The position numbers and the translations under genes are program-made. DNA of 41,918 bases from a virus (taxonomy: Duplodnaviria; Caudoviricetes), in the IMG/VR virus record IMGVR_UViG_3300007255_000002, positions 1 to 41,918 of that record; one strand, given 5' to 3'. Shown piece by piece: positions 1 through 41,918 of the stretch; the first letter of the stretch is position 1, and each line of letters starts with the position of its first letter. The notes under the pieces were generated by a model that saw only the letters and a list, made by a program, of their open reading frames with translations, had not been told where the DNA came from and did no database searches.

Positions 1-185
1 GCGGCGGCGGCGTCGGCGGCGTCGGCGGCGGCGTCGGCGGCGGCGGCGGCGGCGGCGTCGGCGGCGGCATCGGCGGCGTAGGCGGCGGCGGCATCGGCGG
101 CGGCGTAGGCGGCGTAGGCGGCGGCATTGGCGGCGGAGGCGGCGGCGGCGTCGGCGGCGGCGTAGGCGGCGGCATTGGCGGCGGA
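1..185 (-). repeat. GCC-codon low-complexity repeat encoding poly-Ala punctuated by D/Y/N/S
   Basis: Directly visible (GGC)n on the + strand with GTC/GTA/ATC/ATT interruptions. Confidence 0.95.
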
Positions 186-542
186 TTGTGCTTTACGTAC
201 CTGCTCAAGCGTCGCCTTGCCGCGTAGCCACGATCGGGTGATCTGGATGGCATCACTTGGGCGTTTGTCGTGTGGATATTTCTTGTGCCAGATCGGCAGA
301 GCAGTGGCAGCGCAGTCGCATGTGAGCGCGATTATTAGCTTTCGATCCGCATCGCGTTTGTGAAGAAGCCACAACATCCAATCCGGCCGTTTGCACGCAT
401 CCCAGGCGGCCTGCATTGAGTCGAAACCGCGCGCCCAGGCCAGACCGTCGGCACAAGGCCCGTGTTTCACGAGTGTCTTAGTCCAAGCCTTTCTGGCTGC
501 GCGCTTCGCAGCGCGCGTCACGGCTTTCGTGAGCGGTGTCAT
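1..542 (-). CDS. Imm5-like domain protein with Ala-rich repeat tail (3'-truncated by window edge; absent from ORF track)
   Basis: ATG at 542 overlaps the TGA of the upstream ORF. Translation MTPLTKAV...KHGPCADGLAWA...DWMLWLL...LTCDCAATALPIWHKKYPHDKRPSDAIQITRSWLRGKAT...SAANAAAYAAADAAA is open to position 1. The DCA..LP...D.RP..AI....W..G pattern resembles Imm5-like domains. Confidence 0.75.
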   Translation of the reverse strand, partial: MTPLTKAVTRAAKRAARKAWTKTLVKHGPCADGLAWARGFDSMQAAWDACKRPDWMLWLLHKRDADRKLIIALTCDCAATALPIWHKKYPHDKRPSDAIQITRSWLRGKATLEQVRKAQSAANAAAYAAADAAAASAANAAAYAAYAAADAAAAYAADAAADAAAAAAADAAADAADAAA

Positions 543-748
543 CGGCAACGCTCCGGGATCAGCGACCACTCCGTGTCCTTCACCGCCTGAGCTACACAAG
601 CGTCCCAGACTGCCCCAGGATCGACGATCTCCCCATGGGCTAAGAGTCTCACCGTCTCCCGGTTGAAAGCCTGAGCGGCGCGAAGTGAGACCGCTTGCCG
701 GCGCTTCGGGTCATGCCGGCGCTCGTTGAAGTCCAAGGCAGCGCTCAC
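539..748 (-). CDS. small hypothetical protein
   Basis: 69-aa ORF with GTGA/ATGA start-stop overlaps on both sides. Confidence 0.6.
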   Translation of the reverse strand: MSAALDFNERRHDPKRRQAVSLRAAQAFNRETVRLLAHGEIVDPGAVWDACVAQAVKDTEWSLIPERCR

Positions 749-915
749 TTACCCCACCTTTCGTCGATGCGCTTCCGTGCCGCAGAGATTTCAGCGTCCA
801 GGGCTTCGAAGGAACCACAAGCGGCGGCGCTAAAGATGCGGTGAAGTCCAAGGCACTCAACGCAGTAGCCGGGATGTTCGTGTTCACGGCCGCAATCGTC
901 GCAGCGGTAAGTCAT
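745..915 (-). CDS. small Zn-finger protein (56 aa, below ORF-track cutoff)
   Basis: MTYRCDDCGREHEHPGYCVECLGLH...RWGK; two CxxC pairs; ATGA and GTGA overlaps with neighbours. Confidence 0.65.
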   Translation of the reverse strand: MTYRCDDCGREHEHPGYCVECLGLHRIFSAAACGSFEALDAEISAARKRIDERWGK

Positions 916-1121
916 GGCTTAGCCTTCTCATGAAAGGCGTAGGAGCCTTTCCAGTTAGGGTGGAGTCTGGCCAAGGCTTGGTCGGTGCCACCTTGGGGGC
1001 CGAGAGCTTCGCAACGGTCGAGGTGCGCCTCGGCCAGCAGTCTGGCTTGGTGCTCGTAGTCGTAAGCCACCATGATGGCGCCGAAGACGGCGGCGAGCAG
1101 GAGATCGCGGGCGAGCTTCAT
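912..1121 (-). CDS. small membrane protein
   Basis: GGAGG RBS, then MKLARDLLLAAVFGAIMVAY with a hydrophobic N-terminus; TAATG overlap with the upstream gene. Confidence 0.6.
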   Translation of the reverse strand: MKLARDLLLAAVFGAIMVAYDYEHQARLLAEAHLDRCEALGPQGGTDQALARLHPNWKGSYAFHEKAKP

Positions 1122-1330
1122 TACCAACCTCCGAAGGTGCAGACGGGCCCACATCCAGTGCGTTCGCAGTCGTGGTGTTCGATTTCCCAACAGTGGCGTG
1201 CGGCGTCGACGACGGCAGTCTTGCGCCATGCTTGGCGTCGGGGCGCGGCACCAGACTTGAGTTCATCGCAGCGCGGGCAACCCTCGGTGAGTCTTCCGAA
1301 ACTCGGGCCACCGCAAGTGTGCTTGGTCAT
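1121..1330 (-). CDS. Cys/His-rich small hypothetical protein, first gene of leftward unit
   Basis: AAGGAG RBS before ATG at 1330; HTCGG, CPRC and HDC..TGC..VC motifs. Confidence 0.7.
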   Translation of the reverse strand: MTKHTCGGPSFGRLTEGCPRCDELKSGAAPRRQAWRKTAVVDAARHCWEIEHHDCERTGCGPVCTFGGW

Positions 1331-1361
1331 GTTTGTCTCTCCTTTCGTGAGCGACACCCTC

Positions 1362-1390
1362 AATCTAGTTCTTCTAGCGTTAGCAGTCAA
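1362..1390 (-). promoter_or_regulatory. sigma70-type promoter with palindromic operator in the spacer
   Basis: TTGACT-17 nt-TAGATT on the - strand; imperfect palindrome TGCTAACGCTAGAA at 1372-1385. Confidence 0.75.
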
Positions 1391-1993
1391 GGGAAAAGAG
1401 AGAGCAGTGAGTGTGCCGGGCGTAAGTGCTTGTCGGGCCGCGGCGCCAGTCTCGTGAGCCATGCATGACGCGACCGCCGCAACGGCACAACGCATGAAAG
1501 GCTCAAGGACGGCTCAGGAGGCTCGATCTCTCCCGCGTGGCGCTAGGGACTCCCATCGTGGGAGAAAGTCTCTCCTAGGGGAAGCTAGGTCCCTTGCGTG
1601 GCGCTATGGCTCATGGCGTTGCGCACATGCCGGCGGCCGGGACGGATCAAGGCTTTCCTGCATATGCAACACCTCACGGTTCTAGGCGCTACAGCACCGA
1701 GGATGCCAGAGACTCAAGGACTAAAGGTTGTGACTAGCCGTGTCTGGTTTGACACGTGTCTCTCCTGCCACGTTACGAGCATGTCTACGGAAACCGTAAA
1801 CCTACCAAGGTGTGTCTATGCTGACACACTGATTCTATGCCTTACCGGTCTACACGCCACTCAGCGCCACAACGACTTACAGCCGCTTACAGCTGTAGCT
1901 AGCCAGGCCAAGCCGGGCCGGGCCCCCCGCGGCAAAAGCGGCTTCGGCGAGAGCCCCGGACTAGAACTTTGCCCGAAAATTCCAGGAATGAAC

Positions 1994-2089
1994 GCGTACA
2001 CACACCGCGTACACATGGAGTTTGACTAGGCACAATGCGTACGCGATAGTGCGTACACATGAGACTGACGGCGAGGCAGGCGCGTACAC
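1994..2089 (+). promoter_or_regulatory. promoter (TTGACT 2022-2027, 17 nt, GATAGT 2045-2050) with five GCGTAC(A/G)C boxes
   Basis: Boxes at 1994, 2007, 2037 (perfect palindrome GCGTACGC), 2051 and 2082; the ATG at 2059 sits at about the expected +1 (leaderless). Confidence 0.65.
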
Positions 2090-2364
2090 GGTGGAAGGAG
2101 GTCCTGGATGCGGTGGAGTCTGGGGAGGCGGTGGAGATCCTGCGGCGCGGTAAGGTGATCGCGGAGATGCTCGCGCCGATCAGCGAGGATGAGGAGGCTA
2201 CAGCGCCACCTATGAGTCCCGCTCCTAAACCCAGGATGCCTGAGATCCCAGGGATGATGCGGGCCTCGGAGATTGCTGAGAAGCCGCGGCGGTGCAGTTT
2301 TCACGGTTGTACGAAGATGGGGATACGGCGGTTTGGCGCAGGCTGGAGGTGTGAGGAGCACTGA
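2059..2364 (+). CDS. Phd/YefM (prevent-host-death) antitoxin-like DNA-binding protein with C-terminal Cys/His motif
   Basis: MRLTARQARTRWKEVLDAVESGEAVEILRRGKVIA matches the Phd/YefM N-terminal pattern; C-terminus C..HGC...WRCEEH. Confidence 0.75.
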   Translation: MRLTARQARTRWKEVLDAVESGEAVEILRRGKVIAEMLAPISEDEEATAPPMSPAPKPRMPEIPGMMRASEIAEKPRRCSFHGCTKMGIRRFGAGWRCEEH

Positions 2365-2398
2365 GCCCGCCTGTGCGGGTTTTGGGGAGGGCGAAAAG

Positions 2399-2524
2399 AT
2401 GAGGCTTTTAGTGAAGTGTGCTGATTGCGGGCATATTATGAACTTTCACCCGGGGACCGAGGACCCGCCGAGGAAGTGCGAGAAGTGTGGCGGTACGCAT
2501 CTGCTCGACGAGGGGACGGCATGA
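2399..2524 (+). CDS. small Zn-ribbon protein
   Basis: MRLLVKCADCGH...CEKCGG; ATGA overlap with the next gene. Confidence 0.65.
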   Translation: MRLLVKCADCGHIMNFHPGTEDPPRKCEKCGGTHLLDEGTA

Positions 2525-2772
2525 CCGACTCGTTGAGGGAGCAGGTAGCGAGGAGGCTCCTAGGGACGCGCGGAGCGATTGGGGCGCATTCGCTCAATAT
2601 TTTCTGCACCGAGCCGTTCGAGAATGAGGTTGCCGCCGCTCAAGCCGAGGAGGTGATCCGGCTGATGGAGTGGGCGCGGCGGGAAACGATCGACGTCATA
2701 CGCATCGACTTCGGCGCCGAAGAGCTACGCTATCGCCCCCTGACCCTCCCACCGGACGATTGGAAGCCATGA
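2521..2772 (+). CDS. hypothetical protein
   Basis: GAGG RBS, MTDSLREQVARR..., ATGA overlaps at both ends. Confidence 0.65.
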   Translation: MTDSLREQVARRLLGTRGAIGAHSLNIFCTEPFENEVAAAQAEEVIRLMEWARRETIDVIRIDFGAEELRYRPLTLPPDDWKP

Positions 2773-2990
2773 CCTGGACTGCGGCAGTGCTCAGAGCCGT
2801 AGCTTTGATGAGCATCGTCCTAACCGGCGCCTTCGGAGTGGTTTGGCTGGTTGCCCACGGTTGGGGCCGGCCGGTACTATACACGTCCGGCGTTTTATTT
2901 TTGGTTGCTATCACCTTCGTTGTGGCGGCAGGGTTCAAGGAAGCCGCCGACCGCATCGCTTGGCTCCGCCAGCATGGAAAAGGGACATAA
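2769..2990 (+). CDS. small two-TM membrane protein
   Basis: MTWTAAVLRAVALMSIVLTGAFGVVWLV...GVLFLVAITFVVAA. Confidence 0.6.
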   Translation: MTWTAAVLRAVALMSIVLTGAFGVVWLVAHGWGRPVLYTSGVLFLVAITFVVAAGFKEAADRIAWLRQHGKGT

Positions 2991-3291
2991 CTCGCAAACC
3001 GCGCCCCTAAGTTTCTTTAGAGCCGAGGTAGTTAAACTTCTGGACCGCGCCTCCCGCTCGCGCGTCAGCTTCCATGAGCGCTTAGCCCTCGCCCGGCTCC
3101 GAGACCGAGTAGCCAGTGGTGAATCCCTCGGAGCGCTCGAACTTCCGCCTCTACGCTACGCCCGCGGCTTGCTCATGGCCTTGGGCTGGGCCGCCGAAGC
3201 CGAAACTACCTTCGACGAAGCATGGCGTCAGGAGTGCCTAGCCGAGTTCGAGTCATGGCGCCGCTGGTACCTAAGGACTCTTCAGCCGTGA
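2973..3291 (+). CDS. hypothetical protein
   Basis: C-terminal part of ORF 2851..3291 starting near MEKGHN (start approximate); GTGA overlap with the next gene. Confidence 0.5.
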
Positions 3292-3548
3292 AACTCTCAA
3301 CCCGCCCCGATAAGATGGCCCGCCAGCTTCGGGCGCTCGGATTCAAGGGTGAGCGAGGGATCTCATGTTCATGCCCCCTGGCGCGGTACTACGAGAGGTT
3401 GCTCGGGCGCGTGGTCTACATCACGGGGCGTTTGCTCTACGCCCTGGACCCGGACGGCGACTTGCTCGTCCAGCCGCTCACCGACTCCGAGTTCGAGTTC
3501 TCCACCCGCTTCGATGCCGGCGCCTACCCGTTCCTAGTCTCCCGCTAG
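3288..3548 (+). CDS. hypothetical protein
   Basis: GTG start overlapping the upstream TGA; G.KGERG...CPLARY...FD.G.YP.L pattern of a recurrent phage hypothetical family. Confidence 0.6.
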   Translation: MKLSTRPDKMARQLRALGFKGERGISCSCPLARYYERLLGRVVYITGRLLYALDPDGDLLVQPLTDSEFEFSTRFDAGAYPFLVSR

Positions 3549-3713
3549 GAGCCGCCTCGCTTCTAGGACGCGCTCTTTGGTGAGTCCGACATCGGTGAGT
3601 AGCTCGCGCGCCGTCTTCTTAGCGTCGGCCGAGAACTGATGAAACTGAGGGTTTTGCGGGCACTCTTGCCACGAGTGGGTCTCGGAAAGACAGATGGAGC
3701 AGGGGCCTACCAC
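3534..3713 (-). CDS. small CCHC zinc-knuckle protein
   Basis: CSICLSETHSWQEC = C-x2-C-x4-H-x4-C. Confidence 0.55.
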   Translation of the reverse strand: MVGPCSICLSETHSWQECPQNPQFHQFSADAKKTARELLTDVGLTKERVLEARRLLAGD

Positions 3714-3904
3714 GCCGCCCCCAAACCTTCGAGGTGCGAGATCTCCCTCTCGGTGGGAAGTTCCGGTAGTCCGTCGGCCCAAGAAGTCTCAACCGTCGAG
3801 CAACGAGACTTGTACTTCCTCAAGTAGCTCGCGACGTGACTTGGATTTGCGCCTTGGATGATCTGGCCTATCAGCCAGGTCCGGAAACGGGCGTACTGGC
3901 TCAT
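3707..3904 (-). CDS. hypothetical protein
   Basis: GGAGG RBS upstream of ATG 3904; overlaps the next gene start. Confidence 0.5.
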   Translation of the reverse strand: MSQYARFRTWLIGQIIQGANPSHVASYLRKYKSRCSTVETSWADGLPELPTEREISHLEGLGAAW

Positions 3905-4011
3905 CGACTACCTCCCAACCGTGGGCTTCGAGGAGGGCGAGTTGCGGAAGGGTGTTCTCCAACACTGTGCCTCCTTCCGAGTCCGCTACACCGTCCCCCT
4001 CCGCTGAGTTA

Positions 4012-4087
4012 AGCGTGAGCAAAAACGGAGGGGGCTGTCAACTTTTTATCTCTTTGGCGAGAAACTCACTGGTTTGAGTTATCCACA
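4012..4087 (-). promoter_or_regulatory. possible leftward promoter (TTGACA-18-CACGCT) and a perfect DnaA box
   Basis: TTGACA at 4041-4036; TTATCCACA at 4079-4087 on the + strand; inverted repeat CCCCCTCCG/CGGAGGGGG at 3995-4003/4026-4034. Confidence 0.5.
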
Positions 4088-4093
4088 ATTCTG

Positions 4094-4549
4094 CTAGACG
4101 CTGACAGACCCAACTGTCAGTAGGAGTTGCAGCTGCTCGGCTACGTATTCTCGCGCTGGTTCGATGCCACCGCACTCGTCGCTGATTGATTCGGCGAGCA
4201 TTTCAGCGTCTCGTTCGATTGAGCCGCTAAATCCATCTCTAACACGCGATTTCCACGGCATTCTGAGGGAGCGGGCGGTCTCGGCAATCTGCTCCTGAGT
4301 AATGCAGTCCAGGTGCACCACTGTGACCCATTCGCTTCCTGACTCCACCCGAAGAAAACACCCGGCTTTCCGGGCAGCTTCTCGAACAATGGCGTTGCTG
4401 ACAGTCTCCCAGCCATTCTCATAGGCAAGGTGGTGGCAATAGTTACGGAGGTGGATGCTCTGGTTGTGTGCCCACGACCTTGATCTGTGATCTCGTTCGA
4501 CCGCTGTGCATACCGCCAGCCACTTCGGCCCAGAAAACGGTTCTTTCAT
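4094..4549 (-). CDS. hypothetical protein coupled to ParB-like gene
   Basis: Likely start MKEPFSGPKW at 4549, an ATGA overlap with the ParB-like gene stop. Confidence 0.65.
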   Translation of the reverse strand: MKEPFSGPKWLAVCTAVERDHRSRSWAHNQSIHLRNYCHHLAYENGWETVSNAIVREAARKAGCFLRVESGSEWVTVVHLDCITQEQIAETARSLRMPWKSRVRDGFSGSIERDAEMLAESISDECGGIEPAREYVAEQLQLLLTVGSVSV

Positions 4550-5277
4550 GATTCCCCTCGGCGTTGGAGTTTGGCCGCTAGACGGTCTAGGACCTGGATC
4601 AAATCCCGAACTCTCTTTTCTCCGAACCGTGCTGCTTCTGGGCTGATAGAGCCTCCTTGCGCTACGGTTAGCCACCGCCCCTCCGCTAGCCGAGCGGTTT
4701 GTTTCAGTTCGCGGAACATGGCGGCAACGGGTTTGGCAACGCGTATCCGGTCCGATTCCTGGCGGAGTTGAACGCGGCGTTGCTGGTTGGTTCGCTGGCG
4801 GATTTGCTCGTCTGCTTCCGTGGCTGTTAGGTCGCCACTACGTAGTTTGGGTAGCAAGTCTGGGGCTTCCTGCTCAATCCGTTGCACTCGTTGAATAGTA
4901 CGTGTGCCTACCCCGACAGTCTTGGCCGCCAAGTCCCTGGACGAGTTGCCGTTAGGGTCTTCGCGCCGCCCGGCGCGGCTAGCAATTTGCTTTTCTAGAT
5001 CGCTGGCAACCATCGCGAGTTGGGTGGGCGTTAGGTGCCGTCGCTTGACGTTCTTCGATACCACGTACTCCATGGCGCCGTTTCCCTTGTAGGGAGCGAA
5101 TCTGGGTTTGATCTTGGAGCGTCGGCAAGCCTCGAAACGATGGCGTCCATCGAGGATCATGTCCTCGAAGACAACGATTGGTTCAAGCAGTCCGTGCTCC
5201 TTGATGTCTGTGACTAGCGCATCAAGTTCATCCGCCGTCATCGGCGGGCATAGTTCCGCATAGGGATGGGTTTTCAT
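4546..5277 (-). CDS. ParB/Srx N-terminal domain protein with HTH
   Basis: HPYAELCP...DIKEHGLLEPIVV...ILDGRHRFEAC...N.KRRHLT..Q; HTH-like AAKTVGVGTRTIQR. Confidence 0.85.
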   Translation of the reverse strand: MKTHPYAELCPPMTADELDALVTDIKEHGLLEPIVVFEDMILDGRHRFEACRRSKIKPRFAPYKGNGAMEYVVSKNVKRRHLTPTQLAMVASDLEKQIASRAGRREDPNGNSSRDLAAKTVGVGTRTIQRVQRIEQEAPDLLPKLRSGDLTATEADEQIRQRTNQQRRVQLRQESDRIRVAKPVAAMFRELKQTARLAEGRWLTVAQGGSISPEAARFGEKRVRDLIQVLDRLAAKLQRRGES

Positions 5278-5426
5278 TCATTTCTCCAGAAAGCAAAAGC
5301 GACCCGGGCCAAGTGCGGCGCGCTTTCACGCTGTCCTGCTGCGAGGCAGAGACTGCCGCTACTCGACCCGGATCGCGATCCTCTGCCTCGCATGGCCGCG
5401 AGGCTAGGCTTCCATGGTCTATCGAG

Positions 5427-5615
5427 TCAACGCGAATTCAGTCCGATGGCTGTCCTCTCCGCCCGCCACGCTTCCTTTCGGCATCCTTGGCATTCGACTA
5501 CCTCCCTCACGGTTGACTTGTAAGCCCATGCTCTAACTTTGAGTGGCGTCCAGCAAAAGTCGCACTTTGTTGGCTTTTCTAGACCTTTTACTAGTATCCA
5601 CGGTTCGTACGCCAT
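5427..5615 (-). CDS. small Zn-binding protein
   Basis: AAGGA RBS; CDFC...CQGC. Confidence 0.6.
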   Translation of the reverse strand: MAYEPWILVKGLEKPTKCDFCWTPLKVRAWAYKSTVREVVECQGCRKEAWRAERTAIGLNSR

Positions 5616-5639
5616 GCGTTTCCTTTCGGCGGCGGGCAA

Positions 5640-5663
5640 CAAAAAACGCCCATCACTGGGCGT
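5640..5663 (-). terminator. intrinsic terminator-like hairpin
   Basis: ACGCCCA-GTGA-TGGGCGT followed by a T-run on the - strand. Confidence 0.55.
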
Positions 5664-5908
5664 CGGTGGGCTTTACGTGGCGTCCATGCGGCCCTCCTAC
5701 GAGGACTCCGTGCGAGCGAAGGACGACAAGTCTAGCGACGCGCCGCATGAGCGCAAGACAACTCTCGCAAGTCGTTTTGGAACTTGACTTCCCCCTAAGA
5801 GAAGGTTCAAGGTTTGAGTCAGCGAAGCGAACCGAGTGCATGGTGAGGGCGCGGAGCTTTCGACTCCTTTCGGCCGCGCCCTCACTTTCTCACCCTAGGA
5901 GCCCACGG

Positions 5909-6118
5909 ATGGCCCGAGCCAAGATCAAGTCTAGGAAGCCCCTCGAAGCCGTGTCAGAAGAGACACACCGCGGCGGACTGCACGAAAGTCTCGGTATCCC
6001 GCAAGGCCAGAAGATCGGCGCCGCAAGGATCGAAGCCGCCACTCACTCGTCCAACCTCAAGACGCGGCGCCAGGCCAACCTGGCCCAGACTTATGCCAAG
6101 TACCGCAAGGGCAAGTGA
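5909..6118 (+). CDS. small basic phage protein, first gene of late unit
   Basis: AGGAG RBS; GGLHESLGIPQGQKI...RRQANLAQT pattern common upstream of phage terminases. Confidence 0.7.
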   Translation: MARAKIKSRKPLEAVSEETHRGGLHESLGIPQGQKIGAARIEAATHSSNLKTRRQANLAQTYAKYRKGK

Positions 6119-6426
6119 GAATAGACGTTTACCACCACGTCTCTAGCGACGTGGACGCTAGGCTCACCAGCATCGAAGCACTCATCACTCAACTAGTCGT
6201 CAAGGAGGCCGCCAACATGGCTATCGGACAAGACATCCTCGACAAGGTCACGGCTGAGGACACCAAGGTGGACTCGGTCATCGCACTTCTGAACTCGCTC
6301 GCCGCCGCCGGCACCATCCCGCCCGACGTCCTCGCCGCCATCCTGGCCAAGATTCAGGGCTCGGAAGACAAGCTCGACGCCGCGATTGCGGCTAACACGC
6401 CGCCTTCTCCCCCGCCGGTTCCCTAG
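6115..6426 (+). CDS. hypothetical coiled-coil protein
   Basis: GTGA overlap; MRIDVYHH...L.AAIAANT; a second internal RBS+ATG (MAIGQD). Confidence 0.7.
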   Translation: MRIDVYHHVSSDVDARLTSIEALITQLVVKEAANMAIGQDILDKVTAEDTKVDSVIALLNSLAAAGTIPPDVLAAILAKIQGSEDKLDAAIAANTPPSPPPVP

Positions 6427-6507
6427 AAGCCATGTTGGTCTTTCTCTTTGTTCTCGTGGTTCTGGTGGCCGGACTCTGGTTCTTCCGGTCCGACCCTGAG
6501 GATCGCG

Positions 6508-6690
6508 ATGCCCTCTAGCCAAGTGATGGAGAAGTTCGAAACCGGCCGACTCAAGTCTGGCCGATCAGGTAAGCCCGTGACGAGCCGCAAGCAAGCCATC
6601 GCCATCATGTTGAGCGAGCGGCGCAACGAGGAAGCGACGGGAAGTCCCGACAAGACACCCCGGCTACACGTCACGAGGAAGAAGCGGTGA
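6508..6690 (+). CDS. DUF6496-like small basic protein
   Basis: VMEKFETGRLKSGRSGKPVTSRKQAIAIMLSE matches the DUF6496 pattern. Confidence 0.75.
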   Translation: MPSSQVMEKFETGRLKSGRSGKPVTSRKQAIAIMLSERRNEEATGSPDKTPRLHVTRKKR

Positions 6691-6953
6691 AACTCGGGCC
6701 GCGGGAAATTCGCAACGCTAGCCAGTTCTTTGAAGCCATGTCGCCGGAGGTAAGGGATCGCGCCATTAAGTGCTTCATGGAGTTCGCGTATCACTACGCC
6801 ACAGCTACCGCGATGGGATATGACAAGGACGGCCGAAGGCTCAAGTGGCAGATGACGGGCGAGATGCAAGACTCGATTCGTGACGCCGCTCTAGACGCAT
6901 TTCTAGGGGCCGAGGCAACGGACGCGCTTAAAACCTCCCCAGGTGAGTCGTGA
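6687..6953 (+). CDS. hypothetical protein
   Basis: 88-aa ORF with GTGA overlaps. Confidence 0.6.
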   Translation: MKLGPREIRNASQFFEAMSPEVRDRAIKCFMEFAYHYATATAMGYDKDGRRLKWQMTGEMQDSIRDAALDAFLGAEATDALKTSPGES

Positions 6954-7126
6954 TCTTCGACGCGCGGGGCCAGGAGTACCGCCAGAAGCGCCCCATCGGC
7001 TTCCACGGCCACGATCAGCTAGAGTCTGAGCCGGTAGCTGAGGTGCGAACCGAACGCGGCTCTCTGCCCGCCTGGAGCATCGAGGAGCGATCTGACGAGG
7101 CGGTAGCGGCGAGGAAGCGTGGCTAG
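6950..7126 (+). CDS. 58-aa hypothetical protein with KRPIGF motif (absent from ORF track)
   Basis: GTG start overlapping the upstream TGA; MIFDARGQEYRQKRPIGFHG...KRG; fills the gap exactly. Confidence 0.55.
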   Translation: MIFDARGQEYRQKRPIGFHGHDQLESEPVAEVRTERGSLPAWSIEERSDEAVAARKRG

Positions 7127-7388
7127 GACTCCGATCAAGAACCGCTCGGCGCTGGGCAAGAAACTCCAGCAGCAGGTAGACGAGAAGGACGCGCTAGACG
7201 AAGGCAGGGCGCCGCCGACGATGATGGGCAGTGCGTGGGGCTACAACCGTCCCAAGCGCCCGAGTCTCATTGAAAAGTTCAACGCCGCCGTCAAAGCGGC
7301 CAAGTTGAGACGCAACCCGCCACCGGAACTCAAAGGCGCGGTGGACATTACCGATATTCAGCCGAGGCAAGGCGGAAAGGTGAGCTAG
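7119..7388 (+). CDS. hypothetical protein
   Basis: ORF track; GAGG RBS; operon packing. Confidence 0.6.
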   Translation: MARTPIKNRSALGKKLQQQVDEKDALDEGRAPPTMMGSAWGYNRPKRPSLIEKFNAAVKAAKLRRNPPPELKGAVDITDIQPRQGGKVS

Positions 7389-7595
7389 ATGGCACGCTCC
7401 AGCATCAAGCAACGCATGACAGTCTCCGAGCCCCACGACAACGCCATCGGCTTGGACACCATCGCTGCGCCGGTGGTGGCTTTTGCTAAGGATGTGGTGA
7501 AGTCGGTCAAGTCGGCGGCCAAGGAAGTCCCGCAAGCGGTCGCGGCGGTCAAGTCGGGCTACCAAAAGACGCGAAACTTCCTGACGGGTAAGTAG
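7389..7595 (+). CDS. hypothetical protein
   Basis: ORF track; abuts both neighbours. Confidence 0.6.
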   Translation: MARSSIKQRMTVSEPHDNAIGLDTIAAPVVAFAKDVVKSVKSAAKEVPQAVAAVKSGYQKTRNFLTGK

Positions 7596-7598
7596 TTT

Positions 7599-8171
7599 GT
7601 GAGCGGCGGCGAGTACGTAGTCGAGCCGCCTCGGAAGCGCCGCCTCACCATCGACGAGCTACTGGATCAGATTCATGAGGTAGCTCAAGATCCGGACGCG
7701 GGCCCGGACAGATTCAGAGCCGGCAAACTCCTGCTGTCGATGCAGACTTCGACGACGATGCTGCCCGAACCCCTGGACGAAAACGACGTCCTCGATCGCG
7801 TAAGCCGGATACTCGAAGGCGTCGGCCAGCACTTGAGCCGTATTGCCTTCCGCCGCGCCTTCCCTAGACTGACGGGTGTCAAGTCCGATATCGAAGCCCC
7901 GGTTGAGATCTTCAGCACCGACGACGGCATCCTCACGCCTCAGCAGCGCGAGATCTGCCGTAAAGCCTCGGTCTCGACGAAGAAGATCCGTGCGGCTTTC
8001 CCTGAACTCGCCACTCACGGCCGGCTTACTGGCACTCCTTACAAGCAAGGCCCCATCGCCCAGAAGTCGTACCGCTACCAAGTAGCCGTCAAGGCCATGC
8101 TGGATCGTGTCAACCGTACCATGAGCAAGCCCCTGAAGGGCACGGACGCCGATGTCGCTCCCAAGCCTTAG
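7599..8171 (+). CDS. probable terminase small subunit
   Basis: Position and size immediately upstream of TerL; helical DRFRAGKLLL segment. Positional inference. Confidence 0.5.
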   Translation: MSGGEYVVEPPRKRRLTIDELLDQIHEVAQDPDAGPDRFRAGKLLLSMQTSTTMLPEPLDENDVLDRVSRILEGVGQHLSRIAFRRAFPRLTGVKSDIEAPVEIFSTDDGILTPQQREICRKASVSTKKIRAAFPELATHGRLTGTPYKQGPIAQKSYRYQVAVKAMLDRVNRTMSKPLKGTDADVAPKP

Positions 8172-9906
8172 CCGCCACTGGAAGAGCCGCAAGCACCAGG
8201 ACGAGAAGACTACCTGGGCCTTCCAGGCCGAGATCGATATTCTCAGGGACTTGTGCCGCAAGGACTTCTGGACGTTCTTCCTCTACGCCTTCGGCGCCGG
8301 AGTCAACCCCAAGGGCAAGAACTGGATCGAGCCCGAGATTCACAAACCGATCGCGACTTGGTTCCAAAAGCACGTCGATGAATGGTTCGAGAACCGCCGC
8401 TACGGTCGCAAGGAGCAAAAGCACTTAGCCCTCTTGATCCCTCGCGGCATGGGTAAGACGACGATGGGCCAGGCGCTCCAGTTGTGGCTACACCTGAGAG
8501 ATCCGGAGATGTCGAGCTACACCGGCTCGGAGCGTACCGACTTGTCCCAAAAGATCCTGGGCGGCATCAAAGCTGTCTTGGACGGCTCCGATCCCTATGC
8601 TCTGTTCCCGACGCTCTACGGCAACTGGTCCACTCAAGCTCGAAGCTGGACCGGCAAGGAAGTCACCCACGCCGCGCGCAAGAATACTTCGAGGAAAGAT
8701 CCGAGCTTCGGCACCTTCGCGGTCGAGACGTCCATCGTCGGCGCCCACCCTGATGCTTGGATCGAGGACGATCCCAACTCCTACGAGCGCATGCAGTCGG
8801 ACACCAACTGGCTCGCCACCGTCAACTCTCAAGTCTCCAGCATGTTCCCGGTGATCCAGGCTGACGGCCTAGTCATATGGCTCGGCACGCGGTACGACGA
8901 CGACGATCACTTCGGCGTGGCATTCCGTGATGAAGGCGTTGCTTCCCTCGAAGGGATGGAAACCGACTCTATCGTCGTCGATCCGGACGGCAAGTGGAAC
9001 GTCTACTTCCTAGCCGCAAGAGACAAGGACGAAAAGCCCATCTCGACCAAGGTGTGGCCCGAGAAACTGCTGAAGGACTACCAACGCAAAGATCCGTTGC
9101 GGTATGCCGCGCAGGTGATGAACGATCCGGCGATCTCGGAGTTCAATCCGATCACCCGCGATCAGATTCAGCAGTGCGGCGTCGAGTCGAAAGACGTCCC
9201 GTGGAGCTCGATGCGATTCGCGATCTGCTTCGATACCGCCTTCGCCCATGGCGAGCGCCGGGTCTCCAAGGACGAGACGACGTTCATCGTCCACGGCTAC
9301 CCTCGGAGCGGTTCAGGTGACGTCTACATTTGTGAGGTCTGGGGGAGCCCGACTTGGCGCGCCGAGGACTTCTGTAACCGGATCGTCGCCAAGGTGCAGT
9401 CCTATCGAGGCGCGGGAAAGAAAGTGTCCGCCCTCGCCGGAGACGCCTTCGCTTCGGGTGGACGTTCGGGATCGTTGGAACTTGCCTTGAGGAACTACTT
9501 CAACGATGCTGGCCAGCCGATGCCCACGCTCTATGAGTACAACCGCAACAAGGTGGGGCAAGAGAAGATCACCCGCATCGTCAACGCCGCGACGTTCTGG
9601 GTAGACGGCCATGTCAGGTGGGTGAAGGATTCGCCTAACCCAAAGGGCATGAATGACCTGATTGAGCAGATGGCCAAGATCGGGCAGATGATGGTGAACC
9701 GCCGCATGAAGGACGACTACGTGGACGCCCACGCCGACGCCTTCCAGCCCGAGCTTTACCAGCCGATGCGGCGTAAAAGCAAGAACGTCGCCCCCTGGGA
9801 GCGTGGTGCCACCGCCTTTGAAGTCGAAGGGCTGGATAGCCGCATGTTCGAGAACGACGAGTTCCGCGAGTGGAGCAACGCCAACCCCCGAGAACCCTTG
9901 AAGTAG
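8152..9906 (+). CDS. terL: terminase large subunit
   Basis: Walker A LIPRGMGKTT, Walker B GAHPDAWIEDD, GTRY motif, RNase-H fold ICFDTA and DDYVDA. Confidence 0.92.
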   Translation: MSLPSLSRHWKSRKHQDEKTTWAFQAEIDILRDLCRKDFWTFFLYAFGAGVNPKGKNWIEPEIHKPIATWFQKHVDEWFENRRYGRKEQKHLALLIPRGMGKTTMGQALQLWLHLRDPEMSSYTGSERTDLSQKILGGIKAVLDGSDPYALFPTLYGNWSTQARSWTGKEVTHAARKNTSRKDPSFGTFAVETSIVGAHPDAWIEDDPNSYERMQSDTNWLATVNSQVSSMFPVIQADGLVIWLGTRYDDDDHFGVAFRDEGVASLEGMETDSIVVDPDGKWNVYFLAARDKDEKPISTKVWPEKLLKDYQRKDPLRYAAQVMNDPAISEFNPITRDQIQQCGVESKDVPWSSMRFAICFDTAFAHGERRVSKDETTFIVHGYPRSGSGDVYICEVWGSPTWRAEDFCNRIVAKVQSYRGAGKKVSALAGDAFASGGRSGSLELALRNYFNDAGQPMPTLYEYNRNKVGQEKITRIVNAATFWVDGHVRWVKDSPNPKGMNDLIEQMAKIGQMMVNRRMKDDYVDAHADAFQPELYQPMRRKSKNVAPWERGATAFEVEGLDSRMFENDEFREWSNANPREPLK

Positions 9907-9914
9907 GAGCAAGG

Positions 9915-11126
9915 ATGCAAGTCTTCAACGCCAAGGAAGGCACCGTCGAAACTCGCGAGCAAGCCGTCTACGCGCGCCGGACTACCTGCCGAGGATGCGC
10001 CTCAAGGCTCCTACGGCCCATCCTGAGCCTCGGCGAGCAGTACCTGGTGCGTTTCCCCAAGTTTCCCGACTTCGGGCTTCCTAAGGCACCCTTGGACTTG
10101 GTGCGTTGCGACGAGTGCGGGCTCCTGCAACTAGGGACGAGCGTCTACCCCGACTTGCTCTTCCGCGAGTTCTGGTACCGCACGAGCATCAACGACTCCA
10201 TGCGGGCGGCGATGGACGACTTGGTGAGGCACGGCCTGGAGTACCAGCGTTACGGCACCTGGCTCGATATCGGTGCCAACGACGGCTATTTGCTGAGCAA
10301 GGTTCCCCACGACTTCTCAAAGATTGCCGTAGAACCCGCGGTGAACATGAAGGAACAGCTTGAGAAGGTTGCCGGCCGAGTGATTTCAGACTACTTCGAC
10401 GGCGCCACACTCGACCGTAAGTGCGACGTCATCACCTCCGCCGCCATGTTCTACGACGTGGAAGATCCCGGCACCTTCCTCGATGGGATCTACGCTTGTC
10501 TCACCAAGGACGGGGTGTGGATCAACCAACTGAACGATGCCCCTACGATGTTGAAAACCAATTCTTTCGACGCTTTGTGCCACGAGCACCTGTGCTACTA
10601 CGACGTCCCGACACTCAAGCGCATGTACGAAGCGCACGGACTGGTTCTGACGGATGTCCGGTTCAACGACGTCAACGGCGGCAGCGTCCGCACCGTGGCG
10701 AAGAAGAAGGGCGAAAAGGCTGATATTCTTGGGCTTCCGCAAGCGAGCCTCGAAGAGTGTGAAGGCTTCGCCAGGCGTATCGTGAAGTGGCGCAGCGTGA
10801 TGACGGACTTGGTGAGAAGCCTCTCAACCTCGGGGCCGCTGTGGGCTCTCGGAGCTTCCACCAAGGGCGCGGTACTGATGCAGTACCTGGAATGCGCGGA
10901 TGCGTTCGAGGCGGTGGCCGATAGAAATCCTGAGAAAATCGGGCGCCACATGGTGGGAAGCTGGCTTCCGATCAAGAGCGAGGCGGACTTGAGACGCGAA
11001 CGTCCGAGGTTTGGGGTGGTGCTGCCATGGGCGTTCCGAGACGAGATCCTGAGCCGGGAGAAGGATTTGCGCGGCCACGGGACAACGCTCGTTCTGCCGC
11101 TACCGAACATCGAGTTCGTGATATGA
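9915..11126 (+). CDS. NDP-hexose C-methyltransferase-like SAM-dependent methyltransferase
   Basis: Zn site CRGC...CDECGLLQL, LDIGANDG, FDALCHEHLCYY, GASTKG, VLPWAFRDEI (Methyltransf_13/14 architecture); start revised to ATG 9915 after AGGAG. Confidence 0.9.
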   Translation: MQVFNAKEGTVETREQAVYARRTTCRGCASRLLRPILSLGEQYLVRFPKFPDFGLPKAPLDLVRCDECGLLQLGTSVYPDLLFREFWYRTSINDSMRAAMDDLVRHGLEYQRYGTWLDIGANDGYLLSKVPHDFSKIAVEPAVNMKEQLEKVAGRVISDYFDGATLDRKCDVITSAAMFYDVEDPGTFLDGIYACLTKDGVWINQLNDAPTMLKTNSFDALCHEHLCYYDVPTLKRMYEAHGLVLTDVRFNDVNGGSVRTVAKKKGEKADILGLPQASLEECEGFARRIVKWRSVMTDLVRSLSTSGPLWALGASTKGAVLMQYLECADAFEAVADRNPEKIGRHMVGSWLPIKSEADLRRERPRFGVVLPWAFRDEILSREKDLRGHGTTLVLPLPNIEFVI

Positions 11127-11299
11127 CAATCACCGTAGTTCTCAAACGTGGGCGGATGACCACCTTCGACGGGGCGACGCTGACTCCGCCGACCTTCACC
11201 ACGCCCTACTACCTAGTCGAGACTCGTAACGGACGTACCGACTACTTCGCCGCCGACGCCATCGAACAGATCACCGTCATCAAACCTGTTGCCGATTAG
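11123..11299 (+). CDS. small hypothetical protein
   Basis: ATGA overlap; MTITVVLKRGR...KPVAD. Confidence 0.6.
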   Translation: MTITVVLKRGRMTTFDGATLTPPTFTTPYYLVETRNGRTDYFAADAIEQITVIKPVAD

Positions 11300-11307
11300 G
11301 AGGATTT

Positions 11308-11460
11308 GTGGAGAGAAGTCTCGCCAAGCTCATCAAGGAGCTGGACACTCGCCCACCCACCGTGGAAGAGATCAAGACGCTGATTGCCACCATCGTAGGC
11401 CAGGACAAGCAATCGAAGATCGAGGCCCTCGCCAAGCGCCTGAAGGTCCTCCGAGGCTAG
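11308..11460 (+). CDS. 50-aa hypothetical protein (absent from ORF track)
   Basis: AGGAGG RBS, GTG start, MERSLAKLIKELD...KRLKVLRG. Confidence 0.6.
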   Translation: MERSLAKLIKELDTRPPTVEEIKTLIATIVGQDKQSKIEALAKRLKVLRG

Positions 11461-11462
11461 AA

Positions 11463-12059
11463 GTGCCGCATAAGCAAGTCGCGCCCAACCACACCCTCTC
11501 CGATATGATTGCCAAGTATTTTGACACCGGCTACGTCGGGCATGCGATCGACGTGGGGGCATCGGATGGGATATCCGTCAACACCACGTTCGGGCTGGAG
11601 AAGACGCGGCGGTGGACGGTGCTGTCGGTCGAGCCCAATCCTGAGTTCTGGCCGGTGCTGACGGCCACGAGAGCATTCGTCGAGAAGTGCGCGTGTTCCA
11701 ACTTCACCGGCCAGGCCACACTCCACATCAACCGCGAGATCCCGGAGGCTTACTCGACGATCGGCCCCCGCCCCGATGGCCACGCGGTAGGCTATGCGCT
11801 GTGGGACGCCGCCGAAGTCCGGGTAGACACGGTGGAGAACCTGCTCTCTAAGTGGAGGTTCCCGAAACTGGACGTGGTGTGCGTAGACGTTGAGGGGACG
11901 GAACGCGACGTGATGGAGGGCGCCAACCTCGAACTCTGGAAGCCGAAGGTGGTGGTGCTGGAGTCATGGGAGCCCAACACGCATGATCCCTACATGGCCG
12001 AACGCGGCTACCGACCCGTTACCAGGCTCATCCACAACGATCTATTCGTTCGGGCATGA
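11463..12059 (+). CDS. FkbM-family methyltransferase
   Basis: IDVGASDG...VEPNP...VDVEGTE..V.EG; start revised to GTG near 11463. Confidence 0.88.
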   Translation: MPHKQVAPNHTLSDMIAKYFDTGYVGHAIDVGASDGISVNTTFGLEKTRRWTVLSVEPNPEFWPVLTATRAFVEKCACSNFTGQATLHINREIPEAYSTIGPRPDGHAVGYALWDAAEVRVDTVENLLSKWRFPKLDVVCVDVEGTERDVMEGANLELWKPKVVVLESWEPNTHDPYMAERGYRPVTRLIHNDLFVRA

Positions 12060-12748
12060 ACGGCCGGGTCGCCGTGTTGTGCCCCAGCCGGGATAATGCT
12101 GATGGTGTCTGCCGTTTGGCTAGGAACATCTCAGCGACCACCAACCGCTCGGACCTGCTGATCTACGCCGACGAGGACCAGTTTGGCGACTACCACGACA
12201 AGTGCAGTCATGAGACCTGGCAAGTGCGGAGCAAAGTTACACTGGTCAAAGGGCCGAGGATAGGCCCCGTCCCCGCCGCCAACGACTTGGTCAAGTTCTA
12301 CCCCGACTACGACCTCTACGGCCTGATTCCCGACGATGCGACGGTCAAGACTCCGGGCTGGGACGAGTGGTGCCTGAGCGCGGTAAGAATGTTCCCTAAC
12401 CGGGTGGGGGTGATTTCCCCCGCTCACAGCTTAGGGCTTCATGTGGACATGCCGTTCGTCTCCAACGGCTGGGTCAAGGCCACCGGCTGGTTTGCCTGCC
12501 CCGAGATGTACCACTACGCTTGGCCACTCCTGACCGGCATCATCGGTGAAATGACGGCCATTCTTCACGCCCCCGAGACGGCATTCCTAGTTGAGCACGA
12601 TGGCCACATGCCGGCCAACCAAGGAAGACGGAGCGAAGACGCCGAGGTATTTCTGGCCTTCGTCGCTACCTCGCTGCCGGGAGTCGTGGAACGTCTGAGA
12701 TCGAGCATGGCTCCAAAGGAGGCAAGTCCTGAACACAACTGTATTTAG
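12056..12748 (+). CDS. GT-A fold (GT2-like) glycosyltransferase
   Basis: VAVLCPSR, YADED, G...AAN, IPDDA (DxD-like), WDE motifs. Confidence 0.7.
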   Translation: MNGRVAVLCPSRDNADGVCRLARNISATTNRSDLLIYADEDQFGDYHDKCSHETWQVRSKVTLVKGPRIGPVPAANDLVKFYPDYDLYGLIPDDATVKTPGWDEWCLSAVRMFPNRVGVISPAHSLGLHVDMPFVSNGWVKATGWFACPEMYHYAWPLLTGIIGEMTAILHAPETAFLVEHDGHMPANQGRRSEDAEVFLAFVATSLPGVVERLRSSMAPKEASPEHNCI

Positions 12749-13583
12749 CTTTCCAGGTAAGGCCGGCGATGCGATCCACGAGTGGCCGATCGCCTACTGG
12801 TGGGCGCGCGAGAACAAGAAGCGCTTCACCTGCTGGATGGACGAACGGAGCACCAGGATCGTTGCCCCGCTATTCGCCGCCCAGCCGTGTGTGGAGAAGG
12901 TGGAGTTCAAGCCCGGGATCGAGGGCTATCAGTGCGGGGGCCAGCCTTTTCATTTCGATCTGGCGCCTGGAGACTACGAAGGCCGCACCGTCCATCACCT
13001 GGGCTTCCGGAATTTCCCGCAACGTCAGTTGACGATCGAGACGCTGGAGAACTGCGGGCTGGGCCTCAACGTGGATCAAGAGACACTGGCCGAAGTCCCG
13101 AGCATCGAGGCGCCGGGAGAAGCTCCCGGCTTCTCCTCGGAGGATAGGATCTGTCTGCTCCACGGCCAAGCGGTCTACTCCAACACCAAGGGGACGCCCA
13201 AGTTCTGGATGTTCCTATCGGACATCGCCCCGGAACTAGAGGAACGCTTCAACCGCATTGTATTCGTTGGCAGTGAGCGCGACCGCGAAGTCGGTGCCCG
13301 GATCTACCCTGCTTGGGAGACCTTCGACGATCATGGCAGTTTCCTAGAATTAGCCCGGCTAATGAAGTTCGCCAAGCTGGTGGTCGGGTGCGGTTCTTCG
13401 GTGGTGTCGCTGGCCGGGGTGCTCAAGATTAACTCGGTGCGTGTCCACGACGAGATTGGCAGTCATCCTAAGGTTCTATGGTCCAACCTCCAGAAGAACC
13501 ACCTGAACCTGACCGAGCCCGAGCTACGCACTCAGTGGAAGTCGTGGCGTAACCATTGGTTGGACGAGGTGCCGGTTGTCTGA
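12729..13583 (+). CDS. GT9/heptosyltransferase-like GT-B glycosyltransferase (probable CTG start)
   Basis: N-terminal FSFPGKAGDAIHEWP in frame upstream of ATG 12837; C-terminal FLELARLMKFAKLVVGCGSS..SLAG.L typical of GT9. Confidence 0.72.
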   Translation: MNTTVFSFPGKAGDAIHEWPIAYWWARENKKRFTCWMDERSTRIVAPLFAAQPCVEKVEFKPGIEGYQCGGQPFHFDLAPGDYEGRTVHHLGFRNFPQRQLTIETLENCGLGLNVDQETLAEVPSIEAPGEAPGFSSEDRICLLHGQAVYSNTKGTPKFWMFLSDIAPELEERFNRIVFVGSERDREVGARIYPAWETFDDHGSFLELARLMKFAKLVVGCGSSVVSLAGVLKINSVRVHDEIGSHPKVLWSNLQKNHLNLTEPELRTQWKSWRNHWLDEVPVV

Positions 13584-13815
13584 GACTTTGGGCTCGCTGG
13601 TGGACAAGCTCTTCACCGTGGATCACAAACTTTGGGAAGTCCAGGCCAAGGTTCATCACGCCGCCCAACGCCTCGATCCTCTGGACGCCGAGACGGTGAA
13701 GAACCTCGATCAACTGAACAAACAACGGAACTCCCTGATGACCGAGCTAGACGAACTCTTTGCCGCCGGCCTCGCTTCAGGGAAGACCGTTGTGGACTCG
13801 CGTCCTAAGTTCTAG
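13576..13815 (+). CDS. DUF4254/DUF6165-like helical protein
   Basis: ETLGSLVDKLFT...KLW...LNKQRNSLMTELD pattern, seen next to glycosyltransferases. Confidence 0.6.
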   Translation: MSETLGSLVDKLFTVDHKLWEVQAKVHHAAQRLDPLDAETVKNLDQLNKQRNSLMTELDELFAAGLASGKTVVDSRPKF

Positions 13816-13843
13816 TAGCGTTGCAAAGTAGCCAGGAGGCGAT

Positions 13844-15763
13844 GTGGGGCAAGGAAAGCTCCCAGACGGCCGCATCGAACGCGAACGGGACTACCCTACC
13901 TGGTCTCGCGTGATCGAACTTATAGACGGGCGCCGCCAAGACAGCACCCGCTATAACACCAACCTGTTCAACCGGTTGAGCGACTACTACAAGACCTATC
14001 GCGGGGTCTGGCAGGGACGCTACGCGCAGTTCCGCAACAACATCTCGATCCCCTTCACCTTCGCCATGATCCAGTCGGACGTGGCGAGGAAGGTCCAAGC
14101 CTCCTTCGCCGCCTGGCCGATCGTGGGGTTCGAAGGCTATGCCCCCGAAGATGCATCAAGGGCGAAGCGGAACGAAGTCCTGATCTCGGCGCAGATGAAG
14201 GACTGCGACTCGGTGATCAAGGCGGTGGACTTCTTCCTTCAGGCCGATATCTGCGGCACCGCCATCGCCCGGTTCGGCTGGAAGAACATCACCCGCAAAA
14301 CTCGCTACCGCCGGATGGAGCAAGTCGCCCCCGGATTCTCGATTCCGGTGATCCACGAGGAAGACTCGGAGATCTTCGACGGCCCGAGTTGGGAAGTGGT
14401 GGATCGGCTGGACTTCTGGCAGCAACCCGCCCGGCGGACCATCGACGAGATGGACTGGGTGATCCACCGCTACTGGGCGGATTTGGACAACCTGAAGGAA
14501 GATGCCAACAGCCCCAATCCCTACTTCGACCCCCGGGCGGTGAGAGCGTTGGACGGCATCCCCCTAAGTGGAAGGGGTGCGACTGATTACCAGGAACGAA
14601 GGCTGACGTTCCGAGACGAGTACGACTACATGGCCCGCACCGCCGAGCACTTTAGCAAGCCGGTGGAGATTTGGGAGTACCACGGGCTCGTCCCCTCAGA
14701 GTTCGCCATCGGCGGCATCCGCCATCGCTGCATCGCGGTGGCCAACGAACGGGTGGTGCTCAAGAACATCGAAGGGGTGATGCCCAACGGCCAAAAGCCG
14801 TTCGTCTCCTACTCTCAGATGCGCGATCCCTACGGCTTCGACGGGGTCGGCAAGGCCGAAATCGCCTACGGCCCCCAGCGTACCGCTGACCGCATCAACA
14901 ACCAGAAACTGGACGCCATCGACCTCCTAATCGATCCCCAGTTGGTGGTCTCGACCGGCGCCAACCTAAACACTCAGAACCTGTTCTCCCGCGCGGGACG
15001 GGTGATCATGGTGGATGGTCCGGCCGACGACTCCAACATCCGCCCCCTGGTGATGAACATGCAGGGTCTCCAGGCGGCCTACTCGGAGATCAGCCAGCTG
15101 TTCCAGTTCATGCAATTGGGCACCGGAGAGACCGAGAGCCTCTTGGGCCAAGCCTCCTCGGGACGCGAGACGGCACGGGGCTTCATGGGGCGCCAGGAAA
15201 ACGCGCTCACAAGGCTTTCCCTCGAAGCGACTTTGGCCGAGCAGGGGTTCATTGAGCCACTAGCCAATGCCTTCCGAGCTATGGACAGGTTGTGGCTCAC
15301 CATGCCGCACGAGGTGAAGATCGTCGGAAGTCTGGCGACGGTGAATCCCATTACCGGACTGCCCTATCCCGACGAGCGCGCCACCATCGACTACGACGAC
15401 TTGGTGCCCGACTACCGAGCGCGGGCCGTGGGCGCCAGCCAGATGCTAGGCCGCAGCATCCGCCAGCAAAACCTGATCGCGATCATGCAGGTGCTGAGCG
15501 CCAACCCGGCGATGATGCAGATTGTCAACTGGGCCAACTTTGCCCGCCAGGCGTTTGAGTTGTTCGACTTCAAGAACGTCAACGATCTCCTAGTCAACCA
15601 AGTGCCGATGGTGAACCAGATGGCCCAGGATAGCGGCATGAGTCCGAACGGGGTAGCGTCCGCAGTCAGCCAACCCCTCGAAAGCCTGTCTCCGGCGATC
15701 CTAGGCCGTCTGATGAACGTTCAGGGGCAGGCACCCATACCGATGGCGGGGATGACGAGCTAA
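13844..15763 (+). CDS. portal protein
   Basis: 639 aa between TerL and scaffold/MCP; PFV...PYGFDGVG..E...Q...D...NQ.LD..L..DP pattern of P22/SU10-like portals. Confidence 0.88.
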   Translation: MGQGKLPDGRIERERDYPTWSRVIELIDGRRQDSTRYNTNLFNRLSDYYKTYRGVWQGRYAQFRNNISIPFTFAMIQSDVARKVQASFAAWPIVGFEGYAPEDASRAKRNEVLISAQMKDCDSVIKAVDFFLQADICGTAIARFGWKNITRKTRYRRMEQVAPGFSIPVIHEEDSEIFDGPSWEVVDRLDFWQQPARRTIDEMDWVIHRYWADLDNLKEDANSPNPYFDPRAVRALDGIPLSGRGATDYQERRLTFRDEYDYMARTAEHFSKPVEIWEYHGLVPSEFAIGGIRHRCIAVANERVVLKNIEGVMPNGQKPFVSYSQMRDPYGFDGVGKAEIAYGPQRTADRINNQKLDAIDLLIDPQLVVSTGANLNTQNLFSRAGRVIMVDGPADDSNIRPLVMNMQGLQAAYSEISQLFQFMQLGTGETESLLGQASSGRETARGFMGRQENALTRLSLEATLAEQGFIEPLANAFRAMDRLWLTMPHEVKIVGSLATVNPITGLPYPDERATIDYDDLVPDYRARAVGASQMLGRSIRQQNLIAIMQVLSANPAMMQIVNWANFARQAFELFDFKNVNDLLVNQVPMVNQMAQDSGMSPNGVASAVSQPLESLSPAILGRLMNVQGQAPIPMAGMTS

Positions 15764-16086
15764 TGGCCAACCTGACCGAAGACCAAGCCCAGAAGCTTCG
15801 CCTAGGGCTCATGGGCTCCGCCTGGCGCGAAATCATGCAGCCCGCGACCCAGAGCCGAGCCAGTTCGGCGATCAAGGCCCTGTGCCTATCCTTGGGCGAA
15901 CGGAAGACCCACGGGGGCGAGTTCAAGGATTGCTCAGACGACGAGCTTCGGGCCACGATCCGCGAGTGCGAGTGGCACCTATCGGTGTGGTTGAACGAGT
16001 TGAAGGTGTTCGATTTCAACCGGGCCCAGGACGAACTCCAGCGCCAGAACGGCGGCGGACTACCTGAGCCTAGTCTAACCCCTTAG
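15763..16086 (+). CDS. hypothetical head-module protein
   Basis: TAATG overlap with portal; position between portal and scaffold. Confidence 0.7.
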   Translation: MANLTEDQAQKLRLGLMGSAWREIMQPATQSRASSAIKALCLSLGERKTHGGEFKDCSDDELRATIRECEWHLSVWLNELKVFDFNRAQDELQRQNGGGLPEPSLTP

Positions 16087-16102
16087 GGGAGAAGAGGAAG
16101 CA

Positions 16103-16807
16103 ATGGACGAGAACCAAGTCAGTCCGGCATCCGATAACAAGGAGCCCAACGCTGACGAGCGGATCGCTGAACTGGAACGGAAGAACGCGGAACTGTCCAG
16201 CCGTTACGCCGCCTCCTCTAACGAGGCGATCCGGCTGAACCAGCAACTCCAAGCGTTCCAGCACGAGTCGCCGCGCCAGAATATCCCTCAACGTGGTCAG
16301 AGTGCCTACGAACGCTTGGTGGAGACGGGAGTGGACGCCGGGGCCATTGACGAGATTGTCGATGCCAAGGTATCGGCCCGCATCCAAGCGGCGTTCGATC
16401 CGATCGCCCGGGGATTCCAGGCCCGGAACCAGATGCTGGCTGAGCATCCCGAGTACGCGAAGGATGAAGCCAACGTCGCCGCTTTCGTCCAAAACGACCC
16501 CAAGATGAGCGAGATGTATAACCGCATGTTCTCCGCCGATCCCGTGGGAGCCAACGACTGGGCTTACATGAAGTACGGAGCCTCGGTCCAGAAGACCCAC
16601 AAGAGTGGGCGTGGCTCTCGTGAGGGAGTGGCGGATGCGGCGATTCCGACCGAGCGTTCGGGCGAAAGCCGGCGCCGGCCGGACGACGGAGACGTGTCGG
16701 AACTGCGGCGAGAGATTCGCGAGAAGGGTAAAACCCCCGATCTCGTGGATCGGTATGCCAAGGCGAGACTCAGGCAAGTAATCCCGGATTCGTTCCTGAA
16801 TCAATAA
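16103..16807 (+). CDS. capsid scaffolding protein
   Basis: Charged coiled-coil protein immediately upstream of MCP; GAGG RBS. Confidence 0.7.
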   Translation: MDENQVSPASDNKEPNADERIAELERKNAELSSRYAASSNEAIRLNQQLQAFQHESPRQNIPQRGQSAYERLVETGVDAGAIDEIVDAKVSARIQAAFDPIARGFQARNQMLAEHPEYAKDEANVAAFVQNDPKMSEMYNRMFSADPVGANDWAYMKYGASVQKTHKSGRGSREGVADAAIPTERSGESRRRPDDGDVSELRREIREKGKTPDLVDRYAKARLRQVIPDSFLNQ

Positions 16808-16829
16808 AGGACGGTAAGGAGCCAAAGGA

Positions 16830-17786
16830 ATGGCTGCTGCAAGCGGAACTACTTATGACGTAGGGTCTTGGCCGCTAAACACGGCACCGCAGCACGAAGA
16901 CCTGATGGACATGGTGACGATCATCGACAGCTTTCAGACGCCGATGTTCTCTTCCATGCCGAAGATTCGGGCGACCGACGTGGTTCATTCGTGGGCCATC
17001 GACGCGCTGGATGCAACGGCGACCGCCGGAACTTCGGAAGGTGTCAACTTCCTCGCCGCTTCGATGACCACCCCGGTGCGGCTGTGGAACTACACTCAAA
17101 TCTTCGGCAAGCACGTCCAGGTCTCGGACCGCGAGCGCGCAGTGCGCCCGGCGGGTATCCGGGACTTCTACGAGCACCAGGTGATGAAGGGCTTCAAGGA
17201 TGCGGCACGGGACTTGGAGTCTAGACTGTGGACCATCGGTGTGGCCTCGGCGCAGTCGGCCTCGGGCATCACCGCTTCCACTCCGCCGCGTATGTCTGGG
17301 TTCCTCGGAACCTTCGGTAACGGTGCGATCTTCACCTCGGCGAGTGCTTCCGGTGTGGTGCTAACGGCGGATATCGCGCTGTTCGCGCAGACCATGTTCC
17401 AGAACGGCGCCGAACCTGACTCGCTCTGGTTCTCTCCGCGGAGCAAGTACCAGTTCTTCCTCCAGACGATTGGCACCACGATCAACGCGCGCAACATCGC
17501 CGCGGTCGATAACCGTCTCTCGATGAACGTAGACGTATTCGAGTCTCCGTTCGGCCAATTGTTCGCGGTTATCACCGATCGGTTCATTCCGCTGACGAAT
17601 GTGGCTTCGGGCGCTTACTACATGGGAGACCGGAGCATGGCGAAGCTCGCCATCCTGCGTCCGCCGCAGCACAAGCCCATGGGTAAGGCGGGAGATCACA
17701 CGCAGGGCATCGTACTCATCGAGGCCACGCTTCAAATCGACCATCCTAGCTCCTGGGGTGCTATGACAGGAGTTATCAACACCTAG
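16830..17786 (+). CDS. major capsid protein (SU10/DUF5309 type)
   Basis: EDLMD.VTIID..QTP..S..K.RAT..VHSW..D.L, NYTQIF.K.V.VS, YE.Q..K.....RDLE, V..ESPFG, KAGD....I..E.TL. Confidence 0.88.
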   Translation: MAAASGTTYDVGSWPLNTAPQHEDLMDMVTIIDSFQTPMFSSMPKIRATDVVHSWAIDALDATATAGTSEGVNFLAASMTTPVRLWNYTQIFGKHVQVSDRERAVRPAGIRDFYEHQVMKGFKDAARDLESRLWTIGVASAQSASGITASTPPRMSGFLGTFGNGAIFTSASASGVVLTADIALFAQTMFQNGAEPDSLWFSPRSKYQFFLQTIGTTINARNIAAVDNRLSMNVDVFESPFGQLFAVITDRFIPLTNVASGAYYMGDRSMAKLAILRPPQHKPMGKAGDHTQGIVLIEATLQIDHPSSWGAMTGVINT

Positions 17787-17796
17787 CCCTTCTCTG

Positions 17797-17833
17797 TGGT
17801 ATAGTGGTGCAGTTGTAGTAACCAGGCTGCACC
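17797..17833 (+). promoter_or_regulatory. extended -10 promoter plus hairpin upstream of endonuclease
   Basis: TGGTATAGT (17797-17805); stem GGTGCAG (17806-17812) / CTGCACC (17827-17833). Confidence 0.55.
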
Positions 17834-17851
17834 ACCTACCACGGAGGAGAG

Positions 17852-18301
17852 ATGCCGTACGCTGACAAAGAAAAACAACGCGCTTATCACCGGGAATACC
17901 AGCAACGTCCCAAGCGAAAGGCCTACAAAAGAGCGTGGCTGGATCAGAATCCGGACAAGCAAGCGGAATACATCAAGCGCCAGCGAGCCCGGATAGAGGC
18001 CGATCCGGAGAAGTACCGGACCTACTTTAGGAACCGCCACATCATCAAAACCTATGGGATCACGCCGGAGCGGTATGCTGAGATGGTGGCCGAACAAGGC
18101 GGTGTGTGTGCGGTCTGCGGTCGATTGCCCAACGGCACGAACCACGTGGAGCAGAACTTGGTGATCGACCACCGCCACGATTCGGGCAAGGTCCGGGGGC
18201 TGCTCTGCAACAACTGCAATTCGGGCATGGGGATGATCGGTGACACGGTGGCACACCTAGAAGCCGCCATGGAGTATCTGAAGAAGTACGGAGGTGGATG
18301 A
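17852..18301 (+). CDS. endonuclease VII-domain (HNH) protein, probable free-standing homing endonuclease
   Basis: YGITPE.Y..M...Q.G.CAVC...LVIDHRHDSGKVRGLLCNNCNSGMG. Confidence 0.9.
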   Translation: MPYADKEKQRAYHREYQQRPKRKAYKRAWLDQNPDKQAEYIKRQRARIEADPEKYRTYFRNRHIIKTYGITPERYAEMVAEQGGVCAVCGRLPNGTNHVEQNLVIDHRHDSGKVRGLLCNNCNSGMGMIGDTVAHLEAAMEYLKKYGGG

Positions 18302-18621
18302 TGGCAAAAGCCAACAGCACGGCACGATCCCTGACTCAGATTTCCGAAACTCAGGGCTGGGACTCAACCAAAGTCTGGGATCAGGACAAGGGGGCTTACA
18401 CCGAGTCCATCCTAGGCTGGGACCATCCTCGTGAGCCGTTCAGTCCCAGCATGGGAGAGATCCCGGGTGGGGTGCCTCAAGCACCGGCAGCAAACACGAG
18501 TGCCGGTCCGACCATGGACGAGAAGGTGACGTTCAACGTTCCGGACGCGGGGCGAGAGTCTAGGGAGAACGGCAAGCCCAAGATGACGCTTTCAGATCCC
18601 GAGCCGGGCAATACCTACTGA
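18298..18621 (+). CDS. hypothetical virion-module protein
   Basis: ORF track; overlaps both neighbours. Confidence 0.65.
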   Translation: MMAKANSTARSLTQISETQGWDSTKVWDQDKGAYTESILGWDHPREPFSPSMGEIPGGVPQAPAANTSAGPTMDEKVTFNVPDAGRESRENGKPKMTLSDPEPGNTY

Positions 18622-18971
18622 TGGGATCGTTCTTCGTTCGGCCCACCGAGAACTTGATGGACAAGGTGGCTAGTCCCGAAGGGTTGGTAGCCCGCAACCC
18701 GGAAGTCGGAGAGCGCCTAGACGCCATCCAGGAGCTTCGGAGCCTCGACGACGGCTCCCTTCATCGAGGGAATGAGTTCCGGCGCGTGGCGAGCCTTGTG
18801 GGGCCCGTAGAAGACCTCCTGAGAGCGATCGAGCCGGAGTTCCTGAGCGACTCGCGTAAGTTCTACGATTGGCTGGACAAGAACCCGCAGTGGTGTACCT
18901 ATCAGCGTCCGACTCGGGCTTGTCGCGCGGCCCAGGTGGCGCGCGACGTTGGTCACATCGGAAAGGAGTAA
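18621..18971 (+). CDS. hypothetical virion-module protein
   Basis: EFRRVAS....FYDWLDKNP pattern typical of genes following SU10-type MCPs. Confidence 0.7.
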   Translation: MGSFFVRPTENLMDKVASPEGLVARNPEVGERLDAIQELRSLDDGSLHRGNEFRRVASLVGPVEDLLRAIEPEFLSDSRKFYDWLDKNPQWCTYQRPTRACRAAQVARDVGHIGKE

Positions 18972-18975
18972 GACG

Positions 18976-19263
18976 ATGGGAGTCAACATCAAGCAGGCCA
19001 AGTATTGTGGCGGTGATCCGCCAGTGCCGACTACGGGTAGTCCTCAGCCGCTGCTCGACACCAGCAACAACAGCGGGGTAGGGCCGGGAGTGAACATCAA
19101 GCAGGCGACTTACAGCGGCTTCCCCGGCAACCCTTCGATGGCTTTCGACATGCCGACTGGAGCTTCGATCCCGACCGATTCGACTGACGTCCAGAATCCG
19201 GAGTCCCACGGCAGCGACCAGACGCCCAAGGACATCTTCCGGAGCCCGGCAACCAATGGCTAG
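18976..19263 (+). CDS. hypothetical protein with duplicated GVNIKQAxY motif
   Basis: AAGGAG RBS; the motif occurs twice. Confidence 0.65.
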   Translation: MGVNIKQAKYCGGDPPVPTTGSPQPLLDTSNNSGVGPGVNIKQATYSGFPGNPSMAFDMPTGASIPTDSTDVQNPESHGSDQTPKDIFRSPATNG

Positions 19264-19486
19264 AGCGGCGATCGTCAAGCGGAAGCCGGTAATCGGCCGA
19301 GTCGGAGGCTACGCTGCTCCGGTAGACACCGTAGGGATGGATGAGGACATGAAGGCGCAGATGACCGGCACGCCCATGAACAAGACCGAGGCGGCCTACG
19401 TCAGCGGCACCAAGCGTCCGAGTGCCGTGGAAGCAGTGAAGCGGGCGCGCAAGGCCAATAAACAGCCATTGCTGAAGCCTCAATGA
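19256..19486 (+). CDS. small basic hypothetical protein
   Basis: ORF track; overlaps both neighbours. Confidence 0.6.
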   Translation: MARAAIVKRKPVIGRVGGYAAPVDTVGMDEDMKAQMTGTPMNKTEAAYVSGTKRPSAVEAVKRARKANKQPLLKPQ

Positions 19487-20781
19487 GCGAGCCGCTAACG
19501 ATCTACACGGCCATCCCTCACGGGGCCTCGGCGAGCTACTACTACCGCTTGACGGTGCCGATCAAGACCGCGGTGGAGTTGGGTTTGGGTATCCGGGCGG
19601 TGGTGGATACCAACGACATGTCGATCCCGCCCGAAGCCCGGATTCAGAACTTCTGCGAGTCGGACGTGGTGCTGATGTACCAGCCGGTGGGCGATGTGCC
19701 GATGGCCAATATCCGCGGGGTGCAGAGCTTCATCCCCTCGAAGCGCGATGGGAAGTGGAAGTGGCCGCCCACGGTGATCTGCGAGACCGACGACAACCTG
19801 TTCAACGTCTCGCCTCTGAACCCGGCATTTAAGAACCTGGGGTTCCGTGACTTGGAGGGCAAGGACATCCCGCCCGGGCATGAGATTGGCGGCATCCAGA
19901 ACGGGGAGCGAAAGATCTACTGGCGGGACGGCGAGGCGGGGTTCGACATCCGCCGCAATCGCCAGATGCTGATGGGCTACCGCCATATCTTGTCGATGGT
20001 GGATGCGGTGACGTGCTCGACCGAAGCCGTTAAAGACTCGGTCTTGAAGGAATGCACCCCCCGCCGGGCGAAGGTATTTCCCAATTTGGTGAGGTTCAAC
20101 GACTACGAACAGGTGGACTTGAAGGAGTCGGAGAAGATCAAGATCCTCTGGCAAGGCGGGGCCGCCCACTTCGAGGACTGGTACCCCCTAAGAGAAGCCT
20201 TGGGCAACATCACCAAGCGCTATCCTCAAGTCCACTGGATCATCTGGGGGGCTCAGTACCACTGGGTAAATGAACTAATGCCGCCCCATCGCTACATCTA
20301 CAAGGACTGGTGTCCCTATAACGAATACCGGCTGAGACTCGCGACCATCGGCCACGACATCGCCCTAGCTCCGCTCCAGGAACATGTGTTCAACCGCTGC
20401 CGGAGTGCCATTAAGTTCTATGAAGCGGCAGTCTTGAAAAAGCCGGCGGCAGTGCTGGCGCAGAACTCCGGAGCCTACAAGCACGAGGTTCAGGACGGCG
20501 AGACGGGGCTGCTGTTCAACGATCCCGAGGAGTTCGAGGCCAAGCTGAGCCTCTTGATCGAAGACACTGCGGAGCGTAAACGGCTCGCGGCCAACGCCAA
20601 GGACTGGGTATCAGAGAACCGCGACGCCCGGAAGAAGGTGCCGGAGTGGGTAGCTTACTGGCGCCAGTTGAGGGAAGACCGCAAGCGCGAGCAGCCGCAC
20701 GTCTCGGACGCTGAGTGGCTGGAGATCGAGGCTGAGGCGACGCGCGAGCAGGAACAGCAAGAGGCCGCAGTAGCCACATAA
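19483..20781 (+). CDS. GT-B fold (GT4-like) glycosyltransferase
   Basis: YYRL.VP, ETDDNL, DAVTCST, WQGGAAH..D, DIALAPL...FNRCRSAIKFYEA, DGETGLL. Confidence 0.88.
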   Translation: MSEPLTIYTAIPHGASASYYYRLTVPIKTAVELGLGIRAVVDTNDMSIPPEARIQNFCESDVVLMYQPVGDVPMANIRGVQSFIPSKRDGKWKWPPTVICETDDNLFNVSPLNPAFKNLGFRDLEGKDIPPGHEIGGIQNGERKIYWRDGEAGFDIRRNRQMLMGYRHILSMVDAVTCSTEAVKDSVLKECTPRRAKVFPNLVRFNDYEQVDLKESEKIKILWQGGAAHFEDWYPLREALGNITKRYPQVHWIIWGAQYHWVNELMPPHRYIYKDWCPYNEYRLRLATIGHDIALAPLQEHVFNRCRSAIKFYEAAVLKKPAAVLAQNSGAYKHEVQDGETGLLFNDPEEFEAKLSLLIEDTAERKRLAANAKDWVSENRDARKKVPEWVAYWRQLREDRKREQPHVSDAEWLEIEAEATREQEQQEAAVAT

Positions 20782-20790
20782 GGAGCCAGG

Positions 20791-21705
20791 ATGGCTCTAT
20801 TTGCTCAGTCTCAGATTCCTTGGGTCTCGGCGGTGCAACGGATTGCAGACGCCGGAGGGGCCTCGGCCGACACCGAGATGACCACCCGCGCCCACTCTTC
20901 CCTAAGAGCGGCCTTCCAGGCTATCGGGTCCAAGGCACGGTGGGACTTCCTCCGAGGGGAATACCCAGTCCAGATCGTTACTGCTCCATTCTCGCTGGGC
21001 ACGGTGTCGGCTACGGCGGGTTCAGCCTATGCCGGAGTTGCTTCTGCTCATGGGATCGCAGTGGACGATATCGTCTCTGCCTCGGGATTCCTCTACGGCA
21101 CCAGAGTCACCGCCACCGCTAGCACTGGGTTCGGCGTCACCGTAGCTCCGACGGCGGGTGGAAGTGCCATTACCGGGACTTTCACTCGGGATATGTACGC
21201 CGCTCCTGCCGACTTCCGAACCGAGTACGGGGCTAAGTTGCTACTGGCTCAACGGCCGCTGATCTACATCAAGCGCCGGCCCTACGACCGCAGCGGGACC
21301 GACGAGTACACCGCTTCCACCCCTTACTGGTACGACCTGTTCATGCTGGGAAGTGCCAGCAAGGTTCGGCTAGTTCCCCCTCCGGGGGGTTCGGACCTCT
21401 TGCAGCAGCGCTACTACCGTAGGTTCACCATCGCCAATACCTCGGGTTCAGGCGCGGTGCTAGACATTCCGGTGGATTACGAAGAAGTTCCGATTGCCTG
21501 GGCCAAGTGGCACTTCCTGACCGACAAGGGAGAGGGGCGGAAGGACCAAGCCACCACCTGGCTGAGCTTAGCTCAAGACGGGCTCAAGAGCATGCTGGCC
21601 GAACAGACCAATCTCCCCGACGATGACCTGACGATGACCCCAGGCCATCTCCCCTTCTGGGTAGATAGCCTCTCGACGAGATGGCTGTCCTGGGATTGGA
21701 CCTAG
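20791..21705 (+). CDS. probable head-tail adaptor with Ser/Thr/Ala-rich inserted domain
   Basis: Position; WDFL, Y..P.DF, .RL.PPP, YYRR, DIP.DYEE motifs. Confidence 0.6.
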   Translation: MALFAQSQIPWVSAVQRIADAGGASADTEMTTRAHSSLRAAFQAIGSKARWDFLRGEYPVQIVTAPFSLGTVSATAGSAYAGVASAHGIAVDDIVSASGFLYGTRVTATASTGFGVTVAPTAGGSAITGTFTRDMYAAPADFRTEYGAKLLLAQRPLIYIKRRPYDRSGTDEYTASTPYWYDLFMLGSASKVRLVPPPGGSDLLQQRYYRRFTIANTSGSGAVLDIPVDYEEVPIAWAKWHFLTDKGEGRKDQATTWLSLAQDGLKSMLAEQTNLPDDDLTMTPGHLPFWVDSLSTRWLSWDWT

Positions 21706-21708
21706 CCC

Positions 21709-24234
21709 GTGACCCGGCACGTCGAGCGGCTTGACGGCGGGCTATGGACAGCGGAAGACGAAACCTTTCTAGAACCGGGCCAACTCACCCAGACTACGAA
21801 CTTGGTCTACCTCCCCGGGGCCCTGGCTTTGAACCGGGCCCGAGGACGTTCGGCGGCCGGTACGGTGACGGGGGCCAGCAACGTCGATGGGCTCCGAGAC
21901 ATCACCTTCGATAACGCCGACGCCTACCTGTTCGCCATGGCGTCGAGCCTCTACCGCTACTCGGCGGTGGGTGACACCCTTACCTTCGCCACCCTGACCG
22001 CGACTCAGGCCGGAAACCAGCTAGAGGTAGTTCACTACCGTAACCGGTTCTTTTTCCTGAACGGGGTCTCAGCCGACGCCTCCAGCACCGGCACCAACCT
22101 AGTCGTCTACCTGAGTGCCACTGCTGCCGCTACAGCTCCTTCTAACCGCCAGCATGGACTTCTTCCCGTAGTTGCCGCTCCAAGTGCTGTGGGATCAGCT
22201 ACGGCGTTCTCACAGACGGTGACGGGCTACTACGAGTATTGGACCACCGAGGTGGCGAAGCTGACCCAGGACGGGGCGACCACCACCTTGGAGAGCGCAT
22301 TCTCTTCCGACACTGGGCCCAGCACTATATTTGTAAGTTCTACCGGCATGGCGCCGATCATCTCGATGCCGACGATTCGCAACCCCATCACCACCCACTG
22401 GCGGGTTTACCGCAGCCCCAAGAAAGACAAGGAGTCGGACAAGAAGTTCCCGACTGGGTTCATGATCGCCGAGCAGGCCACCGGGATGAGCACGGTGACG
22501 GACGGCAGCACCACGTCCTCCGCTTCGGCTTCGGCCACCAACTTCAACTCCTCGGGGAACTTCTTCGACTGGACCAATGCTACCAATCTGACTACGGCCG
22601 GGGGTGCGGCGTTTGCTTCGGCTTCGGGCGGGTCGATCCTGACTCCGCAGCAGCAGGGCATCTTCGGTTTCAACTTCGGAGGTTTCGCGGGGAACGTCAA
22701 AGGCATCCAAGTCGGGATGCAGGCGTACATCTCGGGTGGAGTGACGGCCGGTGGTACGCCAGTCCAAGCCACTATCGGTGTTCGGGATTCTACCGGAGGT
22801 TTCAAGCAACGCGGCACGCTGCTCGATCCCGATACCGCTTCCAAGTCGGGAGTAGTGACGGCCACCGGCGCTGGAATCCAAACCATCACGCTCGGAGGAT
22901 CGACCGATCGCTGGTTCGGCACCAACTTCGGAGTCCTAGCCGATTCCGAGTTCGACGGCAACTTCATGCTCATGCTGTCGATGAACAAGATCGGCACCAC
23001 CCTGGGAGTCCGGCGTCCTACGGTCACGGTCTACTACGGCGCCACGGTAGACTCGGCGGTTCAGTACCCGGCCGTGATCTATACCTTCGGCGACATCTCC
23101 GCCCAGGTATCGAAGAATCATCCACCCCCCAATGCCAGCACCGGAGACTTGTTCCAGGATCAATTAGTTCTGAACGACGTCTCGAACCCGAGCCTCATTC
23201 GCTGGAGCTTTCCTGGAGAACCGGAGTCTTTCCCGCCCACCTACTTCCTGGACTTCGAGACCCGCGAGAACGACCAAGTAAGACTCATCAAGGTGGTGAA
23301 CGAGGTTCTGATCGTGGCTCTCGACGCTTCGACTTGGGCCATCAACTACCTTCCCTCGGAGCGCGACTCCAGCTTCGACCGTGGCAAAGCGATGCGCGCC
23401 ATCAGCACCACCTATGGTTGCTTCAACCCCATGTGCTACGCGGTGTTCTCTCCCGATGGGACGACCGAGACCCTGGCCTTCGTCTCCGATTCCGGCATCC
23501 ACGGCACCGATAGCAACACGCTCCGCACCTACACCGAAGGGTTGGACTGGAGCGGGATCATCAGCCGGACGGTTACCAGCGCCCCGATCTGCCTCATCAA
23601 CGACCGGGAGCGCAAGGAGTTGCTGTTCTTCTACCGCAATGACTCGTTGGGCAACGAGACCTTCATGTGCCTGCACCTGAGCTACGCCGCCGAGCACATG
23701 ACGAATGGCCAGTTGAAAATCTCTGGGCCAGTTCACATGCGAAACTTCGACTCCGTCGGAGGGGGGTTCGCGAGTTTCGAGTCTGCCTGGCCGGTGCAGC
23801 GCTCGACTGGAGCGACCGACATCTACCTGGGCTTCGGCGGCGCGAGTGCGGCACCCGGGGCGGGAGTCGTCTACCGCGAGACCGGGACCACGATCCCGAC
23901 CCAGGACAGCACGGCGAAGTGGGCGAGCCGGAGGATGTACCTGGCCGGCTTGGGCAACGAGTGGATCGCCCGAGACCTCTACGGCTACACCGGGAGTTAC
24001 TCCGGTGCTCCAGCCATCACTTACACCCTCATCAACACCAAGACCGACGACTCGGGGCCGACAACCGTCTCGACCAAGAGCGTTACTCTTGCCGGCCAGA
24101 AGCTTCACAAAGTGAGTCCCAGAGCGATGTGTGAGGGACTCCAGGTAACGGCCCAGATCACCGCCAGCGCCTACTCCCAGGAGTCTTTCATCATCGACGG
24201 TGAAGACTGGGGCGAGGAAGACTCGGGCCGATGA
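21709..24234 (+). CDS. probable tail nozzle / DNA stabilisation protein (P22 gp10-like)
   Basis: 841 aa beta-rich protein; LDGGL N-terminus, ITHWRVYRS, IRWS.PG.PESFP, GC...AFVSDSGI; position after adaptor. Confidence 0.65.
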   Translation: MTRHVERLDGGLWTAEDETFLEPGQLTQTTNLVYLPGALALNRARGRSAAGTVTGASNVDGLRDITFDNADAYLFAMASSLYRYSAVGDTLTFATLTATQAGNQLEVVHYRNRFFFLNGVSADASSTGTNLVVYLSATAAATAPSNRQHGLLPVVAAPSAVGSATAFSQTVTGYYEYWTTEVAKLTQDGATTTLESAFSSDTGPSTIFVSSTGMAPIISMPTIRNPITTHWRVYRSPKKDKESDKKFPTGFMIAEQATGMSTVTDGSTTSSASASATNFNSSGNFFDWTNATNLTTAGGAAFASASGGSILTPQQQGIFGFNFGGFAGNVKGIQVGMQAYISGGVTAGGTPVQATIGVRDSTGGFKQRGTLLDPDTASKSGVVTATGAGIQTITLGGSTDRWFGTNFGVLADSEFDGNFMLMLSMNKIGTTLGVRRPTVTVYYGATVDSAVQYPAVIYTFGDISAQVSKNHPPPNASTGDLFQDQLVLNDVSNPSLIRWSFPGEPESFPPTYFLDFETRENDQVRLIKVVNEVLIVALDASTWAINYLPSERDSSFDRGKAMRAISTTYGCFNPMCYAVFSPDGTTETLAFVSDSGIHGTDSNTLRTYTEGLDWSGIISRTVTSAPICLINDRERKELLFFYRNDSLGNETFMCLHLSYAAEHMTNGQLKISGPVHMRNFDSVGGGFASFESAWPVQRSTGATDIYLGFGGASAAPGAGVVYRETGTTIPTQDSTAKWASRRMYLAGLGNEWIARDLYGYTGSYSGAPAITYTLINTKTDDSGPTTVSTKSVTLAGQKLHKVSPRAMCEGLQVTAQITASAYSQESFIIDGEDWGEEDSGR

Positions 24235-26114
24235 GACGCTTCGTTCCGCTTCAGCCCAGCACCATGCCGCCGCTCGACGATCAGACGGCGCAGCCCTGGA
24301 TCATCGAGCGCTTCTTCCGCATCCAGCACTTCCTCGAAGACTCCCAAGCCGCTTTCCAGAGAATCACCTTAGGCCAGGCTCCCAACGGTTCAGGGGACTC
24401 GATTCCGGTGGGTTTCGCGGGGTTGCTCAAGGACTACCTCTACCTCCCAGGACGCACCGCTGAGGGCAACACCGTCATCGGGCTCGACGCCAGTCCATCG
24501 GTAGTAATCCGGAGCGGCGGGGACCCTCCCGTCGATGGGGCTCTCGGCAATCCCCCGCTACGGCTGAGCATGGGGGCCACGGGACTTCTGGACTTCCGTC
24601 CCTTTAACTTCGGCGGGACGTTCGAGGTGGCCCTTACTGGACCTACGGGCGCCGGACTCCCGGTCTTCTTCCCGTCCTCCGATGGGACCTCGGGCTTTCG
24701 CATCACCTCGACCACCAATCGGACTTTCCTCCAGTGCGGGCTGAGACTCATCAGTGGGAACGTCCAGAACGACTCGATGACGGTAGGGGCGGCGGGGGCA
24801 CGAGTCGGGACTACGATCGCCTACGAGTTCAAGAACATCACCATGAGCAACTCGTCTTCACAGATGGGGGACGGTTCAGCGATCACGGTCGGAACCACGA
24901 GGGTTGGGGTTGGAGTGCGTCCTGACGACTATAGTGGTGCGGGCTGGGCAGTGCCGTTTGTGGCGCGGTCGACCCAAACCAGCACTCCGGCGATCAATGG
25001 CGAGGTGAACGCCGACTTTGCCGCTGCCATCGGAGTTGCGCTCCGTGCTCCCAGCACCGGATTCTCTCCTAACAAGGTGCTAGGCCCGATTCTAGCGACG
25101 CTGGAGGAAGACCGCACCAACACCACCTATGGGAGTTTCGGACTCTACAACTCCGGGACATGGCGCGGAAGTTTGACGCTTCAATCGGCGGGCGGGGCTG
25201 ACCGCTTGACGTTGGTGGACGGTTCGAGCCGGCTTCTTTACCAGGGAGTGGTGGCGGCGGCGTTTGCCGACTCGGCTTCAAGCACCGTGGAAATCTTCGG
25301 CGATACTCAGTCCTCGAACCGTCACGTCACGCTCTCTTCGGCAGGAGGTAACAAGTTCAGTCGGCTTGGCATCTCGGCGACCAGCGTCATTCTGGGCCCG
25401 GCCACTATCGGAGTGCTTCCGGCGCCGGTTTCGAGTCGGATTCTGACGGTCGTGGATGCTACCGGAGCAGTGCTGGACTACGTTGGGCTCAACGGCGAAC
25501 TCTCGATTACTCCCAATGCGGATGTCATCTCGCTGCTGGTTCAACCGAGTACGGGGGCTGTTTCTCAGACTTTTCAAGTCAACGACGATGCTTCTGTGGC
25601 GGCATTTGCGGTTAAAAATGATCCCGGCGATCTGACCCAAAGCGTTTTTTGCCGCCGCTTGAGGATTGACAATAATACCGGGATCGCGGGTGGAACTAGT
25701 GCGATCCTCAATACCTCCGGCATCATTACTGCTGATCGGACTTTTTCTTTTCCGGACGCCAATGGCCAGTTCCTAATCCGAGTCGGAAGCGTCGCGGTAG
25801 CACCTCGGACCACCGCCACCAGCGGAACCATCATCACCACGGCACTCAACGCTTCTCCATCTACCTGGCTCATCAATGGCTACGGCAACTGTACGGTGGC
25901 CGGAACCGGAAACGTTCAGGTTAGCATATTGTTTACCGACAATGTCGGAGCCAAAACCCTGGTAGCGGCGACCATCGACATGACCACTACCACCAATCCC
26001 ACCGGGACCTTTAGCGTTGCGGTTCGCACTGCCGCCGCAACGGCTATCACCTATTCCACTACCGTCGTCACTACCGGGACTTACAGCTTGGTCATTCGTG
26101 GGAGCCAGCTCTAA
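24231..26114 (+). CDS. tail fibre/spike-like protein
   Basis: 627 aa Gly/Ser/Thr-rich; TADRTFSFPDANG motif. Confidence 0.65.
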   Translation: MRRFVPLQPSTMPPLDDQTAQPWIIERFFRIQHFLEDSQAAFQRITLGQAPNGSGDSIPVGFAGLLKDYLYLPGRTAEGNTVIGLDASPSVVIRSGGDPPVDGALGNPPLRLSMGATGLLDFRPFNFGGTFEVALTGPTGAGLPVFFPSSDGTSGFRITSTTNRTFLQCGLRLISGNVQNDSMTVGAAGARVGTTIAYEFKNITMSNSSSQMGDGSAITVGTTRVGVGVRPDDYSGAGWAVPFVARSTQTSTPAINGEVNADFAAAIGVALRAPSTGFSPNKVLGPILATLEEDRTNTTYGSFGLYNSGTWRGSLTLQSAGGADRLTLVDGSSRLLYQGVVAAAFADSASSTVEIFGDTQSSNRHVTLSSAGGNKFSRLGISATSVILGPATIGVLPAPVSSRILTVVDATGAVLDYVGLNGELSITPNADVISLLVQPSTGAVSQTFQVNDDASVAAFAVKNDPGDLTQSVFCRRLRIDNNTGIAGGTSAILNTSGIITADRTFSFPDANGQFLIRVGSVAVAPRTTATSGTIITTALNASPSTWLINGYGNCTVAGTGNVQVSILFTDNVGAKTLVAATIDMTTTTNPTGTFSVAVRTAAATAITYSTTVVTTGTYSLVIRGSQL

Positions 26115-26950
26115 TGCCCGGCTTCTATACCTCGGACTTCTACCTCTACGATCCCGCCGATCCGACTAAGCAATTGAAATTCAACACTTCGGCGCTGCTT
26201 ACCAGCCAACTCGTTTCGATCACGGTCCCCAATATCACGAGCGGCTGGACGCTGGCTTTCAAGGAAAAGAACAACAGCTTCACTGTCGGTCAGAGCATCG
26301 ACGGCGCGAACGCCATGGCAGTAACGGGCGGCGCTGGGGTTCCGTTAACGATCAATGCCGATGCCGCCCAGAGCGTGGACTTGCTCCGAGTCTACAATCC
26401 TTCAGCGGCGTTGACATTTAGCCTCGACAACAACGCCAAGGTATCGCTCGCCACCCTATTGACCGGCGGCTTACTCATCAGTTCCGGCGGCAGCGATGCC
26501 CTGGCCTTCGATACCTCTGCGATGACCGCCACGCGGACTTGGACAACCACCAAGTATCAGGGTGTCCCAGTAATCTCCGGGGATACGGCGCCAGCCTCCT
26601 TGGCTTCAGGGAAACTTGGCAAGGTCAATCTCACCGGCCAAGCCGGAGACATCGCTTCAGCTAACCTCACCTTCTCACCCTCGACGGGCGTTTACGTCAT
26701 CGACGCTATCCTGGAGGACACGGCTTCAGACATAACAGCGGGCATCGTGACCGTGACGTTTGCTTGGACCGACGATGCCGGAGCGACGACTGATGCCACG
26801 CTGACCCAGACCCTCACCGCAACGGGTAGAAACCGGATCACGATCCCGCTCTGGCTCCAATCGGGGAACATCAGTTACTCGACGGCTCACACCGGAATCT
26901 TCGGGACTGCGACCTATGCGCTTAGAATCCGTGTTACGGCACTAGGCTAG
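26114..26950 (+). CDS. tail fibre-like protein
   Basis: D..D.TKQLKF..S motif, Thr-rich beta protein; TAATG overlap. Confidence 0.62.
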   Translation: MPGFYTSDFYLYDPADPTKQLKFNTSALLTSQLVSITVPNITSGWTLAFKEKNNSFTVGQSIDGANAMAVTGGAGVPLTINADAAQSVDLLRVYNPSAALTFSLDNNAKVSLATLLTGGLLISSGGSDALAFDTSAMTATRTWTTTKYQGVPVISGDTAPASLASGKLGKVNLTGQAGDIASANLTFSPSTGVYVIDAILEDTASDITAGIVTVTFAWTDDAGATTDATLTQTLTATGRNRITIPLWLQSGNISYSTAHTGIFGTATYALRIRVTALG

Positions 26951-26958
26951 GAGGCGAG

Positions 26959-27162
26959 ATGTCTCAATTCGTGGTCCGAATCATCGCTGTAACCACTAAC
27001 GGACCCTACGCTTACTCGCTCTTCAAAGACGGGGTGGGGCTGATCGACCGAAACGCTCAAACCATGATCGGAGCCGCGCTCGATAACGTGAAGGCCGACA
27101 TCGCCGCCAATCTCGGGGGCCAGTCGGTGACGATCGTCAACATGACGGTAAGCTCTGCTTAG
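26959..27162 (+). CDS. small hypothetical protein
   Basis: AGGAGG RBS. Confidence 0.6.
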   Translation: MSQFVVRIIAVTTNGPYAYSLFKDGVGLIDRNAQTMIGAALDNVKADIAANLGGQSVTIVNMTVSSA

Positions 27163-27224
27163 GGAAAGCTGTTGAGGCGCGGCTCCTAGAGTCATAGGCT
27201 AGCGCCGGTTCAAGGAGGAACGAC

Positions 27225-27785
27225 GTGCCACCGCAACTTCTCGCCGCACTTCTAAGTTTCGCTCCGGGGCTGATCTCCAGCCTGTTCGGCAACCCCCAAC
27301 AGAAACTTCGGCGCCAGATCAACCAACTGACTTCTGCTGGGAACGTGGGCAAAGTCACCAATCAGTTCTACCAGCAAGGACTTGCGAGTCCGGCCTACTC
27401 TCAGGCTCAGGGCAACATCGCTGCCGGAGCGAACCAGACCAGCAACCAGGTAGCAGGCAACCTCGCCGCCCGAGGTATCGGGACCTCCGGCACCGGGGCC
27501 ATCCTCTCGGGGCTGACTCCTTCCCTCGTAGGATCGCAGCAGGCGGGCCTACGCTCGTCCACCTACGCCGGAGCCCAGAACCAGGCCCAGCAGTCCATCC
27601 AGCAGCAGATCGCGGCTCTGACAGGAACTCAGGGGCCTTCCCAGACGCAGCAGTATTTCGCCGGTGGCTTGGAGGCATTGATGCCCTACCTCCAGAAATT
27701 GCTCTCAGGTGGGACGTTGGGAGGGGGCGCGGGGCTGACGATGGGCCAGCCGGGGTTCACCTATCCTTACGCTGGCGGCCGGTAG
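27225..27785 (+). CDS. probable internal virion / DNA ejection protein
   Basis: Gly/Ala/Gln-rich, LAARGIGTSG motif, AAGGAGG RBS, podoviral position. Confidence 0.6.
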   Translation: MPPQLLAALLSFAPGLISSLFGNPQQKLRRQINQLTSAGNVGKVTNQFYQQGLASPAYSQAQGNIAAGANQTSNQVAGNLAARGIGTSGTGAILSGLTPSLVGSQQAGLRSSTYAGAQNQAQQSIQQQIAALTGTQGPSQTQQYFAGGLEALMPYLQKLLSGGTLGGGAGLTMGQPGFTYPYAGGR

Positions 27786-28988
27786 ATGTCCGCCTCGCTG
27801 TCAGGCACGGTGAATGGCATGGACTTGATCAGCCAGATGGAAGCGGCTCAGAACGAGCAGCAGCGGCTGGTCGAGGAGCAAGCGGCTCAGGCTCGGGCGG
27901 CGGCCCAACAGGCGCTGAGCGCGTACTCGGGCGCTGCCGCTCAGCCTGCGCCCGAACTCAGCCCGGCCGACACCTTCATCCCCACCCTGGTGGGGAACAT
28001 TGCCTCGACGCTGGCGCAAAACCCTGTCTACCAGCAGCACGCCCACGAGAACCTCCAGCAGAAGCACGCCGACTTGCTGAAGAACCGAGCGGCGACATTG
28101 GAATCCCTGCAAACCATCGCCCAGCAGAAGGCCGAGCAAGCCCAAAAGGCCGGAGACCTAGCCTCGACCGAGAAGTTCCGGCTGGAGCAGGAGAAGTACG
28201 CCAAGACTTACCAGCAGATCCTGGAAGCGCAAAAACAGCAAGGCGCCCAGGATTTGGAGAAGACGCGGCAGGCCAACCGCCTCGGCGTGGTGGCGGCTCA
28301 AGGCGCCCAGCAACGTCAGACCAATGCCGCCAAAGGTGGCACACAAGAGGAGCTTGACGCCTCATTCGACAACGAGGTCAAGCAGACGGTCTCAGGCCGC
28401 AACTACCTTCCCTCGACGAACTTCAAAGGCAAGGCGGTAGATGCCGCAAGGATCTACGCGGCCAAGAACAAGATTCCATTCGTGAGCCCTCAAGACGACT
28501 CGCGACTCGGACGCTTGGACGTGGCGCGGAACAACGTCGCGACCATGAAGGAAGACATGGAAGCCTTCCTCCCCAAGCACTGGAACGATGCGCTGCAGAT
28601 CGGCAATAACATCGCCGCTGACGCCACCGGCTCAGACCCTAGAGTCCGAACCTACCGCGAGAACGTCGCGGCGATCATCGAGCAGTTCGTGGCCCTAGCG
28701 GGCGGGCAAGGCACCGGAGTCCGCATCAATAAGTCGGAAATCGACCGCATCATCAAGGCCGCACCGACGATCACCACACCGCTTCCGGCGGCCCGGGCCT
28801 GGGTCGAACGCGTCAACCGCTTCGTGGACAACACCGAAGGCCCGATCTTGAAACGTGCCGGACTCCAGCAACCAACGCAGGTTTCAGGCAAGATCGTCAT
28901 GATTAACCCCGACGACAAGAAGCGTTACGAAGTGGACGTGGGTGAGGTTAAAACTGCGGTCGCCAACGGCTGGAAGCGAGCCCAGTAA
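27786..28988 (+). CDS. probable internal virion / DNA ejection protein
   Basis: Ala/Gln-rich coiled coil; position. Confidence 0.6.
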   Translation: MSASLSGTVNGMDLISQMEAAQNEQQRLVEEQAAQARAAAQQALSAYSGAAAQPAPELSPADTFIPTLVGNIASTLAQNPVYQQHAHENLQQKHADLLKNRAATLESLQTIAQQKAEQAQKAGDLASTEKFRLEQEKYAKTYQQILEAQKQQGAQDLEKTRQANRLGVVAAQGAQQRQTNAAKGGTQEELDASFDNEVKQTVSGRNYLPSTNFKGKAVDAARIYAAKNKIPFVSPQDDSRLGRLDVARNNVATMKEDMEAFLPKHWNDALQIGNNIAADATGSDPRVRTYRENVAAIIEQFVALAGGQGTGVRINKSEIDRIIKAAPTITTPLPAARAWVERVNRFVDNTEGPILKRAGLQQPTQVSGKIVMINPDDKKRYEVDVGEVKTAVANGWKRAQ

Positions 28989-30172
28989 TGGCTTACATGC
29001 CCAAGAGTGCTAAGTTGCTTGACCAGCCTTACATGCCAAAATCCGCCACACCCGAGGTCCCCGCCGATACCGTCGCAGTCACCGCCCACACCCGGATGAA
29101 ACCCCGGCAGGATTGGCGCAAGCGTGTCGGTGGTGCCTTGCCTACGGTTGGGGGCATGGCCGGGAGTCTTCTCGGAGCGGCGGGTGGTCCAGCAGGTGAG
29201 GTGGGAGGGGCCGCAGCCGGCGGTAGCCTGGGTGAGACGGGCTCGGAGCTACTTCAGGGCCAACCGCTCAACCCCGGCGAGATCGGCAAGCAGGGAGCAA
29301 TCCAGGGGGCTTATGGGCTGGCTGGTGGCATCGCCGGCCAAGGTGTCAAAGCTTTGGGCAAGTTGGGTGTCAACCTGGCGCTCAAGTTCACCCCCGAGGT
29401 GGCGCAGACGGCGATCAAGGAAGGTATCACCGCCACCAAACTCGGGCTTGAGAAGCTAGGTGCAAGAATCCGGCTAGCTGGCGGCGCAGAACGGAAGATC
29501 GTGGCCAATGCGTCTCACAATGGCATCGGCTGGAGAGACCCGGTTTCCCTAGCCCGTAGTGCCTATGCGGATGTGGCATCCAAACTCGAAGGAGCCCCAA
29601 GTTCCGAACTCTCGAAACTCGCCAAGCTCCAGGAAGACTTCATCCGAGACAACCCCCAAGACATCAACCCGTTGAACCTCCTAAAGAAGCGCCAGTATTA
29701 TGACAACCAAGCGGCGGTGGCTCATACGGCACTCAAGAAAGGCGCGAAGGCTGCCGAAGACGTGCAGGACATGTGGAACCGAGCGATGGCTAACCGCTCC
29801 CGCGAGGCACTTCAGGCCGATATCCCCACCATCGTCGATCCCGGGGCCTACGAGAAGTTGACAGGCAAAGCCACCATCCCATCCGAGCTTCAGAAGCTCC
29901 GAGAAGTGGTGCAGCCCATCGTCCAACGCGGTGGAGGACTCGGCGCTCGCATCGCCAAGCGCAGCGCCCTGCCAGTTGCCGGTGCCACCATCGGAGCTGC
30001 CTTGCCTGGCAATCGCGCTCAGCATGCCTTCGAGGGGCTCGTGGCCGGTGCGGCGCTCGATCCGGCGATTGCCTCGACACTGGGACTCCATGCCCAAAAT
30101 CCATTCCTACCCATCATCCTACAAAACGCTGCACGGCTAGGTGGTTACGGCGTTCAGCAGGCGAGTGAGTAG
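28988..30172 (+). CDS. probable internal virion / DNA ejection protein
   Basis: Glycine-zipper segments (GGMAGSLLGAAGGPAG..GGAAAGG); N-terminal YMPKSA twice. Confidence 0.6.
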   Translation: MAYMPKSAKLLDQPYMPKSATPEVPADTVAVTAHTRMKPRQDWRKRVGGALPTVGGMAGSLLGAAGGPAGEVGGAAAGGSLGETGSELLQGQPLNPGEIGKQGAIQGAYGLAGGIAGQGVKALGKLGVNLALKFTPEVAQTAIKEGITATKLGLEKLGARIRLAGGAERKIVANASHNGIGWRDPVSLARSAYADVASKLEGAPSSELSKLAKLQEDFIRDNPQDINPLNLLKKRQYYDNQAAVAHTALKKGAKAAEDVQDMWNRAMANRSREALQADIPTIVDPGAYEKLTGKATIPSELQKLREVVQPIVQRGGGLGARIAKRSALPVAGATIGAALPGNRAQHAFEGLVAGAALDPAIASTLGLHAQNPFLPIILQNAARLGGYGVQQASE

Positions 30173-30298
30173 GCCCGCGTATCGCGCACCGATCTTCATG
30201 CTTCGGTCGGGGTATCGGGGCTCAAGGATAGAGCCAGCGCGGCGCGAGCTAAGTCTTAATAAGGCCGAATCTGTTAAGTAACTCTTAGGAGGAAAGCG

Positions 30299-30733
30299 TT
30301 GAAGATTCCGGTGCCAGGACTAGCGATCGAGCAACAGTCGGAGGATATCGTGGTGGCCATGTGCCTATGGGGTGAGGCGAGGGGCGAGGGGCCTTTGGGT
30401 ATGCTGGCAGTGGCCAATGTCCTTACGAATCGAGCCACCAAGCACGACACGAGCGTCAAGGCTATCGCCCTTCAGCCCCGACAGTTCTCAACTTTCAATG
30501 CTGACGATCCCAACCGGGCACATCTCGTCGACGCATGGAAGGTAGACCCCGGAAGCTGGGGCATGGCGATCGGTGTTGCGACTCTGAGCCTCCACGGGCT
30601 AGTCAAGGATTCCACCGAAGGAGCCCTGAACTATCTGACCGCGAGCCTTCACGACTCTCCCAGCGCCCCGACTTGGGCCAAGGACATGAAGGTAACGGCC
30701 AAGATCGGCAACCATGTTTTCGGTGTGGCATGA
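30299..30733 (+). CDS. cell wall hydrolase (SleB/Hydrolase_2) endolysin
   Basis: WGEARGE...G.LAVANV.TNR, QFS..N, T.GA..Y, IGNH.F; AGGAGG RBS with TTG start. Confidence 0.9.
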   Translation: MKIPVPGLAIEQQSEDIVVAMCLWGEARGEGPLGMLAVANVLTNRATKHDTSVKAIALQPRQFSTFNADDPNRAHLVDAWKVDPGSWGMAIGVATLSLHGLVKDSTEGALNYLTASLHDSPSAPTWAKDMKVTAKIGNHVFGVA

Positions 30734-30975
30734 CGGTGACTCCAGTCAACGGTTCGAGCCCGGTCAAGTTCTGGCAGGTAGTGGTGGGGCAGTTGCCGTG
30801 GGTGCTCACTATCTTTGCGCTCGGCACGTGGTATGTCTCCAAGTTCGACGCCCGGCTCTTCAACTTGGAACGAGCAGTGGCGCGCATCGAAGTGAGACAA
30901 GAACAAGCCCAAGCCGAGGAGCTATCTAACTTGAAGGACGAAGTCCTGAGACTCCGCAAGGCGCTCAAGCCATGA
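30730..30975 (+). CDS. membrane protein, holin-like
   Basis: ATGA overlap with lysin; one TM plus coiled coil. Confidence 0.5.
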   Translation: MTVTPVNGSSPVKFWQVVVGQLPWVLTIFALGTWYVSKFDARLFNLERAVARIEVRQEQAQAEELSNLKDEVLRLRKALKP

Positions 30976-31286
30976 GTCCGGATCTGAAGCGCCATGTCAC
31001 TTGGGCGGGCGCCGCCGCCGCTCTCGCCGCCGCCTTGGGATTGATGACCATGCTCACCAACTGGGCGCTAGAGACCGATGCCAAGATCGGTAACTCCGAG
31101 CACCAACGCCTAGCTCTAGTCCAAGCCGACTCGGCCTTGTTCGCCCGCGACTCGCTCAAGGATCTGCGACTGATCAGCATCGAGCGCCAGTTGAAGATCA
31201 AAGTCCGGCGTCAGCGCTGGAGTCCGCAACCTCAGCCCCCGGCACACGAAGGTATTCTGAAGCGATTATTCCACCTCTTCGTCTAG
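30972..31286 (+). CDS. membrane-anchored lysis-region protein
   Basis: N-terminal TM (WAGAAAALAAALGLMTML). Confidence 0.5.
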   Translation: MSPDLKRHVTWAGAAAALAAALGLMTMLTNWALETDAKIGNSEHQRLALVQADSALFARDSLKDLRLISIERQLKIKVRRQRWSPQPQPPAHEGILKRLFHLFV

Positions 31287-31296
31287 GAGGGGCTTC

Positions 31297-31500
31297 ATGT
31301 TGCTCGAAATCCTGTTGGTGCTGGTAATCATCGGATTCGTGGTGTGGGTGGTGGAGTCGGCGGTGGTGGAGTCGGCGCCTTTTATCTCGGCCAGCATCAA
31401 GCCGTTCGTTCGTTGGGCGGCGATCGTGGTGGGAGGGTTCTATATGCTGAAACTCCTGCTCGATCTCTTCCACGTCTCGGTGCCGAGCTTGGCCAAGTGA
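31297..31500 (+). CDS. small two-TM membrane protein (holin-like)
   Basis: AGGAGG RBS; two hydrophobic helices; contains a 15-bp tandem duplication at 31348-31377 (VVESA x2). Confidence 0.6.
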   Translation: MLLEILLVLVIIGFVVWVVESAVVESAPFISASIKPFVRWAAIVVGGFYMLKLLLDLFHVSVPSLAK

Positions 31501-31655
31501 AACTCGCCCTGCTGATGCTCGTCTGCCTGCTCGGAGGCTGCGACTGCGACAAGAGCACGCGCCCCCAGTCGGCCTCCACCTGCTACGAGACTTGGGGTAG
31601 CACCCACGTCGCCGTGCCGTGTCCGAGCCCGACTCCTAGGCCCCGCTGCCACTAG
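31497..31655 (+). CDS. small lipoprotein (possible o-spanin-like)
   Basis: GTG start, MKLALLMLVCLLGGC lipobox, Pro-rich tail. Confidence 0.55.
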   Translation: MKLALLMLVCLLGGCDCDKSTRPQSASTCYETWGSTHVAVPCPSPTPRPRCH

Positions 31656-32047
31656 GGAACGTAGAGCGCCTCGTTTGAGGGGTCGCTGATGTTGTCCGAG
31701 CGGTCCCAGAGTTCGAGGTAGTAGCGCCGCGGCCTGACTTCACCCAAGATCCACTCCGGGAAGGAGTAGGCTGCAGGCTCTCCGTGATGGTAGCGGAACG
31801 AGGTGCGGAAGAGTTCCTCCCACGCTGCTCCTAGAGTGTCGGCGCGCATATAGGCCACCGCTTGCACCTGACCCATCTCGATGGCGCCATTCGAGTCGAG
31901 TAAGGGCCACGTCCAGGCGATGCAGCGCCAACCAGGATGGGCCGGAGTGCAGGTCTGAGCCTCCAGCCTCAGGGGCAGGAGAAGTGCCAGCACAACCCAT
32001 CCTAGGAGCTTCAGGGTGCCTCCAAGTCTTACGGGGAGCAGCCCCAC
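31652..32047 (-). CDS. secreted Fn3-like protein
   Basis: Signal peptide (LLGWVVLALLLPLRLEA) and C-terminal YYLELWDRSDNISDPSN resembling the Fn3 terminal strand. Confidence 0.55.
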   Translation of the reverse strand: MGLLPVRLGGTLKLLGWVVLALLLPLRLEAQTCTPAHPGWRCIAWTWPLLDSNGAIEMGQVQAVAYMRADTLGAAWEELFRTSFRYHHGEPAAYSFPEWILGEVRPRRYYLELWDRSDNISDPSNEALYVP

Positions 32048-32366
32048 GCCGCTCCCCGTTACATTCTCCGCTCGTTCGTGGCTTTTCGCTAGGCTAGACC
32101 GATAGAACCTTTCCCGCTCTTGTTCTTGCAGCGCCTAACATCTACACCGTGGACTCGTGCATCTTACAACCAATCGAGACAGGCGATGATGCTGTAGTAA
32201 CTCCCGACCCAATCCCACCAGTGGAAGGCGGGATAGGCTCCGCCGTCATCCCAGCCTGGTGGGCTGTTTTCAGCGTTCATCTTTCCTCCACGATCTCCAC
32301 CAACCGTACATCGCTGCCGCCCACACCACCACTCCCACCAGCAATGCTCCGGTCATCTCCGCTCCG

Positions 32367-32600
32367 CTAGCGCCTGATCCACCACAGGATGTCGAACCAG
32401 GACGACATCGCATAAGCTTGGTGGGCAATCAGGAGTCCCGCAAACGCGCATGCAGCAACCAGAACCAACCGTTCGGCGAGGTTCACATTCTCCTCCTTTG
32501 GTTGACAACCGAGCAGACTCGAAATCCTTGGCGACCGATCGAGCCTTGCGGGCGGCGACGGCAGGCCGCATGCCGCCGTGAGAGCGCTCAAATCATGCAA
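32367..32600 (-). CDS. small membrane protein (true start probably at VNLAER)
   Basis: AGGAGGAG RBS before an internal GTG; hydrophobic helix. Confidence 0.45.
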   Translation of the reverse strand: MHDLSALTAACGLPSPPARLDRSPRISSLLGCQPKEENVNLAERLVLVAACAFAGLLIAHQAYAMSSWFDILWWIRR

Positions 32601-32684
32601 GGCGCCCGCCCTGACCCGGCCACCTTCCGAAACTCATGACCCACTCCAGCGCCCGACCTCGGAAGAGCGAACGCCAGATCACTC

Positions 32685-33266
32685 TCACGTTACACTCCCA
32701 TCGAGGTGTTCTCTTACCTTTCTGGGGCGGCCACGCTTTTTAGGTGGCGGAGCGGAAGGACCTCTGCTGTCGCCAGGACCCGCGTCGTTACCAAGCGCGG
32801 ACTCCGCCACCTTCTTCTTCCGAACTCGCTTCCGAGTGAGCCCGAGCTCGGCAAACTGCTCGTCTAGGGTACGGCGCATCGCCCCCAAGACGACCGCCAC
32901 CACTTTACCCCGCTCCACCTCGTTGAGCGTCACCGGCCGCTGACGGTAAAGGGCCGAGATATCTGTCACCACCAACTCGTGGGCGTTGATCCACTCCGCC
33001 ATGGCTTGAAGGCCGCTAGGAGCCTCGCTGGGAGGCTCGGGCCAGGGCACGGGTCCAGAACCAGGCTCGGGGTAGATCGTGGCTTCTGACTCATCTGGGA
33101 GCGGATCAGGCAACAGGTCGAAGGCGTCCCGTTCCAAGTCGTCAGGGTCTGGCAGTTCAGGGGCTACGGACAATAGATTTGGCGCGGCGTCGATGATTCC
33201 GGGGTCGGGCATGGCTGGCAGTCCTTGCATTCGGCGGATCTCAGCTAGACGGTCGCTGTCGCTCAC
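32685..33266 (-). CDS. hypothetical protein with acidic Pro-rich N-half and AT-hook
   Basis: KKRGRPRK near the C-terminus; AGGAG RBS. Confidence 0.7.
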   Translation of the reverse strand: MSDSDRLAEIRRMQGLPAMPDPGIIDAAPNLLSVAPELPDPDDLERDAFDLLPDPLPDESEATIYPEPGSGPVPWPEPPSEAPSGLQAMAEWINAHELVVTDISALYRQRPVTLNEVERGKVVAVVLGAMRRTLDEQFAELGLTRKRVRKKKVAESALGNDAGPGDSRGPSAPPPKKRGRPRKVREHLDGSVT

Positions 33267-33433
33267 GTGGTCTCCTGGATGGCGCGCTCGACTTCTTCGC
33301 GAACGATGGTCTCGACGCGGGCGCGAATTATGGCTCTCAAGTTAAGCGAGCCGTTGAGCTTGCGTTTCTGGGCCAGAACTCTCCGAGCTTTAGCCAACTA
33401 CTTGCGTTTCTTCTCCAACAGTTCTTTGGTCAT
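33263..33433 (-). pseudogene. 56-codon basic helical gene interrupted by in-frame TAG at codon 12
   Basis: AAGGAG RBS, MTKELLEKKRK*LAKARRVLAQKRKLNGSLNLRAIIRARVETIVREEVERAIQETT-TGA overlapping the next GTG. Confidence 0.7.
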
Positions 33434-33456
33434 GGCTTCTCCTTTCGATGAGAAAC

Positions 33457-33529
33457 GGGGCCCGGCTTGTAGCACTCCCCCGTCTGGCTCACGCCTTCTG
33501 CTCTGCGCTCGCCAGGCTAACCGGGCCCC
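33457..33529 (-). other. structured RNA-like stem-loop
   Basis: GGGGCCCGGTT pairs with AGCCGGGCCCC (one GU pair), enclosing an inner CTGGC/GCCAG stem. Confidence 0.55.
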
Positions 33530-33536
33530 TAAGATT

Positions 33537-33953
33537 ATTCCTTGCCGTACCTCGCCCTGCATCGCCATGCCGAAGCTCGCCCAGCTCCTTGCCTTTCCTG
33601 ACCAGACCCCGCCAAAGCCGGCCTAACCATGCTCCTCGCCTTTCCTTGCGGCGCCAAGCACCGCCATGCCAGGTCATGCTCCGCCATGCTCCTTACCTCG
33701 CCTATCCGAGCCACGCCACGCCCAACATCGCCGGACCCAGCGGTGCCGCACCCAGCTCCCTGCCTCACCTAACCGCACCCTAGCCGACCACACCCATCCA
33801 GACCGTACGGCGCGTTGCCCCGCATTGCCTAGCTCCTTGCCCTTCCTCACCGTGCCTTGCGATGCGTCACCACGCGGCACCCGGCCAAGGCCGGCTCCTT
33901 GCCTTGCCGCTCCTAGCCCCACCTAGCCGTGCCACACCGAGCCGCACCGGACT
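33537..33953 (-). repeat. phased degenerate pentamer array (GGHNN)n punctuated by GGCAAGGAGC-like junctions
   Basis: Junctions (+ strand GCTCC) at 33537 (ATTCC), 33584, 33631, 33688, 33755, 33832, 33894; 74 pentamers, 56 ending in CC by hand count. Confidence 0.92.
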
Positions 33954-34800
33954 AACGTGGATGGCATAACCTCTTCCAACTGCAATAGTTACACGGCCAG
34001 TTCGGGCAACTTCGATAGGCCACTGGAACGCCCGGGTCTAGCCCATTCTTGGCGTCTTGCATGGCTTGACCCAGAATCTTCAGGTCTTCCTCAGCCCCGT
34101 CTTTGTCGTAATTTACGGTCCAGACATGGAATAGAGGCTCGCCCTTCGTCGCACCCGAGGCGCAATACACCAGTCGAGCCTTTGCCTGGGTTGGGCGCGG
34201 GATTTTATTCTGAGCGGCGGCGTGTAGATACCCATTGCACTGCTTACGATACGGGTCGTCGGTATCCGGTCCACCTCGCTTTAACATCCATCCTAAAGCC
34301 CTGCTGTTCTTGGTCTTGAGTTCCCAAAGTTCCCGTGGATCTAGGCCCTGAATTGCCTCCCGCAAATTCTCAGGAATTTCCAGGAGCAGGTCTAGGCGGC
34401 CGGTGATCTTCTCGCCGTCGCTCTCCAGTTCCACGCGCTCTTGAGCCAGGATGGTGACACCGGCCGCTTCCAAGAGCTTGATGTAGAGGCTTTCGGCCAA
34501 CTTGCCGATGTTCAAGGTCATCCACGAATCCAAGGTCAGCGGTTCGGTCTGCGGCGTATTCGTCAGCGAGAAGTAGATCTGGCGCGGGCACCGGCCGCTA
34601 TCCGAGACGTAGGCGTTGGTTTTGAACTCCTTCCCTTCGGCGCGCCTCGCCTCGGCCTCAGCTTCGAGTTGCCGCGCCAGCCCGTACTCCAAAAGGGCTC
34701 GTACCGGAGCGATGGCGTCGCCGGAGCCATGCTCACGGACTACTTCGGAAAGGTGACGCTGCTGCGGCTGCCAGGACTGCGGCAGAGTCACGCCGGCCAC
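33952..34800 (-). CDS. Cas4-like PD-(D/E)XK exonuclease with Fe-S cysteine set
   Basis: SDSGRCPRQIYF, GRLD, WELKT, QCNGY, C-terminal CNYCSWKRLC. Confidence 0.85.
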   Translation of the reverse strand: MAGVTLPQSWQPQQRHLSEVVREHGSGDAIAPVRALLEYGLARQLEAEAEARRAEGKEFKTNAYVSDSGRCPRQIYFSLTNTPQTEPLTLDSWMTLNIGKLAESLYIKLLEAAGVTILAQERVELESDGEKITGRLDLLLEIPENLREAIQGLDPRELWELKTKNSRALGWMLKRGGPDTDDPYRKQCNGYLHAAAQNKIPRPTQAKARLVYCASGATKGEPLFHVWTVNYDKDGAEEDLKILGQAMQDAKNGLDPGVPVAYRSCPNWPCNYCSWKRLCHPR

Positions 34801-35057
34801 TCCGCACTCTTCTCCGGAAGCTTGTCGGCTAGATAGCGGATAGCCGCTGCCAGCTCAAGGATGGCGTCCGAGCCAGGGCTGGTGCCGATCGCGGCTCCTG
34901 GGGCAACCTGGGGGCCTTGTGGGCCATTCCTCGGGGGCTTCTGACGACATCCCTGGACTGGGCAAGTCAGAAACGAGTTGTATGGCTGTCCGGTACGAGG
35001 TGAGATACCCGCCGGGACTGTTTTCCACGGCAAGTGGTGATCCGGGCATTGGTTCAT
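34788..35057 (-). CDS. small Zn-binding protein
   Basis: CPDH...G.S.RTG.PY..F.TCP..GC; GGAGG RBS. Confidence 0.7.
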   Translation of the reverse strand: MNQCPDHHLPWKTVPAGISPRTGQPYNSFLTCPVQGCRQKPPRNGPQGPQVAPGAAIGTSPGSDAILELAAAIRYLADKLPEKSAEWPA

Positions 35058-35075
35058 CGTCCCTCCTTTTCGTTC

Positions 35076-35104
35076 ATGTTCCTATGCCAACGCTGGCAAG
35101 TCAA
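35076..35104 (-). promoter_or_regulatory. promoter with palindromic operator
   Basis: TTGACT-17-GAACAT; the spacer contains TGCCAGCGTTGGCA (35085-35098), related to the 1372-1385 palindrome. Confidence 0.6.
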
Positions 35105-35301
35105 GCAACTTGAAGTTCGGGAAACCGATTTTTGAGCACTGCTTTCCATTTAGGAGAAAGACGTTGCCATGCTTTTTTCGAGACCGGTAGCCGGCGCCGG
35201 GCGTAACGGCTCAGCGCGGCGAAGGTGGCGGCCTCGCTTCGTTCCCTCGGAGACATCTTGGAACGCGAGAGCCGGCCCATCTCGGAGGCGTTGAGGCTCA
35301 A
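35101..35301 (-). CDS. small basic protein (SPRERSEAA..AA..R motif), putative nucleic-acid binder
   Basis: ASEMGRLSRSKMSPRERSEAATFAALSRY; TTG start overlapping the upstream stop. Confidence 0.6.
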   Translation of the reverse strand: MSLNASEMGRLSRSKMSPRERSEAATFAALSRYARRRLPVSKKAWQRLSPKWKAVLKNRFPELQVA

Positions 35302-35708
35302 GGCTCCACTCCGTAGCGCTGCGCCTCCTGAATGAGATAGAGCTTCTCTAGTTTACGATCGAATTTGCCACCGGGCCTGAATACGGTCCACACCAGCCGT
35401 TCCGGGAACTTGTCTCCGAACCACCTCACCGCTTCGATGGGTCGGTGGTGCCACAGCAGATGGCAGCCGCTACAGAGCCGCAGCGAGTTCTCCAACCTCC
35501 ATCGGGAGGACAGATAGCGCCGGGAGTTGACGTGGCACCACTGGCCCTGATCGGCGCGTCCGCACCTCTGGCATACCGGATCGCGGGCAAAGACGATCTT
35601 CCGCGCCAGGGCGTCTAGGGCCTTCTTCCAGTAAGTGCCCTTCGCTGCGGACCGGAGTCGGGTCTTTCTCTGGGGGGCCGGTGATTTCTTCAAGGCGGTA
35701 CGCTTCAT
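35298..35708 (-). CDS. NinG/Rap-like HNH recombination nuclease
   Basis: LDAL..IV..RD..CQRCG...CH..SRRY.S.RW..EN...LC.GCH. Confidence 0.82.
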   Translation of the reverse strand: MKRTALKKSPAPQRKTRLRSAAKGTYWKKALDALARKIVFARDPVCQRCGRADQGQWCHVNSRRYLSSRWRLENSLRLCSGCHLLWHHRPIEAVRWFGDKFPERLVWTVFRPGGKFDRKLEKLYLIQEAQRYGVEP

Positions 35709-35905
35709 TTGGCCGCCTCCAACTCGGAGCCGCTGGCGGGCGTGGTTTCATCGGCAGAGAGTTGGTCGTCGGCGCAGGCCGCCTTGTCCTGATGCCGGCG
35801 CTCGATCTTGGTCGAAGCCTTGATGTCCTCCGTGCTCGACCAATGGGCCATGTTGGAGTGTCCGCCCTTGTGGCCCCCCTCGGTGCGCTTCCACTTGCGG
35901 CTCAC
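35705..35905 (-). CDS. hypothetical protein ending in shared SGSELEAA module
   Basis: GTGA/ATGA overlaps. Confidence 0.7.
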   Translation of the reverse strand: MSRKWKRTEGGHKGGHSNMAHWSSTEDIKASTKIERRHQDKAACADDQLSADETTPASGSELEAAK

Positions 35906-36135
35906 TCCGTCTCCCTGCTGGCTAGATGCTCCAACCTCGCGATGGCATGAATAGCCATGTGATTGTGGTCGGCCTTACAGGCAGCTATTCGGATCACCCG
36001 CAGTGCAGCATGGGCTTCACGAACCATCGCCACCAATATGTCCGAATGGAGGATTGCGTCGGGATTGACGGCTTTGTTCTTCTTTGCTGCCTTCGCCGTC
36101 CGTTCCCGCTCAGCGAGGTAGTCGGAGAGGCTCAC
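35902..36135 (-). CDS. hypothetical protein
   Basis: AGGAG RBS, GTG start overlapping the upstream TGA. Confidence 0.65.
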   Translation of the reverse strand: MSLSDYLAERERTAKAAKKNKAVNPDAILHSDILVAMVREAHAALRVIRIAACKADHNHMAIHAIARLEHLASRETE

Positions 36136-36458
36136 GGCTTCTCCTGGGGTAGCGCGCGCGCATGATCCCTCCCGAGCACAACCCACCGAATAGGCGCATC
36201 CAGGGTTATGATGTCGGAATAGGCGGGCGTACTATCCAGGCGCGACCCCTCATTCTCCGTGGCCTCTAGTTTCGTGAACGGTGCTGATCCAGACGATTCC
36301 AACGCGAAGCGCCAACGCCCGTCGTATCTCACCGAGAACAATGTTCCGTCCGAGCATGCCAGCCACCACTTGCCGCTCAGACTCGGGTGACAAAACTCTT
36401 CACGGATGTCGCCGTCGATTTCGATGAGGTCGTCACTCGCGCCGTAGATTCGGATCAC
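36132..36458 (-). CDS. conserved phage hypothetical (YGASDDLIE family)
   Basis: MIRIYGASDDLIEIDGDIREEF...CSDGT; AAGGAG RBS. Confidence 0.75.
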   Translation of the reverse strand: MIRIYGASDDLIEIDGDIREEFCHPSLSGKWWLACSDGTLFSVRYDGRWRFALESSGSAPFTKLEATENEGSRLDSTPAYSDIITLDAPIRWVVLGRDHARALPQEKP

Positions 36459-37192
36459 TTCCACTCCTTTGGCGGGGCTACCGCTGGGGCGCTCCCGAGA
36501 GCGCGGCGGTTGAGTTCGTAGATGCTGAGGTTGGGGTCGCACTCGCCCGCGTACTGGTGGCGATCCACGCCGAGCGCGTCCGCACAGACGTTGATGAACT
36601 CTTGCGGCGAAAGGGTGTCGGCGGTTGCGGAGATATGGCGAAGCGCAGCCGCCAATGGATGCTTCGGGCATGCACGCATGTGGTCAGCAGCCAAGGCACG
36701 CCTCACATCTTCGGCGAGCAGGGTCGGGAACTCGTGGCCGCAGTACGAGCAGGCCAGCTTGCCAACCATTGCTTGAAGCTCCGCCATTTCGATCTCAATC
36801 TTCGACGCCTCCAGCAGCCCCTCCTCGGCACTTTCTAGGCGGGCGGCCTGCGCTGCCAGGTTAGCTTCCAGTTCCGAAAGCGGGCACGGCTTACCCCACT
36901 GTGCGGCGGGCCAGCGCACGCCCGGATGGCAGGGGCATTCAACCTGGGGCGCTGCGGCGCGCTCAGCCTGCAGCTCCTTGATCCGTTCCAAGGCTAGGAT
37001 GTGGTGGGCGGCACGGTCGCTCCACTTGCCTTCACGGATGGCGTCGCGCTCCGCCTCCAGCTCGGTGATGCGAGCGCGAGCGTCGCGGAGGTCGAGGGCC
37101 ACACTGTTGTTCGGCGGGTAGCGGATTTCGCCCCACTGGCAAATCGACTCAACGCGCTCGTCGCTCACTCGCGGGGTCGGGCTCTCGGTCAT
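36455..37192 (-). CDS. mosaic coiled-coil protein with Zn motifs and shared 41-aa module
   Basis: CPCHP..CP, CSYCGHEF...H..ACPKHP, then ALRHISATADTLSPQEF. Confidence 0.75.
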   Translation of the reverse strand: MTESPTPRVSDERVESICQWGEIRYPPNNSVALDLRDARARITELEAERDAIREGKWSDRAAHHILALERIKELQAERAAAPQVECPCHPGVRWPAAQWGKPCPLSELEANLAAQAARLESAEEGLLEASKIEIEMAELQAMVGKLACSYCGHEFPTLLAEDVRRALAADHMRACPKHPLAAALRHISATADTLSPQEFINVCADALGVDRHQYAGECDPNLSIYELNRRALGSAPAVAPPKEWK

Positions 37193-37392
37193 CGAATGCC
37201 GTCCTCTACGCGTAGGCGCTCCAGCGGAGAGCGTAGTGGGTCCAATATCTCCTCGGCCGCGTTGGCCGCCTTGGTGTACCTCATGCTATAGATGAGCACC
37301 TCGGCAAGCGGCATCGATTTTCCCAGCTTCCTTACAGCCCTGGTTCCAGCGTCGAGTAACTCCTCGAAGGTAACTCGCTCGCTCTCGGTCAT
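37189..37392 (-). CDS. 67-aa hypothetical protein bracketed by 15-bp direct repeats
   Basis: AAGGAG RBS; MTESERVTFEELL; repeats at 37181-37195 and 37381-37395. Confidence 0.7.
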   Translation of the reverse strand: MTESERVTFEELLDAGTRAVRKLGKSMPLAEVLIYSMRYTKAANAAEEILDPLRSPLERLRVEDGIR

Positions 37393-37556
37393 CGACTGGT
37401 CTCCTTCGACCACGCCACGAATCGAAGCCAATCGAGGGCGGCGTGGATCGGATCTTTTTCTGGCCACCGCTGTTCGTCGCTCTCCACATCCGCATGAGCA
37501 AGTGACCAGACTTCCTTTAGTGCTTCGCGGGCCTTCTTCGTCAAGCGAGGCTTCAC
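37389..37556 (-). CDS. hypothetical protein
   Basis: GGAGG RBS, GTG start overlapping the upstream TGA. Confidence 0.6.
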   Translation of the reverse strand: MKPRLTKKAREALKEVWSLAHADVESDEQRWPEKDPIHAALDWLRFVAWSKETSR

Positions 37557-37819
37557 GCGCCCTCCGGGTCCAGTGTGCCCCCAGGGACCAGCAGGGCGTC
37601 CCATCGCTCTTGGGCGAGGTGCCGCAGATCATGATTGCAGCAGCCCTCGAAGTAGATCAGTGCGTCGGGAGATTCCTGCCACCCACCAGCTGAATAGCCA
37701 TATTCGCCGTCGCTGACGCAGCTTCCGCAACACTCGCCGAAGGACTTGGGCAGATCGCTGCACGTCAGCCATGGCCTGCCCTCGTTGTCGCGTGCCCCTT
37801 TCCATTCGGGGTGGATCAC
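37553..37819 (-). CDS. Cys-rich hypothetical protein
   Basis: GTG start; CCGSC...CCNH. Confidence 0.65.
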   Translation of the reverse strand: MIHPEWKGARDNEGRPWLTCSDLPKSFGECCGSCVSDGEYGYSAGGWQESPDALIYFEGCCNHDLRHLAQERWDALLVPGGTLDPEGA

Positions 37820-38217
37820 ATCGCGTCTCCCCTTGCGGGTGTGCCCCCACGAGCCCGCCTGCTCTTCGTCCTTACGCGAATGGTTGTGGCGAGAGCGTGG
37901 GCCATCCCGGCGGCGCGTTGATGTTTGTCCCATTCCAGGCTATCGGCGCTGCCGATTCCGTAGACCGGATCGCGTCTCTCTAGGAGCCGCCCTTGTTCGG
38001 ACTTCGCGAACGCGGCCCGTTCGTCACACTGAGCCGCACACGCCTCCCGTTCCTCCCGCTGGACTCGCTCCAGGAGAGCGGTCAGGAGAACGGCGAGACT
38101 GTTAGCTACGCCGTCGTGTCTCCAGTCTGCGATCATATCGCTATTGCGGTTCACCCAGTCGGTGGCTTCGCGCCGTGCCAGCTCTTGGAGTCGGCTCACC
38201 CCAACTTCGGGCATCAT
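37816..38217 (-). CDS. hypothetical protein
   Basis: GAGG RBS; EEREACA..C motif. Confidence 0.7.
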   Translation of the reverse strand: MMPEVGVSRLQELARREATDWVNRNSDMIADWRHDGVANSLAVLLTALLERVQREEREACAAQCDERAAFAKSEQGRLLERRDPVYGIGSADSLEWDKHQRAAGMAHALATTIRVRTKSRRARGGTPARGDAM

Positions 38218-38229
38218 CGGACTTCCTCT

Positions 38230-38577
38230 CTAGACCGGAGGGGGCTGCGTATGTGCAGAGGATGGTTCGGCATTGGCCCTCCCTTCCCCCATTCGTTGAA
38301 GATCGGCCACCGCTCGGAGTACGATTCCAATCATAATCCTGAGATCGGTGAGGCTGGTGTTGGGCTGGCACTCGCCCGCATATTCGTGGCGATCCGCCCC
38401 GATCCCATCCGCGCAGACGTTGATGAACTCCTGGGGCGAGAGTGTGTCGGCGGTTGCCGAGATGTGGCGCAGTGCTTCGCGGGCGCGCTTGAGATCGGCC
38501 CACATGGAATCCATCGTCAGATGATCGAACTCCCGCGCGGCCTTCGCGATCGCCTCCTTGTCCCACGCTTCAGGCAC
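38230..38577 (-). CDS. hypothetical protein carrying second copy of 41-aa module
   Basis: GAGGAGG RBS before GTG 38577; ALRHISATADTLSPQEF. Confidence 0.7.
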   Translation of the reverse strand: MPEAWDKEAIAKAAREFDHLTMDSMWADLKRAREALRHISATADTLSPQEFINVCADGIGADRHEYAGECQPNTSLTDLRIMIGIVLRAVADLQRMGEGRANAEPSSAHTQPPPV

Positions 38578-38662
38578 AGCCCCTCCTCTTGGAGGTCGAA
38601 TGCATCTCTGCGCGTATGCCACCACTTCCAATAAACCGCTGGAGTTCGATGACGCCATTCAT

Positions 38663-39130
38663 TCAGTCCCCACCTTCCTGGCGGGCCAGACCTTGAGCCA
38701 TCTCTCGAATCGAGGCAGCGCAAAAGTTCATCATATCCTTGTCGCGAGGCTCGATGGCTCCGCCGCGATCGATCATCTGGGCCGCTTGCTCCAGCACTTC
38801 CCGCCGCACCTTCTCATCCCGCTCTCGCATCCACTCTGCGGTGCTCTCGGGGCTGGAGAGAGCGGCACGAGCAGCCACAACGTCGTCATAGCAGCTATCG
38901 TCAGACGGGCCGGTAATCACGTTCGGTGCGATGTCCACCGGAGCCGGCAAATGCGTCAGGATGCGCCGCAGCACTTCCTCCAGGTGGGCGATTCTCGCGG
39001 CGCTTTCGTTCCAGTTCTTCCAGTTGGTCGCGGCGTTCTCGGCCATGATCTGGTGGCTCGCCTTCCAGGTCTCGATCTGTTGCAGAAGAGGGAGGTCGGC
39101 TTGCTCCAATGAATCGTCTAGGTCGCTCAT
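38663..39130 (-). CDS. hypothetical protein
   Basis: AGGAG RBS; ATGA overlap. Confidence 0.7.
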   Translation of the reverse strand: MSDLDDSLEQADLPLLQQIETWKASHQIMAENAATNWKNWNESAARIAHLEEVLRRILTHLPAPVDIAPNVITGPSDDSCYDDVVAARAALSSPESTAEWMRERDEKVRREVLEQAAQMIDRGGAIEPRDKDMMNFCAASIREMAQGLARQEGGD

Positions 39131-39630
39131 CCGCTACTCCTGCACTCGGCACACGCGCAGACATCTTCGTAGCCATCGGGGTGCTCGCTCCAGTCCCAAG
39201 TATGGGCGAAGTCGGGATGGAGCGCCTTGAACTCGGTTTCCGACAGCGAGTCATCGTCGACCCTCGCCTCTTGTCGCCCTTCTTCTCGCGCTACTTCCAG
39301 CTTCTCTCGCAGCCACGTCTCCGAGGAGCCGGAGGAATCCCGAACTAGCTTATGTAGACGCCCGAGGTCGAAGTTGGCGCCATGGAAGTGCCCGCAATCA
39401 AGAGCCGTCCGCAATCCATCCACCAGGGCAGCCCGGGCGGCTCTCTCTGACTCTAGAGAGCGCTCCAAAACTCCGATGACTCGACGTTGAACACCTAGAA
39501 GGTCGGCATCACTAGCCGCCTCCAACTCACTGCCGCTGGCTATCGTGGCCGCATCGGAATCTCGTTGATCGAACCGCTCGCTAAACGGGATGGTGCTACG
39601 CCGCGTTCTCTTCTCTTCGTCTTCGGCCAT
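39127..39630 (-). CDS. hypothetical protein with SGSELEAA module and C-terminal H..G....C.C.EC motif
   Basis: GGAGG RBS before ATG 39630. Confidence 0.7.
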   Translation of the reverse strand: MAEDEEKRTRRSTIPFSERFDQRDSDAATIASGSELEAASDADLLGVQRRVIGVLERSLESERAARAALVDGLRTALDCGHFHGANFDLGRLHKLVRDSSGSSETWLREKLEVAREEGRQEARVDDDSLSETEFKALHPDFAHTWDWSEHPDGYEDVCACAECRSSG

Positions 39631-39668
39631 GAGTTCCTCCGCATGAAGCAGGGCTTTCTCGAACGTCG

Positions 39669-39914
39669 TTAGATCGCGACCCATACGGCTGCCCACCTAC
39701 CCAAACGAGTCTTGCGGCGCTGCTCGGACTTGCGAATCAAGCCCTTGCCGGCAAGAGCGATGAGTCGGGGCCGGATCGTGTTGCCTGAAAGAAACACGCG
39801 GCTCTCCAGTTCCTCAGCGGTCATTCCTATCAGCGAACCGTGTCCGATTCGTAGGGCATTCAAAACTCTTCGCTCCAATCGTTCCAGATGGGGAAGGCGG
39901 TGCCTGGTTCTCAT
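39669..39914 (-). CDS. winged-helix DNA-binding protein
   Basis: GMTAEELE...NTIRPRL.AL...GLI.KS..RRKTR.GR.A.VW. Confidence 0.75.
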   Translation of the reverse strand: MRTRHRLPHLERLERRVLNALRIGHGSLIGMTAEELESRVFLSGNTIRPRLIALAGKGLIRKSEQRRKTRLGRWAAVWVAI

Positions 39915-40210
39915 CGTTTGCTCTTGAGTAATACCCGCAGAGCCGGGTCATCGAGCTTGATGACTGAAACCGCCGCAGCGATGCGAGCTTGTTCCTCGTA
40001 ATAGGCCTCTCGCCACGGTTTTTCGCCTTCTTGGTAGGTTGCCCACTTTTCGCATGACTGTCTCAGGAGCTTAGCTAGCGGCTCCAGAAGTCGATGGACG
40101 TCGTTGCAGGCGTAGTTGGCGGATGCCGAGCCCCACAGGATTCGACGGGCCTGGATAAAAGATTCCACCGCATTCCGCCATTCGTCGGCCTCGACGTAGG
40201 CCATGGTCAC
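39911..40210 (-). CDS. hypothetical protein
   Basis: GTG start overlapping the upstream TGA. Confidence 0.6.
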   Translation of the reverse strand: MTMAYVEADEWRNAVESFIQARRILWGSASANYACNDVHRLLEPLAKLLRQSCEKWATYQEGEKPWREAYYEEQARIAAAVSVIKLDDPALRVLLKSKR

Positions 40211-40929
40211 ATCCCCATCCTTTCCTGGAGTTCCCCCATCGCGCACATACGTCTGACCAGATCTTGAGCCGAAAACTGGAGCCGTTCCACGGTGAGCTTC
40301 AGAGCGTCCTCGGCAGCGACCCCGACAGCGGCTCCGGCAGCGTCCCAGGCAGCGGCTCCGGCAGCGTTTCCGGCAGCGGCCCCGACAGCATCCCCGGCAG
40401 CGTCCCAGGCAGCGACTCCGGCAGCGGCCCAGACTCCGGCAGCGTCCCAGGCAGCGGCTCTGGCAGTGACCAGGGCAGCGGCCGAAGCTTCACGAGCAGC
40501 TTGAAATATGGGCAGCCAAAGGCCGATCGAATCGGCGTCGATCTCCGGCAACACACGCAAGGTTTGGGCGTGTGGTGCGAGCGCGGGCGTTAAATCCATC
40601 CACGCCGTGGCATTCTCGCGCACCAACCAGTCGAAGGCCATCCATGAGCGCCGCCGCTCCACGGCGGAAGTGCTGCGCGAATCTACTAGGATGTGGATCA
40701 ATGGTTTGAGTAGGCGGTCCCGGGTGGCATCATCGGGCAGCGAATCGTTCCAATTGACCATGAATTGAGTGATGACCGGGCATGCACATCGCGGCGCGGC
40801 CGACCACGACTCTCCGGCCACGTAGGCCACTACCTCCATGACACAAAACTGTTTCTCGATTTCTTGGTGATAACCTTTCTTCAAGTTCAGCGCTTCAAGG
40901 AACGGCCCGTTGCGAACGATCGGCGTCAT
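40207..40929 (-). CDS. Ala-rich tetrapeptide-repeat protein bracketed by 19-bp direct repeats
   Basis: L.KG.H...CVME..AY.AGE.WS..P.C.CPVI...WND domain plus AA(G/W/R)(A/D/V) repeats at about 40302-40483. Confidence 0.8.
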   Translation of the reverse strand: MTPIVRNGPFLEALNLKKGYHQEIEKQFCVMEVVAYVAGESWSAAPRCACPVITQFMVNWNDSLPDDATRDRLLKPLIHILVDSRSTSAVERRRSWMAFDWLVRENATAWMDLTPALAPHAQTLRVLPEIDADSIGLWLPIFQAAREASAAALVTARAAAWDAAGVWAAAGVAAWDAAGDAVGAAAGNAAGAAAWDAAGAAVGVAAEDALKLTVERLQFSAQDLVRRMCAMGELQERMGM

Positions 40930-41516
40930 CGCGGCGGAATCCTTTCCTGGAGTTCCCGGTCAGTGACCACATCGAAGTCCGGCTCGGAATCACTAGGCTC
41001 TACGTCGAAAGGATCTATGGCTGCCTCCAACTCAGAGCCGCTGACAGGCGTGGTTTCATCGGAATCTCGTTGGTCCTGAGTACCGAACCAACCATTAGCA
41101 GCCAGGAAAACATTTGCCTCCATGAGGGCCGCGAAATGCTCCGGCTTCATTACCACGGCGCATTTGTCGCACTTGAAGTCGCCTTCGCATGGCGATGAGG
41201 CGGTGGTCGCCAGTCGTCCCAAGATACTGACAAGTGTCGTGACCTTGGCTTCGGCCATTCGTGCGCGGTCCAATGCCTCCATAAGCCGTAGAGCCCCTTC
41301 CCATGCTATAGGTTCGGCAGTGGCTCGCAATGCGGCGACCATCGCAGTTGAATCGTTAACCTTTTCCTGGTTTCTAAAAGCGGAGTCCATTTCCGGCTCC
41401 TTTCCCGTTCCCTTACAGCGGTCGCATTCCACCTCGATGGTATCTCCCGGATCTCCGTGGTAGCTCCGACGCTTGAGCATGGTCCCTTGGCCTAGACATA
41501 GGATGCACTCGCTCAC
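40926..41516 (-). CDS. DnaJ-type Zn-finger (CxxCxGxG x2) protein with SGSELEAA module
   Basis: CILCLGQG and CDRCKGTG; GTG 41516 overlaps the upstream TGA. Confidence 0.7.
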   Translation of the reverse strand: MSECILCLGQGTMLKRRSYHGDPGDTIEVECDRCKGTGKEPEMDSAFRNQEKVNDSTAMVAALRATAEPIAWEGALRLMEALDRARMAEAKVTTLVSILGRLATTASSPCEGDFKCDKCAVVMKPEHFAALMEANVFLAANGWFGTQDQRDSDETTPVSGSELEAAIDPFDVEPSDSEPDFDVVTDRELQERIPPR

Positions 41517-41918
41517 GATTTGACCTCGCACATGCGTCTAACCAAGTCCTGAGCCGAAAGCTGTAGGCGTTCGATGGTGGGCTTTAGGGCGGCCCCGGCA
41601 GCGTCCCAGGCAGCGGCCCAGGCAGCGTCCCTGGCAGCGTCCCTGGCAGCGGCCCCGACAGCGGCCCCGGCAGCGGCCCCGACAGCGGCCCCGGCAGCGG
41701 CCCTGGCAGCGTCCCTGGCAGCGTCCCTGGCAGCGGCCCCGGCAGCGTCCCCGGCAGCGGCCCAGGCAACGTCCCTGGCAGCGGCCCCGGCAGCGGCCCC
41801 GGCAGCGGCCCCGGCAGCGGCCCCGGCAGCGGCCCCGACAGCGGCCCCGGCAGCGGCCCAGGCAGCGGCCCCGGCAGCGACCCTAGCAGCGGCCCCGGCA
41901 GCGTCCAAGGCAGCGGCC
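41513..41918 (-). CDS. Ala-rich tetrapeptide-repeat protein, paralogue of 40207..40929 (5'-truncated)
   Basis: Open to the window edge; C-terminus LKPTIERLQLSAQDLVRRMC vs LKLTVERLQFSAQDLVRRMC. Confidence 0.8.
   Translation of the reverse strand, partial: AAALDAAGAAARVAAGAAAWAAAGAAVGAAAGAAAGAAAGAAAGAAARDVAWAAAGDAAGAAARDAARDAARAAAGAAVGAAAGAAVGAAARDAARDAAWAAAWDAAGAALKPTIERLQLSAQDLVRRMCEVKS
41590..41918 (-). repeat. 12-bp tandem repeat GCTGCC-NGG-GNC (~27 units)
   Basis: Directly visible; variation concentrated at unit positions 7 and 11. Confidence 0.95.

What the first reader, a model, noticed from the sequence alone, without database searches (positions are those of the whole stretch)
33537..33953. 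Phased pentamer array with 5n+2 punctuation, fused to the stop codon of a Cas4-like nuclease gene
Seen: about 420 bp parse without gaps into 7 blocks of 8, 8, 10, 12, 14, 11 and 11 pentamers. The + strand consensus is NN[G/A/T]CC: 56 of 74 pentamers end in CC, the rest keep one C, and position 3 is never C. Blocks are separated by a conserved GCTCC(T)TGCC-like junction that shifts the phase by 2 nt, giving junction spacings of 47, 47, 57, 67, 77 and 62 bp. On the transcribed (-) strand this reads (GGHNN)n-GGCAAGGAGC. The array begins at the TAG of the Cas4-like gene, and no reading frame spans it. The GG scaffold is conserved while the NN positions are fully diversified, which is unlike simple slippage and suggests selection on spacing. 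Inference: a non-coding functional element with a repeat/variable-spacer layout. Options include a binding track for a ring-shaped RNA/ssDNA-binding protein (TRAP binds 5-nt-periodic repeats), stacked two-tier G-quadruplexes (GG-N3), a CsrA/RsmA sponge (ANGGA at the junctions), or a recombination/replication landmark acted on by the adjacent nuclease.
Basis: partly seen in the sequence, partly recalled or inferred. Interest (0 to 1): 0.85.

Follow-up and report, generated by a model that had tools for sequence, protein, structure and literature searches.

The report
Orphan VIPR guides aimed at kin
This five-base repeat is a seven-guide array of the VIPR type (a CRISPR-related phage gene silencer described in 2026) in a phage where no partner protein was found, and its first guide spells a site in the neighbouring nuclease gene as related phages carry it but not as this phage does, so it likely borrows a relative's protein to silence rivals while sparing itself.

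Summary
It is a VIPR guide-RNA (vrRNA) array on the minus strand, (GGYNN)n-GGAGC-NN. A two-base junction of this kind occurs in 45 of 80 viral loci carrying a vipr gene. A related phage (L132) has vipr, an accessory gene and a ten-block array with identical GGAGC+2 junctions. This 98%-complete phage has no detectable vipr, so the array is orphan. It is an insertion: 0 of 11 relative loci have it after their Cas4-like gene. Read with the published one-base-skip code, guide 1 matches the Cas4-like gene of relatives at 16/16 core bases in three lineages and 15/16 in four more, with skips on wobble positions. The phage's own allele matches 11/16 and is most diverged at this spot. The nuclease is therefore the predicted target in rivals, not the partner. 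No target was found for guides 2-7. Expression, the helper protein and silencing are untested. Orphan vrRNAs are in print; a guide against the kin allele of the adjacent gene was not in the texts I read.

The parts
33535..33953 (-). Orphan vrRNA array: 7 guide blocks, each (GGYNN)n plus a 7-base GGAGC-NN junction
   Evidence: same junction in L132; two-base junction in 45 of 80 vipr loci
33892..33953 (-). Guide 1 (11 units + junction). The first 8 units (33953-33914) end at an internal GGAGC and decode to the antisense strand of the Y-P-Y-V-T-D-A-G codons of relatives' Cas4-like gene
33830..33891 (-). Guide 2 (11 units); no target found
33753..33829 (-). Guide 3 (14 units); no target found
33686..33752 (-). 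Guide 4 (12 units); no target found (7 exact 16-base hits in viral contigs, none extends well)
33629..33685 (-). Guide 5 (10 units); no target above shuffles
33582..33628 (-). Guide 6 (8 units); no target above shuffles
33535..33581 (-). Guide 7 (8 units, ends GGAAT); no target above shuffles
33952..34800 (-). Cas4-like PD-(D/E)XK exonuclease gene (282 aa). Its stop overlaps guide 1; its orthologues in relatives are the predicted target of guide 1; probable source of read-through transcription (inferred)
34595..34626 (+). The phage's own copy of the guide-1 site (codons F59-G69): 11/16 core and 14/22 overall; the most diverged stretch of the protein against its clade
33457..33529 (-). Predicted GC-rich stem-loop just 3' of the array (z -2.2); possible end or stabilising element, untested
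   Evidence: no Rfam match
33263..33433 (-). Small ORF with a good ribosome-binding motif but an internal TAG (33398-33400); part of the same ~685-base insertion; no homologue in the loci held

Best explanation
The repeat is an orphan VIPR guide array inserted directly behind the phage's Cas4-like gene, and its first guide, read two bases per unit with one base skipped, matches that gene in related phages but not in this one, so it likely loads onto a Vipr protein made by a co-infecting relative and would silence rival copies while sparing its own. Shown by calls: the GGY/NN grammar and junction shared with vipr-bearing phages; no detectable vipr here; vipr genes in three relatives; the guide-1 match and its dependence on a one-base skip; the wobble alignment; the diverged own allele. 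From the VIPR papers: one Vipr subunit holds each GGY and presents NN to double-stranded DNA, and binding represses transcription. Inferred: the array is co-transcribed with the Cas4-like gene; the GGAGC pentamer (purine at position 3, which the Vipr pocket excludes) plus the two-base shift ends one filament and starts the next; Vipr comes in trans; silencing the exonuclease harms the rival's replication or recombination; guides 2-7 aim at elements not in the sequence I could search.
For: Grammar: 68 of 74 units have a pyrimidine at position 3 and 50 of 74 are exact GGY. A pattern built from the junction found 5 viral loci; 4 of the 5 encode a protein matching profile A1, which hits SUSP1 Vipr, PDB 36pp, at E 3e-17. 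Of 80 vipr loci (not dereplicated, four are the contigs), 79 have GGYNN blocks, 45 have two-base junctions (194 of 240 close block pairs), and 48 start a block within 50 bases of the vipr stop. Relative L132 (terminase 55% identical) has vipr (PDB 36pp E 3e-5; model pLDDT 89 whose top fold matches are chains of Csm complexes), an accessory gene and 10 blocks with 9 GGAGC+2 junctions. No vipr in the window with two profiles and five single queries. Guide 1: best hit in 2.5 Mb was the relative's Cas4-like gene, 19/22; 300 order-shuffles on that genome reached at most 18; core 16/16 with skip 1 against 13, 13 and 14 with skips 0, 2 and 3, and at most 14 in 50 shuffles. Expected chance count 7.5e-6 for that genome, 2e-4 after allowing 4 sub-windows and 7 guides. 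16/16 in L105-L109 (3 lineages) and 15/16 in L110-L114 (4 lineages); skipped bases are third codon positions and vary among targets; own site 11/16. The six most diverged 8-residue windows of 275 in the phage's own protein overlap this footprint, replacing R, E, Y, P and A residues that are 95-100% conserved in 20 clade members.
Against: Six of seven guides have no target above shuffles in the own genome, the relatives or the vipr loci. Guide 1's last three units match poorly (19/22 at best; 17/22, below the paper's 80% cut-off, in L108), and the 8-unit core was recognised after the match was seen. Two of the own substitutions (R to K, E to T) lie where the guide does not match relatives either, so escape from guide 1 cannot explain all of the divergence. 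G001, which has both vipr and a 16/16 site, uses a different, staggered array type, so it may not load these guides. G004 has a 16/16 site but no vipr. L132's Cas4-like gene lies outside the DNA held. No reciprocal targeting of this phage by G001's guides. The contig is linear, 98% complete and cut inside genes at both ends, so a vipr in the gap, or one too divergent to detect, is not excluded. Across 470 guides the skip-1 excess is modest: 11 hits against 1-7 in shuffles. No promoter consensus near the array.
Confidence: 0.72

Rival explanations
1. A VIPR array that is no longer used: a captured or leftover piece whose protein was lost, now decaying; the guide-1 match records past function only.
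For: No vipr in the window; 18 of 74 units lack GG, more than in the main vipr clade (about 7% of 3335 units); the small ORF behind the array has an internal stop; six guides have no found target.
Against: The intact system in L132 is as degenerate (24 of 109 non-GG); phase and all junctions are intact; guide 1 still matches living alleles at 16/16. Relatives keep their VIPR cassettes elsewhere in the genome, so this is not a vipr deletion in place.
Confidence: 0.13
2. The array works mainly as a decoy: many guides soak up an invader's Vipr and so protect this phage, and the identity of the targets is secondary.
For: Solo vrRNAs of E. coli satellites blunt a phage's VIPR (10.64898/2026.10.15.759431); seven guides give many binding units; the own allele's divergence could equally be escape from another phage's guide against the same conserved motif.
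Against: In that paper the effect was measured against a non-targeting solo guide, so targeting mattered. Guide 1 here has a specific, wobble-aligned match in a rival gene. No guide of G001 was found to target this phage.
Confidence: 0.08
3. The phage has its own, undetected Vipr (in the missing 2% or too divergent), so this is an ordinary split VIPR system.
For: The record is linear and cut in genes at both ends; Vipr proteins are very diverse (the L111 candidate scores only E 1.6e-7 with profile A5).
Against: Profiles that detect three different Vipr kinds of this phage clade find nothing below E 3 in the window; single queries find nothing below E 0.1; no glycine-loop motif in a coding frame; the gap must already hold parts of two cut genes.
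Confidence: 0.05
4. One reading: a TRAP-like binding track, G-quadruplex, CsrA/RsmA sponge, or landmark cut by the adjacent nuclease.
For: Five-base GG period; 7 ANGGA motifs; abutment to the nuclease stop codon.
Against: None explains why the NN decode, only with a one-base skip, to a gene of relatives, or why such arrays sit beside vipr in 79 of 80 loci. The nuclease occurs without the array in 11 of 11 relative loci. The whole array folds no better than shuffles (z -1.3). Quadruplex formation and CsrA binding were not tested.
Confidence: 0.02

Closest known systems
VIPR systems (Vipr + vrRNA + vap; type II of Escherichia phage SUSP1; bioRxiv 10.64898/2026.04.26.720920 and .720927)
   Same: Alternating GGY/NN units, 8-14 per guide (published 9-16); arrays of several guides beside a gene; one-base-skip code with the skip on the wobble position; antisense target in another phage; no self match at 80%.
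   Different: No vipr or vap found in this phage. Guides abut through a 7-base GGAGC-NN junction instead of a long pseudoknot tail. The texts I read describe tailed, staggered, ribozyme-spaced and single arrays; a two-base junction may be drawn in figures 5A or S17, which I could not see.
Solo/orphan vrRNAs of F5 satellites and vipr-null SUSP1-family phages (bioRxiv 10.64898/2026.10.15.759431)
   Same: Guide without its protein, in a phage family where relatives carry the full system; lower match to self than to rivals.
   Different: Published cases have 1-2 guides left at a vipr deletion or in a satellite, aimed at vipr, vrRNAs, satellites or REP repeats. Here seven guides are inserted at a new site in a soil phage with SU10-type portal and capsid genes, and one aims at the kin allele of the gene next door.
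Marker exclusion by free-standing homing endonucleases such as T4 SegF
   Same: A selfish cassette sits beside a resistant allele of the gene it attacks in co-infecting relatives.
   Different: Those are protein nucleases that cut DNA; this is an RNA guide needing a borrowed binding protein and predicted to repress rather than cut.

Membership tests
vrRNA (VIPR guide RNA) | Tandem pentamers alternating conserved GGY with variable NN, about 9-16 units | tested here: met
   50 of 74 exact GGY, 68 of 74 pyrimidine at position 3, all 16 NN used; 8-14 units per block, two blocks of 8
vrRNA (VIPR guide RNA) | NN specify a DNA target under the one-base-skip rule (at least 80% match), skip on the wobble base | tested here: met
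   Met for guide 1 only: 19/22 (86%) in L105-L107 and L109, core 16/16, skip 1 only. 6 of 7 guides have no target found.
vrRNA (VIPR guide RNA) | No self target at 80% or more | tested here: met
   Best skip-1 match in the own genome is at most 75% for all seven guides; own orthologous site 14/22
vrRNA (VIPR guide RNA) | Invariant 3' tail after the repeat tract (a pseudoknot in type II) | tested here: inconclusive
   A short fixed end GGYRR-GGAGC closes each block and is shared with L132; no long structured tail between guides; one stem-loop after the last guide
vrRNA (VIPR guide RNA) | Expressed as small RNA and bound by Vipr | not testable with these tools
   Needs small-RNA sequencing and a pull-down
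Complete VIPR system | vipr gene (RAMP with thumb and glycine loop) in the locus or genome | tested here: not met
   record 98% complete and linear
Complete VIPR system | vap accessory gene beside the array | tested here: not met
   The vap genes of L132 and G001 have no match in the window. The Cas4-like gene occurs without the array in 11 of 11 relative loci.
Solo/orphan vrRNA | vrRNA with no vipr on the contig or within 20 kb | tested here: met
   As above; criterion from the methods passage of 10.64898/2026.10.15.759431
Solo/orphan vrRNA | Guide end shared with the system of a vipr-bearing relative | tested here: met
   GGAGC+2 junction in L132 (9 of 9 junctions) and L128
Solo/orphan vrRNA | Redirects another element's Vipr in vivo | not testable with these tools
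   Needs co-expression or co-infection

The most novel reading that the evidence does not exclude
The array and the diverged Cas4-like allele form one linked selfish cassette: a protein-free RNA weapon that turns a relative's own VIPR machinery against that relative's conserved exonuclease, while the resistant allele next door travels with it, so recombinants carrying both spread through the phage family (RNA-guided marker exclusion). The two-base shift after a GGA unit may let one unprocessed transcript carry several separate Vipr filaments.
Probability: 0.3. Interest if true: 0.75.

Novelty: new variant of a known kind. Interest (0 to 1): 0.5.

Why it matters
It extends orphan VIPR guides beyond the one enterobacterial phage family where they are published, to a soil phage clade in which three different Vipr kinds are patchily spread. 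It supplies a complete, cheap test set: a candidate helper with the same junction (L132), a natural target found in seven lineages, and a natural resistant allele. That makes trans-use of Vipr, mismatch tolerance and the role of the GGAGC+2 junction directly testable. The kind of system is known, and this scan's own notes hold several similar cases, which caps the surprise.

Tried and rejected
Coding: no frame spans the array, and block lengths leave remainders 2, 2, 2, 1, 0, 2, 2 on division by 3; five small overlapping ORFs match no PHROG. Structured RNA: whole array z -1.3; of the seven single blocks only the last folds better than shuffles (z -2.1); no Rfam match at E 1. No promoter or terminator consensus. 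TAG recoding: 8 of 23 chosen genes end in TAG. Targets for guides 2-7: none above shuffles in the own genome, 80 vipr loci plus four others, relatives (55, 73, 78, 88) or 12 further vipr loci. An exact scan of viral contigs with 9 units of guide 3 gave 0; with 8 units of guide 4 it gave 7, none extending well. These scans allow no mismatch, and guides 2, 5, 6 and 7 were never scanned against a whole collection. Reciprocal targeting: 11 guide blocks of G001 against the window gave nothing convincing; 10 blocks of L132 and 2 of L128 nothing above shuffles. Third guide letter tracking the skipped base: 0-2 of 8 in seven targets. Host: no relative in genome contigs (91, 110) or cultured phages, so unknown. 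Expression: no RNA holder listed; the one DNA run, possibly the source sample, covers 33760-34658 without differences. A single-sequence fold of the L132 protein was unusable (pLDDT 32). The window's ParB-like gene is not the L132 accessory gene.

Full report
Setting. The window is a whole 41.9-kb virus record, linear and 98% complete, with SU10-type portal, capsid and adaptor genes. The array lies on the minus strand behind a PD-(D/E)XK, Cas4-domain gene at 33952-34800. The host is unknown.

From 33953 down to 33535 the minus strand parses into 11, 11, 14, 12, 10, 8 and 8 pentamers, each block closed by a 7-base junction (GGAGC+2 six times, GGAAT+2 last). 56 of 74 units begin GG, 68 of 74 have C or T third, and none has G third. 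Lag-5 CC pairs number 44 against 16.6 +/- 3.5 in 2000 shuffles. No frame spans it. The last NN of every block is purine-purine, so each block ends in a fixed tail.

What it is. A pattern made from the junction found 5 viral loci. Four encode, beside the array, a protein of one family; the fifth array lies 278 bases from its contig end. A profile of that family (A1: 42 sequences, 40 of them picked from the 120 listed) hits the SUSP1 Vipr structure at E 3e-17. I recalled VIPR at this point and confirmed it in the papers: vrRNAs are GGY/NN repeats, NN pair with DNA with one base skipped per unit, and binding represses transcription. Among 80 vipr loci (the best 80 of 97, not dereplicated), 79 have such blocks and 45 have two-base junctions, 194 of 240 close block pairs; the junction pentamer is GGAAC 117, GGATC 33 and GGAGC 10 times. 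48 of 80 start a block within 50 bases of the vipr stop. The 5n+2 punctuation and the abutment to a stop codon are thus the habit of a common vrRNA architecture.

The array is orphan. Two Vipr profiles, five single Vipr queries and two vap queries find nothing in the window, while the profiles detect three different Vipr kinds in its relatives. Both contig ends cut Ala-rich genes, so the missing 2% is a residual doubt.

The array is an insertion and not the nuclease's partner. Eleven relative loci with the Cas4-like gene (63-68% identical, about eight lineages, leaving out the window's own contig) have no array behind it; one, L110, ends about 40 bases later. In G004 the gene abuts the homologue of the downstream 193-residue gene, whereas the window has 685 bases between them.

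Relatives carry the protein. L132 (terminase 55% identical) has vipr, an accessory gene (ParB-like by eye) and ten blocks with nine GGAGC+2 junctions, 24 of 109 units non-GG. Its Vipr hits PDB 36pp at E 3e-5, and its model (pLDDT 89) matches chains of Csm complexes. L128 (57%) shows the end of the same accessory gene and two blocks. G001 (75%) has another Vipr with a staggered array overlapping by one base, and L111 a third candidate followed by a 46-unit run. G002 and G004 (94% and 100% complete) have neither vipr nor array. A second scan for GGAGC junctions gave 9 loci, of which only L128 and L132 hold arrays on this pattern. Of 12 further loci of the L132 Vipr clade, 11 have arrays; most have longer spacers between guides and one (L150) a two-base junction.

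Guide 1 has a target. With a one-base skip, its best match in 2.5 Mb of vipr loci plus four others fell in the 7.8-kb locus of the one close relative, inside its Cas4-like gene, at 19/22. The first eight units match 16/16 and end exactly at an internal GGAGC. 300 shuffles on that genome reached at most 18/22. In the relatives set, skips 0, 2 and 3 give 13, 13 and 14 of 16, and 50 shuffles at most 14. The expected chance count is 7.5e-6, or 2e-4 over 4 sub-windows and 7 guides. An empirical null is looser: 1-7 of 470 shuffled guides get a perfect 16-base hit in 3.8 Mb, against 11 real ones. The site is 16/16 in L105-L109 (three lineages) and 15/16 in L110-L114 (four); L115 lacks it. Skipped bases are third codon positions and differ among targets. 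Seven of 33 homologous proteins carry the exactly compatible peptide.

The phage spares itself on paper. Its own site scores 11/16 and 14/22. Against 20 clade members (13 of 33 with a different motif left out), the six most diverged 8-residue windows of 275 overlap this footprint. Two of those changes lie where the guide does not match relatives either, so escape from guide 1 is not the whole story.

Against the reading. Six of seven guides have no target in anything I could search. The core boundary was seen after the match. No phage examined is shown to have all three of the target, a Vipr and the matching junction: G001 has target and Vipr but another array type, and L132's Cas4-like gene was not held. 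G001's guides do not target this phage. Expression and silencing are untested.

Mechanism, committed. The array is likely transcribed with the Cas4-like gene. In a cell shared with a vipr-bearing relative, Vipr would polymerise on each GGYNN tract and stop at the GGA unit, since the third-base pocket excludes purines. Guide 1 would bind the rival's exonuclease gene and block its transcription. I put this at 0.72; VIPR identity alone at about 0.95.

Literature. 10.64898/2026.04.26.720920: parts 1, 2, 3 and 5 of 6 and passages; its supplement was searched for six terms only, with no hit for GGAAC or GGAGC; figures not seen. 10.64898/2026.04.26.720927: parts 1-2 of 6. 10.64898/2026.10.15.759431: parts 1-3 of 8 and passages; its supplementary tables were not seen and may list more target classes. 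10.64898/2026.10.21.760802: passages only. Two searches: 9 papers, 7 listed; VIPR, orphan, Cas4, phage: 0. Orphan vrRNAs are in print; a guide against the kin allele of the adjacent gene was not in what I read. The scan's own notes, read after the target was found, hold 333 VIPR findings, several with this pattern; they are not independent support and they lower the surprise.

Verdict. Real; a new variant of a known kind; interest 0.5.

Noticed in passing
window 1900-1924, minus strand: A lone run of five GGYNN units, the only other such run in the genome; a mini-guide, a relic or chance.
   Followed up: no
window 33263-33433, minus strand: Small ORF with a strong ribosome-binding motif and an internal TAG at 33398-33400, inside the same insertion as the array; no homologue in loci held.
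   Followed up: partly
G001 1201-1769 and 3248-3287 (L090), about 25400-25475 minus (L091), about 35360-35425 minus (L092): Complete relative with vipr, an accessory gene, a staggered array whose guides overlap by one base, and two solo guides elsewhere in the genome.
   Followed up: partly
L111 5371-6278: A divergent Vipr-like gene (profile A5 E 1.6e-7; no PDB hit) followed by one uninterrupted run of 46 pentamers with no junctions.
   Followed up: partly
L049 9761 to L065 8305 (minus): A guide shared by three loci matches another vipr-bearing phage at 19/20 under the one-base skip, inside a 306-codon frame upstream of that phage's vipr.
   Followed up: partly
L008 2625-2684 (Gordonia phage Trine): A 12-unit GGYNN run behind a Vipr-like gene lies inside the start of annotated gene 40, whose start may be miscalled.
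   Followed up: no
L151, 45-2170 bases behind vipr: About 19 guide blocks in a row behind one vipr gene, an unusually large array.
   Followed up: no
window 1-599, 40207-40929 and 41513-41918, minus strand: Three genes with long Ala-rich low-complexity repeats; two are paralogues (PHROG 18326), and both contig ends fall inside such repeats.
   Followed up: partly
window 9870-13583 and 19483-20781: Two methyltransferases, two unknown genes and a glycosyltransferase sit within the packaging and head module, suggesting virion or DNA modification.
   Followed up: no
window 33520-33529; L128 about 256-265; L132 about 3284-3292: A short GC-rich motif just behind the array appears in opposite orientation in the window and in the two relatives with GGAGC arrays, each within a predicted hairpin.
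   Followed up: no
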